Source of the DNA: a virus
Lineage: Duplodnaviria > Heunggongvirae > Uroviricota > Caudoviricetes
DNA: 46,993 bases
Reading direction: 5' to 3' (one strand)
IMG/VR virus record: IMGVR_UViG_2529293060_000009
In this document: piece after piece, positions 1 to 46,993 of the stretch
How the letters are laid out: each line of letters begins with the position of its first letter
Numbering within the stretch: position 1 is the first letter of the stretch
Program-made: the position numbers and the translations under genes
Notes under the pieces: model-generated
What the model was told of the DNA's origin: nothing
What the model saw: only the letters and a program-made list of their open reading frames with translations
Databases searched by the model: none

Positions 1-1284
1 TTACAGACTTCTGGAAGGTTGCGCAGCTCTTACAACACGCGGTTGATCTTCCGCAGCGTCTTCCAGCGCACTTAAATCACGGTCTTTCACCTCTGGCATT
101 TTCAGCGCAGAGATTAAACCAATTACTGAATATGCCATGATCATAATGGCGATCGGATACCAGGATTCCGTCATGGTGCAGAAAATACCCGCCAGGATAG
201 GACCAAAACCGGAAGCGATAAGACCACCAATTTCTTTAGAAATAGCCATCCGGGTAAAGCGGTTTTTACAGCCGAACATTTCTGCCATGGTAATGTTTTC
301 CAGAGCAAATAATCCCAGCACCGCACAGTTATGAATCACAATCAGTGCAACCATAATGGTGCTCGGGGCATAGCTTTTATCTACAATGATAGAAAGCATT
401 GGCCATGCCAGCACAATCTCGGAGGTATTCATAATAATATACGGGATCCGGCGACCAATTTTATCGGATAACCAACCAAGGAACGGAATGGTCATAAAGC
501 CGAGAATCGAACTAATCATCAATGCGTCTGTTGGAATTGCTTTGTTAAACAATAACGTCTGCACTAAATAGCCTGCAAGGAAAGTCTGAATTAACCCGGA
601 GTTACCCGCCTGACCAAAACGCAGCCCTGTTGCCAGCCAGAAGGATTTGCTCTGGAACATGCTACCAGCAGGTGCAGGTTTTGCTGTGGGTTGGTTGCTG
701 TCATTAACCTTCTCAAAGACCGGGCTTTCTTTCAGATTCATACGTAACCAGATAGCAAAGACCATCACGACAACGCTCGCCAGGAACGGTATACGCCATC
801 CCCACGCCAGCAGTTCCTCTTTACTGAGAATGAAGAACATAAAGGCCCAGATTGCCGTTGCGCTCAAGGTTCCGCAGTTAGTTCCCATAGCTACAAATGA
901 GGAGATAATTCCGCGCTTACCTTTTGGTGCATATTCCGCCAGCATCGTACCGGCACCGGAAATTTCCGCACCTGCACCCAACCCCTGAATAATACGCAGC
1001 GTCACCAGCAAGATGGGGGCAAAAACACCAATCTGTGCATAGGTCGGTAACACACCAATTAAGGTGGTACAGATCCCCATCATGGTGATGGTAATAAAGA
1101 GCACTTTTTTACGCCCTATTCTGTCGCCCATTTTGCCGAAAATAAATGCTCCGACAATACGCGCCACATAACCTGCACCGTAGGTTCCCATTGCCAAAAT
1201 TAACGCCATTGCCGTTGATGATTCAGGAAAAAATATTTCATGAAACACCAACGCTGCGCCGAGCGAATATAACTGGAAATCCAT
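1..1284 (-). CDS. ydfJ: MFS (metabolite:H+ symporter type) transporter YdfJ; the 427-aa ORF appears to lack the N-terminal segment seen in full-length family members, consistent with interruption by the prophage
   Basis: ORF track. Multi-helix hydrophobic protein with the MFS loop motif G-x-x-x-D-R-x-G-R-K-K (MGDRIGRKK). ProP/KgtP-type homologs have about 25 more residues before the first helix. Matches my recollection of K-12 YdfJ, which flanks Qin. Confidence 0.8.
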   Translation of the reverse strand: MDFQLYSLGAALVFHEIFFPESSTAMALILAMGTYGAGYVARIVGAFIFGKMGDRIGRKKVLFITITMMGICTTLIGVLPTYAQIGVFAPILLVTLRIIQGLGAGAEISGAGTMLAEYAPKGKRGIISSFVAMGTNCGTLSATAIWAFMFFILSKEELLAWGWRIPFLASVVVMVFAIWLRMNLKESPVFEKVNDSNQPTAKPAPAGSMFQSKSFWLATGLRFGQAGNSGLIQTFLAGYLVQTLLFNKAIPTDALMISSILGFMTIPFLGWLSDKIGRRIPYIIMNTSEIVLAWPMLSIIVDKSYAPSTIMVALIVIHNCAVLGLFALENITMAEMFGCKNRFTRMAISKEIGGLIASGFGPILAGIFCTMTESWYPIAIMIMAYSVIGLISALKMPEVKDRDLSALEDAAEDQPRVVRAAQPSRSL

Positions 1285-2070
1285 AATTCACAGGTGTTTT
1301 TTCCCATCCTGTGGTTTCCTTGGCGTTTTCTAGGTTTTTTCAGATAGTTGCATTTTTTTAAAAAGCATCCTAAGTTCGATCTCAGTGTCTATCTGGGGCC
1401 TATTTCTGTCCCATATATGCCCCAAAAAAACTCCCCAACAGATAAGTAGTTTTTTCATGGATTTATGCGTAAAATCAAGAACGGCTGGAAATCATTCAAT
1501 ACTCACACTATCGAAAAATTTACCAGCCAATCGCAGCACGTTCTTGCATAAGGCGTGTCTGCGGTTTTTCAACTATTCAGATACATCACTCCCATCACAT
1601 TCATTCCTCCGCATCAAAGGCATATAGGCTATATCACCTTGATATTTTTCTTTTTCAGATAAAAACTGTTATCTATGTATACTTTTAAACCCAATCCGTG
1701 TAGAGTCTCTGCATAAGATAGTTTGCAGTTGCCGCTTCAGCTTGCGCCATAAACCGCCTGATTTTTGCTGCCACCTGTTAGCATTCCTGTATACCTGAAA
1801 CGACAATGTTTATCTACGAACTTTAAGAACACCCAAGATAAAAATTGTCAACTATATCATATATAACACATTACTAATTCGAGGCTATATGAACAGCATA
1901 CTGATAATCACATCTCTCCTTATCATATTCAGCATTTTTAGTCATGCCCTAATAAAATTAGGGATTGGCATATCCAATAACCCAGACAAAACCGATGTAT
2001 AAGTCAACATATCCTGAATCAGACATACAATATCGCAATGAAAATCAATAATATTTTAAGGAATATCTTC

Positions 2071-2304
2071 ATGAAATCAAAAGACACCCTAAAGTGGTTC
2101 CCTGCGCAGCTTCCTGAAGTAAGAATTATCCTAGGGGATGCTGTAGTGGAAGTAGCAAAACAGGGAAGACCTATCAATACCAGAACATTGCTTGATTACA
2201 TTGAAGGAAACATAAAGAAAAAATCATGGCTGGATAACAAAGAATTATTACAAACAGCGATATCAGTTCTTAAAGACAACCAAAATTTAAATGGTAAAAT
2301 GTAA
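2071..2304 (+). CDS. ydfK: YdfK/YnaE-family small prophage protein
   Basis: Internal Met of ORF 2038..2304 (MKSKDTLKWFPAQLPEV...). Matches my recollection of K-12 YdfK/YnaE, which sits next to pinQ/pinR. Confidence 0.55.
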   Translation: MKSKDTLKWFPAQLPEVRIILGDAVVEVAKQGRPINTRTLLDYIEGNIKKKSWLDNKELLQTAISVLKDNQNLNGKM

Positions 2305-2620
2305 TATAATAAACTTACTTTTTTATCATTTTTCCACTTTAACAACATTTTGCTCCACTTTTCCACGACCAAACAACTTGAAATCTGGTTAAAATAACAC
2401 GCAACACTATTCTTCTCCCTTGAGTCCGCCCGGAACTCGAAAAACAAACCGAGTTAAAGCCATTTTTCACAAAATCGATTTTGGGTCTCACCAAAATTAC
2501 GGGGTTGCATACGCATTCGTTTATTTTCGAACGTGTACATACAAATATGCACAAAAATAATCATAATTATTTTCTGAGATGCATTATGATATGAACACCA
2601 ATTTCGTATAGAGTCTCACT

Positions 2621-3211
2621 ATGTCTCAAATTTTTGCTTACTGTCGGATATCAACGCTGGATCAGACCACCGAAAATCAACGCCGGGAAATCGAAAGTGC
2701 AGGTTTTAAAATCAAACCTCAGCAAATAATCGAAGAACACATTAGCGGCTCAGCAGCAACCAGTGAGCGTCCTGGTTTTAACCGGTTGCTTGCTCGCCTG
2801 AAATGTGGTGATCAATTGATTGTGACAAAACTGGATCGCCTTGGTTGTAATGCAATGGATATCAGGAAAACAGTGGAACAACTGACCGAAACAGGTATCA
2901 GAGTGCATTGCTTAGCATTGGGGGGCATTGACCTGACCAGTCCAACAGGAAAAATGATGATGCAAGTAATTTCAGCAGTCGCTGAATTTGAACGAGACCT
3001 TTTACTTGAACGCACTCATTCCGGGATAGTAAGAGCCCGCGGCGCAGGGAAACGTTTTGGTCGACCACCTGTGTTAAATGAAGAACAGAAACAGGCGGTA
3101 TTCGAACGAATTAAGTCAGGTGTAAGTATAAGTGCCATTGCCCGGGAATTCAAAACCTCGCGGCAAACCATTTTAAGAGCCAAAGCAAAACTTCAGACAC
3201 CTGACATATAA
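2621..3211 (+). CDS. pin: Serine recombinase, Pin/Gin/Hin-type DNA invertase
   Basis: 196-aa ORF with N-terminal catalytic serine motif (YCRISTLDQ), resolvase core and C-terminal HTH. Near-identical by recollection to PinQ/PinR/PinE. Confidence 0.9.
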
Positions 3212-3308
3212 AAAATAATCTCGGTGTGAGATGCTTTACGTCTTCCAAGCCCCCTTCCTTGCCGTAAATGGAAAGATACATCTAATTATAGAATTTATAT
3301 GTTTTACC

Positions 3309-3884
3309 CTACGGCAGTGCTGGCCATTCAATATCCTGTGCAGTTGACGTATCAACACGGTTCAGCAATACCCGATACTTTTTCCATGCTTCCAGCAACG
3401 AGATTTCTTCCTCCGTTGCAATTTCCAGATCTGCAGCATCCTGAAGCGGCGCAATATGCTCACTGGCTACCTGCATCAGGTTGTTTTTTGTTTCTTCCGC
3501 CTCCCGGATCCGGAACAGTTTTTCTGCTTCCGTATCCTTCACCCAGGCTGTGCCGTTCCACTTCTGAAACTCCCCTTCCGGCGATAACCAGGTAACATTT
3601 TCCGGTAACGGACCGAGTTCAGAAATAAATAACGCGTCGCCGGAAGCCACGTCATAAACCGTTTTACCCCGATGATCTTCAACGAGATGCCACGATGACT
3701 CATCACTGTTGAAAACAGCCACGAAGCCAGCCGGAATATCTGGCGGTGCAATATCGGTACTGTTTGCTGGCAGACCTGTATGAGGCGGAATATATGCATC
3801 ACCTTCACCAATAAATTCATTAGTTCCGGCCAGCAGATTATAAATTTTTATGGTCCGTGGTTGTTCACTCATTCTGAATGCCAT
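3309..3884 (-). CDS. tfa: Tail fiber assembly protein Tfa
   Basis: 191-aa ORF ([31 protein letters not shown]...) nearly identical to my recollection of lambda Tfa. Start overlaps stf stop. Confidence 0.88.
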
Positions 3885-6800
3885 TATGCAAGCCTCACAA
3901 TATAGTTAAATGCGATGTTTTTGACGGTGTTTTCCGCGTTACCAGCAGCGTTAACGGTGATGGTGTGTCCATGTGAACCAATCGCAACGGAGTGCGTATG
4001 AGCACCAATACCGACAGTATGTGCATGTGCGCCTGCGCTTGCAGCAGTGCCGGACAGCGAGTGGGTATGAGCACCATCTGATGATGTCTTCCCTGCATTA
4101 CGAGTCTGGCCACTACCGCTTGTTGTGCTCATAATCCCCGCGCTTAGATTTGAAATCGCGGTATAACCATTAGGGAAAATGCTCGTGTTCGTGCCACCAA
4201 ATGCACCGGAACTCTTGTGTTGGTGCGCACCGGCACTATTTGCGGTCCCGCTAATACTATGGGTATGCGCCCCGGTGTTATTCGTGGATTTGGTTCCGTA
4301 ATCAAACGACGATGTGGTTTTCGTCCCCAAATCCGTACTGGATGCGCTGGCGCTGTGGGTGTGCGATTTAATGCCGTCCTGTTCCTGAGATAATACGGCC
4401 CGACCACTGGCGGGCTTGCCCTTAATCGTCCAGCCACGCATATCAGGGATCACGCCTGACGGATAAGCAACTGCAAGTTTCGGGTATGCAGATTTGTCAA
4501 AAGTCTGCCCCTGCATCAGGGCATAACCAGACGGAACGGTATCTGATGGCCACGGGATTGGTGCACCGACTGGATAAAACTCTGCAGGAGGATGAGCCGA
4601 GGTGTAAAGCTGCGCCCACGGCGACCAGTTTGCGTCGGTCGTATCCCGTCGTGAACGAATAAATGCCGGAGCATGAGCACCGCTTGTACCACTCCAGCCG
4701 ATGAGTAACTCACCTTCGCCAACGGCTGTCATCCCTTTCAGGTGAATGATATTTCCATACGCTGTTGGATATCCGTTGTTATACACCTCGTATAACTCAA
4801 GACCTGCTGCCCCCTGCGTATTGTCTGTCAGCGCGGTTACCCGACCTTTTGAAGCCAGATTAACTGATGATACTGCTGTTCCACCTGACGGTAACGCCCC
4901 GATCTCTGATGCCGTTGGCTTATTTCTGGAGTTATAGTCCCTTCGCCAGCCAGGTGAATAATCTGTTCCGTGATTAATATAGGTAAACTGGGCGTTAGTT
5001 GTTCCACCACCAGTGGAGGTGGTCGGTGTGGTAATGCGGATCGTCATCGCTGACTTTATCCCCATTACTTCAATGACAGCTCCGGCGAGATGAATATTAC
5101 CGCAGTCAGTATCAGTAATGATTTTATTATTGCCATAAGACCAGGAACCCTTGCACATCCAGTATGGATGGTTAAATGCTCCCTGAGAATCCAGCCACTC
5201 GATAAACTGTGCAGTCGTCCAGTTTCCTGTTGTTGTGCTTACTGACCCACCGAAGGCACGGCAGGCACCAATATTTTTCGTAAAGGTATCTTTGCCAGGG
5301 ATATCCGCACCGTTCTGATCTTTCTGCAGACGTTTCTCAGCATTGTCATTGGCTGCTTTTACTGCCTTTGGTGTCGCGGCAAGCGTTTCAGACGTGCTGT
5401 TGGTCGCGCTGCTTAGCTGGATTATCCCTTTCTGTGCTGTCGTTGCATCCTGTGCGGTGTATTTCCCGTTAGCCAGGTCATACGCGGCCTTAACGGCTTT
5501 TGGCGTTGCCGCCAGTGACTCGGAAGTGCTGTTGGTCGCACTGCTGAGCTGTACTATCCCCTTTTTCGTCGTGCTCGCATCCTCAAGCGCCACGGCGGAT
5601 GCAATATCCTCTGCCCGTTTTGCCGCTGTCTCAGCGCGCGTTGCTGCAGATTCCGCCGTACTTTTGCTCTGAGCTGCTGCCGTCGCACTGCCAGCTGCCT
5701 CTGTCGCCTTCGTGGATGCCGTCGTGGCGCTACCCTTCGCTGCTGACGCCTGTCTGGTCGCCTCATCTTTTGAAGCAGACGCAGATGATGCCGATGACGA
5801 CGCCGAACTGGCTGACGATGCGGCAGCCGTTTTTGAGGATTCTGCGCTGGTTTCCGACGCTTTCGCGTTCGTTTCGGATGTCTTCGCTGCGGAAGCAGAC
5901 CTCGCTGCTGCGCTGGCCTGTTCAGTGGCTTCGCCAGCCTTCGTTGTGGCTGTTGAAGCAGACGATGCGGCGCTTTCTGCCGATTTTCCGGCGGCGGTGG
6001 CACTGGCTGAGGCCTGCCCGGCACTTGTTGACGCTGCACTGGCAGACGACGCAGCCGCTGTTTTTGAGCCTGCCGCAGCCGAGGCGCTCTGTCCCGCTGC
6101 CGTTTCAGAAGACCTGGCGTTCGTCTCTGACGTTTTTGCCGCCTTCGCGGAATTTCCTGCCGCTGTTGCCGAGGAAGCTGCGCTACTGGCGCTCGAGGAT
6201 GCGTTCGTTTCTGATGATTTTGCCGCCTCTTTTGAAGCCGCCGCATCCCGGGCTGAGGTGGCAGCTTCTGACGCTTTCGTAGTCGCGGTGGATGCAGAAG
6301 TGGCTGCTGATTGTTGTGACGCTGCAGCATTCGTTTCTGACGTTTTCGCGGCACTGGCACTGGTAGCTGCCGCGCTTTTTGAGGACTCTGCAGCGGCAGC
6401 ACTTTTTGATGCTTCAGTGGCCTTTGTTGATGCCGTTCCTGCGCTGGAAGTCGCTGACTGAGCCGACGACGCGGCCTGTCCGGCTGACGTGCTGGCTGCG
6501 CGTGCTGAGCCTGCAGCATCAGTCGCATGGGTTGCCGCCTCACGGGCTGATGTGCTGGCATCACTGGCTGACTTCTTCGCGGCCGCCGTGTTCTGTGCCA
6601 CCACGGACGCGTTACGCGCCACCTCTTCCACCATCAGCTCAAAACGGCGCAGTGCCTCCGGACGGGCATCATCCTCCGTCATGGCACCGAGAAAATCATT
6701 CAGCGTACCGGGTCGGGAATCTTCATACACTGTGATGGTCCCGGCATGTGACGGCGGGAATCCTTCCACCAACAGAATAACGCTGTACTGACCGTACTCA

Positions 6801-6964
6801 ACGTCCATACTGTAACGCCCGGCTTCATCCGGATTTTCAGATGCCAGCGTGTTCACCACCACCGTGGTACTGTTACGTTTTGCTTTCAGCTGGATTGTGC
6901 AGTTCTGTACCGGTTTTCCTGTGCCGTCTTTCAGTACACCTGAAATTTTTACTGCCATATTCAC
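3884..6964 (-). CDS. stf: Side tail fiber protein Stf (1026 aa) with long Ala/Ser/Thr-rich fibrous repeat region
   Basis: N-terminus ([26 protein letters not shown]...) and C-terminus (His-rich HTHS repeats, ...[11 protein letters not shown]) match my recollection of lambda Stf. Contains the conserved [14 protein letters not shown] motif twice. Confidence 0.9.
5360..5575. repeat. Tandem duplication of about 132 bp inside stf, encoding two copies of the fiber motif KGI(V/I)[11 protein letters not shown](S/T)[11 protein letters not shown]
   Basis: Direct comparison of 5366..5434 with 5497..5568: near-identical strings such as gtgctgttggtcgc(g/a)ctgct(t/g)agctg. The protein shows the motif twice, 44 aa apart. 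Confidence 0.7.
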
Positions 6965-6969
6965 CCCAC

Positions 6970-6996
6970 AAAAAAGCCCGCCTGAACCGGCGGGCT
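6970..6996 (-). terminator. Rho-independent terminator between lom and stf
   Basis: Plus strand aaaaaagcccgcc-tgaacc-ggcgggct. On the minus strand this is a 7-8 bp GC-rich stem followed by a T6 run. It lies about 6 nt upstream of the stf start codon. Confidence 0.6.
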
Positions 6997-7022
6997 GTCA
7001 TAACACTGTGTTACCTGGCTAA

Positions 7023-7622
7023 TCAGAATTTATAACCAACACCCACGATGAGCCCGTCAGTGCGCCAGTCACCACTGCCGGAGCCTTCATAAGCGACATC
7101 AATGGCCACGGATTCGGTCGGGTTAAACTGCACGCCAGCTCCCCACGCCAGAGACGTGTTGCTGTGGCGACCGTCATCACTTCCGGTCAGCACATCGTGC
7201 TTTTTCCCCTTGTTGTCAGTTACGCGGAGATAATCCCCGGAGAAAGTCGACACACGGCTGTAAGCCACACCCGCCATCGCATACGCGCTGAACCATTCAT
7301 TCACGCGCACAGACGGCCCCGCCATTACGCTGAACCAGCGGTTACGAACGGAATCTTCATGCCAGCGGGTATCGCTGTAACGGGTAATCTGGCGATTCTT
7401 GTCTCCTGCATAGCTGAACGACGTCACCATCCCCAGTGTGTCCGTAAACTCATAACGGTATTTCACGTTAATCCCGTTCAGATCATCACTGCCGGGAACG
7501 TTCGTCCGGGCATGAAGATACCCCGCGCTCAGCGTGGACTGATGTTCAGACGCCCATGCAGGCGCACCGGATACGGCCAGACAAATGGCTGCGGACAAAA
7601 TGGCGGCATAAAGTTTACGCAT
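7023..7622 (-). CDS. lom: Lom/Ail-family outer membrane beta-barrel protein
   Basis: 199-aa ORF with signal peptide ([24 protein letters not shown]) and C-terminal aromatic residue (..GVGYKF). Positioned between J and stf as in lambda. Confidence 0.85.
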
Positions 7623-7688
7623 AATTACCTCTCGCTTCTCTGCAATAAAAAAGGCGTCATTTCTGACGCCCGTTCTGGGTTATAAAAT

Positions 7689-11090
<3,402 letters not shown>

Positions 11091-11147
11091 TCATGCTCCA
11101 TAAACGATAAAACCGCCCGGAGGCGGTTTCACATAAAACATTTTGCA

Positions 11148-11819
11148 TCAGCGACCAATCACCACAACCTGACCACCATCCCCTTCGTCTGCCGTGCTGA
11201 TCTCCTGAGAAACCACGCGTGACCCCACGCGCATTTCACCGTACAGAACCGGCAGAACATTACCCTGGGCAACCATGTTATCCAGGGAGGAGAAATAGGT
11301 GTTCTGTTTGCCGTTATCCGTTGTCTGTGTACGGGGAGTTCTGGCTTTCGGTGCCAGCATCTGCGCCACACCACCGAGCACCATACTGGCACCGAGAGAA
11401 AACAGGATGCCGGTCATACCACTGGCCCCAATGGCTGCCCCCCATGCTGCAAGGGTGGCTCCGGCGGTAAAGAATGATCCGGCAATGGCGGCAGCCCCCA
11501 GGACAATCTGGAATACGCCACCTGACTTGGCCCCGGCGACTCTGGGAACAATATGAATCACAGCGCCATCAGGCAGAGTCTCATGTAACTGCGCCGTTAA
11601 CCCGGACGTGCTGACGTCCCGCCCGGCAATCCGTACCTGATACCAGCCGTCGCTCAGTTTCTGACGAAACATCGGGAGCTGTGTGGCCAGTGCGCGGATG
11701 GCTTCAGCCCCCGTTTTCACACGAAGGTCGATGCGGCGGCCAAATCGTTGCAAATCCCCGTAAAGGCAGATGCGCGCCATGCCCGGTGACGCCAGAGGGA
11801 GTGTGTGCGTCGCTGCCAT
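11148..11819 (-). CDS. I: Tail assembly protein I
   Basis: 223 aa, same length as lambda gpI, with a Gly/Ala-rich hydrophobic central segment. Synteny K-I-J. Confidence 0.8.
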   Translation of the reverse strand: MAATHTLPLASPGMARICLYGDLQRFGRRIDLRVKTGAEAIRALATQLPMFRQKLSDGWYQVRIAGRDVSTSGLTAQLHETLPDGAVIHIVPRVAGAKSGGVFQIVLGAAAIAGSFFTAGATLAAWGAAIGASGMTGILFSLGASMVLGGVAQMLAPKARTPRTQTTDNGKQNTYFSSLDNMVAQGNVLPVLYGEMRVGSRVVSQEISTADEGDGGQVVVIGR

Positions 11820-12460
11820 TTGTCGGTATACCTCTCTCGTTTACTCAGTTGTTCAGGAATATGGTGCAGCAGCTCGCCATCACCACAGTAAATGGCGGCA
11901 TGATTCGGCACCGATGAACCAAAACAGCACAGCAGCACATCGCCCGGTTGTGCTGATGACAACGGCACCTGATACAGCCCTGTGGCCTCCAGATTATCCA
12001 GATAGAGATTCTGACCGTGACGCCACCAGTCATCCTCGCGATGAAAATCCGGCATCTCAATCCCCGCCAGATGATAAGCATCCCGGAACAGCGTGTAACA
12101 GTCCGTCACCCCGTGCTCAAAGCGCCGCCCGGTGAGATGCGGCACACAGCGGAACTTATGAATCGTCCCCCGGCAGACCAGCCACCACGGCAAATCACTC
12201 TGCACCTGCAGCCGCCGGTCGGCCTCACTCAGCCAGGGCAGACCACCGGGGTGGCTGTGGACCAGCGCCACAATCTCACCCTGCATTTCTGCCTGCAGCC
12301 AGTCTTCCGGCGACATACGGAAATACGCCTCCGGCTCACCGGAGATATTCACGCAGGGGAAATATCTTTCCCCCTCCGGCGTGCTTACCACGAAGCCGCA
12401 CGACTCCGCTGGCGCACATCGCCGGGCGTGCGCCAGAATCGCTGATTCTGTCTGTGTCAT
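11717..12460 (-). CDS. K: Tail assembly protein K (NlpC/P60-like plus JAMM-type HSHPGG motif)
   Basis: ORF contains the HSHPGG metal-binding motif typical of gpK. The ORF as drawn overlaps the I start by about 100 nt. Confidence 0.8.
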   Translation of the reverse strand: MTQTESAILAHARRCAPAESCGFVVSTPEGERYFPCVNISGEPEAYFRMSPEDWLQAEMQGEIVALVHSHPGGLPWLSEADRRLQVQSDLPWWLVCRGTIHKFRCVPHLTGRRFEHGVTDCYTLFRDAYHLAGIEMPDFHREDDWWRHGQNLYLDNLEATGLYQVPLSSAQPGDVLLCCFGSSVPNHAAIYCGDGELLHHIPEQLSKRERYTDKWQRRTHSLWRHRAWRASAFTGICNDLAAASTFV

Positions 12461-12465
12461 GGGAT

Positions 12466-13164
12466 TTACTGCGAAAGTTTGTTAATGGAAAGGAAGCCGC
12501 CAAAGTTGCCGACATTATTGCGAAACTTACAGCCACTCAGGCATTTGCTGCATTTATCCTTCGTGATATCGGACGTCGGCTGGTCATATTCATCCGCGAC
12601 CGCCGGACCGTTATAACCGCACTCATCACCGCGATAGGTCCAGGTGCAGGTATTAGCCAGCATGATGCGCCCCGGAAAAACGGCACCATCCGTTTCAGTC
12701 GGCGTGGACAGTACAAAGGAGGCACTGACCGCGCTCAATTCGCTGCACTGCTCGATGCGCCAGCGGCTAATCACCTCCTGCTCCGGATCGGCGTCGCTGT
12801 TTCCGTTGACGAAGTTCACCGCATCCAGAAAACGGGCGTAAACCTTACGCCTGACCACCGTTCCGCCGACCAGACTCTGCAGATCTTCCGCCATCCCGGT
12901 GACCATGCCGTGCAGGTTAGAGACCGTCAGTGTCGGACGGGCAGCACTGCCCTTACCGTTCAGTTCAAATCCCGTCCCCTGAATGGGATACGGCTGATAC
13001 TGCCACCCCTGCCAGGTGACCGGCTCACCTTTTTCGTTCTGCTCATTACAGAAAAAATAACGTTCACCACCGACCTCTGTCAGATCGATTTCCCAGAGCA
13101 CCACCTGGGCTGACTGAGTGAGGCGTGTCGTCTCATGATGTGTTTCCTGTGGAATATCCTGCAT
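12466..13164 (-). CDS. L: Minor tail protein L
   Basis: 232-aa ORF in the lambda L position with a Cys cluster near the C-terminus. Synteny M-L-K. Confidence 0.85.
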   Translation of the reverse strand: MQDIPQETHHETTRLTQSAQVVLWEIDLTEVGGERYFFCNEQNEKGEPVTWQGWQYQPYPIQGTGFELNGKGSAARPTLTVSNLHGMVTGMAEDLQSLVGGTVVRRKVYARFLDAVNFVNGNSDADPEQEVISRWRIEQCSELSAVSASFVLSTPTETDGAVFPGRIMLANTCTWTYRGDECGYNGPAVADEYDQPTSDITKDKCSKCLSGCKFRNNVGNFGGFLSINKLSQ

Positions 13165-13173
13165 CAGAGCCTC

Positions 13174-13503
13174 CTATGCCACGACCTGTTCAAAATCTGC
13201 CGTTATGGTTACCCACAGCGCCCCTACGCTTGCCGACCATTTACGACAAACCACCCTGATCGGCTTCCAGTCATAAGGTGGCGTCCACTGAAATGCGCGG
13301 ACGCCACCGTGCCGTTCCAGAAAGGCTTTTAAAGATGGGTGTTCACATTTACGAACACGTATCGTCACGCTGTAAGTCGACAACTGGTTATTCAGTCCCG
13401 CCGCACGACGCTGTTCATAACCATCGCCCAGCTTCACTGTCACCACTTTCGGCTCTGATACCACATTCATATCCGGGCGCACTTTCCAGTGAAACGTCTC
13501 CAT
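13174..13503 (-). CDS. M: Minor tail protein M
   Basis: 109-aa ORF between H and L, same size class as lambda gpM. Confidence 0.85.
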   Translation of the reverse strand: METFHWKVRPDMNVVSEPKVVTVKLGDGYEQRRAAGLNNQLSTYSVTIRVRKCEHPSLKAFLERHGGVRAFQWTPPYDWKPIRVVCRKWSASVGALWVTITADFEQVVA

Positions 13504-16500
13504 TACCGATATGCTCCACTTAACCGACCACCATCACGGGCCTGCTGTTGCATAAAGTCCGCTGCCGCTTTTTTCCCAAGGTCATAAACCACCTTCAGGG
13601 CAGCCGGACCTATCTGCCCGTTCGTGCCATCGTTATTGATCTCGATGTTGTACTGCGGGGCAAACATCGCCATACCTGAACCACCAATATCCGCCACAAC
13701 CCCCAGCTTACCGTCAGCACCACGACGCAGAGGCAGAATGGCTTCAGGTCCCGCTTCACCCATCACACCCGCGCCTTTTGCAAAAGCAAAAAACGTCGGA
13801 CGGTTAACCACCGTGCCACTGTAACGACTCAAATCAGCAGACTGATAAATCCCCCCATTGGCATTCAGGGAAAGGCTGCTGAGATCAAATCCCAGTACAC
13901 TGCCAATCCCTTTTATCGATTTCATCATGGTTGCCTGCGCCAGGATTTTCGCCATATCTGACAGCACAGAAGAGGTGAAGGATTTGAAATTGAGTTTGCC
14001 GGTAGTGACAAAAGTTGCCAGGCCATTTCCCATGTTGCTGAAGGCTGACGAGAACACCTGTTCTGCTGTTCCTGCCGTATTATCTGCATCCACGGTAAAA
14101 TCCTGAAATGCACGCAGGACTCCGTTTTTCCAGTTACCCTGCACAACTTCAAGCTGTTGCCAGTAACGGCGATTCTCATTCAGTTGTCGGTTCAGGCTCT
14201 CCGTCAGCGCCTGCTCGGCCTTTCTGTAGTCATCCGTGTTATATGTCCCTTTCTGCTCACTATCCCGCCTCAACTGCTCCAGCTGTTGCTGGTATTTCTG
14301 GCGAAGACTCAGTTGTACCTGATATCGCTGCCGCTGCTGATCACCCATACCCACCGTGGCGATATCCAGGTCATGTTGCTGACGCTGAGCGCGCTCTTCT
14401 TCAGCCAGTTGACTGGTCAGCTGAATTGTTTTTTTCTTCAGATCGTTGAGTGCCGTCTGTTTCTGAAGCTCCTGCTGTTTTACATCCAGCAGCGTCAGTG
14501 CCTGAATCAGTTCATCTTTACGGGCCAGCACACTCTTTTCATCTGCCGTCAGTTTTTTCCCGTCCAGATCGCTGATGCGCTGCTGCAGAGCCAGAAGCTG
14601 TTTATGCGCTTCTGTCATCTTTTCAGTGGCAATGCCTGCTGACTGTCTTGCAGCAGCAATCTGTCCTTCCACCTGTGCCTGTTGCTGACTGTACTGCAGC
14701 AATAACCGGGTGGCCTCATCATTACGGGTTTCGCGTGTTTTTTTCTTACCGGATGCCAGGGCTTTCTCGTAACGTTCATTTTCACGTTGTATCGCTGCAT
14801 CCCTGACAGCCTGATCGGCGTACTGCATGGAATTAATACGCGCAATTTCACGCTGATGTCGTGCTGCTTCCGTTTCATTCATCCGGTTCAGTGCAGCATT
14901 TTCAGCATTACGTCGTTTCTGTTGCTCCTGATAATTCCGCTCTGCCTGCTCTTTTGCATCCTGCAAATCCTTCTGGCGTTTTTTCTCCTGAAGATCGTTA
15001 AGACGCTGCTGATCGTATTCAACCTGAGAAGATGATGCCGTCCAGGGGAGTCTTTTCGCCCGCGACACTTTCTCCTGTAAAGCGGCAATCTGTTCATCCA
15101 GCGAGTCTTCACGACCAATATTCATGGCCGCATCCCAGAAACGACTCCACAAATCAGACAGATACTTCAGCGTACTGCCAAGCGCATTGAGGTTATTATC
15201 AATATCCGCAGTACGCCGACCGGTTTCCTCTGCCAGTGCAGACATGGCTATCCGTGCAGCATCACTGGACCGTCCCTGATCCCCAAGGACACGTATCTGC
15301 TCAAGCTGAGTGGCAGTAAGAAAATGCAGCTCATTGTCCAGAGCCTTCGCGGCATTTACAGGATCATCCTTCAGCCGCTTAAACTGATTTATGGTATCGC
15401 TGACCGACTGGCCAACCGATCGCTCCATCTGTGCGGCAGCTCTCGCCACCATACCGATATCGTTTCCACGAAATGCACCACTCCCCACCACCTGAGCCAG
15501 CGCACCGGCTGCAGCATGTTGCGTGATACCATTCCCGGAAATAGCACGACTGAGCGTCCACAGCTGCCCGGCAGTGACTCCGGCATAATGCCCCGTCAGC
15601 GACAACTGGCGGTTAAATTCTTCCCCCTCCTTCTGACCGTCATACCAGGCTTTACCCAGACCATAGACGGACGCGGCAATACCGCCAATAACCCCGCCAA
15701 GCATCATGCCTTTCGGTGACATCAGAGTGTCTATCCATCCGGCACGGTTAGCCAGCGTTATCCCGGATCCCCTCAGCGCCCCTAAATTGCCGCGGGCCAG
15801 TTCACCTATCAGAACGCCAATCTCCTGGCGGGCCGCTGCACTTTTCAGACCCAGCGAATGCGTGGCTTTTCCTGCCTGCTCCATTTTGCGGATATACACT
15901 TCTGCAGCACTGCTTACCCCCAGCTGGGCAGCCTTAGCACGAAGCAACTCAGAAGAAGAAAGATTCTGGCGGGTTGCCTGCTCTTTAAGCTGACGGATAA
16001 ACGCCACTTTCTGTCGGGTAGCCTCTTCCTCAGCCTGCGTAAGAACACGGGTTTTCGCCGTAACCTCAGAAATCAGCGCCAGATAATCCTGCTGACCAAT
16101 CCCGCCACTGTTTCTGGCCTGTCGGATCTGCTGCTGAATACGCTGTAATTCCTGCAGCCCCGCACTGGCCTGTTTCACACTGTCAATCTGACGATAAAAC
16201 GCGGCAGCCGCTTTATCCTGAGCCTCCGCCAGAGCCATGGCCTGCGCCTGTTCCTCGCGCATTTTCTGGCTCAGTGCCTCCATACGCTGGCGGGTTTGCT
16301 CCACCTCGCGGGCCATGCGTTCATGAGCCTGTGCGCTCTTCTCCACCGTCTGCGCATGGACGGATGCGGCTGTTGCAGCCGAAGAAGCCGCCTGCATTGT
16401 CTGCCGGGCGGCCTGAGTCTGACGCTCCATAAAACGCTGCATACGGGCAGAAGACCGTTCTGCATCGCTGGCTGCACCATTCAGAAGGTTTTTGATACGG

Positions 16501-16568
16501 GGAATTTCATTTTTAAACTCTGCCGCATCAATCCCCAAATCAATGACCAAGTTGGCTATCTGGTCCAT
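13503..16568 (-). CDS. H: Tail tape measure protein H
   Basis: About 1020 aa, coiled-coil rich. C-terminus (NNDGTNGQIGPAALKVVYDLGKKAA...) resembles my recollection of the lambda gpH C-terminus. Start chosen at internal Met (MDQIANLVIDLG) by analogy with lambda; the track ORF extends to 16598. Confidence 0.85.
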   Translation of the reverse strand: MDQIANLVIDLGIDAAEFKNEIPRIKNLLNGAASDAERSSARMQRFMERQTQAARQTMQAASSAATAASVHAQTVEKSAQAHERMAREVEQTRQRMEALSQKMREEQAQAMALAEAQDKAAAAFYRQIDSVKQASAGLQELQRIQQQIRQARNSGGIGQQDYLALISEVTAKTRVLTQAEEEATRQKVAFIRQLKEQATRQNLSSSELLRAKAAQLGVSSAAEVYIRKMEQAGKATHSLGLKSAAARQEIGVLIGELARGNLGALRGSGITLANRAGWIDTLMSPKGMMLGGVIGGIAASVYGLGKAWYDGQKEGEEFNRQLSLTGHYAGVTAGQLWTLSRAISGNGITQHAAAGALAQVVGSGAFRGNDIGMVARAAAQMERSVGQSVSDTINQFKRLKDDPVNAAKALDNELHFLTATQLEQIRVLGDQGRSSDAARIAMSALAEETGRRTADIDNNLNALGSTLKYLSDLWSRFWDAAMNIGREDSLDEQIAALQEKVSRAKRLPWTASSSQVEYDQQRLNDLQEKKRQKDLQDAKEQAERNYQEQQKRRNAENAALNRMNETEAARHQREIARINSMQYADQAVRDAAIQRENERYEKALASGKKKTRETRNDEATRLLLQYSQQQAQVEGQIAAARQSAGIATEKMTEAHKQLLALQQRISDLDGKKLTADEKSVLARKDELIQALTLLDVKQQELQKQTALNDLKKKTIQLTSQLAEEERAQRQQHDLDIATVGMGDQQRQRYQVQLSLRQKYQQQLEQLRRDSEQKGTYNTDDYRKAEQALTESLNRQLNENRRYWQQLEVVQGNWKNGVLRAFQDFTVDADNTAGTAEQVFSSAFSNMGNGLATFVTTGKLNFKSFTSSVLSDMAKILAQATMMKSIKGIGSVLGFDLSSLSLNANGGIYQSADLSRYSGTVVNRPTFFAFAKGAGVMGEAGPEAILPLRRGADGKLGVVADIGGSGMAMFAPQYNIEINNDGTNGQIGPAALKVVYDLGKKAAADFMQQQARDGGRLSGAYR

Positions 16569-16869
16569 AACGCACACCTCCGGAAATACCTTCCCCAAGA
16601 TGCATCAGTTCTTCGTCCGTTCGCTCCGGTATCCCGTTCTCTTCCGGTAAAAGGCTGAAATCAGCCACCGCAGCATCACTGCTACCGGACACCATTCTCA
16701 CGATCAATGCCTTCAGCGAGGCAAACTGCGCATCCATCCACACATCACTGAAGCTCTGCATCCGGAAATAATCGCCCCACTCACCAAGCTCAGTGGCCGA
16801 CATTTCCGACAGCATCCGCCGCCAGTCTGCCCGCCGGAACTCCCGGGCAAGCCGCATGACAAACTGCAT
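16540..16869 (-). CDS. T: Tail assembly chaperone T segment (expressed as a G-T fusion by -1 frameshift)
   Basis: ORF in the -1 frame relative to G, beginning before the G stop, as in lambda G/GT. Candidate slippery sequence ggaaaag at about 16884..16890 on the minus strand. Confidence 0.7.
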   Translation of the reverse strand: MQFVMRLAREFRRADWRRMLSEMSATELGEWGDYFRMQSFSDVWMDAQFASLKALIVRMVSGSSDAAVADFSLLPEENGIPERTDEELMHLGEGISGGVRYGPDSQLGH

Positions 16870-16877
16870 TTCCCGCG

Positions 16878-17306
16878 TCAGGACTTTTCCGGCGTCAGCA
16901 CCTCATGCTCCAAATCCCCGGCATTCTCAATGACTCCCATACCGCTCAGCGACAGAACCATCTCCGCCCCCGCTCCCAGGGCATCATACGACCATGTTGT
17001 AATAACGGATGCGCAAAGCGTCTCAACATCCTGAGACTGTTCCGCATTCCACAGTGAGCGGGAAACCAGCCAGGCATTGATATCCATCCCCATCCGCAGA
17101 AAAGCAATCTGTCGTTCAGCCTCCGGCAGTTCTCCCTCTTCGGCATCAAACTTTGCCGTTCGCTGCTGAACAAACGCCAGATATTCAATTCTCTGCAGCC
17201 CGGACAGCTCACTGAGCACCACGGACTGCTTTTCATAATTAAACGTGCCCTGTTTCAGAAACATCATGTTCTCCACCTGCAAAAAAGCCCCGGATAACCG
17301 GGGCAA
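16878..17306 (-). CDS. G: Tail assembly chaperone G
   Basis: 142-aa acidic protein between V and T. Lambda gpG is 140 aa. Confidence 0.8.
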   Translation of the reverse strand: MPRLSGAFLQVENMMFLKQGTFNYEKQSVVLSELSGLQRIEYLAFVQQRTAKFDAEEGELPEAERQIAFLRMGMDINAWLVSRSLWNAEQSQDVETLCASVITTWSYDALGAGAEMVLSLSGMGVIENAGDLEHEVLTPEKS

Positions 17307-17324
17307 ATGATGAGTATCGTCCTG

Positions 17325-18074
17325 TTAACCTGCGGCGCTGACAGCCACCGCAGCCACTGCCACAAAATCGCCGTCAGAAGTCATGCCCACAATGCTGACA
17401 CTGCCCTGCTTCACGCCTTTCACCGTGGCCACAAGCCCGTTCAGGGTCACCGTGGCAGTCTGTGGATCTGTCGAATGCACACTGATCGCTTTGTCACTGG
17501 CTCCGTCAGGTTTTACTGTAAAGGTCAGCGTGGTGGTTGCTCCCACTTTTACACTGGCAGATGCCGGTGCCACCGTCAGCCCGGTAACGCTCACTGTTTC
17601 AGTGCCTTCCTCTGCCAGATACGGACGCCCCACACCGCTGATTTTCACTGTGCGGGTCATCACGTCTTTTGAGGCAATGGTTTTACCCAGTGAGCTCAGC
17701 CAGCCACGGAAAACATCAACAGTGCCGTTGGGATATTTGATACGAAACGCGCAGACTTCACCGGAGTCGAACAACTGAACCAGTTTTTTCTGCCCGCTGT
17801 CACCCGGACGCCAGGCCAGCGTCGCCGAAGTATCACCGACGGATTTCTGCCCCTGGGTTGTCGTTTTCCAGTCTGCATCTTCATCATCGAGATAAGTGTC
17901 ATCTTCTGCATCAGCGGTCATTTCGCCAGGTTGCAGATCCTTCACCATCGCAAGACGCAGCCAGTCAGTGTCCGATAAAGGGTTCGCAAACGCATCGCCC
18001 TTGCCGGTGTACATCCAGAACGTCGTTCCCGCACCTTTCGTTTTTGCCAGTGGATTTGGTGTGGTCATTGCCAC
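17325..18074 (-). CDS. V: Major tail tube protein V with C-terminal Ig-like domain
   Basis: 249-aa ORF (lambda gpV is 246 aa). Thr/Val-rich C-terminal domain typical of the gpV Ig-like extension. Confidence 0.85.
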   Translation of the reverse strand: MAMTTPNPLAKTKGAGTTFWMYTGKGDAFANPLSDTDWLRLAMVKDLQPGEMTADAEDDTYLDDEDADWKTTTQGQKSVGDTSATLAWRPGDSGQKKLVQLFDSGEVCAFRIKYPNGTVDVFRGWLSSLGKTIASKDVMTRTVKISGVGRPYLAEEGTETVSVTGLTVAPASASVKVGATTTLTFTVKPDGASDKAISVHSTDPQTATVTLNGLVATVKGVKQGSVSIVGMTSDGDFVAVAAVAVSAAG

Positions 18075-18079
18075 CTCCT

Positions 18080-18493
18080 TTAATTCGTGTACGTGATCTG
18101 GTACGTGATTTCCGCCATCGCCCAGGTGGCCATCTCATTATCACGTTGATAGTTAAAACCGAGAGGGATCAGGGTGTCGATGAGTCCGGAAAGTGCCGGT
18201 ATATCATTCAGGGCCGGGAAAATGGTGCTCTCCATCCACATATCCAGCTCTGAATCCGGTGCCTGTGCCCGGATGAAGACAGCAATATGCAGAACAGCCT
18301 GCCAGTCATCTTCATCCGTCATTTTTCCGGTGTACTGAGCATCACTCAGCCACACCGCCACGGCAGGCAGTTCCTGCGCATCAATAAATGCCGGAAGCCC
18401 GTCAAAAAACGTGGCGCTGTCTCCACACTGTTCCCGAAGGCGTGCCAGTACGGCCTGGCGGATTTGTGTATGTCGGTTCATCGGGTCAGCCAT
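18080..18493 (-). CDS. U: Tail terminator protein U
   Basis: 137-aa ORF in the lambda U position. Confidence 0.8.
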   Translation of the reverse strand: MADPMNRHTQIRQAVLARLREQCGDSATFFDGLPAFIDAQELPAVAVWLSDAQYTGKMTDEDDWQAVLHIAVFIRAQAPDSELDMWMESTIFPALNDIPALSGLIDTLIPLGFNYQRDNEMATWAMAEITYQITYTN

Positions 18494-19056
18494 AACCTCA
18501 GTTGTTGTTTCAGTGCATACCCCAGCTGTTTCGGCATTTCCGCAGCAATAATGCGGTCGCGGGCATCTTCAAATGCCTGTGTCAGCGGTCCGGACAGCGG
18601 GACTTTCACCACATCAATGGGGTAACGATTTTTGCCATCAATACGCCGCATCACATGCCAGCGACCATTCGCCAGTTGCTGAATAAACGCATCCCGGAAA
18701 AGATATTTACCCACCTTCAGCACACTGCCACGGTACTGCTGTTTTCCACCACGCCGGGCCAGTCTGACCCGGGCTGTCCCCAGCTTAATAGCGGGCAGAT
18801 TGCCCCGGTTAACGCGGATCCTGGCCGTCATTTTTCCTGACGGACTGGCTTTAAACACCCGGACACGCTGACGTACCAGTTTCAGGGGGATCCCTTTCAC
18901 CTGGTTATCTCCCGCAACGGTATTCCCGGCAACCTGCCGGGTGGCGACCGAGACCGCTTTCTGTGCCACACGGTTTATCGCCCATGCGCTGGCCTGTGGC
19001 ACCATACGGGTATCAAGGCTGTTCAGATTACGGATGGCATTCTCAAGCCCCTTCAT
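18478..19056 (-). CDS. Z: Tail completion protein Z
   Basis: 192 aa, same length as lambda gpZ. Synteny. Confidence 0.8.
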   Translation of the reverse strand: MKGLENAIRNLNSLDTRMVPQASAWAINRVAQKAVSVATRQVAGNTVAGDNQVKGIPLKLVRQRVRVFKASPSGKMTARIRVNRGNLPAIKLGTARVRLARRGGKQQYRGSVLKVGKYLFRDAFIQQLANGRWHVMRRIDGKNRYPIDVVKVPLSGPLTQAFEDARDRIIAAEMPKQLGYALKQQLRLWLTR

Positions 19057-19067
19057 CCCACACCTCT

Positions 19068-19343
19068 TTACTCAATAAAGATCATTGGCTTACCGTTAAA
19101 ACGTTCATGCCGTGTGACCGTCCATTGTTGTCCGTCATAAACAACGCGATCCCCGCGCCGTGGGCGGTATCCCGAAGAAAACACCACCAGAGAGACCGCA
19201 GGTCCGGACAGAGCATTCAGCTCTGCCAGTGTTTCTCCCGGGATCACAGTCATATCGACATCATTAATCGAGGCTGTCTTTCCCATCTTTCTAACCGTGA
19301 TAGCATCCATACGCGCTGCCAGCCGGGAAAAGGGATCAGACAT
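19068..19343 (-). CDS. Head-tail joining protein (FII-position)
   Basis: 91-aa ORF between the head genes and Z. Assignment is by position only. Confidence 0.45.
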   Translation of the reverse strand: MSDPFSRLAARMDAITVRKMGKTASINDVDMTVIPGETLAELNALSGPAVSLVVFSSGYRPRRGDRVVYDGQQWTVTRHERFNGKPMIFIE

Positions 19344-19659
19344 TGAGTTTTACCGGCACTTCTTCTGCACTGGTTCCGGCATCTGCCCAGACAACCCCGA
19401 CCAGCGGATCAGAGCCGCTGTTAGTCAGCTGAACTTTTCCGGACTTCAGATAAACCTTCTTACCCGTTTTCATGTCATCCGTTTTCAGCTTAGGCAGCAT
19501 AAACACACCTTCGGTCATGCCGTCGCCTGTTTCACCCTGTGGAATATCGGTCAGCGCCACCGCAAAAACATCGCCCACCTGCACCAGATCTCCGCTGCTG
19601 ATGGCTGCACTGGCAACAATCGCCACCGTTTTTCCTTCTTCTACAAAATTCTTTGCCAT
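19336..19659 (-). CDS. Small head-associated protein (FI/decoration position; DUF2190-like by recollection)
   Basis: ORF immediately downstream of the capsid gene. Start set at internal Met MAKNFVEEGKT. Confidence 0.4.
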   Translation of the reverse strand: MAKNFVEEGKTVAIVASAAISSGDLVQVGDVFAVALTDIPQGETGDGMTEGVFMLPKLKTDDMKTGKKVYLKSGKVQLTNSGSDPLVGVVWADAGTSAEEVPVKLNV

Positions 19660-19745
19660 AACTGTCTCCGCACAGCCCCGTTCAGGGGCTGATTTCAGGT
19701 ACAAAAAAAGCCCTTACGGGCCATCAGAGTTGTTGTCTGCGACGT

Positions 19746-21704
19746 TTACGCCGTACATTTCACCAGACCGCGGTGATCAACTGGCGCGACACCGGCGTCA
19801 ATACGCACTTTCGTTGTCACGCCATCCACACTGAAGCCCTCCATCTGATCAATATATGGCGTATCCACACCGTTGAGATAAGCCACTTCAATCGTATCGG
19901 AGCCTTTTGACGCAGCCAGGTAGAAGGTGGTCTGGCTGTTATCATCAAGACGAGGCTCTGCAATAACGGTCGCAAAATCTTTCACCGGGTTAATAATACC
20001 GGCGTTAATGTCAGCCCCCTTGACACTTGAGGAGCGAATGACCTGGTTAGCAACAGACTCCATCGCCGTCGGTACCAGTACGAACGCAGGACGAATATTC
20101 AGATGACGCTCCCCCTCTTTCTGAACGCGCATCAACTGGCGGGCTTTATCCAGCGATGCCACGTCCATTGCAGCGCTCTCCAGTACGTTTGCATGTTTCG
20201 CTTTATCGAACAGACTTACATTATCTGTGGAGATTTTCGGGTTAGACGTCAGAATGGCATAAACCAGATCGGCAATAGTGGATTTCGCCGCACGGCCCAG
20301 TTTCATCGGGACATCGGTCAGCATATTCAGATCATCATTGATAATGGCCTGACGGGTGATACTGAACAGCTCGCCATAGGTCGCCAGTGCAATAGTGGCC
20401 TGTTTATCTCCGGTGGTGACGTATTTATATTCCGCCCCTTCACGCACCTGACGTAGAGCACTGAAGCCCCCCATACCCACACGATGGGCAATTTTAAAAT
20501 CAGACAACTGACCTTTCCGCGTCCACTGTTCATAGGTTTCAGGGGCATCTTCCCAGCCCTGCAGAATGGCTTTGTTCGCAACATCCAGCAGAATATTACC
20601 GAAGTCAGACGTACTGTGTGTGAACGCCGCACCGACCATCTGCATCGGGTTATAACCGGAAACCCCAATACCCCGTTCAGTTAGTGACATACGGGCATAT
20701 TCACGCAGGGTCATCCCGTTGTAGACATTATCACGTTCGGTTTTTTCAAATCCGGCACGCGCCATCAGCGCCTGGCGAATCCCGTCCCCCACAAAATTAC
20801 CGTTACCGGCATAAATATGAGCCGGGGTATTTTTATTGGATGGCGTGGACTCGCGCCCCATCTCGTTCAACAGCTTTTCACGGGCCTGCTCCAGCGAACA
20901 TTCAGGATCGGCAAGACACTGGGCCTGCAGCGTCTGATAACGCCCGCCAAACATGGCAAACAGATCATTAATACCGTTTACACGCGCTTTTTGCTCTGCC
21001 AGTACCTGCGCACGGATACTGTTTTCATCCACCACGGGTGCTGCTGCCTGCACTGGCGTCCGGGAGGCTGCAGGTTCATCATCCTGTACGCGTGGAGCAC
21101 TGTTGCGTGGCGGAGTAATCATGTTTCGAATGGATTCCGGCATCTTTTTAAATTCCTCTGTACGTTTTGACTGAATACATGCCATTGCCTTAACGGCTGG
21201 TGTCACCTGATCAGCAAATCCCTGTGCCAGACATTCGGCACCGGACATCCAGGTCTCATCCGCCAGCATGGCAGCAATTTCATCGGTGGTTTTCCCGGTT
21301 TTCTGTGCATAAGCGGGTAACAGAACCGCCTCAACTTTATCGAGCAGGTCGGCATAGGTGCGCATGTCCTCCGCATCACCGCCCGTAAAGCCAAATGGTT
21401 TATGAATCATCATGAAGGAGTTTTCCGGCATAATGACCGGGTTTCCCACCATCGCAATGACCGACGCCATTGACGCCGCCACACCGTCGACATAAACGGT
21501 AATGGACGCACCATGTGTTTTCAGTGCATTAAAAATGGCGATGCCTTCAAAGACATCGCCACCCGGTGAATTAATATGGAGATTAATGTGGGTGATATCG
21601 CCCAGTGCATTCAGATCACTGATAAACTGCTTCGCTGTAACACCCCAGAAACCAATCTCGTCATAAATATAAATATCCGCGTCACTCTGGTGACCTGCCT
21701 GCAT
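19746..21704 (-). CDS. Prohead protease (ClpP/S14-like) fused to HK97-fold major capsid protein
   Basis: N-terminal region has ClpP-like features (..HINSPGGDVFEGIAIFNALK..MASVIA..), followed by a long capsid-like C-terminal domain. Start set at Met 21704 because the track ORF start at 21965 would overlap the portal gene by about 250 nt. Confidence 0.7.
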   Translation of the reverse strand: MQAGHQSDADIYIYDEIGFWGVTAKQFISDLNALGDITHINLHINSPGGDVFEGIAIFNALKTHGASITVYVDGVAASMASVIAMVGNPVIMPENSFMMIHKPFGFTGGDAEDMRTYADLLDKVEAVLLPAYAQKTGKTTDEIAAMLADETWMSGAECLAQGFADQVTPAVKAMACIQSKRTEEFKKMPESIRNMITPPRNSAPRVQDDEPAASRTPVQAAAPVVDENSIRAQVLAEQKARVNGINDLFAMFGGRYQTLQAQCLADPECSLEQAREKLLNEMGRESTPSNKNTPAHIYAGNGNFVGDGIRQALMARAGFEKTERDNVYNGMTLREYARMSLTERGIGVSGYNPMQMVGAAFTHSTSDFGNILLDVANKAILQGWEDAPETYEQWTRKGQLSDFKIAHRVGMGGFSALRQVREGAEYKYVTTGDKQATIALATYGELFSITRQAIINDDLNMLTDVPMKLGRAAKSTIADLVYAILTSNPKISTDNVSLFDKAKHANVLESAAMDVASLDKARQLMRVQKEGERHLNIRPAFVLVPTAMESVANQVIRSSSVKGADINAGIINPVKDFATVIAEPRLDDNSQTTFYLAASKGSDTIEVAYLNGVDTPYIDQMEGFSVDGVTTKVRIDAGVAPVDHRGLVKCTA

Positions 21705-21717
21705 CCTGAACCAGGAA

Positions 21718-23226
21718 TTATTCTTCGGACTGGTCGTCGGTGTGCTGCGGCTCCTGTCGTTTCGTTGCGGCACTGCTGCCTCCTTTATCACTGGCCGGAT
21801 CGGTATCAAATACCAGATCCAGCTTGCGGTTTTCATCAATTTCGGCCTTGCGCCGACGTTTGACATCATCCGGATTACGACCACCTGCACGTACCCAGTC
21901 TGATTCTGTCGCCGCTCCACCACGAATCTGAATTTTCCAGGCCTCAGCCTCCTTAACAGGGTCAATCCACGGCATCACCGGTCCGGAATACACCGCGGTA
22001 TACAGTGAAGAACGATCAAGATCGCGGGGTAGCCTGATAACACCGGATGCCACAGCCTGTTTCAGCCAGGCACGATACATCGGGCGGGTGACGGCACCAA
22101 TAAACCAGTCCTGCAGGATCAGGTAGCCATCAGTGGATTCAACCAGCTCCTGACGCTGGGCGCTGTAAGTGCCGTTATAGTTGCGTGCCGTACTGGAAAA
22201 ACTCAGACGACTGCCCGCCGCCACGGCACGCAACTGACCATTACGAAAAGTTTCAAGGTTAGGATTGGGACGATCCGACTTCACCATTCCGATTTCTTCG
22301 CCGGGTTTCAGATCGTCGTAAATAATGCCTGGCTGAATGGTAAGCTCGCGTTCATTCTCCTTGCTGTCATTACCATCCGGTTCATAGCTCTGCCCGTCGC
22401 CTTTCCGGATGTACATCCCCAGAGCAGCGGCGATCCTTGCTGCAGTCAGCTCAGAATCTTCATACTCTTTCAGGGCACTGAGGCGGATCAGCACACCGGA
22501 CAACAAAGACGTCCCGCGCATCTGGTGCAGACGGCGAACAAATTTAAGATGCAGCATTCGCTCTGCATCCACTTCTTTGGTTTCCATCTGCCGCCCGGAT
22601 ACGGGACGGCTTTTATACACCAGATATTTTTCGGGACGCCCCCAGTCATCAACAAACACGCCCTGATTCAGCCTGTTGCTCTCATCACTGGTCATGGGAA
22701 TAAAGTCCGGCTCGAGCGCCTCCAGCCAGAAATGAACACCGGCAGAAGGCGTCAGGCTGTTTATGCGCCCGGAAACCATCTGGGCAAACACCTCACCATC
22801 GCGCAGCCAGGTACGCAGCATCAGACGTTCCAGCATCGGACGGGTAAACTGCCCGGTGACTTCCGGACTGACAGACCATTCACTCCATCGGGTGCGTATC
22901 TCCGCTGCCAGATCACGGGCAATGGCCCCATTGCGTAATACCGGATGTGGCTCGACAATAATCCCGTTTTTCCCCACCACCCGTTCTTCCAGCTTGTCAA
23001 ATACACCAATAACCAGATCGTGGTTGTTATCAAGGTAACGGGCCTGCTCACGTAACGACACGGCCCCGTACTGGCTTAACTGGTCGGCAGTTCGGTTTTC
23101 CCGCCGGGCTTTGTGTGTCCGTGTCGTTTTTACGGCCTCATAAGCCTGGATCACCGCACGGGAACGCAGCCTTGCCGCTTTCCATCCTGGTGAAAAAACG
23201 CCAATCACATCATCAAGAATTGCCAT
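21718..23226 (-). CDS. Portal protein
   Basis: About 500-aa ORF between the terminase/W-like gene and the protease-capsid gene. Start at Met (MAILDDV..) forms an ATGA overlap with the preceding gene stop. Confidence 0.8.
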   Translation of the reverse strand: MAILDDVIGVFSPGWKAARLRSRAVIQAYEAVKTTRTHKARRENRTADQLSQYGAVSLREQARYLDNNHDLVIGVFDKLEERVVGKNGIIVEPHPVLRNGAIARDLAAEIRTRWSEWSVSPEVTGQFTRPMLERLMLRTWLRDGEVFAQMVSGRINSLTPSAGVHFWLEALEPDFIPMTSDESNRLNQGVFVDDWGRPEKYLVYKSRPVSGRQMETKEVDAERMLHLKFVRRLHQMRGTSLLSGVLIRLSALKEYEDSELTAARIAAALGMYIRKGDGQSYEPDGNDSKENERELTIQPGIIYDDLKPGEEIGMVKSDRPNPNLETFRNGQLRAVAAGSRLSFSSTARNYNGTYSAQRQELVESTDGYLILQDWFIGAVTRPMYRAWLKQAVASGVIRLPRDLDRSSLYTAVYSGPVMPWIDPVKEAEAWKIQIRGGAATESDWVRAGGRNPDDVKRRRKAEIDENRKLDLVFDTDPASDKGGSSAATKRQEPQHTDDQSEE

Positions 23227-23444
23227 CAGAACCTCGCCAGCCGGTACCCGGGATGCCCCCGTCGTCGTGTAATCAGAGCCGCAAGGCGGCGCTCCCACTC
23301 CTGCCGTCCCTGCCGGATCTCAGATAAGTTTTCCATGGTCATCTGCTGACCATTAAAGGTGACGGATTTTCCGTCCAGCACCGCCATTTCAGCTTCCGTA
23401 TAACGCTGAATCATGGCTTCGATATCATTCTGGTTCATAACCAT
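23226..23444 (-). CDS. Small head-tail connector protein in the gpW position
   Basis: 72-aa ORF between terminase large subunit and portal. Lambda gpW is 68 aa. Confidence 0.55.
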   Translation of the reverse strand: MVMNQNDIEAMIQRYTEAEMAVLDGKSVTFNGQQMTMENLSEIRQGRQEWERRLAALITRRRGHPGYRLARF

Positions 23445-34422: not shown

Positions 34423-34521
34423 TAAATCAGGAAACAAGCTGTTATATGATAATAACTACGTTGCGATTCCAACATTTAAAATGTTAGACTAATGAAAATC
34501 AGACAGCAACTTTTCCTTTAA

Positions 34522-34899
34522 TTATTTCGAACAATCAGCATCCATCTCCAATCGGAGATCCAACACCATCAGCATGCCCTCCACTACGCCCTCAGCTTTC
34601 TGGAGCATCCTGCCAACCCAACAATCAGATCGCCCATGCTTACGTGCAAGCGCCATAAAAGTCATGCCGCCGACATAATAGTCCACCAATAAATCATGTA
34701 AATCGCTGTTGTTTTTTTTCAGGCGAGCCATACATTCACAAATGATCATCGCGTCATCGTCACAGCATTGCGGACGAGATCTTACTTTTGAAGGAATTAA
34801 TCCCTTAAAACCGGCGGCAATGGACGACCAGGTCACATCTTCATGATTATTAGCCGCCCATGCCCCCCAACGCTCAAGAACCATCTGAATATCACGCAT
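34522..34899 (-). CDS. Late-gene antiterminator Q (QuuD/phage-82 Q type)
   Basis: [33 protein letters not shown]...[19 protein letters not shown]... closely matches my recollection of DLP12 QuuD. Confidence 0.8.
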
Positions 34900-34916
34900 C
34901 AACTTACTCCACAAAA

Positions 34917-35966
34917 TTAGGCCAGCACACCAATTGCCAGCGCGCGATCGATAAATCGAAAAATCAGCTCCAGTTGGGAGCCATACTTCTCTTCAAATGC
35001 CACGGTATCCGTATGCAACTCGTCGTGATGCTTTCTGCACAAAGGCAAAACAAAGAGATCATGTGCTTTGGTTCCCATTCCGCCCTGCCCGTGACCAATC
35101 AGATGATGCGGATCGTCGGCTGGCATACCGCAGCAAGCACACGGCTGTATCTTAACCCAGCGTGTGTATTTCTCCTTAACCCACCGGTGACGTTTAGGCA
35201 GCTTCATGAAAGATTCCGGAGACTCTGGATCAACGGTGATGCTTACCACCGTCTTTTCCTGTGATGGGTTTTGTTGCTGGTGGGCGTGAGGCAACGGTGC
35301 AAGATTTTTTGTGCGCTGTTTCAATATGCTGGTGGCGGTCTGCTCTCCCGGTACGATGTCGCTTTCGCGGTACACCGAGCAGATTTTTTCCGCTGGTAAT
35401 CCCAGCGAGCGACGTAATACCGCTTCCGGTAGCGCGTCCGCCAGCTGATTGCGGACCGCCCACCAGGATAATTCAGCCAGAGATAATTCACGCTCCTGCG
35501 TACCGCTTATTGCGTGACCGATGACGTCAATCATCCATGCTGACAGGTTTTGATGAGCAAGTTGCTCGAGTGATTCGGATGTCTGGTCACGCAGCTGGTT
35601 GTCGCAGTGCCAGCACAACACCATTGCGCCGGTACCATATCGGTGAATAACGGTTTCGCTGTGATGATAATCGCCGTGTGGCCACTGGCAGGATTTAATA
35701 TGGCGCAACAGCCAGTCAGACAATGCACCAGCACCACCAGCAGCACGAATTACCCGTGCGTTACTGAAAAACGGCAGCAATGTTTTGTCTTCCACCAGCG
35801 GCTGGCGAACGGCAGGAACGACCCCGGACGGCAGATTACGCATGCTTTTCGGTTCCGGCTCCACCAGTACCCGGGTATTGTGGAATACCGGCATGGATTC
35901 ACGGCCCGGCTTAACGACCACCAGCCCGAGTTCCGGTACCAGAACAGGTCGAAGTAATACCCGCAC
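34917..35966 (-). CDS. DUF968-type protein with C-terminal HNH-like Cys/His cluster (nin-region protein)
   Basis: C-terminal [21 protein letters not shown]...CRKHHDELH. Located immediately upstream of Q as in DLP12-like nin regions. True start may be internal. Confidence 0.55.
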
Positions 35967-35967
35967 G

Positions 35968-36357
35968 TTACCTCCAGAGGCGTTGCTGGAATGTACGGGA
36001 CGGACGCGGTGGGCGTTCGGAGTAAGGCAATCTGACTGAGATTATCCAGTGACGGTAGTCGAGGCTAAGGGCTTTTTTAACCTCGTATCCGCGCCTGCGG
36101 TAACACTGAATTATCCATTCAGCCTGCTCTTCAGTGCATGGTGGATGCTGGAACCAGTCCGATTTGAATGCATGAAAACGCCGTCCGCACCTGCTGGCAA
36201 AGACGGCAGAATCATCAGAATTGTGTAATTTGGTATCGTGCGCCATCGGTTGTCTCTGCTGGCGCAGCAGGTGCCAGTTGTTCAGGCTGGCGTATAAAGT
36301 ATAAATAAACTGGTTCCAGTGTAAAGCCCCTACATTAATGGAATAAAAGTCAAACAA
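35968..36357 (-). CDS. Hypothetical nin-region protein
   Basis: ORF track only. Likely starts at internal Met (MAHDTKLHNSDDSAVF). Confidence 0.35.
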   Translation of the reverse strand: MFDFYSINVGALHWNQFIYTLYASLNNWHLLRQQRQPMAHDTKLHNSDDSAVFASRCGRRFHAFKSDWFQHPPCTEEQAEWIIQCYRRRGYEVKKALSLDYRHWIISVRLPYSERPPRPSRTFQQRLWR

Positions 36358-36609
36358 CAGATTGTTGGGATAAACACAACGCTTATTATTAAAAGCGATT
36401 AGATAAATTAAATTTTAATGTTATGCAATTTTACCAGATCACCATAACATCTCGTTTGAAACCACCAAAACAACAACCATATCAATTTTGATTATGTTAA
36501 AGTGAGTAAATATGGAAAACAACAAATCTGCACATTACGCTCCTTTTTTATCTGTGATACTTTTTGTTTTATGCTGTGTGTGGGCATTATTTTTATAAAA
36601 ATATTTACA

Positions 36610-36636
36610 GATAAAATAAACCCGCCGAAGCGGGTT
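36610..36636 (-). terminator. Rho-independent terminator of the hok transcript
   Basis: Plus strand aacccgccgaagcgggtt preceded by an A/T-rich run; on the minus strand the hairpin is followed by tttattttat. A second 9-bp stem (ggcgaggga/tccctcgcc, 36672..36693) lies between the hok stop and this terminator. Confidence 0.6.
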
Positions 36637-36704
36637 AAGTGCGGGTGCATTGAGGATGCCTGACACATCAGAGGTGGCGAGGGATTTCTCCCTCGCCTGG
36701 TCTC

Positions 36705-36860
36705 TTACTCCTCAGGTTCGTAAGCTGTGAAGACAGCGACCTCCGTCTGGCCGGTTCGGATTCGTACCTCGCAGAGGTCTTTCCTCGTTACCAGTGCCGT
36801 CACTATGACGGTTAAACAGATGACGATCAGGGCGATTAACATCGCCTTTTGCTGCTTCAT
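36705..36860 (-). CDS. hokD: Hok-family type I toxin (HokD/RelF)
   Basis: MKQQKAMLIALIVICLTVIVTALVTRKDLCEVRIRTGQTEVAVFTAYEPEE, identical by recollection to K-12 HokD. Confidence 0.85.
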   Translation of the reverse strand: MKQQKAMLIALIVICLTVIVTALVTRKDLCEVRIRTGQTEVAVFTAYEPEE

Positions 36861-37475
36861 AGCCTGCTTCTCCTTGCCTTTCGGCACGTAAGAGGCTAAC
36901 CTACATGTGTCTAGCATGAAATTGGCCTCAGATTAATGTTAAGCGTCTTGCAGGACGCGTAATGTTAACTGGGGCTTTTCTCTATCTGCCTTTGGTGTTC
37001 ATGCCTGAGGCAGATAGCCTCAAGCACCCGCAGCAATTCTACTTAACTCACGTCACCTCGCCAATATAAAATCAATCAGAAAGGCGATCCGTAAGAACAA
37101 CAGCAAGACAATAAATTGCCATTACAGCCGCAATAGCTAGCGCACATTTGAGAACCAGCACGACAACCTCCTGTATTGGACGTACACCAGTCCTGATAAA
37201 TATGAGGCTGTCTCATCATTGATTCAATATAACTATTGGGTATAGTTTCTGTGATTTTGTTCTGTAGAAATGGAACACAACAACCAGTCTCCACCAGCAC
37301 TTCTTTAAATACGCCAAGTCCGACGCAAGCTAACCTTCTAGTCCGCTTTGAGCGAACTGTGGAAGCTCGCAAATGTTGTTACATCTGATGAAGGCATTAC
37401 TCAAAGGAGGGGATAGTAGTCAACGTGGAGCAGGCCATGTTAGTATTTTTATACAATTCGACTAAGGGAAAAACA

Positions 37476-38345
37476 ATGAGGCTTTACATAATAGGAAATG
37501 GATTTGACATGCGTCATGGCTTACCAACAGGATACAAGCACTTTAAGTCGTATGTAGAAAAAAATGACCAAGATCTATATGACGCGATAGAAGAATACAT
37601 TCCTGCTGGGGACGAGTGGAATGAGTTAGAAAATGCTTTAGGTGAAATTGATTATGAGCTTATCCTTCAAAACAGTGAGATATTTTTGGCTTCATACAAT
37701 ACCGATGATTGGAGCGATGCTTATCATCACGATTACCAATATGAAGTAAATAAAATCACACAAATGCTGTCAGCTCGTTTGAAGGAGCAATTCGCTGATT
37801 GGGTTAAAGGGATTAACATAGCCGATGCTTACAATCCTAAGCAATACATCCCGCCCATACCAAGAGAAAGCATCTATTTTTCATTTAATTATACAAATAC
37901 CTTGCAGCAGATCTATGCCGTTCCAGACGAGCAAATCATACATATTCACGGCAATTGTAGTTACGATGACGATCTCATACTTGGTCATAGTTTTAGGGTG
38001 GAAAAGTCACTAAATCCATATATAGGACCGGATCAAGATACAAGAATAGCAGAGGCATACGACAGAATAAACGAATACTTCGGTAATACATTCAAGCCCA
38101 GCGAAGACATAATTAAAGAAGAAAACGTTTTTTTCTCATCGCTTAAAAATGTGGACGAGGTCATCGTTTTAGGCCACTCGCTCGCCGAAGTTGACGGTGA
38201 ATACTTTACTGAAATAAATAAAAGCATCCAAGAAAATGCTCGATGGATAGTTGCTTTATATAGAGGTGAGAAAAAATCAGGCAGTTTAGAAGATTATGGT
38301 ATCAGAGGCTCAAATATTTCTTACGTACAGTATGAAGATATCTGA
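37476..38345 (+). CDS. AbiH-like abortive-infection family protein (N-terminal IIGNGFD motif)
   Basis: 290-aa low-GC ORF beginning MRLYIIGNGFDMRHGLPTGYKHFKSY, the motif I associate with the Pfam AbiH family. Good RBS (aagggaaaaacaATG). First gene of a two-gene cassette on the opposite strand from its neighbours. Confidence 0.5.
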   Translation: MRLYIIGNGFDMRHGLPTGYKHFKSYVEKNDQDLYDAIEEYIPAGDEWNELENALGEIDYELILQNSEIFLASYNTDDWSDAYHHDYQYEVNKITQMLSARLKEQFADWVKGINIADAYNPKQYIPPIPRESIYFSFNYTNTLQQIYAVPDEQIIHIHGNCSYDDDLILGHSFRVEKSLNPYIGPDQDTRIAEAYDRINEYFGNTFKPSEDIIKEENVFFSSLKNVDEVIVLGHSLAEVDGEYFTEINKSIQENARWIVALYRGEKKSGSLEDYGIRGSNISYVQYEDI

Positions 38346-38428
38346 ATGAGACTTCATATTATAACTATAATTATGTAAAAAAGGCTGGTATTTTATACCT
38401 TGAGGAAAATAGATAAGAGGAATGAGGT

Positions 38429-39826
38429 TTGGTTATGATGAATTATACTGATGAGTCAACTTTTCTTGAAAAGTACAAACCGTTTAGGAAGTTTTGGACA
38501 ATTTTATCACCTCATTATGTATCTTTAATGCATGCACTTGCCAAAATGATAAGGGGAGGGAATCCAATTCAAGAACTACCTTCCAATGATGAGGATTTTC
38601 TTGCAGAGTATGAAACCTGTCTCAAAAATTGGAAAGACTCACAAAAAATCATATCTTTTGAGATTATTATTCGGCTGAGAGATATAAAAAGATTGGAAAC
38701 TGAAAAAAAAGAGCACCATCGAAACAAGGATAAAGAAAATAAAGAAAAGTGTATTGATGAAATAAGTTTAAAAAAATTTGAAATTCTTATTCTTCGCCGT
38801 TGTATTGACTCAATAATTTGGAGCATTCTTGATGAAGAACACTCTAGTTTGCGGCGTTTACCTATTAATGCAAGCAATGACAATCTATCAGAAGATAACA
38901 TAATTGATTCTATGGTCGCAGCCGATCTTATCAACCAGGACAAACACTCCGTAGCGATTGTCTCTGACATGAGCACATTTGTTCATGTGGGAGATTTAGT
39001 CACCTTTAATCTACTGGATGGCTTCCAGCTCGTGGAAGTTAAAACAGGTGAAAAGAATAATGAGCTTTATGAAGCTGCTGAATTTTCTGTTATCTCAGAA
39101 TGTCCGCACTTTGAAGAAAACTTCATTAACAATATGCCTGATAATGATGTTAAGCAATTTAATCGCATAAAAAGGCAAATCATTCGTGGCATGAATGTTC
39201 TGGAGGCGATTAATACTGGCGAGGGCTTTGACAACTTTCATCAGTCTAAAGTTAAAATCAATGAGATAGATCATCCGTCTGAATTTTATACCCACCGCTT
39301 AGTTAAAATGTGGGAGATTATTCGCGGAGGAAAAAATTGGGCAATTGATACTATTGATGAATGTTTGTTCTTAGGTATGTACCGTGATTCTGAAATGGGC
39401 TTTGTTGCCTTCAATGGATGGATGGATAGTCTCGGTATAAAAAGCCCTGTTGTGAATATAAATGATTCATTCTTTGACCCTTTGTCTCGACCATTTATGA
39501 GTTTGCATCTGCCAACTGAAATGCTCTCCGATCTCATGTCGGGACAAATAATCATCGTCATGTGTTTTGACAATGAACTTTTTTTTCACCGTGCTAACAA
39601 AACGTACCCGGGTTTATATCTCCTTAGCGATGCAGCAAGAACAAAGCAGCCATTAGAAAATATTCTTCGTGTTGGTTCACAAGGGATAGCTTCTTACGTA
39701 GATGGGAATACCAGCTTTTTAGGTAATGGTATTGAATCCCGTATCCTTTTCGATCAGCAACGACCCGACAACATTATTGAGTGGAGCTATGCTAGAAGCG
39801 ATCTCAAAAAGCAACATGAAGCATAA
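38429..39826 (+). CDS. Hypothetical 465-aa protein with a PD-(D/E)xK-like nuclease motif, partner of the AbiH-like gene
   Basis: Low-GC ORF 83 bp downstream of the AbiH-like gene, with RBS. Central segment ..SVAIVSDMSTFVHVGDLVTFNLLDGFQLVEVKTG.. fits the D...(D/E)xK pattern of restriction-type nucleases. Confidence 0.4.
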   Translation: MVMMNYTDESTFLEKYKPFRKFWTILSPHYVSLMHALAKMIRGGNPIQELPSNDEDFLAEYETCLKNWKDSQKIISFEIIIRLRDIKRLETEKKEHHRNKDKENKEKCIDEISLKKFEILILRRCIDSIIWSILDEEHSSLRRLPINASNDNLSEDNIIDSMVAADLINQDKHSVAIVSDMSTFVHVGDLVTFNLLDGFQLVEVKTGEKNNELYEAAEFSVISECPHFEENFINNMPDNDVKQFNRIKRQIIRGMNVLEAINTGEGFDNFHQSKVKINEIDHPSEFYTHRLVKMWEIIRGGKNWAIDTIDECLFLGMYRDSEMGFVAFNGWMDSLGIKSPVVNINDSFFDPLSRPFMSLHLPTEMLSDLMSGQIIIVMCFDNELFFHRANKTYPGLYLLSDAARTKQPLENILRVGSQGIASYVDGNTSFLGNGIESRILFDQQRPDNIIEWSYARSDLKKQHEA

Positions 39827-40088
39827 GCCGTTGGATGGGATTTCCCATGAATTGCCATGGATAATCTAGACACTTCGAGCCGTTGATAATGTTGATTTTC
39901 GTATTCTGTCGGTGGAGTATCCCGAAAGGTATAGAGCAAAACCTGGAGAAAACACACAGCATCCCATTTTAATCTTTAACTCTGACCTTCCATAATGTCC
40001 GCTGTTGGCACAAAGCGGACAACCACGCTAGCTCTACCCTGTGCCACAAAATGTCAATTTGCATCTGAACTAATGCACTTTAATCTCG

Positions 40089-40511
40089 TCACTTCAATAA
40101 ATACCGAACATCCCCCTGATAAAACGACAATATGCGCTGCATAACTTCGCTTTTACGACACTCAGTACAAATCATATTATGACGCCTGTCGTAACGACGT
40201 ATTCCTCCATCAGGTAATGACCAGATAAGGTCCGGATCAACCGCAGATGGTTTCTTCAGCTTTGCCCTTGAGAGCTTTTTACGGGCATTTTGCCAGTCCT
40301 TACGCGCCTGTTCAGACGGGAATAACCCGTAACCAGAGTTGTATACATCGCCACTGGCAACCAGCTCTCTGGCCAGAACGTTCATCATATATTTTGTTGC
40401 CCCAGTTTTAGTTTCCAGTTGTCTTAACGTCTCGCGCCCACTCTGGCGTACGAGTTCAACAACCTGCCCTTTAATTTTTTCCCGCTCTTCTTGTGTAAAA
40501 ACTTTTGCCAC
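40089..40511 (-). CDS. Hypothetical early-region protein (possible DNA-binding protein with C-terminal Cys pair)
   Basis: 140-aa basic ORF directly downstream of the replication initiator gene. Confidence 0.4.
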   Translation of the reverse strand: MAKVFTQEEREKIKGQVVELVRQSGRETLRQLETKTGATKYMMNVLARELVASGDVYNSGYGLFPSEQARKDWQNARKKLSRAKLKKPSAVDPDLIWSLPDGGIRRYDRRHNMICTECRKSEVMQRILSFYQGDVRYLLK

Positions 40512-40551
40512 AAGCCCTCCTGAAAATTACCTCATGACCAGAAATTAACAC

Positions 40552-41628
40552 TTACCCCCTGAAGCCCGGCGGAATTTCGTTATCCGGTTCAGAAATATGA
40601 TTCACACAACGCTGGTTGTTCGTGCCGCTTACCGGGAGCAACCAGGGGTTCTCAAAATTCCGGTCCGGTCCAAAAAACGTCGTCGCTCGCTGAACAAATT
40701 CCGTTCCCGTTTTCCCGGTAGCCGCCAAGTATCTTGCGTAACGCCTCACGCCATCCAGCATGGCCTCTGGTGGCACCCCCTCGCGTAATCTGGCCTTCCA
40801 GGCACTGAAAGCGGATTTCTTCGGGTTTGCTCCGGCACGCAACGGGTACTCCCGCCAGACCTGTTCGAACACATCCGGATAATCCACTCGTCCCACAGAC
40901 TGCCCGGTGTTTTCCGGGACTACCCGATCGGCTTCCCGCTGAATGGCGGAATCGGCTTCGGGCTGCTGCAGTTGGTGTGATTGCTCCGGCCTTGCGGTCA
41001 TCACCTGCTGCACAGCGCCCGAATCGGCTTTCAGCGCATACGCTGAATCGGCTTCCGGTGTCGTGCCTGCTGGCTGACCAAGATTGACGGTCTGAACATC
41101 CCCTGCCTGGTTCGTGGCGTTTTTTACGCCATGGACCATAGTGTTTTGATCTTCTTGATCTGTATCTTTATCTGTATCTTTATCTGTCGTGACTCGTCGT
41201 GACATGTGCGTGACATTTCGTGACGCGCCGTGACAATCGCCATTTTGTTCCCGCTTTCTTTCCCTCTCTCGCTGCGCCCTCTTGCGCTCTGCAGGAGATT
41301 TTGCGGTTTGCGAAATATTGCCGTTGTCCTCTTTAAGCACCTGGCGTTTTTCCCATCCAGTGATTAAATCACCATCAAGTACCCGCCCCTGCATCGTCTG
41401 CAAAATTGAATCAATCACCTCTTCTGTCACGTCGAGCGCACTTGCCAAATCTTCTGTCGTGACATCAATGTGACCTCGCGTGACATTTCGTGACGCGCTC
41501 ACCAAGAGGTGGATATACACTGCCATCACTGTTGCAATTGGCTGCCCTGACACCCTGGCAATTGTTCGCCACTTAGGGTCATTTGGCATGTCATGCCATA
41601 ATCTGAGCCAGGCGTTAGCCATACTCAC
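40552..41628 (-). CDS. Replication initiation protein (lambda O analog, YdaU-like) containing internal iteron arrays
   Basis: 358-aa ORF in the O position, downstream of the cro-like and ydaT-like genes. Two clusters of 10-11 bp phased cgtgac repeats lie inside the coding sequence. Confidence 0.6.
   Translation of the reverse strand: MSMANAWLRLWHDMPNDPKWRTIARVSGQPIATVMAVYIHLLVSASRNVTRGHIDVTTEDLASALDVTEEVIDSILQTMQGRVLDGDLITGWEKRQVLKEDNGNISQTAKSPAERKRAQRERERKREQNGDCHGASRNVTHMSRRVTTDKDTDKDTDQEDQNTMVHGVKNATNQAGDVQTVNLGQPAGTTPEADSAYALKADSGAVQQVMTARPEQSHQLQQPEADSAIQREADRVVPENTGQSVGRVDYPDVFEQVWREYPLRAGANPKKSAFSAWKARLREGVPPEAMLDGVRRYARYLAATGKTGTEFVQRATTFFGPDRNFENPWLLPVSGTNNQRCVNHISEPDNEIPPGFRG
41188..41234. 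repeat. Iteron cluster 1: five cgtgac repeats phased at 10-11 bp, preceded by a tandem atctgtatcttt duplication
   Basis: Seen directly: cgtgac at 41188, 41198, 41209, 41219 and 41229. Confidence 0.65.
41451..41493. repeat. Iteron cluster 2: four (c)gtgac repeats phased at 10-11 bp, containing a 21-bp exact copy of part of cluster 1
   Basis: gcgtgacatttcgtgacgcgc occurs at both 41207..41227 and 41473..41493. Confidence 0.65.
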
Positions 41629-41693
41629 CTCTTTTGATACCGAATCTTTTTACTCACAAATTGCCGGAAGTGATCCGGTATGAATATTGCGAG

Positions 41694-42119
41694 TCAATGC
41701 ACAGCCACAATATTTCCTGCAGGGCCACCACGATTCATCTGGTTGAAACCAGCGATCGCCACTGCGACAAAATCATCAGCGTCTCTCACCAGTCGTTCCC
41801 GCGTCTCCACTAGTTCCCGAAAATAGGCTGAGCTATGACTGCGCATTCGGGCCACCAGCAGAGGTGGCATTGCTTTTTCGATAGCTGGTAACAACGCCTG
41901 AATTTTTTTAACCGCATCAGGGGTGTCTTTCTCCACCCAGCGGAAAATTTTCTGAGTATTGCGAGCCAGGGCTTCCGGATGGCTGTCGTCATACAGTTCC
42001 GGGAACGTCATTCCCAGCTCGAAATACGCTTTGGTAATTTTCGCAGCCGGTACTTTTTCGCCGTCCGGATGCGCCCAGGCATTCATCGCCATGCGGATGT
42101 GTTCATGCTTGATTTTCAT
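41694..42119 (-). CDS. YdaT-like protein (Rac-type early gene)
   Basis: 141-aa ORF beginning MKIKHEHI, like my recollection of K-12 Rac YdaT (140 aa). Position cro-like, ydaT-like, replication gene. Confidence 0.55.
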   Translation of the reverse strand: MKIKHEHIRMAMNAWAHPDGEKVPAAKITKAYFELGMTFPELYDDSHPEALARNTQKIFRWVEKDTPDAVKKIQALLPAIEKAMPPLLVARMRSHSSAYFRELVETRERLVRDADDFVAVAIAGFNQMNRGGPAGNIVAVH

Positions 42120-42370
42120 GAATCAACTCCCATCAGCTTTTTCGTAGTAGTTTTATTCCTGCCAATAGTTAAAATTGCATCGGCAGAAAATAATCCGTTT
42201 GATGCAAGAGCGATTTTTTCAGCGTAATTTGTTTCGCCGGTATATTCTGTGCGAGGCAATTTTCCGTTATCCATCCATTTATAGATTGCTCTTTGGCTGA
42301 CACCACAAACGTCGGCCACAACAGCAACGCGAACAGTTTTGATTACATCTTCAAGTGTTTTCTGGTTCAT
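42116..42370 (-). CDS. Cro/YdaS/DicC-position small HTH regulator
   Basis: 84-aa protein from internal Met with a strong RBS (gagggtgat before ATG) and HTH segment (..VCGVSQRAIYKWMDNGKLP..). Divergent from the repressor gene. Confidence 0.65.
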   Translation of the reverse strand: MNQKTLEDVIKTVRVAVVADVCGVSQRAIYKWMDNGKLPRTEYTGETNYAEKIALASNGLFSADAILTIGRNKTTTKKLMGVDS

Positions 42371-42449
42371 ATCACCCTCACAATGTGAACTTTGAGTACA
42401 TGCCATAACAGAACTGACAGTACATTCAAGAGCGAATATCATTGAACTT

Positions 42450-42869
42450 ATGGTTCATGAAGATAAAGCGCGTAAAGAGTTCGCCAGTAGGCTTGCGCTA
42501 GCCTGTGAAAACGCTGGTTATGAACAACATGGAAGGCAGGCAGAAATTGCCCGTCGAATGAAATTAACACCAAAAGCGGTTAGCAAATGGTTTAATGGCG
42601 AAACAATTCCTCGCCGGGAGAAATTAAGGGAATTAGCAACACTAATAGGAACAACACCAACCTATCTTTTGGGAGAGGATACAGAAGAAAGTGGACAGGT
42701 ACGTTTCTATCAGGAGTTAAATCCAAGACAAAAAATCATCATTGACCTTCTGGACGAGCTCCCTGACAGTGAGACAGATGAACTTTTAAAAACTCTTGAA
42801 GAGAAAAAACAGAAGTACAATGCAATTTACGAAGAGTTAGCACGAAAGAAAAAACAAAAAGCCTCTTAA
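42450..42869 (+). CDS. Prophage repressor, XRE-family HTH (DicA/RacR-like)
   Basis: 139-aa ORF with N-terminal HTH (..QAEIARRMKLTPKAVSKWFNGETIP..) and Lys-rich C-terminus. Divergently transcribed from the cro-like gene and followed by the ydfA-dicF-dicB operon. Confidence 0.7.
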   Translation: MVHEDKARKEFASRLALACENAGYEQHGRQAEIARRMKLTPKAVSKWFNGETIPRREKLRELATLIGTTPTYLLGEDTEESGQVRFYQELNPRQKIIIDLLDELPDSETDELLKTLEEKKQKYNAIYEELARKKKQKAS

Positions 42870-43166
42870 ACCAGCATAAATCCGGTAGCGCCTTCCTCCG
42901 GGTTTGTGCTTCACATTATCCCATCTCATTTTTTTACACACAAAATGTACTAAAAGTACTTTACAACAATGAACGCAAAGTACATTATATGCCTGCCACC
43001 CACCCCGCCCCACAGAATGCAGGGCAATACTTCGAGTTACCAGGCAGTGGTCAGGGGTTAAGTAGCCAGCCCGAGGCGTAAGAACATGACGGCAGGGTTC
43101 AACTTTAATAACTATGCAGCAGGTTTTTGTTCCGCTACCCCGGCGTTAAGGGGAAATGAGGTCAGC

Positions 43167-43319
43167 ATGGATACTATCGATCTTGGCAACAGCGAATCTC
43201 CGGTATGTGGCGTGTTCCCCAACCAGGACGGTACGTTCACCGCGATGACATATACCAAAAGCAAAACGTTTAAAACCGAATCTGGCGCGCGTTGCTGGTT
43301 AGCCAGAAACACTGACTGA
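43167..43319 (+). CDS. ydfA: YdfA-like small protein
   Basis: 50-aa protein from internal Met with strong RBS (ggggaaatgagg). Position after the repressor matches ydfA in the K-12 dicB operon. Confidence 0.5.
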   Translation: MDTIDLGNSESPVCGVFPNQDGTFTAMTYTKSKTFKTESGARCWLARNTD

Positions 43320-43330
43320 TGAGGCTGACG

Positions 43331-43500
43331 ATGGAATTTAAAGATTTACCGTCTGATGTACAGAAAACAGCAGCTCATACATTGCATTCTGTGCTGCGAG
43401 AAATCGGGAAAGATATTGCAAGCGAGCCAGCAAAAGATCTGGCCCGGAAAATCAAGACCGCTTTCGTTGAGCTTTATAATGTTGGCACTGACTCTGAAAC
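43331..43500 (+). pseudogene. 5-prime part of a ydfB/ydfC-position gene interrupted by IS629 copy 2
   Basis: ORF MEFKDLPSDVQKTAAHTLHSVLREIGKDIASEPAKDLARKIKTAFVELYNVGTDSET runs straight into the IS left end. With the IS and one copy of the aac duplication removed, the frame continues to the stop at 45007..45009. Confidence 0.6.
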
Positions 43501-43542
43501 TGAACCGCCCCGGTTTTCCGGGAGAGTGTTTTATCTGTGAAC

Positions 43543-44442
43543 TCAGGCTGCCAGACCACCATTTCCGATGGAAGCGTAATATGCCTTTTCCGCTTCTGCC
43601 GGCGGGATATGACCCAGTCGTTCCAGCAACCGTCGGTTATTGTACCAGTCCACCCACGTCAGTGTGGCCAGTTCCACTTCGGCGCGGTTTTTCCAGCTCT
43701 TACGATGTATCACCTCCGCTTTATAAAGTCCGTTGATGCTCTCCGCCATCGCGTTGTCATATGAGTCGCCTGTGCTGCCGGTTGACGCCAGCAACTCTGC
43801 ATCCTTAAGCCGCTGAGTGTATGCCAGCGACACATATTGTGACCCCTTATCTGAGTGATGGATGGTGCCCGACGGGCGACGGGCCCACAGCGCCTGCTCC
43901 AGTGCATCCAGCACGAACGTCGTTTTCATCGACGATGAGACCCGCCAGCCCACAATGACGCCGGCGAACACATCGATGATGAACGCCGCGTAAGCGAAGC
44001 CCTGCCAGGTGCTCACATACGTGAAGTCAGCCACCCACAGCTGGTCGGGGCGTTCTGCCACGAACTGGCGGTTCACCCGGTCACCCGCAGCGGCTTCTTT
44101 CCGGCTGACTGTGGTGCGGACCTTTTTACCCCGGCGCACACCGGCAAGCCCCATCACCTTCATCAGCCGTTCTACTGTGCACCTGGCCACGGTCACCCCC
44201 TCACGCAACAACTGGCGCCAGACCTTGCGCACACCGTACACGCTGTGGTTTTCATCGTACACGCGCTGTATCTCCGGCTTCAGCAGGTCATCACGCTGTG
44301 CCCGCTGACTGCGTTTATCCGGATGCCGTTGATGCGCACGATGCCGGTAATACGTTGACGGGGCGACAGCCAGCTCGTGGCATACCGGTCCGACCCCGTG
44401 CGCACCACGCAGGGTATCCACCAGAGGCGCTATTTTTTCCAC
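43543..44442 (-). CDS. IS629-like transposase OrfB (copy 2)
   Basis: Same as copy 1 OrfB except [10 protein letters not shown] versus [10 protein letters not shown]. Confidence 0.85.
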
Positions 44443-44756
44443 AGGCGGTCGAACTCCGCCTTCGCAAAATACGCGGAAGCCTGGCGCAGGATATCGTTGC
44501 TGCGGCGCAGTTCGCGGTTTTCACGCTCCAGTTCCTTCAGACGCTGACGTTCAGTGGTGCTCAGTCCGCCGTCACCTGCACCGGCATCGCGCTCATACTG
44601 ACGCAGCCAGGTACGCAGGGTCTCAGGCGTACAGCCGATTTTAGGGGCGATGGAGCTGATGGCCGCCCACTGCGAGTCATAGTCATTCTGGCTTTCGATA
44701 ACCATACGAACGGCCCGCTGACGGACCTCAGGGGAAAAGCGCGTATTTTTAGTCAT
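44430..44756 (-). CDS. IS629-like transposase OrfA (copy 2)
   Basis: Identical to copy 1 OrfA. Confidence 0.85.
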
Positions 44757-44813
44757 CCTGTTTACCTCTCTCTCAAGGAGTTTAGTCTCCAGGATTCCCG
44801 GGGCGATTCAAAC

Positions 44814-45009
44814 TGTCGAGACCAAGACCGTAAGTTCACCAATATTCTCACTTGAGCCAGGCGTATTATCAGGTGAAATATGCACCGAGATTTCCAGCGA
44901 ACTGCTTCCGGTAATACGAGAAGCAATTTGCCGTCGCGGTTTGGATGGAAGTTACGATCATGACGTCCTGCAAGTTCTCAGGACAATGGTGACTTCACTG
45001 GGGATTTGA
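44814..45009 (+). pseudogene. 3-prime part of the IS-interrupted ydfB/ydfC-position gene
   Basis: Frame continuity with 43331..43500 after removal of the IS and one target duplication copy; ends ..VLRTMVTSLGI. Confidence 0.5.
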
Positions 45010-45178
45010 TCCCTGCGTCCTCTAACCTTTTGATATAGCGGTCCTCCAAGAAGCGGTAAATTTTGTCGAAATCATCTTTCCCCTCTGGTTTATTCAGAGG
45101 ATTACAGGACCCGTAAGTAGCGGCATACATTTCAACCGTTTTATCAAAAATATAAGAGACAAATTCTTCTTTAGTCAT
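44978..45178 (-). CDS. Hypothetical 66-aa protein, convergent with and overlapping the interrupted gene
   Basis: Internal Met (MTKEEFVSYIFDKTVEMYAATYGSCNPL...) with good RBS (aaggaaatctat before ATG). Confidence 0.4.
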   Translation of the reverse strand: MTKEEFVSYIFDKTVEMYAATYGSCNPLNKPEGKDDFDKIYRFLEDRYIKRLEDAGIKSPVKSPLS

Positions 45179-45453
45179 ATAGATTTCCTTCTTGGTTATT
45201 CTGGATAAGAAGGATACCACCTCGCCTGACGTGGTTAAAAGCAGGCACACAACACGAAAGCGCACGGCGAAGTTCGTCTCACTGTACGGTGTCGTTAAAT
45301 TTAATTCGACCGTGCGCTTCCGGTTGTGGCAACCCGCGAAATGGCGCGGCGGTAAGTATGGCGGGGTTATTCCTTCCCCGTTGAGGACACCGAGTTGTCA
45401 GGTTGACCATACGCTTAAGTGACAACCCCGCTGCAACGCCCTCTGTTATCAAT

Positions 45454-45506
45454 TTTCTGGTGACGTTTGGCGGTATCAGTTTTACTCCGTGACTGCTCTG
45501 CCGCCG
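45454..45506 (+). ncRNA. dicF: DicF small regulatory RNA
   Basis: tttctggtgacgtttggcggtatcagttttactccgtgactgctctgccgcc followed by a T-run. Matches my recollection of the 53-nt DicF RNA and sits immediately upstream of dicB. Confidence 0.85.
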
Positions 45507-45680
45507 TTTTTAAAGTGAATTTTGTGATGCGGTGAATGCGGCTAAGCGCACGCGGAACAGTTAAAACCAAAAACAGTGTTATGGGTGGATTCTCTGTATC
45601 CGGCGTTAATTGTTAACTGGTTAACGTCACCTGGAGGCACCAGGCACTGCATCACAAAATTCATTGTTGAGGACGCGATA

Positions 45681-45869
45681 ATGAAAACGTTATTACCAAA
45701 CGTTAATACGTCTGAAGGTTGTTTTGAAATTGGTGTCACTATCAGTAACCCTGTATTTACTGAAGATGCCATTAACAAGAGAAAACAAGAACGGGAGCTA
45801 TTAAATAAAATATGCATTGTTTCAATGCTGGCTCGTTTACGTCTGATGCCAAAAGGATGTACACAATGA
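45681..45869 (+). CDS. dicB: Cell division inhibitor DicB
   Basis: 62-aa MKTLLPNVNTSEGCFEIGVTISNPVFTEDAINKRKQERELLNKICIVSMLARLRLMPKGCTQ with RBS gagga, near-identical to my recollection of K-12 DicB. Confidence 0.9.
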   Translation: MKTLLPNVNTSEGCFEIGVTISNPVFTEDAINKRKQERELLNKICIVSMLARLRLMPKGCTQ

Positions 45870-46057
45870 ATTCAGCATTTGCGCTTGTTCTGACAGTTTT
45901 TCTTGTTTCCGGAGAGCCAGTTGATATTGCAGACAGTGTTCACAGGACAATGCAGGAGTGTATGACTGCAGCAACCGAACAGAAAATTCCCGGTAACTGT
46001 TACCCGGTCGATAAAGTTATTCACCAGGATAATATCGAAATCCCGGCAGGTCTTTAA
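45866..46057 (+). CDS. ydfD: YdfD small protein
   Basis: 63-aa ORF (MNSAFALVLTVFLVSGEPVD...) overlapping the dicB stop, as in the K-12 dicB-ydfD arrangement. Confidence 0.8.
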   Translation: MNSAFALVLTVFLVSGEPVDIADSVHRTMQECMTAATEQKIPGNCYPVDKVIHQDNIEIPAGL

Positions 46058-46150
46058 AACAGTTCCGTAATAAATATCCGGTTTCATTCTTATATGCCAG
46101 CAATGGCAGGGATTTGTTCATCCTTAAATCTGTCATGAGGTTAAAACAAA

Positions 46151-46993
46151 ATGAGTAAAGTCTTTATTTGCGCCGCTATTCCTGACGAACTGGCAACAAG
46201 GGAAGAAGGCGCTGTGGCTGTAGCCACAGCCATTGAAGCTGGCGACGAACGCCGTGCTCGAGCAAAATTTCACTGGCAGTTCCTGGAACATTATCCGGCT
46301 GCTCAGGACTGCGCTTATAAATTTATTGTCTGCGAGGATAAACCTGGCATACCCCGCCCTGCCCTCGATTCATGGGATGCTGAATATATGCAGGAAAACC
46401 GCTGGGATGAGGAGTCAGCTTCTTTTGTCCCGGTTGAGACTGAATCCGATCCGATGAACGTCACTTTTGACAAGCTGGCCCCTGAAGTACAGAACGCTGT
46501 CATGGTTAAGTTCGACACATGTGAAAACATCACCGTTGATATGGTTATTAGCGCACAGGAATTGTTGCAGGAAGACATGGCAACATTCGACGGACATATC
46601 GTTGAAGCGTTGATGAAAATGCCAGAAGTTAACGCCATGTATCCGGAGCTTAAGTTGCACGCCATTGGGTGGGTTAAGCATAAATGTATTCCTGGTGCTA
46701 AATGGCCCGAAATTCAGGCAGAGATGCGCATCTGGAAAAAACGTCGCGAAGGTGAACGCAAGGAAACCGGAAAATACACGTCTGTTGTTGATCTCGCCCG
46801 CGCCAGAGCCAATCAACAGTACACTGAAAATTCAACAGGAAAAATCAGCCCGGTCATTGCTGCCATTCATCGCGAATACAAGCAGACATGGAAAACACTG
46901 GATGACGAACTGGCCTACGCTCTCTGGCCTGGTGATGTGGATGCCGGAAACATTGACGGCAGCATCCATCGCTGGGCAAAAAAGAAGTTATCG
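46151..46993 (+). CDS. ydfE: YdfE-like protein, 3-prime end beyond the window
   Basis: Open frame from ATG 46151 (RBS gagg) to the window end with no stop. Not in the ORF track because it is unterminated. Position after ydfD. Confidence 0.6.
   Translation, partial: MSKVFICAAIPDELATREEGAVAVATAIEAGDERRARAKFHWQFLEHYPAAQDCAYKFIVCEDKPGIPRPALDSWDAEYMQENRWDEESASFVPVETESDPMNVTFDKLAPEVQNAVMVKFDTCENITVDMVISAQELLQEDMATFDGHIVEALMKMPEVNAMYPELKLHAIGWVKHKCIPGAKWPEIQAEMRIWKKRREGERKETGKYTSVVDLARARANQQYTENSTGKISPVIAAIHREYKQTWKTLDDELAYALWPGDVDAGNIDGSIHRWAKKKLS

Follow-up and report, generated by a model that had tools for sequence, protein, structure and literature searches.

A predicted complete hok/mok/sok locus of the hokD lineage in a Qin-like Escherichia coli prophage, and two small hydrophobic reading frames nearby

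The minus strand of a Qin-like lambdoid prophage of Escherichia coli very probably carries, at positions 37064..36610, a complete and self-contained hok/mok/sok type I toxin-antitoxin locus of the hokD lineage. The prophage was analysed as a stretch of 46,993 nt, the IMG/VR virus record IMGVR_UViG_2529293060_000009, which is called the window in the following. A hok promoter, a mok frame, a promoter and hairpin for the antisense RNA Sok, the pairing elements tac and fbi and a terminator can all be read in the sequence (Table 1), and this bears out the suggestion of a preliminary description of the same DNA, according to which hokD stands here as an autonomous hok/sok locus rather than as a relF gene driven by relBE. 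The organisation as such is already known and ordinary.

The hok cassette is placed in the early-right operon region of the prophage. The segment 36400..37250 is 100% identical to E. coli strain MDR_56, in which the prophage is integrated beside rspB and the counterpart of the locus is flanked by replication genes (replisome organiser, DUF977) and by DUF968/RusA/Q genes. The hok gene shares its strand with the replication genes, a 29-codon open reading frame (ORF) and the nin-side genes. In agreement with the preliminary description, relB and relE were not found in the window by tblastn with K-12 RelB and RelE as queries (best E=0.02), and the window does not have the relBEF arrangement, with relB and relE directly upstream of hok and co-transcribed with it. 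Other Rfam matches in the window are DicF, a cspA-type thermoregulator and two IS3-family frameshift pseudoknots.

Table 1. Coordinates of the elements of the predicted hok/mok/sok locus and of the adjacent small ORFs, as positions of the window
Feature	Position	Strand	Description	Basis
hok promoter	37064..37036	-	-35 TTGGCG (37064..37059), 17-nt spacer, -10 TAGAAT (37041..37036)	promoter scan
Full-length hok mRNA	37029..36610	-	predicted, about 420 nt	probable ends from promoter, Rfam match and terminator
tac element	37029..37018	-	5′ end of hok mRNA, nt 1-12, GGGUGCUUGAGG	minimum-free-energy fold
Inner helix of the 5′ tac stem-loop	36982..37017	-	9 bp and large loop	RF01794 consensus structure and fold
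ucb-like box	36975..36969	-	GCCCCAG	pair list; named by analogy with plasmid R1 (PMC9841398)
mok frame	36917..36705	-	70 codons, AUG at 36917	ORF list
hok (hokD) toxin gene	36860..36705	-	51 aa	Pfam and RefSeq identity
Hairpin directly past the hok stop	36697..36676	-	9 bp, GGCGAGGGA/TCCCTCGCC	minimum-free-energy fold
fbi element	36655..36643	-	CCUCAAUGCACCC	minimum-free-energy fold
Intrinsic terminator of hok mRNA	36636..36610	-	AACCCGCTTCGGCGGGTT and T run	terminator scan
Sok promoter	36874..36902	+	putative; -35 TTGCCT (36874..36879), 17-nt spacer, -10 TAACCT (36897..36902)	read from sequence
Sok RNA	about 36909..36982	+	predicted, about 70-75 nt	fold and RF01794 reverse complement, which also give the probable ends
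29-codon ORF	37161..37072	-	GTG start, MLVLKCALAIAAVMAIYCLAVVLTDRLSD	frame and codon-position pattern
28-codon ORF	36512..36598	+	MENNKSAHYAPFLSVILFVLCCVWALFL, candidate small membrane protein	frame conservation, codon bias
Conserved AT-rich non-coding block	36381..36428		48 nt, possible promoter or operator	alignments

Elements of the hok/mok/sok locus

The hok product matches the Pfam family HOK_GEF (PF01848) with 82.9 bits against a cut-off of 22, and its RefSeq accession, WP_000813254.1, is common to MDR_56 and K-12, so that the peptide is identical, as the preliminary description had recognised, to HokD, the product of the relF gene in the K-12 Qin prophage. The mok frame starts upstream of hok behind a Shine-Dalgarno sequence, GAGG, at 36929..36926, and overlaps hok in the identical reading frame; its exact 70-aa product belongs to a 900-member cluster named Hok/Gef family. 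The preliminary description, which counted the lack of a mok-like element among the findings that would speak against a hok/sok locus, had overlooked this frame, and it had likewise passed over Sok. The RefSeq annotation consists of the 51-aa CDS alone and labels neither mok nor Sok.

The hok promoter is sigma-70-like, with a match to the consensus at 9 of 12 positions, and the Rfam model for the leader starts at 37029, that is 7 nt past the -10 element; we infer that hok transcription starts at this base, G37029. An Rfam scan returned a full-length match to RF01794 ("sok", sok/hok-leader) at 37029..36855 on the minus strand, with 119.9 bits (gathering score 59, E=7e-27), spanning model positions 1-157 of 157 and finishing at the hok AUG. 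Since the 3′ end of the model aligns to the hok Shine-Dalgarno sequence and AUG, the match represents the sense leader of the hok mRNA, and Sok corresponds to the reverse complement of its middle. The 418-nt hok transcript folds with -178.2 kcal/mol (z=-8.5 vs dinucleotide shuffles) and the predicted Sok RNA with -30.3 kcal/mol (z=-5.5, likewise); judged by the Rfam E-value and by these z-scores, the RNA structures of the locus exceed chance.

In the minimum-free-energy fold of the full-length RNA, tac and fbi are predicted to pair over 12 bp with one bulged U, and the mok Shine-Dalgarno sequence is paired with GCCCC at 36975..36971. The RF01794 consensus contains a GGG-GCUU/AAGCCCC stem, which the window sequence fits. 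The three structures that the preliminary description had picked out around hok were all recovered: the terminator by the terminator scan, the 9-bp stem past the stop codon in the minimum-free-energy fold, and the 9-bp leader stem, in which ctatctgcc (36982..36990) pairs with ggcagatag (37009..37017), as the inner helix of the conserved 5′ tac stem-loop. When a 3′-truncated hok RNA was folded, the structure of minimum free energy was a metastable 5′ hairpin instead of the tac/ucb stem, and the refolding step of the mechanism proposed below therefore draws its support from the Rfam consensus structure and from homology.

The loci that were fetched comprise 41 distinct full-length sequences, here taken as alleles, and the allele of the window is the most frequent. 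Variation among them is concentrated near the mok start and in the Sok 5′ tail. The tac element is nearly invariant (one of the 41 alleles differs, at one base), and the sole variable base of fbi is the bulged one. Covariation between tac and fbi was not seen in the alignment of these 41 alleles and, as both elements are essentially invariant in it, this argues neither for nor against their pairing. Covariation of tac and fbi has already been published.

Opposite the mok initiation region, a putative cis-encoded gene for the antisense RNA Sok is present as sequence features. Its promoter matches the sigma-70 consensus at 7 of 12 positions and fits the TANNNT rule for the -10 element; as it lies below the threshold of the promoter scan, it was assigned by its position and by homology to plasmid R1. 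The predicted Sok RNA would open with a single-stranded 5′ tail complementary to the mok start, followed by a long terminator hairpin and the U-rich tail CUUUUCUC.

The stand-alone locus and the K-12 relBEF form

Megablast and pairwise alignment limit the homology of the locus to K-12 to positions 36618..36874, starting from the hok Shine-Dalgarno sequence, AGGAGAAGCAGGCTATG; the two DNAs are 98.4% identical over these 257 nt, which run from the hok Shine-Dalgarno sequence through fbi and the terminator. Upstream of hok, the homology in K-12 covers the 14 nt before the ATG and no more, and relE ends 71 nt upstream of hokD. The K-12 relBEF locus is thus without the hok promoter, tac, ucb, the mok start, the Sok promoter and the Sok gene, whereas its fbi is retained as an orphan, with no tac to pair with. 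The K-12 Qin prophage and that of MDR_56 are of the same type and occupy the same chromosomal site beside rspB; on the flank where the window has the module of a 28-codon ORF, K-12 carries rem. As K-12 matches only from the hok Shine-Dalgarno sequence to the terminator, its relBEF is a truncated form, and the comparison marks it as a derivative in which relBE has apparently replaced everything upstream of the hok Shine-Dalgarno sequence. Pedersen and Gerdes reportedly held, in 1999, that K-12 hokD had been inactivated by a major rearrangement.

The frequency of the two forms was counted in 5426 complete E. coli genomes at a coverage of at least 80% of the query. The 174-nt leader (36862..37035) occurs in 4269 of them, with a median of 2 and up to 10 copies, and the K-12 relE-hokD junction in 1173. 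Full-leader, autonomous hokD is the majority form in E. coli. The stand-alone context of hokD noted in the preliminary description is therefore real, but it is not unusual. Annotated relatives carry the same complete cassette beside rem, a methyltransferase, a TPR protein or QueH, or directly beside DUF977.

Hok homologues number in the thousands and are enriched in prophages (bioRxiv 10.1101/2025.08.07.668861), and because this recent survey reports the homologues, their prophage enrichment and the toxicity of HokD, stand-alone hokD has to be regarded as already known. What our comparison corrects is an expectation centred on K-12: the textbook relBE-relF arrangement is the truncated one, and the autonomous hokD/mok/sok is carried by most E. 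coli. The result is useful for annotation, given that mok and Sok bear no label in RefSeq, and is not new biology.

Two small hydrophobic ORFs around the cargo site

On the plus strand, convergent with hok, the preliminary description had reported a 28-codon ORF with a weak ribosome binding site and had considered that it might well be an AT-rich artefact. The ORF, its peptide and the weak site were confirmed. It occurs without hok within 3 kb in 37 of 128 loci, for instance beside iteS or DUF1971, and so belongs to a neighbouring module and not to hok. The conserved non-coding block is always found 85-92 nt upstream of it (86 nt in the window), and in one locus (L101) the homology starts just left of this block, which suggests that block and ORF move as a unit. 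A stretch of 328 nt left of the hok terminator recurs in 1185 genomes with 71-100% identity and carry no annotated feature. Block and ORF may form an autonomous, unannotated module encoding a single-helix membrane peptide. In one search of genome contigs, the 28-aa ORF matched Escherichia ruysiae and Shigella flexneri only, so that the module is seemingly confined to Escherichia/Shigella prophages; among phage GenBank records, 4 induced prophages match, and the ORF is annotated in none of them.

In order to avoid the ascertainment bias of a search with the peptide, we searched IMG/VR with a motif of the non-coding block, AAATTNNATTTTAATGTTATG. In all 113 of the 113 genuine copies found through the block alone, the ORF is intact and exactly 28 codons long. 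Its 19 DNA alleles have variable sites in the ratio 6:9:17 by codon position (binomial p=0.016), and dN/dS between the two main clades is 0.16-0.28. With its intact copies, its codon-position bias and its low dN/dS, the ORF is probably not an AT-rich artefact, and we lean towards regarding it as a real, translated gene for a small membrane protein.

The competing explanation, which we consider unlikely, is that the ORF is not translated and that it owes its conservation to a function of the non-coding DNA or RNA or to recent common ancestry. The copies are indeed phylogenetically related, and an ORF this short yields modest statistics (p=0.016 to 0.06); the constancy of exactly 28 codons in every copy retrieved through the block nevertheless points to translation, as does the observation that, among the six frames, frame +0 shows the largest number of synonymous changes and is free of stop codons. 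In 60 alleles of the module, the spacer that separates the block from the Shine-Dalgarno sequence is variable at 74% of its positions and holds all 10 gap columns, whereas the ORF is variable at 39% and has none. The weak Shine-Dalgarno sequence of the window allele (AAAGTG, AAAGTGAG) and the failure of the promoter scan to call a plus-strand sigma-70 promoter upstream of the ORF would fit an untranslated stretch, but most relatives have the better AAGGTG, and relatives at only about 72% DNA identity keep the ATG, this AAGGTG, the frame and the TAA stop. By exact look-up, three 28-aa alleles are absent from a collection of 15 billion proteins; this absence, too, would agree with a lack of translation, and it is plausibly explained by the length of the ORF, 87 nt with its stop codon, since the default minimum gene length of Prodigal is 90 nt. 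Further on the side of an untranslated ORF, neither the supplement of Huecker 2017 nor that of 'The Cryptic Bacterial Microproteome', as far as accessible, contained the peptides, although the strains of these studies may lack the module.

A translated small membrane protein being the favoured reading, a further and speculative idea is that the 28-codon module is a type-I-toxin-like gene controlled by an antisense RNA. We deem this improbable; a promoter-like site (36518..36491) and a weak terminator (36397..36380), each on the minus strand, are the candidate signals. A permissive Rfam scan also returned Phe_leader over the ORF and the terminator (21 bits, gathering score 55, E=0.88) and rsmX in the flanks (23.5, gathering score 56), both of which were set aside as chance matches.

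The 29-codon ORF has AGGAGG 5 nt upstream of its start, and 7 nt lie between its stop and the hok -35 element. It is intact in 112 of 123 copies, its variable sites are distributed 6:4:14 by codon position (p=0.010), and it can be present where hok is missing; in some older GenBank records, REL606 among them, it is named 'membrane protein'. A single hydrophobic helix is predicted for each of the two small ORFs (GRAVY 1.2 for the 28-codon and 1.7 for the 29-codon ORF), and in size (28-29 aa), single helix and prophage location they resemble the small hydrophobic proteins and type I toxins of E. coli prophages. Neither matches Pfam, NCBIfam, PHROG or PADLOC models meaningfully, and a match to Lp6.6 (E=0.03) and matches to phrog models (E>0.1) were discarded as noise. 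Homologues of the small ORFs were not found in the Qin region of K-12, and the two are unrelated to YdfW, to Rem and to DUF3927, a small protein found in this type of prophage.

The cargo between the 29-codon ORF (or DUF977) and the 28-codon ORF varies. In the window it consists of hok, AbiH and an uncharacterised 465-aa protein; elsewhere it comprises IteS, DUF1971, methyltransferases, QueH or a TPR protein, and at the corresponding site of K-12 it is relBE. The 28-codon ORF may mark the nin-side edge, and the 29-codon ORF the other edge, of a cargo and defence hotspot of Qin-like lambdoid prophages. Both ORFs are conserved, hydrophobic and largely unannotated, which amounts to a modest annotation gap, and they could help as landmarks when prophage defence hotspots are mined.

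Predicted mechanism and comparison with known systems

It is highly likely, in our judgement, that the mechanism of the R1 type applies to this locus, the pairings being predicted and the transcript ends, the processing, the action of Sok and the killing phenotype presumed. The hok promoter would give rise to a stable mRNA of about 420 nt. In this full-length RNA tac would pair with fbi and the mok Shine-Dalgarno sequence would be sequestered, so that the RNA would be neither translated nor bound by Sok. Slow trimming from the 3′ end would then remove fbi, the 5′ end would refold and mok would become translatable, with hok translation coupled to that of mok. The unstable Sok, made from the opposite strand, would pair with the mok initiation region and lead to cleavage by RNase III. 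Once the supply of Sok stops, whether by loss of the element or by the transcription shut-off of an infecting phage, Hok would be made and the inner membrane depolarised. Closure by tac and fbi and sequestration by ucb have been described for the hok mRNA of plasmid R1 (PMC9841398).

The cassette may serve for the retention of the prophage or for abortive infection, and abortive infection is considered because R1 hok/sok excludes T4 (Pecota and Wood 1996, as related in a citing paper). The chromosomal hok loci tested gave no post-segregational killing, according to the summary of Pedersen and Gerdes 1999 given in bioRxiv 10.1101/2025.08.07.668861.

The cassette could also be intact and yet silent in the chromosome or prophage, causing neither killing nor phage exclusion and being carried along by recombining prophage modules as a selfish or neutral passenger. 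This we regard as doubtful: the HokD CDS is toxic when overexpressed (bioRxiv 10.1101/2025.08.07.668861) and R1 hok, when expressed from the chromosome, kills the cell unless Sok is present (PMC9841398), even if the native chromosomal hokA, hokB and hokC were unable to mediate killing or rifampicin activation and hok is not enriched beside defence systems (bioRxiv 10.1101/2025.08.07.668861). Modular shuffling of the locus, whose junctions at promoter and terminator are sharp, would suit a passenger as well, but its regulatory elements are near-invariant in the 41 alleles and it is present in 79% of the genomes, often in several copies. It is quite improbable that hok is expressed mainly by read-through from the 29-codon ORF or the early-right operon, in the manner of relBEF, and not from its own promoter: the shared strand, the lack of any detected terminator between the 29-codon ORF and the hok promoter except for a weak site within that ORF, and the co-transcription of K-12 hokD with relBE (PMC3598666) would allow it, but the 9/12 promoter precedes the conserved 5′ end of the Rfam model by exactly 7 nt, a locus (L003) that exchanges the upstream DNA between -35 and -10 still has a -35 element, TTGGCA, and a 5′ extension would disrupt the conserved tac/fbi design.

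The mechanistic prototype of the predicted locus is hok/mok/sok (parB) of plasmid R1. In sequence and predicted structure the two are alike in gene order and in the overlapping mok frame, in an antisense Sok directed against the mok initiation region, in the closure of the 5′ and 3′ ends by tac and fbi, in the ucb-like box over the mok Shine-Dalgarno sequence and in the hairpin and terminator past hok; the R1 leader fits the same Rfam model as that of the window. R1 Hok and HokD of the window share 42% identity over 45 residues, and the predicted Sok hairpin of the window has about 16 extra nt compared to the Rfam consensus. The contexts differ, a prophage here and a plasmid for R1. The other chromosomal and prophage hok/sok loci of T1TAdb and of the 2025-26 survey of Hok diversity are of the same kind as the one described here, with nothing material different.

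Leader variation and the hokD coding sequence

Among 41 full-length hok alleles, variation clustered in the part of the hok leader and Sok 5′ tail that holds the mok start and the Sok recognition site (36898..36925) and in the loop of tac, the 5′ element of the mRNA; tac itself, its 3′ partner fbi, the hok Shine-Dalgarno sequence and the CDS were almost fixed. Each genome carries 2-10 copies, and this pattern fits a divergence of these copies in Sok-target specificity. The Rfam model RF01794, although named 'sok antitoxin', matched the sense strand of the hok mRNA (36855..37029, minus strand), with the AUG of hok as its end point. In practice it therefore describes the hok leader, the real Sok RNA being on the opposite strand. 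In the coding sequence, we take the context of the Tyr47 codon to resemble the anticodon loop of tRNA-Arg2, the natural TadA substrate. A-to-I editing of hokD mRNA has been described to yield the second cysteine (bioRxiv 10.1101/2025.08.07.668861).

Features in and around the hok locus (window coordinates)
Feature	Position	Strand	Remarks
hokD Tyr47 codon	36720..36722	-	UAC; context CUUACGAA
29-codon hydrophobic ORF	37072..37161	-	unannotated; GTG start, AGGAGG Shine-Dalgarno
AT-rich block	36381..36428		GCTTATTATTAAAAGCGATTAGATAAATTAAATTTTAATGTTATGCAA; highly conserved, always 85-92 nt upstream of 28-codon ORF
Promoter-like site	36491..36518	-	TTTCCA-16-CATAAT, consensus-level; overlaps 28-codon ORF start on opposite strand
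Weak terminator-like hairpin	36380..36397	-	consensus-level; ~100 nt downstream of promoter-like site
IS3-family copy 1	32459..33768		1310 bp, ALIL frameshift pseudoknot; direct orientation to copy 2
IS3-family copy 2	43501..44810		1310 bp, ALIL frameshift pseudoknot; direct orientation to copy 1
AbiH-family abortive-infection gene	37476..38345	+	Pfam 233 bits; PADLOC AbiH
465-aa ORF	38429..39826	+	follows AbiH-family gene; no family assigned

Small ORFs on either side of hok

The hok -35 element begins 7 nt past the end of the 29-codon ORF, which was intact in 112 of 123 copies, showed a codon-position variation of 6:4:14 (p=0.010) and was found also without hok; some GenBank records, REL606 among them, label it 'membrane protein'. 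A few copies, in the IMG/VR loci L240 and L189/L249, were damaged by a 2-nt deletion causing a frameshift or by 5′ truncation, the truncated ones having a recombination junction inside the ORF. Both the frameshifted and the truncated copies retained the 3′ half, which adjoins the hok promoter.

On the other side of hok, the spacer separating the AT-rich block from the 28-codon ORF, a candidate small membrane protein gene, was poorly conserved, and in the related locus L101 the similarity to the window sets in immediately to the left of the block. Possible roles for the block are those of a promoter, operator or RNA element. Judged from their consensus-level matches, the promoter-like site and the hairpin could delimit an RNA of ~110 nt, antisense to the 5′ region of the 28-codon ORF.

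The IS3-flanked segment and comparison with K-12

The two IS3-family copies, 99.9% identical, flank a 9.7-kb segment with RusA, DUF968, hok, AbiH and replication genes, and the collinear prophage of strain MDR_56 aligned to the window only between them (34924..43298). The AbiH gene and the 465-aa ORF are both encoded on the other strand from the prophage early operon and may form a two-gene defence cargo; for the 465-aa ORF, no match was found in Pfam, NCBIfam, PHROG or PADLOC.

Recombination junctions were found at hok itself. In the related locus L003, one separates the -35 from the -10 element of the hok promoter. Between K-12 and the window, one junction coincides exactly with the hok Shine-Dalgarno sequence and the other lies a little beyond the terminator, positions 3001..3257 of the K-12 locus (L002) corresponding to 36618..36874. 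K-12 hokD has kept fbi and the terminator without a tac partner, and the position occupied here by the AbiH gene and the 465-aa ORF is held in K-12 by relBE/ydfV/flxA.

Follow-up and report, generated by a model that had tools for sequence, protein, structure and literature searches.

Single-protein PD-(D/E)xK defence nucleases with regulatory N-terminal domains include Shedu SduA (DUF4263) and NERD-domain proteins. AbiH, catalogued since its description in Lactococcus lactis (Prevots 1996) and represented by Pfam PF14253, is a single-gene abortive infection system that is found on mobile elements and in defence islands. The family has a SIR2-like fold (PMC13064643; bioRxiv 10.1101/2024.09.18.613514) and has been placed in an immune SIR2 subfamily termed ‘SIRim’ (bioRxiv 10.1101/2024.09.18.613514). 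As with AbiH, PD-T4-5 is a single-gene Abi-type system (Vassallo 2022; PMC9519451). In the DefensePredictor study, available since 2025 as a preprint and since 2026 as a paper (bioRxiv 10.1101/2025.01.08.631726; PMC13092281), the protein WP_000982358.1 appears as SC24 and is named DS-37. According to its supplementary tables, SC24 was cloned as a single CDS and scored ‘defensive TRUE’ (Table S6), reached a −log(EOP) of 4.32 on Bas69 and 1.94 on SECphi27 (Table S7), and is listed as ‘PDDEXK’ and ‘replicated TRUE’ (Table S8). The accession is located in the supplementary tables only, an accession search of the main texts giving no match. In the portion of PMC13092281 covered here we found no DS-37 mutants, mechanism, trigger or target, and no discussion of the adjacent abiH.

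Here we describe a locus in which an AbiH-family gene and the DS-37 gene lie side by side. The window, that is the whole stretch of DNA analysed, comprises 46,993 nucleotides of a Caudoviricetes record (IMGVR_UViG_2529293060_000009); the host element is a Qin-like lambdoid prophage, and the cassette lies inside its minus-strand early genes. We consider it very probable that the locus is a miniature defence island, composed of two autonomous single-gene anti-phage systems that are neighbours in a prophage. The cassette and its boundaries are as follows.

37340 to 37475, plus strand: upstream leader or promoter region travelling with the AbiH gene, defined by a shared left homology boundary
37476 to 38345, plus strand: gene 1, AbiH-family abortive-infection protein of 289 amino acids (Pfam PF14253, PADLOC AbiH)
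38346 to 38434, plus strand: AT-rich spacer of 89 bp between the genes
38435 to 39826, plus strand: gene 2, DS-37 (WP_000982358.1), single-protein anti-phage defence gene of 463 amino acids (DNA identity to the RefSeq locus; published clone)
39827 to 40021, plus strand: 3′ tail of the mobile cassette, with homology to a Klebsiella prophage cassette

An earlier note, made from the raw sequence, had proposed an anti-phage defence locus in the prophage early region, formed by two co-oriented AT-rich genes that oppose the strand of their neighbours. The ORF strands and the GC profile confirm this layout: genes 1 and 2 are real, both on the plus strand, while the minus strand carries all other sizeable genes annotated between 34917 and 42442 (among them DUF968, hokD, DUF977, a replisome organizer, a YdaT-like gene and an HTH regulator), and GC content is 0.32-0.40 over 37250-39750 compared to 0.54-0.56 over 35000-36250 and 0.56 over 40500-41250. 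The defence locus was also correctly picked, gene 2 being defensive as DS-37 (PMC13092281, Tables S6-S8). The gene pair is inserted head-to-tail and on the opposite strand, with the replication genes on one side and the hokD/NinG-like region on the other. The two flanking IS copies do not make the cassette a composite transposon, because each has its own 3-bp target duplication.

The open reading frame of gene 1 spans 37425..38345 on the plus strand and contains an internal ATG at 37476 (MRLYIIGNGFD...), 6 nt downstream of an AAGGGA ribosome-binding site; the RefSeq product WP_001297700.1 starts at an earlier ATG, 37437. The assignment to AbiH, first made from the IIGNGFD motif, is borne out: the motif is present and the match to Pfam PF14253 (E=6.6e-69; 233.3 bits for a cutoff of 30.9; profile positions 1-258 of 260) is far beyond chance. 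The PADLOC AbiH model matches at 1.3e-27, with the match split over three stretches and a score far below the Pfam one. Across 31 homologues, down to 42% identity, residues G7, N8, G9, F10, D11, N138, Y139, T140, H158, G159, G233, H234 and S235 are invariant. Judged by its sequence, gene 1 belongs to the AbiH family over its full length, and its N138 and H158 sit in motifs that appear to resemble those of the SIR2 catalytic Asn/His. Because the family has a SIR2-like fold, its action would most likely be phage-triggered NAD+ consumption leading to aborted infection. Gene 1 shares with the L. lactis AbiH the full-length profile match and the conserved N-terminal GNGFD loop, but belongs to an enterobacterial clade residing on lambdoid prophages and on IncFIB plasmids with phage-type genes. 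The literature relates AbiH to SIR2-type effectors (ThsA, DSR1/2, ‘SIRim’) through the immune SIR2 subfamily; unlike these, gene 1 has no fused sensor domain. We searched the literature for a phage phenotype or an E. coli test of this AbiH clade and found none.

Gene 2 was initially taken for a protein without a known family, a view superseded by its publication as DS-37 (PMC13092281). The window DNA matches the RefSeq locus encoding WP_000982358.1 with 100% identity, and the translation matches the sequence printed in Table S8 of PMC13092281, with no difference at the protein level. On the evidence of those tables, gene 2 is an experimentally validated single-gene defence; the genomic context and conservation analysis presented here adds to what the tables report. 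For the start of its reading frame (38429..39826, plus strand) we prefer ATG 38435, the RefSeq start, with GAGG 7 nt upstream, over TTG 38429. The two-gene layout of the earlier note therefore stands with a corrected spacing, the gap of 83 bp being counted from the TTG and becoming 89 bp with the ATG.

DS-37 is predicted to have three parts: a long helical hairpin forms the N terminus, a PD-(D/E)xK-like core the centre and an alpha/beta domain the C terminus. The core would consist of D178, D187 and E201-x-K203, plus R244/Q248 on the following helix, and is located as follows.

38891 to 39097, plus strand: putative PD-(D/E)xK core, covering gene 2 residues 153-221 with a helix, three strands and a second helix
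38966 to 38968, plus strand: codon of D178
38993 to 38995, plus strand: codon of D187
39035 to 39037, plus strand: codon of E201
39041 to 39043, plus strand: codon of K203

The nuclease-like D...(D/E)xK signature, already pointed out in the earlier note, is indeed present in the translation (VGDLVTFNLLDGFQLVEVK, residues 185-203) and conserved: D178, D187, E201, K203, G205, R244 and Q248 do not vary among 102 homologues, the most distant of which share about 20% identity, and the invariance of the D...D...ExK residues is far beyond chance. The distance between D187 and E201 ranges from 12 to 17 residues across the family, which counts 681 representatives. Structure prediction gave a confident full-length model in which the motif residues map to strands 188-192 and 196-200. 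No AbiH or Abi_2 domain is fused to the longer members of the family, which are 669-690 aa in length.

We infer that DS-37 is most likely a self-contained nuclease, which would be kept inactive until a phage cue. The motif spacing, the helix/three-strand/helix order and the invariant D187, E201 and K203 are textbook PD-(D/E)xK features, and according to the DS-37 authors (PMC13092281) the structures predicted for their PD-(D/E)XK proteins can be aligned to the catalytic core of EcoRI. It is possible, though rather doubtful, that gene 2 is not a nuclease but defends by a non-nucleolytic mechanism, its conserved D/D/E/K residues having another role, such as binding a ligand or a metal within a new fold. 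Despite the confident model, Foldseek matched no solved structure in the PDB significantly, PD-(D/E)xK enzymes included (best E 0.12), and sequence searches point the same way. Gene 2 has no credible match in Pfam, NCBIfam, PADLOC or PHROGs (best E=0.2 in Pfam and a marginal E=0.15 in PHROGs), nuclease-family profiles such as NERD PF08378 included, and the 102 family members have none in Pfam, PADLOC or the PDB sequences. Ten distant relatives searched against Pfam returned nothing except one sub-threshold GGDEF match; the PDB sequences gave no match to phmmer with gene 2 or to the 102-sequence profile; and when the family profile was compared by hhalign with individual Mrr_cat and PDDEXK_4 proteins, no probability reached 1%. 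The published HHpred probability of DS-37 to NERD is just 0.47 (PMC13092281). The nuclease proposal of the earlier note thus retains a conserved motif and gains no nuclease-family profile match.

The nuclease reading also invites comparison with Shedu and NERD-type nucleases. Gene 2 shares with them the motif pattern (hhh-D, turn, hhhExK), the single polypeptide and the location on a mobile element, and its extra N-terminal helical domain, as modelled, could gate the nuclease. In contrast to them, it has no profile match to DUF4263 or NERD, only one of the 102 family members has a marginal SduA match (E=0.007), and it carries a large C-terminal alpha/beta domain for which no structural relatives were found.

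Both genes travel together in several backgrounds. The pair occurs in E. coli, in lambdoid prophages of Klebsiella whose flanking genes differ and on IncFIB plasmids with phage-type genes, with 88-93% nucleotide identity over both genes and the spacer, and with a spacing of 88-90 bp in every AbiH+gene 2 locus. The homology of the Klebsiella prophage cassette covers 37341-40021 (88.5%) and that of the IncFIB-plasmid cassette reaches 39848. Solo-AbiH loci of Morganellaceae are homologous over 37340-38372 at about 90% identity and have the same left boundary as the Klebsiella two-gene cassette. Conservation of the pair as a unit elsewhere holds for E. coli, the Klebsiella prophages and the IncFIB plasmids, but not across divergent homologues. 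Conservation of the pair as a unit in three mobile-element backgrounds counts against independence of the two genes. A scan of GTDB species-representative genomes yielded three loci only, two of which are tiny contaminant contigs. One locus that seemed to hold a truncated AbiH beside an intact gene 2 proved to be a copy of this cassette that carries three indels of one base each, which are probably errors of sequencing, and was set aside as evidence.

Neither a consensus terminator nor a convincing sigma-70 promoter was found in the 89 bp of the spacer, so that co-transcription of both genes in the prophage is possible, an observation that also counts against their independence.

Each gene is nevertheless found without the other, in line with a miniature defence island of two autonomous systems. 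AbiH occurs solo at 91% identity in Morganellaceae defence islands, where homology stops 27 bp past the stop codon, and at 75% identity in Serratia; the 4 kb around either copy contains no relative of gene 2. From this genomic evidence, the gene 1 family appears to act as an autonomous single gene. At least 12 of the 28 sampled gene 2 homologues are solo, in settings that include P2-like prophages (at the S-V junction, after gpU, beside gpD and at the end of a cI-int operon), a defence island with Gabija alongside in Aeromonas, a Mob plasmid and a Rahnella plasmid. Among the gene 2 clades, only that of >=85% identity is paired with AbiH, relatives in every other clade occurring without it. The cassette as a whole would move between lambdoid prophages and IncFIB plasmids with phage-type genes, neither gene needing the other.

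Other gene 2 homologues have different partners. Some follow an Abi_2, DUF3644 or AbiK gene at a distance of 16-35 bp, and one lies 124 bp upstream of a HEC-08-like gene. These neighbours match PADLOC single-protein models (PD-T4-5 for Abi_2, 1e-31; PDC-S19 for DUF3644, 8e-71; AbiK, 1e-196; HEC-08, 1.6e-55) and are unrelated in sequence to AbiH and DS-37, so that they bear on the locus only as other possible neighbours. On the gene 2 tree the Abi_2 pairing recurs in two branches that lie apart from each other, and it has co-diverged (57% identity for Abi_2, 43% for gene 2). That gene 2 is repeatedly found behind Abi-type genes, with one pairing kept through deep divergence, hints at some functional benefit of linkage.

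These arrangements are an argument for a facultative coupling, in which DS-37-family proteins are recurrent 3′ companions of unrelated single-gene Abi systems (AbiH, PD-T4-5/Abi_2, PDC-S19/DUF3644, AbiK) and cooperate with them as a synergistic unit. Under this hypothesis, the DS-37-family protein might form a second, nuclease layer, either triggered by the upstream effector or backing it up against phages that escape or inhibit it, with more-than-additive protection though each works alone. The close spacing, the co-diverged Abi_2 pairing and the retention of the AbiH+DS-37 block in three kinds of mobile element are consistent with such cooperation. However, unrelated defence genes generally cluster in defence islands and prophage hotspots with no functional link needed, the solo homologues have no such companion, and DS-37 alone gives 4.3 logs of protection according to the tables of PMC13092281. 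We therefore regard the coupling as unlikely.

Most improbable is the undescribed two-component AbiH variant suggested at first, an obligate system with AbiH as the sensor or signalling partner and the PD-(D/E)xK protein as its effector, or with the roles exchanged, in which each gene depends on the other: the genes are co-oriented at a constant spacing of about 89 bp and co-occur almost perfectly in complete E. coli genomes (full-length gene 1 in 65 and gene 2 in 64 of 5426), but the E. coli copies are >=99% identical, so that their co-occurrence reflects recent common descent only, and this reading is unsupported because gene 2 is defensive as a single CDS (PMC13092281, supplementary tables), near-identical AbiH exists without gene 2, and gene 2 relatives are solo or otherwise paired, lacking AbiH in every clade outside that at >=85% identity.

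Both members of the proposed miniature defence island are thus already catalogued systems, and D178, D187, E201, K203, R244 and Q248 are direct mutagenesis targets in DS-37. That DS-37 relatives recur downstream of various Abi genes is a lead on defence-gene synergy rather than a finding; if the coupling were true, the AbiH+DS-37 cassette would be a synergistic unit instead of two mere neighbours.

Both genes of the AT-rich cassette are already described defence genes, and the finding itself is therefore already known. They appear in the ORF listing of the window as two co-oriented plus-strand frames, and the other real genes around them lie on the minus strand:

37425/37476-38345, + strand, gene 1 (abiH)
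38429/38435-39826, + strand, gene 2

The likeliest start of gene 1 is ATG 37476, which is preceded at 6 nt by AAGGGA and gives the 289 aa typical of its homologues; that of gene 2 is ATG 38435, because it has GAGG 7 nt upstream and is also the RefSeq start. The spacer is therefore 89 bp and not the 83 bp of the earlier note, whose description of a close co-oriented pair amid minus-strand genes otherwise stands. We also recovered the low GC that it had reported (0.32-0.40 at 37250-39750 versus 0.54-0.56 either side) and confirmed that the translated ORFs contain IIGNGFD and VGDLVTFNLLDGFQLVEVK, as claimed.

The assignment of gene 1 to the AbiH family was borne out by a profile search, in which it matched Pfam AbiH across the entire model (E=6.6e-69); the PADLOC AbiH model matches it as well. 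In an alignment of 31 homologues, G7-N8-G9-F10-D11, N138-Y139-T140, H158-G159 and G233-H234-S235 are invariant. AbiH has been put among the immune SIR2-like proteins, with NAD+ depletion proposed and the mechanism stated as unknown (PMC13064643; bioRxiv 2024.09.18.613514; PMC12322248), and our proposal is that gene 1 encodes a SIR2-like abortive effector that would consume NAD+.

Gene 2 was identified by an accession search of the supplementary tables of the DefensePredictor study, where WP_000982358.1 is working id SC24 and system DS-37 (PMC13092281); the sequence printed for DS-37 in Table S8 is the same as gene 2. Table S6 lists SC24 as a single CDS (26984-28375 of NZ_QOXM01000003.1), "Predicted novel defense gene", "defensive TRUE"; Table S7 gives a -log(EOP) of 4.32 on Bas69 and 1.94 on SECphi27; and Table S8 marks DS-37 as replicated (PMC13092281). 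Gene 2 therefore protects without abiH, and the anti-phage role that had been proposed for the locus is established for this gene.

We found no credible match to gene 2 in Pfam, NCBIfam, PADLOC, PHROGs or PDB sequences. A word-indexed search returned only 48 clusters, all from Enterobacterales or Aeromonas, and an exhaustive profile search returned 681 representatives at E<=0.001, mostly of 430-500 aa. Ten representatives of the family are named nothing but "hypothetical protein", and a Pfam scan of ten representatives found no domain except one sub-threshold GGDEF match. Across 102 sequences, down to ~20% identity, D178, D187, E201, K203, G205, R244, Q248 and P444 are invariant. Confidence in the AF2 model is high (pLDDT 84.4, pTM 0.86); the model predicts:

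residues 52-132, N-terminal helical hairpin
helix 153-167, strands 172-176, 188-192 and 196-200, helix 206-221, putative core
after the core, C-terminal alpha/beta domain

In this model the invariant acidic and lysine residues are predicted to be placed as in a PD-(D/E)xK site. The DS-37 authors class the protein as PDDEXK on the basis of an HHpred match of residues 154-204 to NERD, with a probability of 0.47, and report that their PD-(D/E)XK proteins have predicted structures aligning to the EcoRI catalytic core (PMC13092281); the region they flagged is the putative core that we mapped independently. The best PDB hit in a Foldseek search with the model had an E of 0.12, which does not confirm the PD-(D/E)xK fold. 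Of the nuclease claim, the conserved D...ExK residues held up but the fold found no such support, and the reading is based on the motif and how well it is conserved, together with the secondary structure. Given the negative fold searches, we consider nuclease chemistry probable. Our proposal is that DS-37 is an autoinhibited PD-(D/E)xK-type nuclease, in which the helical hairpin or the C-terminal domain would sense infection.

The two genes travel together as a block, spacer included, in three settings at 88-93% nucleotide identity:

E. coli
Klebsiella lambdoid prophages, with differing neighbours (HD-domain protein, lambda-P/DnaT)
IncFIB plasmids of Enterobacter, Klebsiella and Raoultella, with phage-type genes (DNA ligase, PhoH, Gp49)

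Both genes are also found apart. AbiH at 91% identity is solo in Morganellaceae defence islands, beside Septu-like/PDC-M01 and nSTAND genes, where homology to the window is limited to 37340-38372 and shares its left edge with the two-gene block; a Serratia AbiH (75% identity) is likewise solo. Relatives of gene 2 at 37-61% identity stand alone at several kinds of site, and other relatives lie next to various partners:

solo, P2-like prophages: between gpS and gpV, after gpU, next to gpD
solo, final gene of a cI-int operon
solo, adjoining Gabija, Aeromonas
solo, Mob and Rahnella plasmids
16-25 bp downstream of an Abi_2 gene scoring as PD-T4-5 (1e-31 to 3.5e-35)
17 bp downstream of a DUF3644 gene scoring as PDC-S19 (8e-71)
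L056:3060-6166, Bacillus cereus plasmid NZ_CP129006.1, 35 bp downstream of an AbiK reverse transcriptase (PADLOC 1.3e-196)
124 bp upstream of a HEC-08-like gene

PD-T4-5 is a plasmid-borne gene giving Abi defence, distantly related to AbiF/D (PMC9519451). The B. cereus DS-37-like gene is split into three ORFs, and the pair adjoins an ABC-three-component system. Partner types are scattered across the neighbour-joining tree of gene 2, with one co-diverged pairing (Abi_2 57% identical, adjoining gene 2 proteins 43% identical).

The cI-int operon belongs to P2-like prophages (L058:2135-5464; also loci L059, L060 and L038): the DS-37 homologue is co-oriented with the CI-repressor and integrase genes and comes third, a mere 2 bp from int, which implies expression in the lysogen. 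At L068:5001-7037, a distant homologue of 678 aa, with a 250-aa N-terminal extension without Pfam match, overlaps the end of a SRAP (YedK/HMCES-like) gene by 4 bp and adjoins an ImuB/DnaE2-type error-prone polymerase cassette, which is a DNA-damage context and not a defence context.

The locus is thus very probably a two-gene defence island, most simply an autonomous AbiH module plus an autonomous DS-37 gene. Layered or synergistic defence, in which DS-37-type genes benefit from a position behind Abi genes, is an unlikely alternative. An obligate two-component system conflicts with the published single-gene phenotype and with the separate occurrence of both genes, and the undescribed two-component AbiH variant suggested in the earlier note is not supported, even though the pair is indeed conserved as a unit in E. 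coli, Klebsiella and the IncFIB plasmids.

E. coli chromosomes carry the cassette-bearing segment at 100% identity, as part of a Qin-like lambdoid prophage; DUF977/replisome organizer/YdaT/cI-cro lie on one flank and hokD, DUF968 (NinG-like), RusA and antiterminator on the other. The tail, head and lysis modules of this prophage make up the remainder of the window. Among 5426 complete E. coli genomes, gene 1 is full-length in 65 and gene 2 in 64, every copy at least 99% identical. In about 50 further E. coli genomes abiH survives only as a 5′ fragment covering 7-61% of the gene, and gene 2 is absent. Among E. coli genomes H16-H19 and H45, IS1 insertions disrupt abiH and leave gene 2 intact in several, and disrupt gene 2 in one.

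Other features of the window are:

32459-33768 and 43501-44810, IS3-family element, two direct copies of 1310 bp, each with an Rfam ALIL frameshift pseudoknot
36855-37029, - strand, sok antisense RNA of the hokD type I toxin-antitoxin locus (Rfam RF01794, 119.9 bits)
45455-45506, + strand, DicF sRNA (Rfam)
27888-28305, - strand, cspA-type thermoregulator 5′ UTR, cspI region (Rfam)
3343-3541, - strand, IS009 RNA (Rfam)

The IS3-family copies, of a size that fits IS629, differ by one base, form the high-GC peaks of the scan and flank the 9.7-kb early region containing the cassette. A composite transposon carrying the cassette was ruled out, since a separate 3-bp target duplication flanks each of them (GTT and AAC), which marks two independent insertions. 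The sok RNA lies ~310 bp left of the start of the mobile block; DicF, the cspA-type 5′ UTR and IS009 RNA are ordinary Qin-type prophage features. The lysis-proximal part holds another strongly AT-rich stretch, at 30000-31500, where GC is 0.30-0.37; TolA-like genes are annotated near its equivalent in strain MDR_56, a mapping that is shifted by an IS copy in the window.

Under the account of two autonomous genes, an AbiH module would have gained the DS-37 gene on its 3′ side, and the resulting block would then have spread among temperate elements. Relative to the parts of the DefensePredictor and AbiH literature available to us, this analysis adds the invariant-residue set, the family size (681 representatives), the catalogue of hotspots and partners, and the homology boundaries that reveal how the cassette was assembled.

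Follow-up and report, generated by a model that had tools for sequence, protein, structure and literature searches.

The question raised by this locus is why the gene of a phage replication initiator carries, within its own coding sequence, two separate clusters of one short repeat. The gene lies in a stretch of 46,993 nucleotides from a virus of the Caudoviricetes (IMG/VR record IMGVR_UViG_2529293060_000009), hereafter the window, and the answer depends on whether the repeats are kept as DNA or as a peptide, and on what the second cluster would do if the first one belongs to an origin of replication. Judged from the sequences, the segment is probably a bipartite replication origin located inside the phage initiator gene itself, where the second cluster in gene orientation (array B), together with the AT-rich tract that follows it, would be the site of unwinding, and the first cluster (array A) would act as an auxiliary element.

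The initiator gene and its protein

The start of the gene was placed at the ATG at 41622, which has GAGGTG just upstream, the mechanical start of the open reading frame being a GTG at 41628. The encoded protein matches PHROG 3729 ("replication initiation protein") from end to end with an E-value of 5.5e-258, and two families of "replisome organizers" at a lower level (PHROG 4880 and 5968, with E-values of 4e-6 and 2e-4). Pfam offered no family at E<0.01, and the names found at NCBI are "hypothetical protein" in RefSeq and "phage replisome organizer" in other records. The gene stands at the position of lambda O, since it comes after cI-like, cro-like and YdaT/CII-like genes, in that order (Table 1), which resembles the way O follows cro and a cII-like gene in the early operon of lambda. 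What lies directly after the initiator gene is not a P- or DnaC-like gene but a DUF977 / Ren-like gene. Of 5,426 complete E. coli genomes, 4,049 contain DNA similar to the initiator gene, and the family defined by its N-terminal domain comprises about 1,000 clusters (50% identity) at E <= 1e-10. Among plasmids the family is nearly absent, with 11 of 72,556 plasmid records. Rfam gave no match within the gene, and scanning the region for promoters and terminators returned counts at the level of chance, the sole "promoter-like" match in the arrays being made of the repeats themselves.

Table 1. Features of the initiator locus, in positions of the window
Feature	Coordinates	Strand	Remarks
cI-like repressor	42450-42869	+	
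cro-like gene	42116-42442	-	
YdaT/CII-like gene	41694-42119	-	Upstream neighbour of the initiator gene
Replication-initiator gene	40552-41622	-	356 aa + stop; ORF list, PHROG 3729
N-terminal winged-helix domain, coding region	41338-41622	-	About aa 1-95; presumed iteron-binding domain
Array A	41458-41494	-	4 phased hexamers, GTCACG x3 + GTCACA x1 in gene orientation; codons 43-55, within the N-domain coding sequence
Single inverted hexamer	41426-41431	+	Codons D-V-T 64-66; ~27 bp downstream of array A (gene orientation)
Array B	41188-41234	-	5 phased GTCACG; codons 130-145, disordered interdomain linker
Candidate DNA-unwinding element	41139-41187	-	AT-rich, coding strand purine-rich, tandem GATAAAGATACA 12-mers
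Imperfect palindrome	41108-41138		13-bp stem; directly after the AT-rich tract
C-terminal helical domain, coding region	40627-40893	-	aa 244-332; AF2 pLDDT 82-95
C-terminal tail	40555-40626	-	aa 333-356; last 13 residues SEPDNEIPPGFRG
DUF977 / Ren-like gene	40089-40511	-	Next gene after the initiator

The structure of the protein was modelled with AlphaFold (AF2), with 30 homologues as input. Residues 1-87 are confidently predicted as a helical domain, which in the model adopts a winged-helix fold of the kind seen in the DnaD N-terminal domain and RepA_N. Its only spot of low confidence is the loop encoded by array A: the residues that correspond to this array (43-55) make up the end of a helix (29-49) and the loop that follows (50-55), where pLDDT drops under 50 (residues 48-52). 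Homologues carry insertions in this very loop, in steps of the size of an iteron. Residues 128-243 form a linker predicted to be disordered (pLDDT about 30-35), followed by a helical C-terminal domain that matches PHROG 1701 ("DnaD-like helicase loader") and PHROG 9327 ("primosomal protein"), and that presumably recruits a helicase or a primosome. The very end of the protein, SEPDNEIPPGFRG, is similar to the last residues of E. coli DnaT: a sequence search of the PDB found the DnaT chains 6aep_A (E 0.0028), 2ru8_A and 9zbt_D, aligned at their chain ends, and the NCBIfam model of DnaT matched the initiator below its threshold.

Two phased arrays of the same hexamer

The plus-strand CGTGAC copies of array B start at 41188, 41198, 41209, 41219 and 41229, at successive distances of 10, 11, 10 and 10 bp. 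Those of array A, about 230 bp away, start at 41458, 41479 and 41489, and the variant TGTGAC at 41469-41474 fills the 10-11 bp phase. A single inverted copy, which is CGTGAC on the minus strand, completes the set. Over the whole window the hexamer is not enriched (26 observed vs 20.8 expected), so that the signal resides in clustering and phasing, nine of the 26 matches in the 47-kb window falling within one stretch of 310 bp.

These repeats had been singled out in a sequence-only reading, which saw in them a candidate origin with phased iterons inside an initiator gene at the O position, and the location in such a gene is borne out by the synteny and the PHROG match described above. Its count of five and four copies of CGTGAC spaced 10-11 bp holds for the five of array B, but the four of array A turned out to be three exact copies and one TGTGAC. 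Likewise, an exact 21-bp repeat (GCGTGACATTTCGTGACGCGC) is indeed common to both clusters, at 41208-41228 and 41478-41498, and no shuffled sequence gave a 21-mer match, but the distance between its copies is 270 bp from start to start and not about 266 bp. The tandem duplication that it reported is the 12-bp TCTTTATCTGTA, present in three copies at 41153-41188. It was also right that the arrays impose VT and SRNVT motifs on the protein, the encoded peptides (...SASRNVTRGHIDVTT... and ...CHGASRNVTHMSRRVTT...) being similar to each other.

The arrays are conserved and selected as DNA

A scan with the N-terminal domain, restricted to one genome per species, gave 26 loci from Gamma- and Betaproteobacteria plus a few metagenome bins, and a phage collection contributed Pseudomonas phage 5399 to the set of homologues. 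GTCAC arrays are found at the same two positions of the gene (nt ~129-160 and ~387-418) in 20 of 28 homologues, among them those of Escherichia, Rahnella, Serratia, Pseudomonas, Bordetella, Acidovorax, Aquitalea, Chromobacterium and others, with four copies at the first position and three to six at the second. Successive cores are spaced 10 bp (97 times) or 11 bp (30 times) when all loci are considered. An unbiased search for any 5-mer phased at 10/11 bp and common to both array regions succeeded in 24/28 genes vs 0.07% of shuffles, with essentially no phased 5-mers elsewhere in each gene. One homologue (L027) shows no clear arrays, and the distant one of the cyanophage Microcystis phage Mwe-JY07 has neither the linker nor the arrays. 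The inverted hexamer is present at nt 193 of the gene in most homologues, and its valine codon is GTG in 12/12 sequences. The sequence-only reading had made its proposal depend on conservation of the repeats in homologous prophages, and both arrays do occupy the same gene positions in about 24/28 homologues.

Repeats that encode similar peptides could, in principle, owe their conservation to the protein. According to such an explanation, an SRNVT/VT peptide motif would be selected in the loop and in the linker, the periodicity of the DNA being a by-product, and it is true that SRNVT and VT occur in both arrays and that these peptide words recur across the family. The codons tell otherwise. Fourteen genes of the GTCACG type, with 65-83% nucleotide identity, were compared, and the modal codon accounts for a fraction of 0.99 at the synonymous sites in hexamers vs 0.58 outside them (Mann-Whitney p = 3e-5). 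Within the hexamers, Ser is TCA (despite being six-fold degenerate), Val is GTC, Thr is ACG, Gly is GGT and His is CAC, each in 14/14 genes, whereas amino acids equally conserved outside the hexamers use many codons; even the spacer codons between hexamers drift, so the synonymous invariance ends with the hexamer itself. Between the arrays, the only synonymous-site conservation in the 14 genes, which could have pointed to sites for host factors, is that of the inverted hexamer. Moreover, a period of 10-11 bp is not a multiple of three and rotates the repeat through all three reading frames, and one and the same hexamer is thus translated in three ways (S-R, V-T and G/C-H), which is what a DNA repeat and not a peptide repeat would give. 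The peptides concerned also lie in parts of the protein with little apparent constraint, a low-confidence loop that tolerates insertions for array A and a disordered linker for array B. With a hexamer translated in every frame and synonymous freezing confined to it, we reject the peptide as the object of selection, an explanation that we consider extremely unlikely; the arrays are selected as DNA.

Both arrays change together and travel with the N-terminal domain

Among the divergent homologues, the hexamer has become GTAACG in four loci (L018, L022, L024 and L028) and CGAACG in three others (L023, L025 and L029), and each of these genes has the same hexamer in array A and in array B. Even the inverted copy follows in L022, where it reads GTTAC, in line with the GTAAC arrays of that gene. 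With the encoded peptides as a protein-level proxy, 85 cluster representatives of the N-domain family could be classified; 75 of them have agreeing signatures in both arrays, and none of the 85 pairs a GTCACG signature with a CGAACG one between loop and linker. Given that the homologues are related by phylogeny, the independent changes of hexamer type behind this covariation probably number no more than two or three.

Such joint change bears on another explanation, in which array A would have arisen from array B by duplication or gene conversion and been carried passively ever since, without function. The exact 21-mer of both arrays in the window could reflect a recent event of gene conversion, but array A sits at the same codons in distant genera whose genes are 65-83% identical in nucleotides, and its synonymous sites are frozen, when a neutral relic would have decayed. 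Since array A keeps its position and changes its hexamer type together with array B, we reject the passive duplicate and regard it as very unlikely.

The mosaic structure of phage genomes separates the two ends of the protein, and so indicates to which of them the arrays belong. Pseudomonas phage 5399 shares only the N-terminal domain with the window (70% identity), has a different C-terminal domain, is followed by a primase-helicase fusion, and carries both arrays. Conversely, what Shigella phage 75/02 Stx has in common with the window is the C-terminal domain alone (64% identity); its N-terminal domain is unrelated, and its gene lacks GTCAC arrays. The point of exchange lies downstream of the AT-rich tract, and in these genes the arrays are linked to the N-terminal winged-helix domain and not to the C-terminal domain that is swapped. 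The unrelated N-terminal domain of phage 75/02 Stx comes with the same two-cluster layout made of a different repeat, a hint that such a design may have evolved repeatedly.

An AT-rich tract follows array B

The tract that adjoins array B is the GC minimum of the initiator gene (0.37-0.40), with an AT skew of -0.56 to -0.58; two GATC sites lie in it, and its codons (146-161) specify DKDTDKDTDQED. This composition is general: for each homologue, the 40 nt that come directly after array B begin with (A/T)AGATAAAGATA and are 60-82% AT, vs 35-60% for the gene, and their coding strand is purine-rich. By the same analysis of composition along the initiator gene, array A has no adjoining AT-rich tract. 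The number of 12-mers differs among otherwise identical E. coli prophages, with the arrays constant at 4 + 5 copies, as seen in a scan of viral contigs with the N-domain alignment, where identical E. coli prophages accounted for all of the 80 best loci, which are thus informative for polymorphism within the species only. As for the palindrome, many homologues, though not all, have GC-rich hairpins at the corresponding site; a palindrome after the AT-rich tract as a constant element was discarded, as a perfect-stem test gave p <= 0.05 in only about 8/28 loci, which is suggestive only.

Comparison with known origins inside initiator genes

The best-known origin of this kind is that of lambda, in which four 18-bp iterons in one cluster, an A-rich tract and a palindrome succeed each other halfway along gene O (PMC7466680; annotation and sequence). 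The window follows the same plan: its candidate origin also occupies the centre of the initiator gene, where an interdomain linker is encoded, and iterons likewise give way to a tract rich in A and purines on the coding strand and then to a palindrome. The likeness ends there. Lambda iterons are 18-bp sites of inverted repeats, spaced 20-24 bp in a single cluster, whereas those of the window have a direct core of 6 bp, spaced 10-11 bp, in two clusters, so the sequence-only reading had reason to call the architecture different from the one annotated cluster of lambda O. Phage_rep_O, the Pfam family of the N-terminal domain of lambda O, does not match the window initiator even at E-values up to 10, and where a lambda-type origin has a P-type helicase loader directly downstream, the window has its DUF977 / Ren-like gene.

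A second relevant case is oriL of phage SPP1, where gp38 binds repeats within gene 38 and a 356-bp oriL fragment suffices for replication in vitro (PMC5737612, PMC6316719). The sequence of gene 38 contains some five copies of GAAA(C/A)GACA at intervals of roughly 11 bp, followed by A-rich tandem repeats in the part that codes for the linker; short direct repeats and then an AT-rich unwinding element, all within the organizer gene, thus make up a layout similar to that of the window. SPP1 also has a second cluster of repeats bound by gp38, oriR, some 13 kb off, where fork stalling has been proposed to bring about the switch to concatemeric replication (PMC6316719). However, oriR is intergenic and has an AT-rich tract of its own, whereas array A of the window is 230 bp from array B, within the sequence that codes for the DNA-binding domain, and lacks such a tract. 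A search for homology between the proteins gave a BLASTP E-value of 0.37 and an hhalign probability of 0.2%, both insignificant, and the window protein is for this reason not placed in the G38P family. The Pfam family Phage_rep_org_N aligned with E 0.01 and 16 bits vs a cut-off of 23.3, and over the full length of the domain in two divergent members, and Phg_2220_C gave no match to the window initiator.

The winged-helix domain itself resembles the N-terminal domain of DnaD and of the RepA_N-type plasmid initiators, but only 9-12% of the aligned residues are identical, and RepA_N-type initiators belong to plasmids, whereas the family of the window is prophage-borne. To our knowledge, no second array within the gene exists in DnaD or RepA_N-type systems. 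Two separated clusters of one initiator-binding repeat, one at the unwinding site and the other auxiliary or regulatory, are familiar from incC/incA of P1, incB/incC of F and ori/crr of P4. Those clusters flank the rep gene or sit kilobases apart, in non-coding DNA, with repeats of 8-22 bp, whereas both arrays of the window code for the initiator. The Eru replication types described for Stx phages (PMC8044961) were also considered and set aside, since they concern different proteins and make no mention of iterons. A search of the literature found no publication on these repeats, this architecture or an origin for this initiator family.

By analogy, array B and its AT-rich tract look like an ordinary in-gene origin of the lambda/SPP1 kind. 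The departures from these models are a 6-bp direct core repeated once per helical turn, a conserved second array of the same specificity, an N-terminal domain outside Phage_rep_O and the absence of an adjacent helicase loader.

A model for the origin and the place of array A in it

The candidate origin with phased iterons gains support, at the level of sequence, from conservation, from the frozen synonymous sites and from the joint change of repeats in both arrays. In the bipartite origin that we favour, the winged-helix domain would recognise GTCACG, and its monomers would line one face of the DNA helix at 10-11 bp on both arrays. The complex on array B would then open the adjoining AT-rich tract, and the exchangeable C-terminal domain and the DnaT-like tail would bring in the helicase or primosome of the host, a step proposed in view of the lack of a P- or DnaC-like gene after the initiator. 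What the sequences show is the presence of both arrays, their selection as DNA, their joint change and their link to the N-terminal domain; the binding, melting and recruitment of this model are inferred. Array A would be a second, auxiliary array for binding of the initiator, able to cooperate with array B through looping or through a higher-order nucleoprotein complex. Such cooperation seems the most likely role of array A, a regulatory one being equally open.

The regulatory alternative keeps array B and its AT-rich tract as the origin, but turns array A into a negative or switching element instead of a helper, and we give it a modest chance of being right. It can be conceived in three versions. 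Initiator bound to array A could form a roadblock in the 5' part of its own gene and so feed back on its expression; the array could serve in cis for "handcuffing" or titration, in the manner of incA of P1 or incC of F; or it could act as a barrier to replication forks, with unidirectional replication or a theta-to-sigma switch as the outcome, comparable to gp38 at oriR of SPP1. The lack of an AT-rich tract next to array A would fit any such role, as would a specificity and an orientation that do not differ from those of array B. A single inverted copy conserved nearby points in the same direction, inverted copies being seen in the operator-type sites of iteron plasmid initiators. A further argument is that, if transcription comes from the early promoter controlled by cI and cro, the initiator could presumably not regulate itself at that promoter. 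There is, besides, the precedent of the second repeat cluster bound by gp38, proposed to stall forks in SPP1 (PMC6316719). Against a negative array A, a roadblock would also cut the expression of the early genes downstream, and negative control of copy number is typical of plasmids, of which so few carry this family of initiators.

A more far-reaching proposal, about which we are rather doubtful, would take array A, the domain, array B and the unwinding element as an inseparable specificity cassette that moves through mosaic phage genomes, and thus as a general and previously unrecognised design, with array A entrusted with a distinct regulatory job in cis, be it that of a fork barrier, for the direction of replication or for the theta-to-sigma switch, or autoregulation by roadblock.

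Significance

This type of initiator is very common and has gone unannotated, and it now has a map of its putative origin, composed of a hexamer, two arrays, an unwinding element and a palindrome. The arrays offer a clean example of presumed binding sites that override the choice of codons, and that even shape a loop of the protein that would bind them. Their variation provides at least three natural classes of specificity, which could be used for swap experiments. Should array A have a role of its own, the locus would become a compact model for auxiliary initiator sites in the control of phage replication. Finally, the map bears on the prediction of which prophages may still replicate after induction.

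Initiator domains and their combinations

The initiator found in this window is built from parts that can also be met in other company. In Pseudomonas phage 5399 (locus L001, 2501-5226), an N-domain shared with the window initiator is fused, together with both arrays of phased hexamers, to a different C-domain, and the initiator is followed by a 609-aa primase-helicase with Toprim and DnaB_C domains. Different putative helicase-recruitment modules are paired with one putative origin-recognition module.

The C-terminal tail of the window initiator ends in SEPDNEIPPGFRG, a match to the far C-terminal end of DnaT, a primosomal protein of E. coli (PDB 6aep, 2ru8, 9zbt). There is no helicase-loader gene downstream of the window initiator, which together with the DnaT-like tail suggests recruitment of the host machinery, and points to a mimicked tail that would attract either replication-restart or helicase-loading factors. 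A basic helix, AERKRAQRERERKRE, is conserved at the protein level throughout the initiator family, and its role could lie in extended DNA binding or in oligomerisation.

Variation of the AT-rich tract and the arrays

Among E. coli prophages (L031-L110) with otherwise identical arrays and N-domain, the AT-rich tract contains anywhere between about 1.5 and 4 copies of its tandem unit. Two GATC (Dam) sites lie within the tract of the window, and GATC is common in that of the enterobacterial homologues.

In two divergent homologous loci, L018 and L022, which carry GTAACG instead of GTCACG, both arrays show mixed orientation and irregular spacing (8, 10, 18 and 21 bp). GTAACG creates a TAA stop in one reading frame, so that coding limits its possible positions, and reading frame and binding-site phasing look to be in direct conflict at these predicted sites.

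Other elements in the prophage

The window is a lambdoid prophage of the Qin/dicB type, marked by DicF. Its two identical IS3-family copies, each an orfA/orfB pair with an ALIL frameshift pseudoknot, flank the segment holding the replication module, the AbiH gene and the immunity genes, with one copy placed between dicF and the immunity region, on the cI side of the latter. An AT-rich insert encodes the abortive-infection protein AbiH (Pfam E 8e-69) and, beside it, a 465-aa protein without Pfam or PADLOC match; both may form a two-gene defence cassette.

Features of the window and of locus L002 (Rfam matches taken at gathering score)
Feature	Position	Remarks
Initiator C-terminal tail	40555-40626	aa 333-356
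AT-rich tract	41139-41187	tandem GATAAAGATACA
Basic helix	41243-41293	aa 110-126; directly upstream of array B-encoded peptide
IS3-family copies	32459-33780; 43501-44822	direct orientation, 11,042 bp apart
AT-rich insert	37425-39826	downstream of DUF977 gene
DicF sRNA	45455-45506	Rfam
sok antitoxin RNA (hok/sok)	36855-37029	Rfam
cspA-type 5′ thermoregulator	27888-28305	Rfam
IS009	3343-3541	Rfam
AAGGGGCTT pair, L002		two copies 11 bp apart, within N-domain coding region
AAGGGGCTT inverted pair, L002		two inverted copies, just ahead of purine-rich linker and palindrome

A two-cluster layout in a second initiator

Shigella phage 75/02 Stx (L002, KF766125.2) encodes an initiator with the C-domain of the window initiator and an unrelated N-domain. 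Its repeat, AAGGGGCTT, differs from the window hexamer and forms two clusters (2181-2200 and 2436-2455), with 8 matches against 1.1 expected, a count reached in none of 200 shuffles. As these clusters accompany an unrelated N-domain, the two-cluster design is perhaps not unique to one family.

Follow-up and report, generated by a model that had tools for sequence, protein, structure and literature searches.

An IS629-like insertion splits ybl81 in the dicF-dicB operon of a Qin-like Escherichia coli prophage and is predicted to be polar on the distal genes

Introduction

DicF and DicB are prophage products that act on the bacterial host, with effects on FtsZ and cell division, on metabolism and on phage receptor function. 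In the Qin prophage of Escherichia coli K-12, DicF and dicB come from a polycistronic transcript that begins at the DicA-repressed promoter dicBp, upstream of ydfA (PMC10448788). Two DicF species are described there, a 190-nt RNase III product and a 53-nt RNase E product, and part of the transcript passes the DicF terminator (PMC10448788). A promoter just upstream of dicB was suggested by Cam et al. (1988), as that proposal is cited in a 2023 study in which no other promoter was evident by primer extension and northern blots (PMC10448788).

Lambdoid prophages of enterohaemorrhagic E. coli (EHEC) are frequently hit by the insertion sequence (IS) IS629 (PMC3271280). The three recognised sub-types of this element are only 4-5% apart, and the sub-type of O55:H7 strain CB9615 is the closest to Shigella IS629 (Rump et al., PMC3271280). 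In the literature that we searched, nothing relevant was found on polarity of IS629 or on IS insertions in dicBF operons. In general, an IS in an operon is expected to cause Rho-dependent polarity on the distal genes. Here, we analysed a viral DNA record of 46,993 nt (the window), in which an IS of this kind lies between ydfA and dicF, and compared it with K-12 Qin, with the Qin prophage of BL21(DE3) and with the phage record mEp460_ev081.

Results

Prophage and immunity region

The prophage of the window is lambdoid, full-length and of the Qin/mEp460-like type. Outside the immunity region and the early-left operon it carries a Q antiterminator, hok/sok, AbiH, and replication, lysis and structural genes. 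An Stx phage or a Shigella origin was considered and rejected: a 319-aa open reading frame (ORF) of the window encodes a ybgA-like protein and not Stx, and the source organism is E. coli P0304777.1. The immunity region contains the following features:

41694-42119, minus strand: YdaT-family gene
42116-42370, minus strand: Cro/DicC-like helix-turn-helix gene, 84 aa, with a weak Pfam HTH_17 match
42450-42869, plus strand: repressor gene, 139 aa, Pfam HTH_3 (E = 1.8e-9)
42944-42988, plus strand: predicted early-left promoter region, the equivalent of dicBp (promoter scan)

The repressor has the same architecture as K-12 DicA, with 29% identity over 112 aa, and sequence comparison thus identifies it as a distant DicA homologue. 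Since the identity is only 29%, the immunity specificity differs from that of K-12 Qin. The Cro/DicC-like gene is annotated as a helix-turn-helix regulator in a related locus of 99.7% identity. Upstream of ydfA, the scan revealed a promoter-like site, TTTACA-17-CATTAT, at 42960-42988, with two operator-like palindromes of 17 bp overlapping it at 42945-42961 and 42969-42985 (ATGTACTAAAAGTACTT and ATGAACGCAAAGTACAT; pattern ATGWAC-N5-GTWCAT). Three more palindromes of the same type lie at 42386-42459, between the repressor and the cro-like genes, an arrangement that matches the OL/OR layout described for K-12 dicA/dicC/dicBp. Because operator-type palindromes overlap the promoter-like site of ydfA and are shared with the intergenic region of the repressor and cro-like genes, control of the ydfA-ybl81-dicF-dicB operon by this repressor is a well-founded inference. 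For K-12 itself, the sequence-only reading of the window had placed the transcription of dicF and dicB under a DicA-controlled promoter upstream of ydfA, in agreement with the published account (PMC10448788).

Organization of the operon

Downstream of the predicted promoter, the operon and its surroundings are arranged as follows:

43167-43319, plus strand: ydfA, 50 aa, DUF1391 (Pfam PF07151, E = 1e-25), the first operon gene
43331-43500, plus strand: 5' part of ybl81, codons 1-57
43501-44810, minus strand: IS629-like insertion sequence of the IS3 family, 1310 bp
44814-45009, plus strand: 3' part of ybl81, codons 58-121 and stop, start codon lost
44978-45178, minus strand: gene of 66 aa antisense to the operon (WP_000159335.1; phrog_34441, E = 1.5e-50)
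45245-45330, plus strand: long hairpin in the DicF precursor (RNA fold)
45455-45506, plus strand: DicF small RNA (Rfam RF00039, 72.5 bits, full length); 45454-45512 with its terminator
45681-45869, plus strand: dicB, 62 aa, intact (Pfam PF05358 on an identical locus)
45866-46057, plus strand: ydfD lysis protein gene, 63 aa, intact (Pfam PF07358 on an identical locus)
46151-46993, plus strand: 5' part of a ydfE/RecE-like exonuclease gene, truncated by the window end (Pfam PF27430, YdfE_N, and PF27432, YdfE_C, on an identical locus)

The names of ydfD and of the 'exonuclease' follow the annotation of a locus of 99.7% identity. The order of the immunity region, ydfA, DicF precursor, dicB, ydfD and exonuclease gene is that of K-12 Qin. 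Nucleotide identity to K-12 is 89% in the ydfA block (43129-43310), and the K-12-homologous block restarts at 45237, 217 nt upstream of dicF, with 96.7% identity from there onward. DicF itself is identical to the K-12 RNA at 52 of 53 nt and ends in a terminator, a hairpin of -16.6 kcal/mol with TTTTT after it. By calculation, the 190-nt RNase III product begins at approximately 45317, in the 3' arm of the precursor hairpin. With regard to the features by which dicBF-type operons are recognized, the window has a DicF gene with its terminator, ydfA upstream and both dicB and ydfD downstream, and it lacks ydfB and ydfC between ydfA and dicF.

The space of ydfB and ydfC is occupied by ybl81 and the antisense 66-aa gene, unlike in K-12 Qin. 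Homology searches showed no nucleotide or amino acid similarity between ybl81 and either K-12 gene, so the K-12-like identity implied for the split gene in the sequence-only reading could not be upheld; sequence comparison points instead to an unrelated module that replaces ydfB/ydfC. On the other hand, the same order, ydfA - ybl81 - antisense ORF - dicF - dicB, is found at 99.6-100% nucleotide identity in BL21(DE3) Qin and mEp460_ev081 (99.6% in the latter phage record). Both carry an uninterrupted ybl81, unlike the window, and the immunity region of BL21 Qin differs from that of the window. The window also differs from K-12 Qin in that the operon is interrupted by an IS and that the prophage is full-length and not a remnant.

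The ybl81 gene starts 11 nt past the ydfA stop codon on the same strand, with a GAGG Shine-Dalgarno motif ahead of it, and sequence scans detected neither a promoter nor a terminator between the two genes. The 66-aa antisense gene is annotated in two related loci that have the empty site, occurs on over 1000 contigs and shares 32 nt at its 3' end with that of ybl81. Its presence makes transcription of this module more complex than that of K-12, a point that we counted against a polar effect of the IS.

Structure of the insertion

The limits of the IS and its parts, located by exact string search and by domain and profile matches, are given below:

43498-43500: target-site duplication AAC, left copy
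43501: right inverted repeat (IRR)
43543-44442, minus strand: orfB (Pfam rve, HTH_21 and rve_3; rve/DDE integrase core)
44359-44475, minus strand: ALIL frameshift-stimulating pseudoknot (Rfam RF01497, 95.3 bits, full length)
44430-44756, minus strand: orfA, 108 aa (Pfam HTH_Tnp_1)
44810: left inverted repeat (IRL)
44811-44813: target-site duplication AAC, right copy

On the plus strand, the element begins with TGAAC and finishes with GATTCA (start TGAACCGCCCCGG, end CCGGGGCGATTCA). It has the ORFs that characterize the IS3 family, an orfA with a helix-turn-helix domain, an overlapping orfB with the DDE/rve core and signals for -1 frameshifting, the latter including a run of seven A at the 3' end of orfA (GGAAAAAATAG) as candidate slippery site. 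OrfB matches the NCBIfam model of IS3 family transposases (NF033516) with 312.8 bits, the cutoff being 160. The ends are also those of the family, with imperfect inverted repeats, TG...CA termini and 3-bp target duplications, within the 3-4 bp usual for the family, AAC here and GTT at the other copy in the window (32459-33768, GTT/GTT), which differs by 1 nt. The element is therefore an intact member of the IS3 family with a complete IS3 transposase apparatus. Its transposase genes and frameshift signals, all minus-strand, run opposite to the operon, so that the IRR side faces ydfA and the IRL side (the transposase 5' side) faces dicF.

It is virtually certain that this element inserted at codon 57/58 of ybl81 with duplication of AAC. 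When the IS and one AAC were deleted in silico, an open frame of 121 codons was restored, and alignment with the uninterrupted homologue, the check that the sequence-only reading had suggested, showed 366/366 nt identity to the gene of WP_001320327.1 in E. coli DETEC-E601 and BL21(DE3), where AAC occurs once at the empty site. The claim that an IS splits the ORF between ydfA and dicF-dicB and has its own target duplication, AAC, is thus borne out by the limits of the element, by the duplication and by the reconstruction. In the window, the ybl81 frame continues into the IS and reaches a stop at 43540, 40 nt inside the element. The product of 69 aa (73 aa if an upstream start is used) corresponds to EMX03175.1. 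Hence, ybl81 is knocked out and can yield no more than this N-terminal fusion peptide.

WP_001320327.1 is annotated as 'hypothetical protein' and is called Ybl81 in some sources. No relatives were found in Pfam, NCBIfam or PADLOC, and sequence matches in the PDB were not significant. Ybl81 corresponds to phrog_33007, all of its PHROGs matches are in families of unknown function, and several other such families share its first ~55 residues. The IS lies just downstream of the sequence for this shared module. An AlphaFold model from the single sequence, whose mean pLDDT of 46 was inadequate for searching related folds, hints at a disordered linker between two helical hairpins, and the IS would be located within this linker.

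Relationship to IS629

The element resembles IS629/IS1203 of Shigella and EHEC in its length of 1310 bp, its orfA/orfB organization with -1 frameshift signals and ALIL pseudoknot, its TG...CA termini and its 3-bp target duplication, and differs from it in being just 83% identical in nucleotide sequence. Identity to an IS629/IS1203 copy of O157 EDL933, labelled IS1203 family by PGAP, was 83.3% (88% for OrfA and 84% for OrfB at the amino acid level), and identity to the O55:H7 CB9615 copy was 83.1%. ISfinder treats elements as isoforms at roughly at least 90% nucleotide or at least 95% amino acid identity. Measured against the EDL933 and CB9615 copies, the element falls outside IS629 sensu stricto (including IS1203). 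The label 'IS629' that it had been given does not hold when 83% identity to these two copies is set against the 4-5% that separates the IS629 sub-types, and the comparison identifies the element as IS629-like, related to but distinct from IS629. Copies of at least 99% identity are rare; they were detected, at 99.9% identity, in 7 complete E. coli genome records, and a few Salmonella plasmids have copies at 99.2%. Near-identical copies are named merely 'IS3 family transposase' by PGAP and in source names, and neither these names nor the literature search yielded a more specific one.

Distribution of the insertion

The same insertion was found in 0 of 5,426 complete RefSeq E. coli genomes, while the reconstructed region gave a continuous match by megablast in 385 complete E. 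coli genomes. On 33 + 10 contigs from independent draft assemblies we found the exact IS-fusion ORF; intact Ybl81 is encoded on more than 1000. Identity of 100% was found between the window and the last 7.66 kb of contig AQEN01000022.1 (GCA_000355095.2, E. coli P0304777.1); the OrfB product of this strain is EMX03176.1. In other carriers, 1-3 SNPs were counted per 4.3 kb, and one of them is without the immunity genes.

That the window matches a draft contig and ends where the contig ends could raise the suspicion that the IS was misplaced in assembly. We consider this extremely improbable: the 3-bp duplication is perfect, excision gives the exact reference gene, and the same junction is present in 24 contigs from independent NCBI and ENA assemblies. 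The insertion is real and inherited within a lineage. It is also fairly recent, because the two IS copies of the window differ by only 1 nt. IS3-family insertion in a prophage operon is a well-known type of event, and no description of this allele was found in the literature searched. Altogether, this is an ordinary, lineage-restricted IS insertion in a prophage.

Sequence between the insertion and dicF

The insertion leaves dicF, its processing hairpin, dicB and ydfD undamaged but increases their distance from the only predicted promoter by 1.3 kb. No plausible translated frame is present in the ~1.9 kb from the stop codon within the IS to dicF. Read in the sense of the operon, the IS is rich in C and poor in G: the C/G ratio is 1.3 or higher across much of 43540-44260 and peaks at 2.4. 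A consensus scan of the plus strand between 43501 and 45454 detected no sigma-70 site matching at least 9 of 12 positions, and such scans may miss promoters within the IS that are weak or not of the sigma-70 type. Intrinsic termination as the mechanism of a polar effect was also considered and set aside in favour of Rho, as the plus strand of the IS offers only weak candidates (e.g., 43509-43522).

Discussion

We consider it most likely, with a probability of about 0.7, that the IS has entered a repressor-controlled early-left operon, that ybl81 has been lost and that the distal genes are subject to polarity. According to this model, an IS3-family element has transposed into codon 57/58 of ybl81, the second operon gene, and duplicated 3 bp, AAC. 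Ribosomes that translate ybl81 would halt 40 nt inside the IS, and the transcript would then be untranslated for ~1.9 kb, through the C-rich, G-poor antisense of the transposase genes, where Rho would stop most transcripts ahead of dicF. Upon derepression of the prophage switch, DicF, DicB and YdfD would be strongly reduced, and the exonuclease and the excision genes further downstream probably as well. In a related locus xis and int are situated downstream of the operon and, by analogy, these genes would also be affected in the prophage of the window.

The part of this model that concerns dicF, dicB, ydfD and the exonuclease gene should be given somewhat less weight than the whole. Rho-dependent polarity on these genes appears to be the likeliest outcome, at odds moderately better than even, because the translation stop is followed by C-rich untranslated RNA and by no convincing promoter before dicF. 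Any polarity would probably be of the Rho type, since the intrinsic-terminator candidates in the IS are weak. In classical cases of polar IS1 or IS2 insertions in gal or lac, as here, an IS in a promoter-proximal gene leaves the downstream genes intact and the RNA ahead of them untranslated. Unlike those cases, the present operon is a phage early operon that may be antiterminated, and its polarity is a prediction.

Early-left operons of lambdoid phages, such as those of lambda and HK022, are commonly antiterminated (N/nut or put). The interrupted operon corresponds to such a PL operon of a lambdoid phage, as the xis and int genes downstream of it in the related locus illustrate, the IS contains no convincing plus-strand intrinsic terminator, and in K-12 the transcript already passes the DicF terminator in part (PMC10448788). 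By antitermination or owing to inefficient Rho action, transcription might then read through the IS, so that ybl81 would be destroyed with little polarity and DicF and dicB would remain nearly normal and repressor-controlled. We regard this outcome as unlikely, although it deserves more attention than any other alternative to polarity: domain and profile searches identified neither an N-like gene nor a nut or put element, ydfA and ybl81 are without known function, and ~1.9 kb of untranslated RNA that is C-rich within the IS is a classic substrate of Rho. Considerably less probable is a promoter downstream of the insertion, within the IS, at its junction or before dicB, that would drive dicF and/or dicB and uncouple them from the repressor. 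The proposal of Cam et al. (1988) for K-12, as cited in PMC10448788, is in favour of such a promoter, as are weak 8/12 matches at 44816-44846 and further downstream. Nevertheless, the 2023 study of K-12 reported no internal promoter (PMC10448788), and no plus-strand site of the window reaches 9/12 from 43501 to 45454.

The orientation of the IS is also relevant to this point. Ends of IS3-family elements can form hybrid promoters, and the outward -35 sequence of these elements is located in the IRR. In the window the IRR, at 43501, faces ydfA and not dicF. An outward promoter directed toward dicF was rejected on account of this orientation and the lack of consensus sites, and the suggestion made from the sequence alone, that the insertion could uncouple DicF and dicB from repressor control, is not supported, as the IRR points away from dicF and no site of at least 9/12 was found.

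Only as a long shot would we propose that the insertion is a selected 'safety catch' that grounds a complete prophage, perhaps reversibly by excision of the IS, or that DicF has been rewired to IS-derived, repressor-independent transcription. If the safety catch were true, the toxic module of DicF, DicB and YdfD, the exonuclease and the excision genes would be cut off from the switch, and derepression would no longer make the host filament and lyse.

Few prophage products, DicF and DicB among them, have defined effects on the host, and an allele that separates these two from their only known promoter would be a ready-made test for internal promoters. The same allele would test whether early transcription of Qin-like prophages resists termination. 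Otherwise, the insertion is mainly useful as a strain marker and for correcting annotation, with an IS629-like element in place of IS629 and ybl81 in place of ydfB/ydfC.

Allelic variation at the insertion site in ybl81

Many draft contigs of Shigella sonnei and E. coli were found to stop within a short zone of ybl81 (for example, at ...DSETV), without carrying any sequence of the insertion element:

about 43480-43500 and 44814-44830, codons 51-62 of ybl81

This zone is also where an N-terminal module of ~55 aa, common to several PHROG families, comes to an end, and the insertion point of the IS629-like element lies directly at the same module boundary. The zone probably marks a boundary, of the mosaic or repeat type, between prophages that reside together. 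A further allele was observed in a 512-bp ENA contig (P0011), whose ybl81 product ends in ...GTDSEFTNILT followed by a stop; it corresponds to the loss of 23 nt where the IS target site lies, and this may be the footprint of an IS-adjacent deletion. In addition, one carrier assembly with the same IS junction (L007, GCA_023244625.1) lacks ~1.3 kb relative to window positions 41709-42993, including the ydaT-like, cro-like and repressor genes as well as the predicted ydfA promoter.

Antisense gene and RNA elements

A conserved gene lies antisense to the ydfA-to-dicF operon, within the operon span:

44978-45178, -, 66-aa protein (WP_000159335.1, phrog_34441)

It shares 32 nt with the 3' end of ybl81. 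After the insertion, leftward read-through out of this gene would enter the IS via its left inverted repeat (IRL), and would run in the sense direction for the transposase genes.

A 2016 report described both DicF and DicB as absent from BLAST results on phage genome databases (PMC5069750). We identified ydfA-ybl81-dicF at 99.6% identity in the sequenced record of phage mEp460_ev081 (29552-30589); that of phage Tritos is a further record with either these genes or an annotated DicF. Three further Rfam matches were present in the prophage:

36855-37029, -, sok antitoxin RNA
27888-28305, -, cspA-type thermoregulator 5' UTR
3343-3541, -, IS009

The two IS copies

The other copy of the element is intergenic:

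32459-33768, IS copy 1, GTT duplication
31377-32336, -, ybgA-like gene (2-thiouracil desulfurase/DUF1722)
33842-34366, +, lipocalin gene

As its flanking genes are on the minus and plus strands, respectively, copy 1 lies inside their divergent promoter region, and it splits no ORF of at least 40 codons. Both copies (window 32459-44810) are direct repeats 9.7 kb apart, enclosing Q, hok/sok, AbiH, the replication genes, the immunity region and ydfA. Because each copy retains its own target duplications, neither deletion of this block nor its movement as a composite has occurred here. Recombination between the copies would result in loss of the Q-to-ydfA block, and the block with its flanking copies could be mobile as a composite element.
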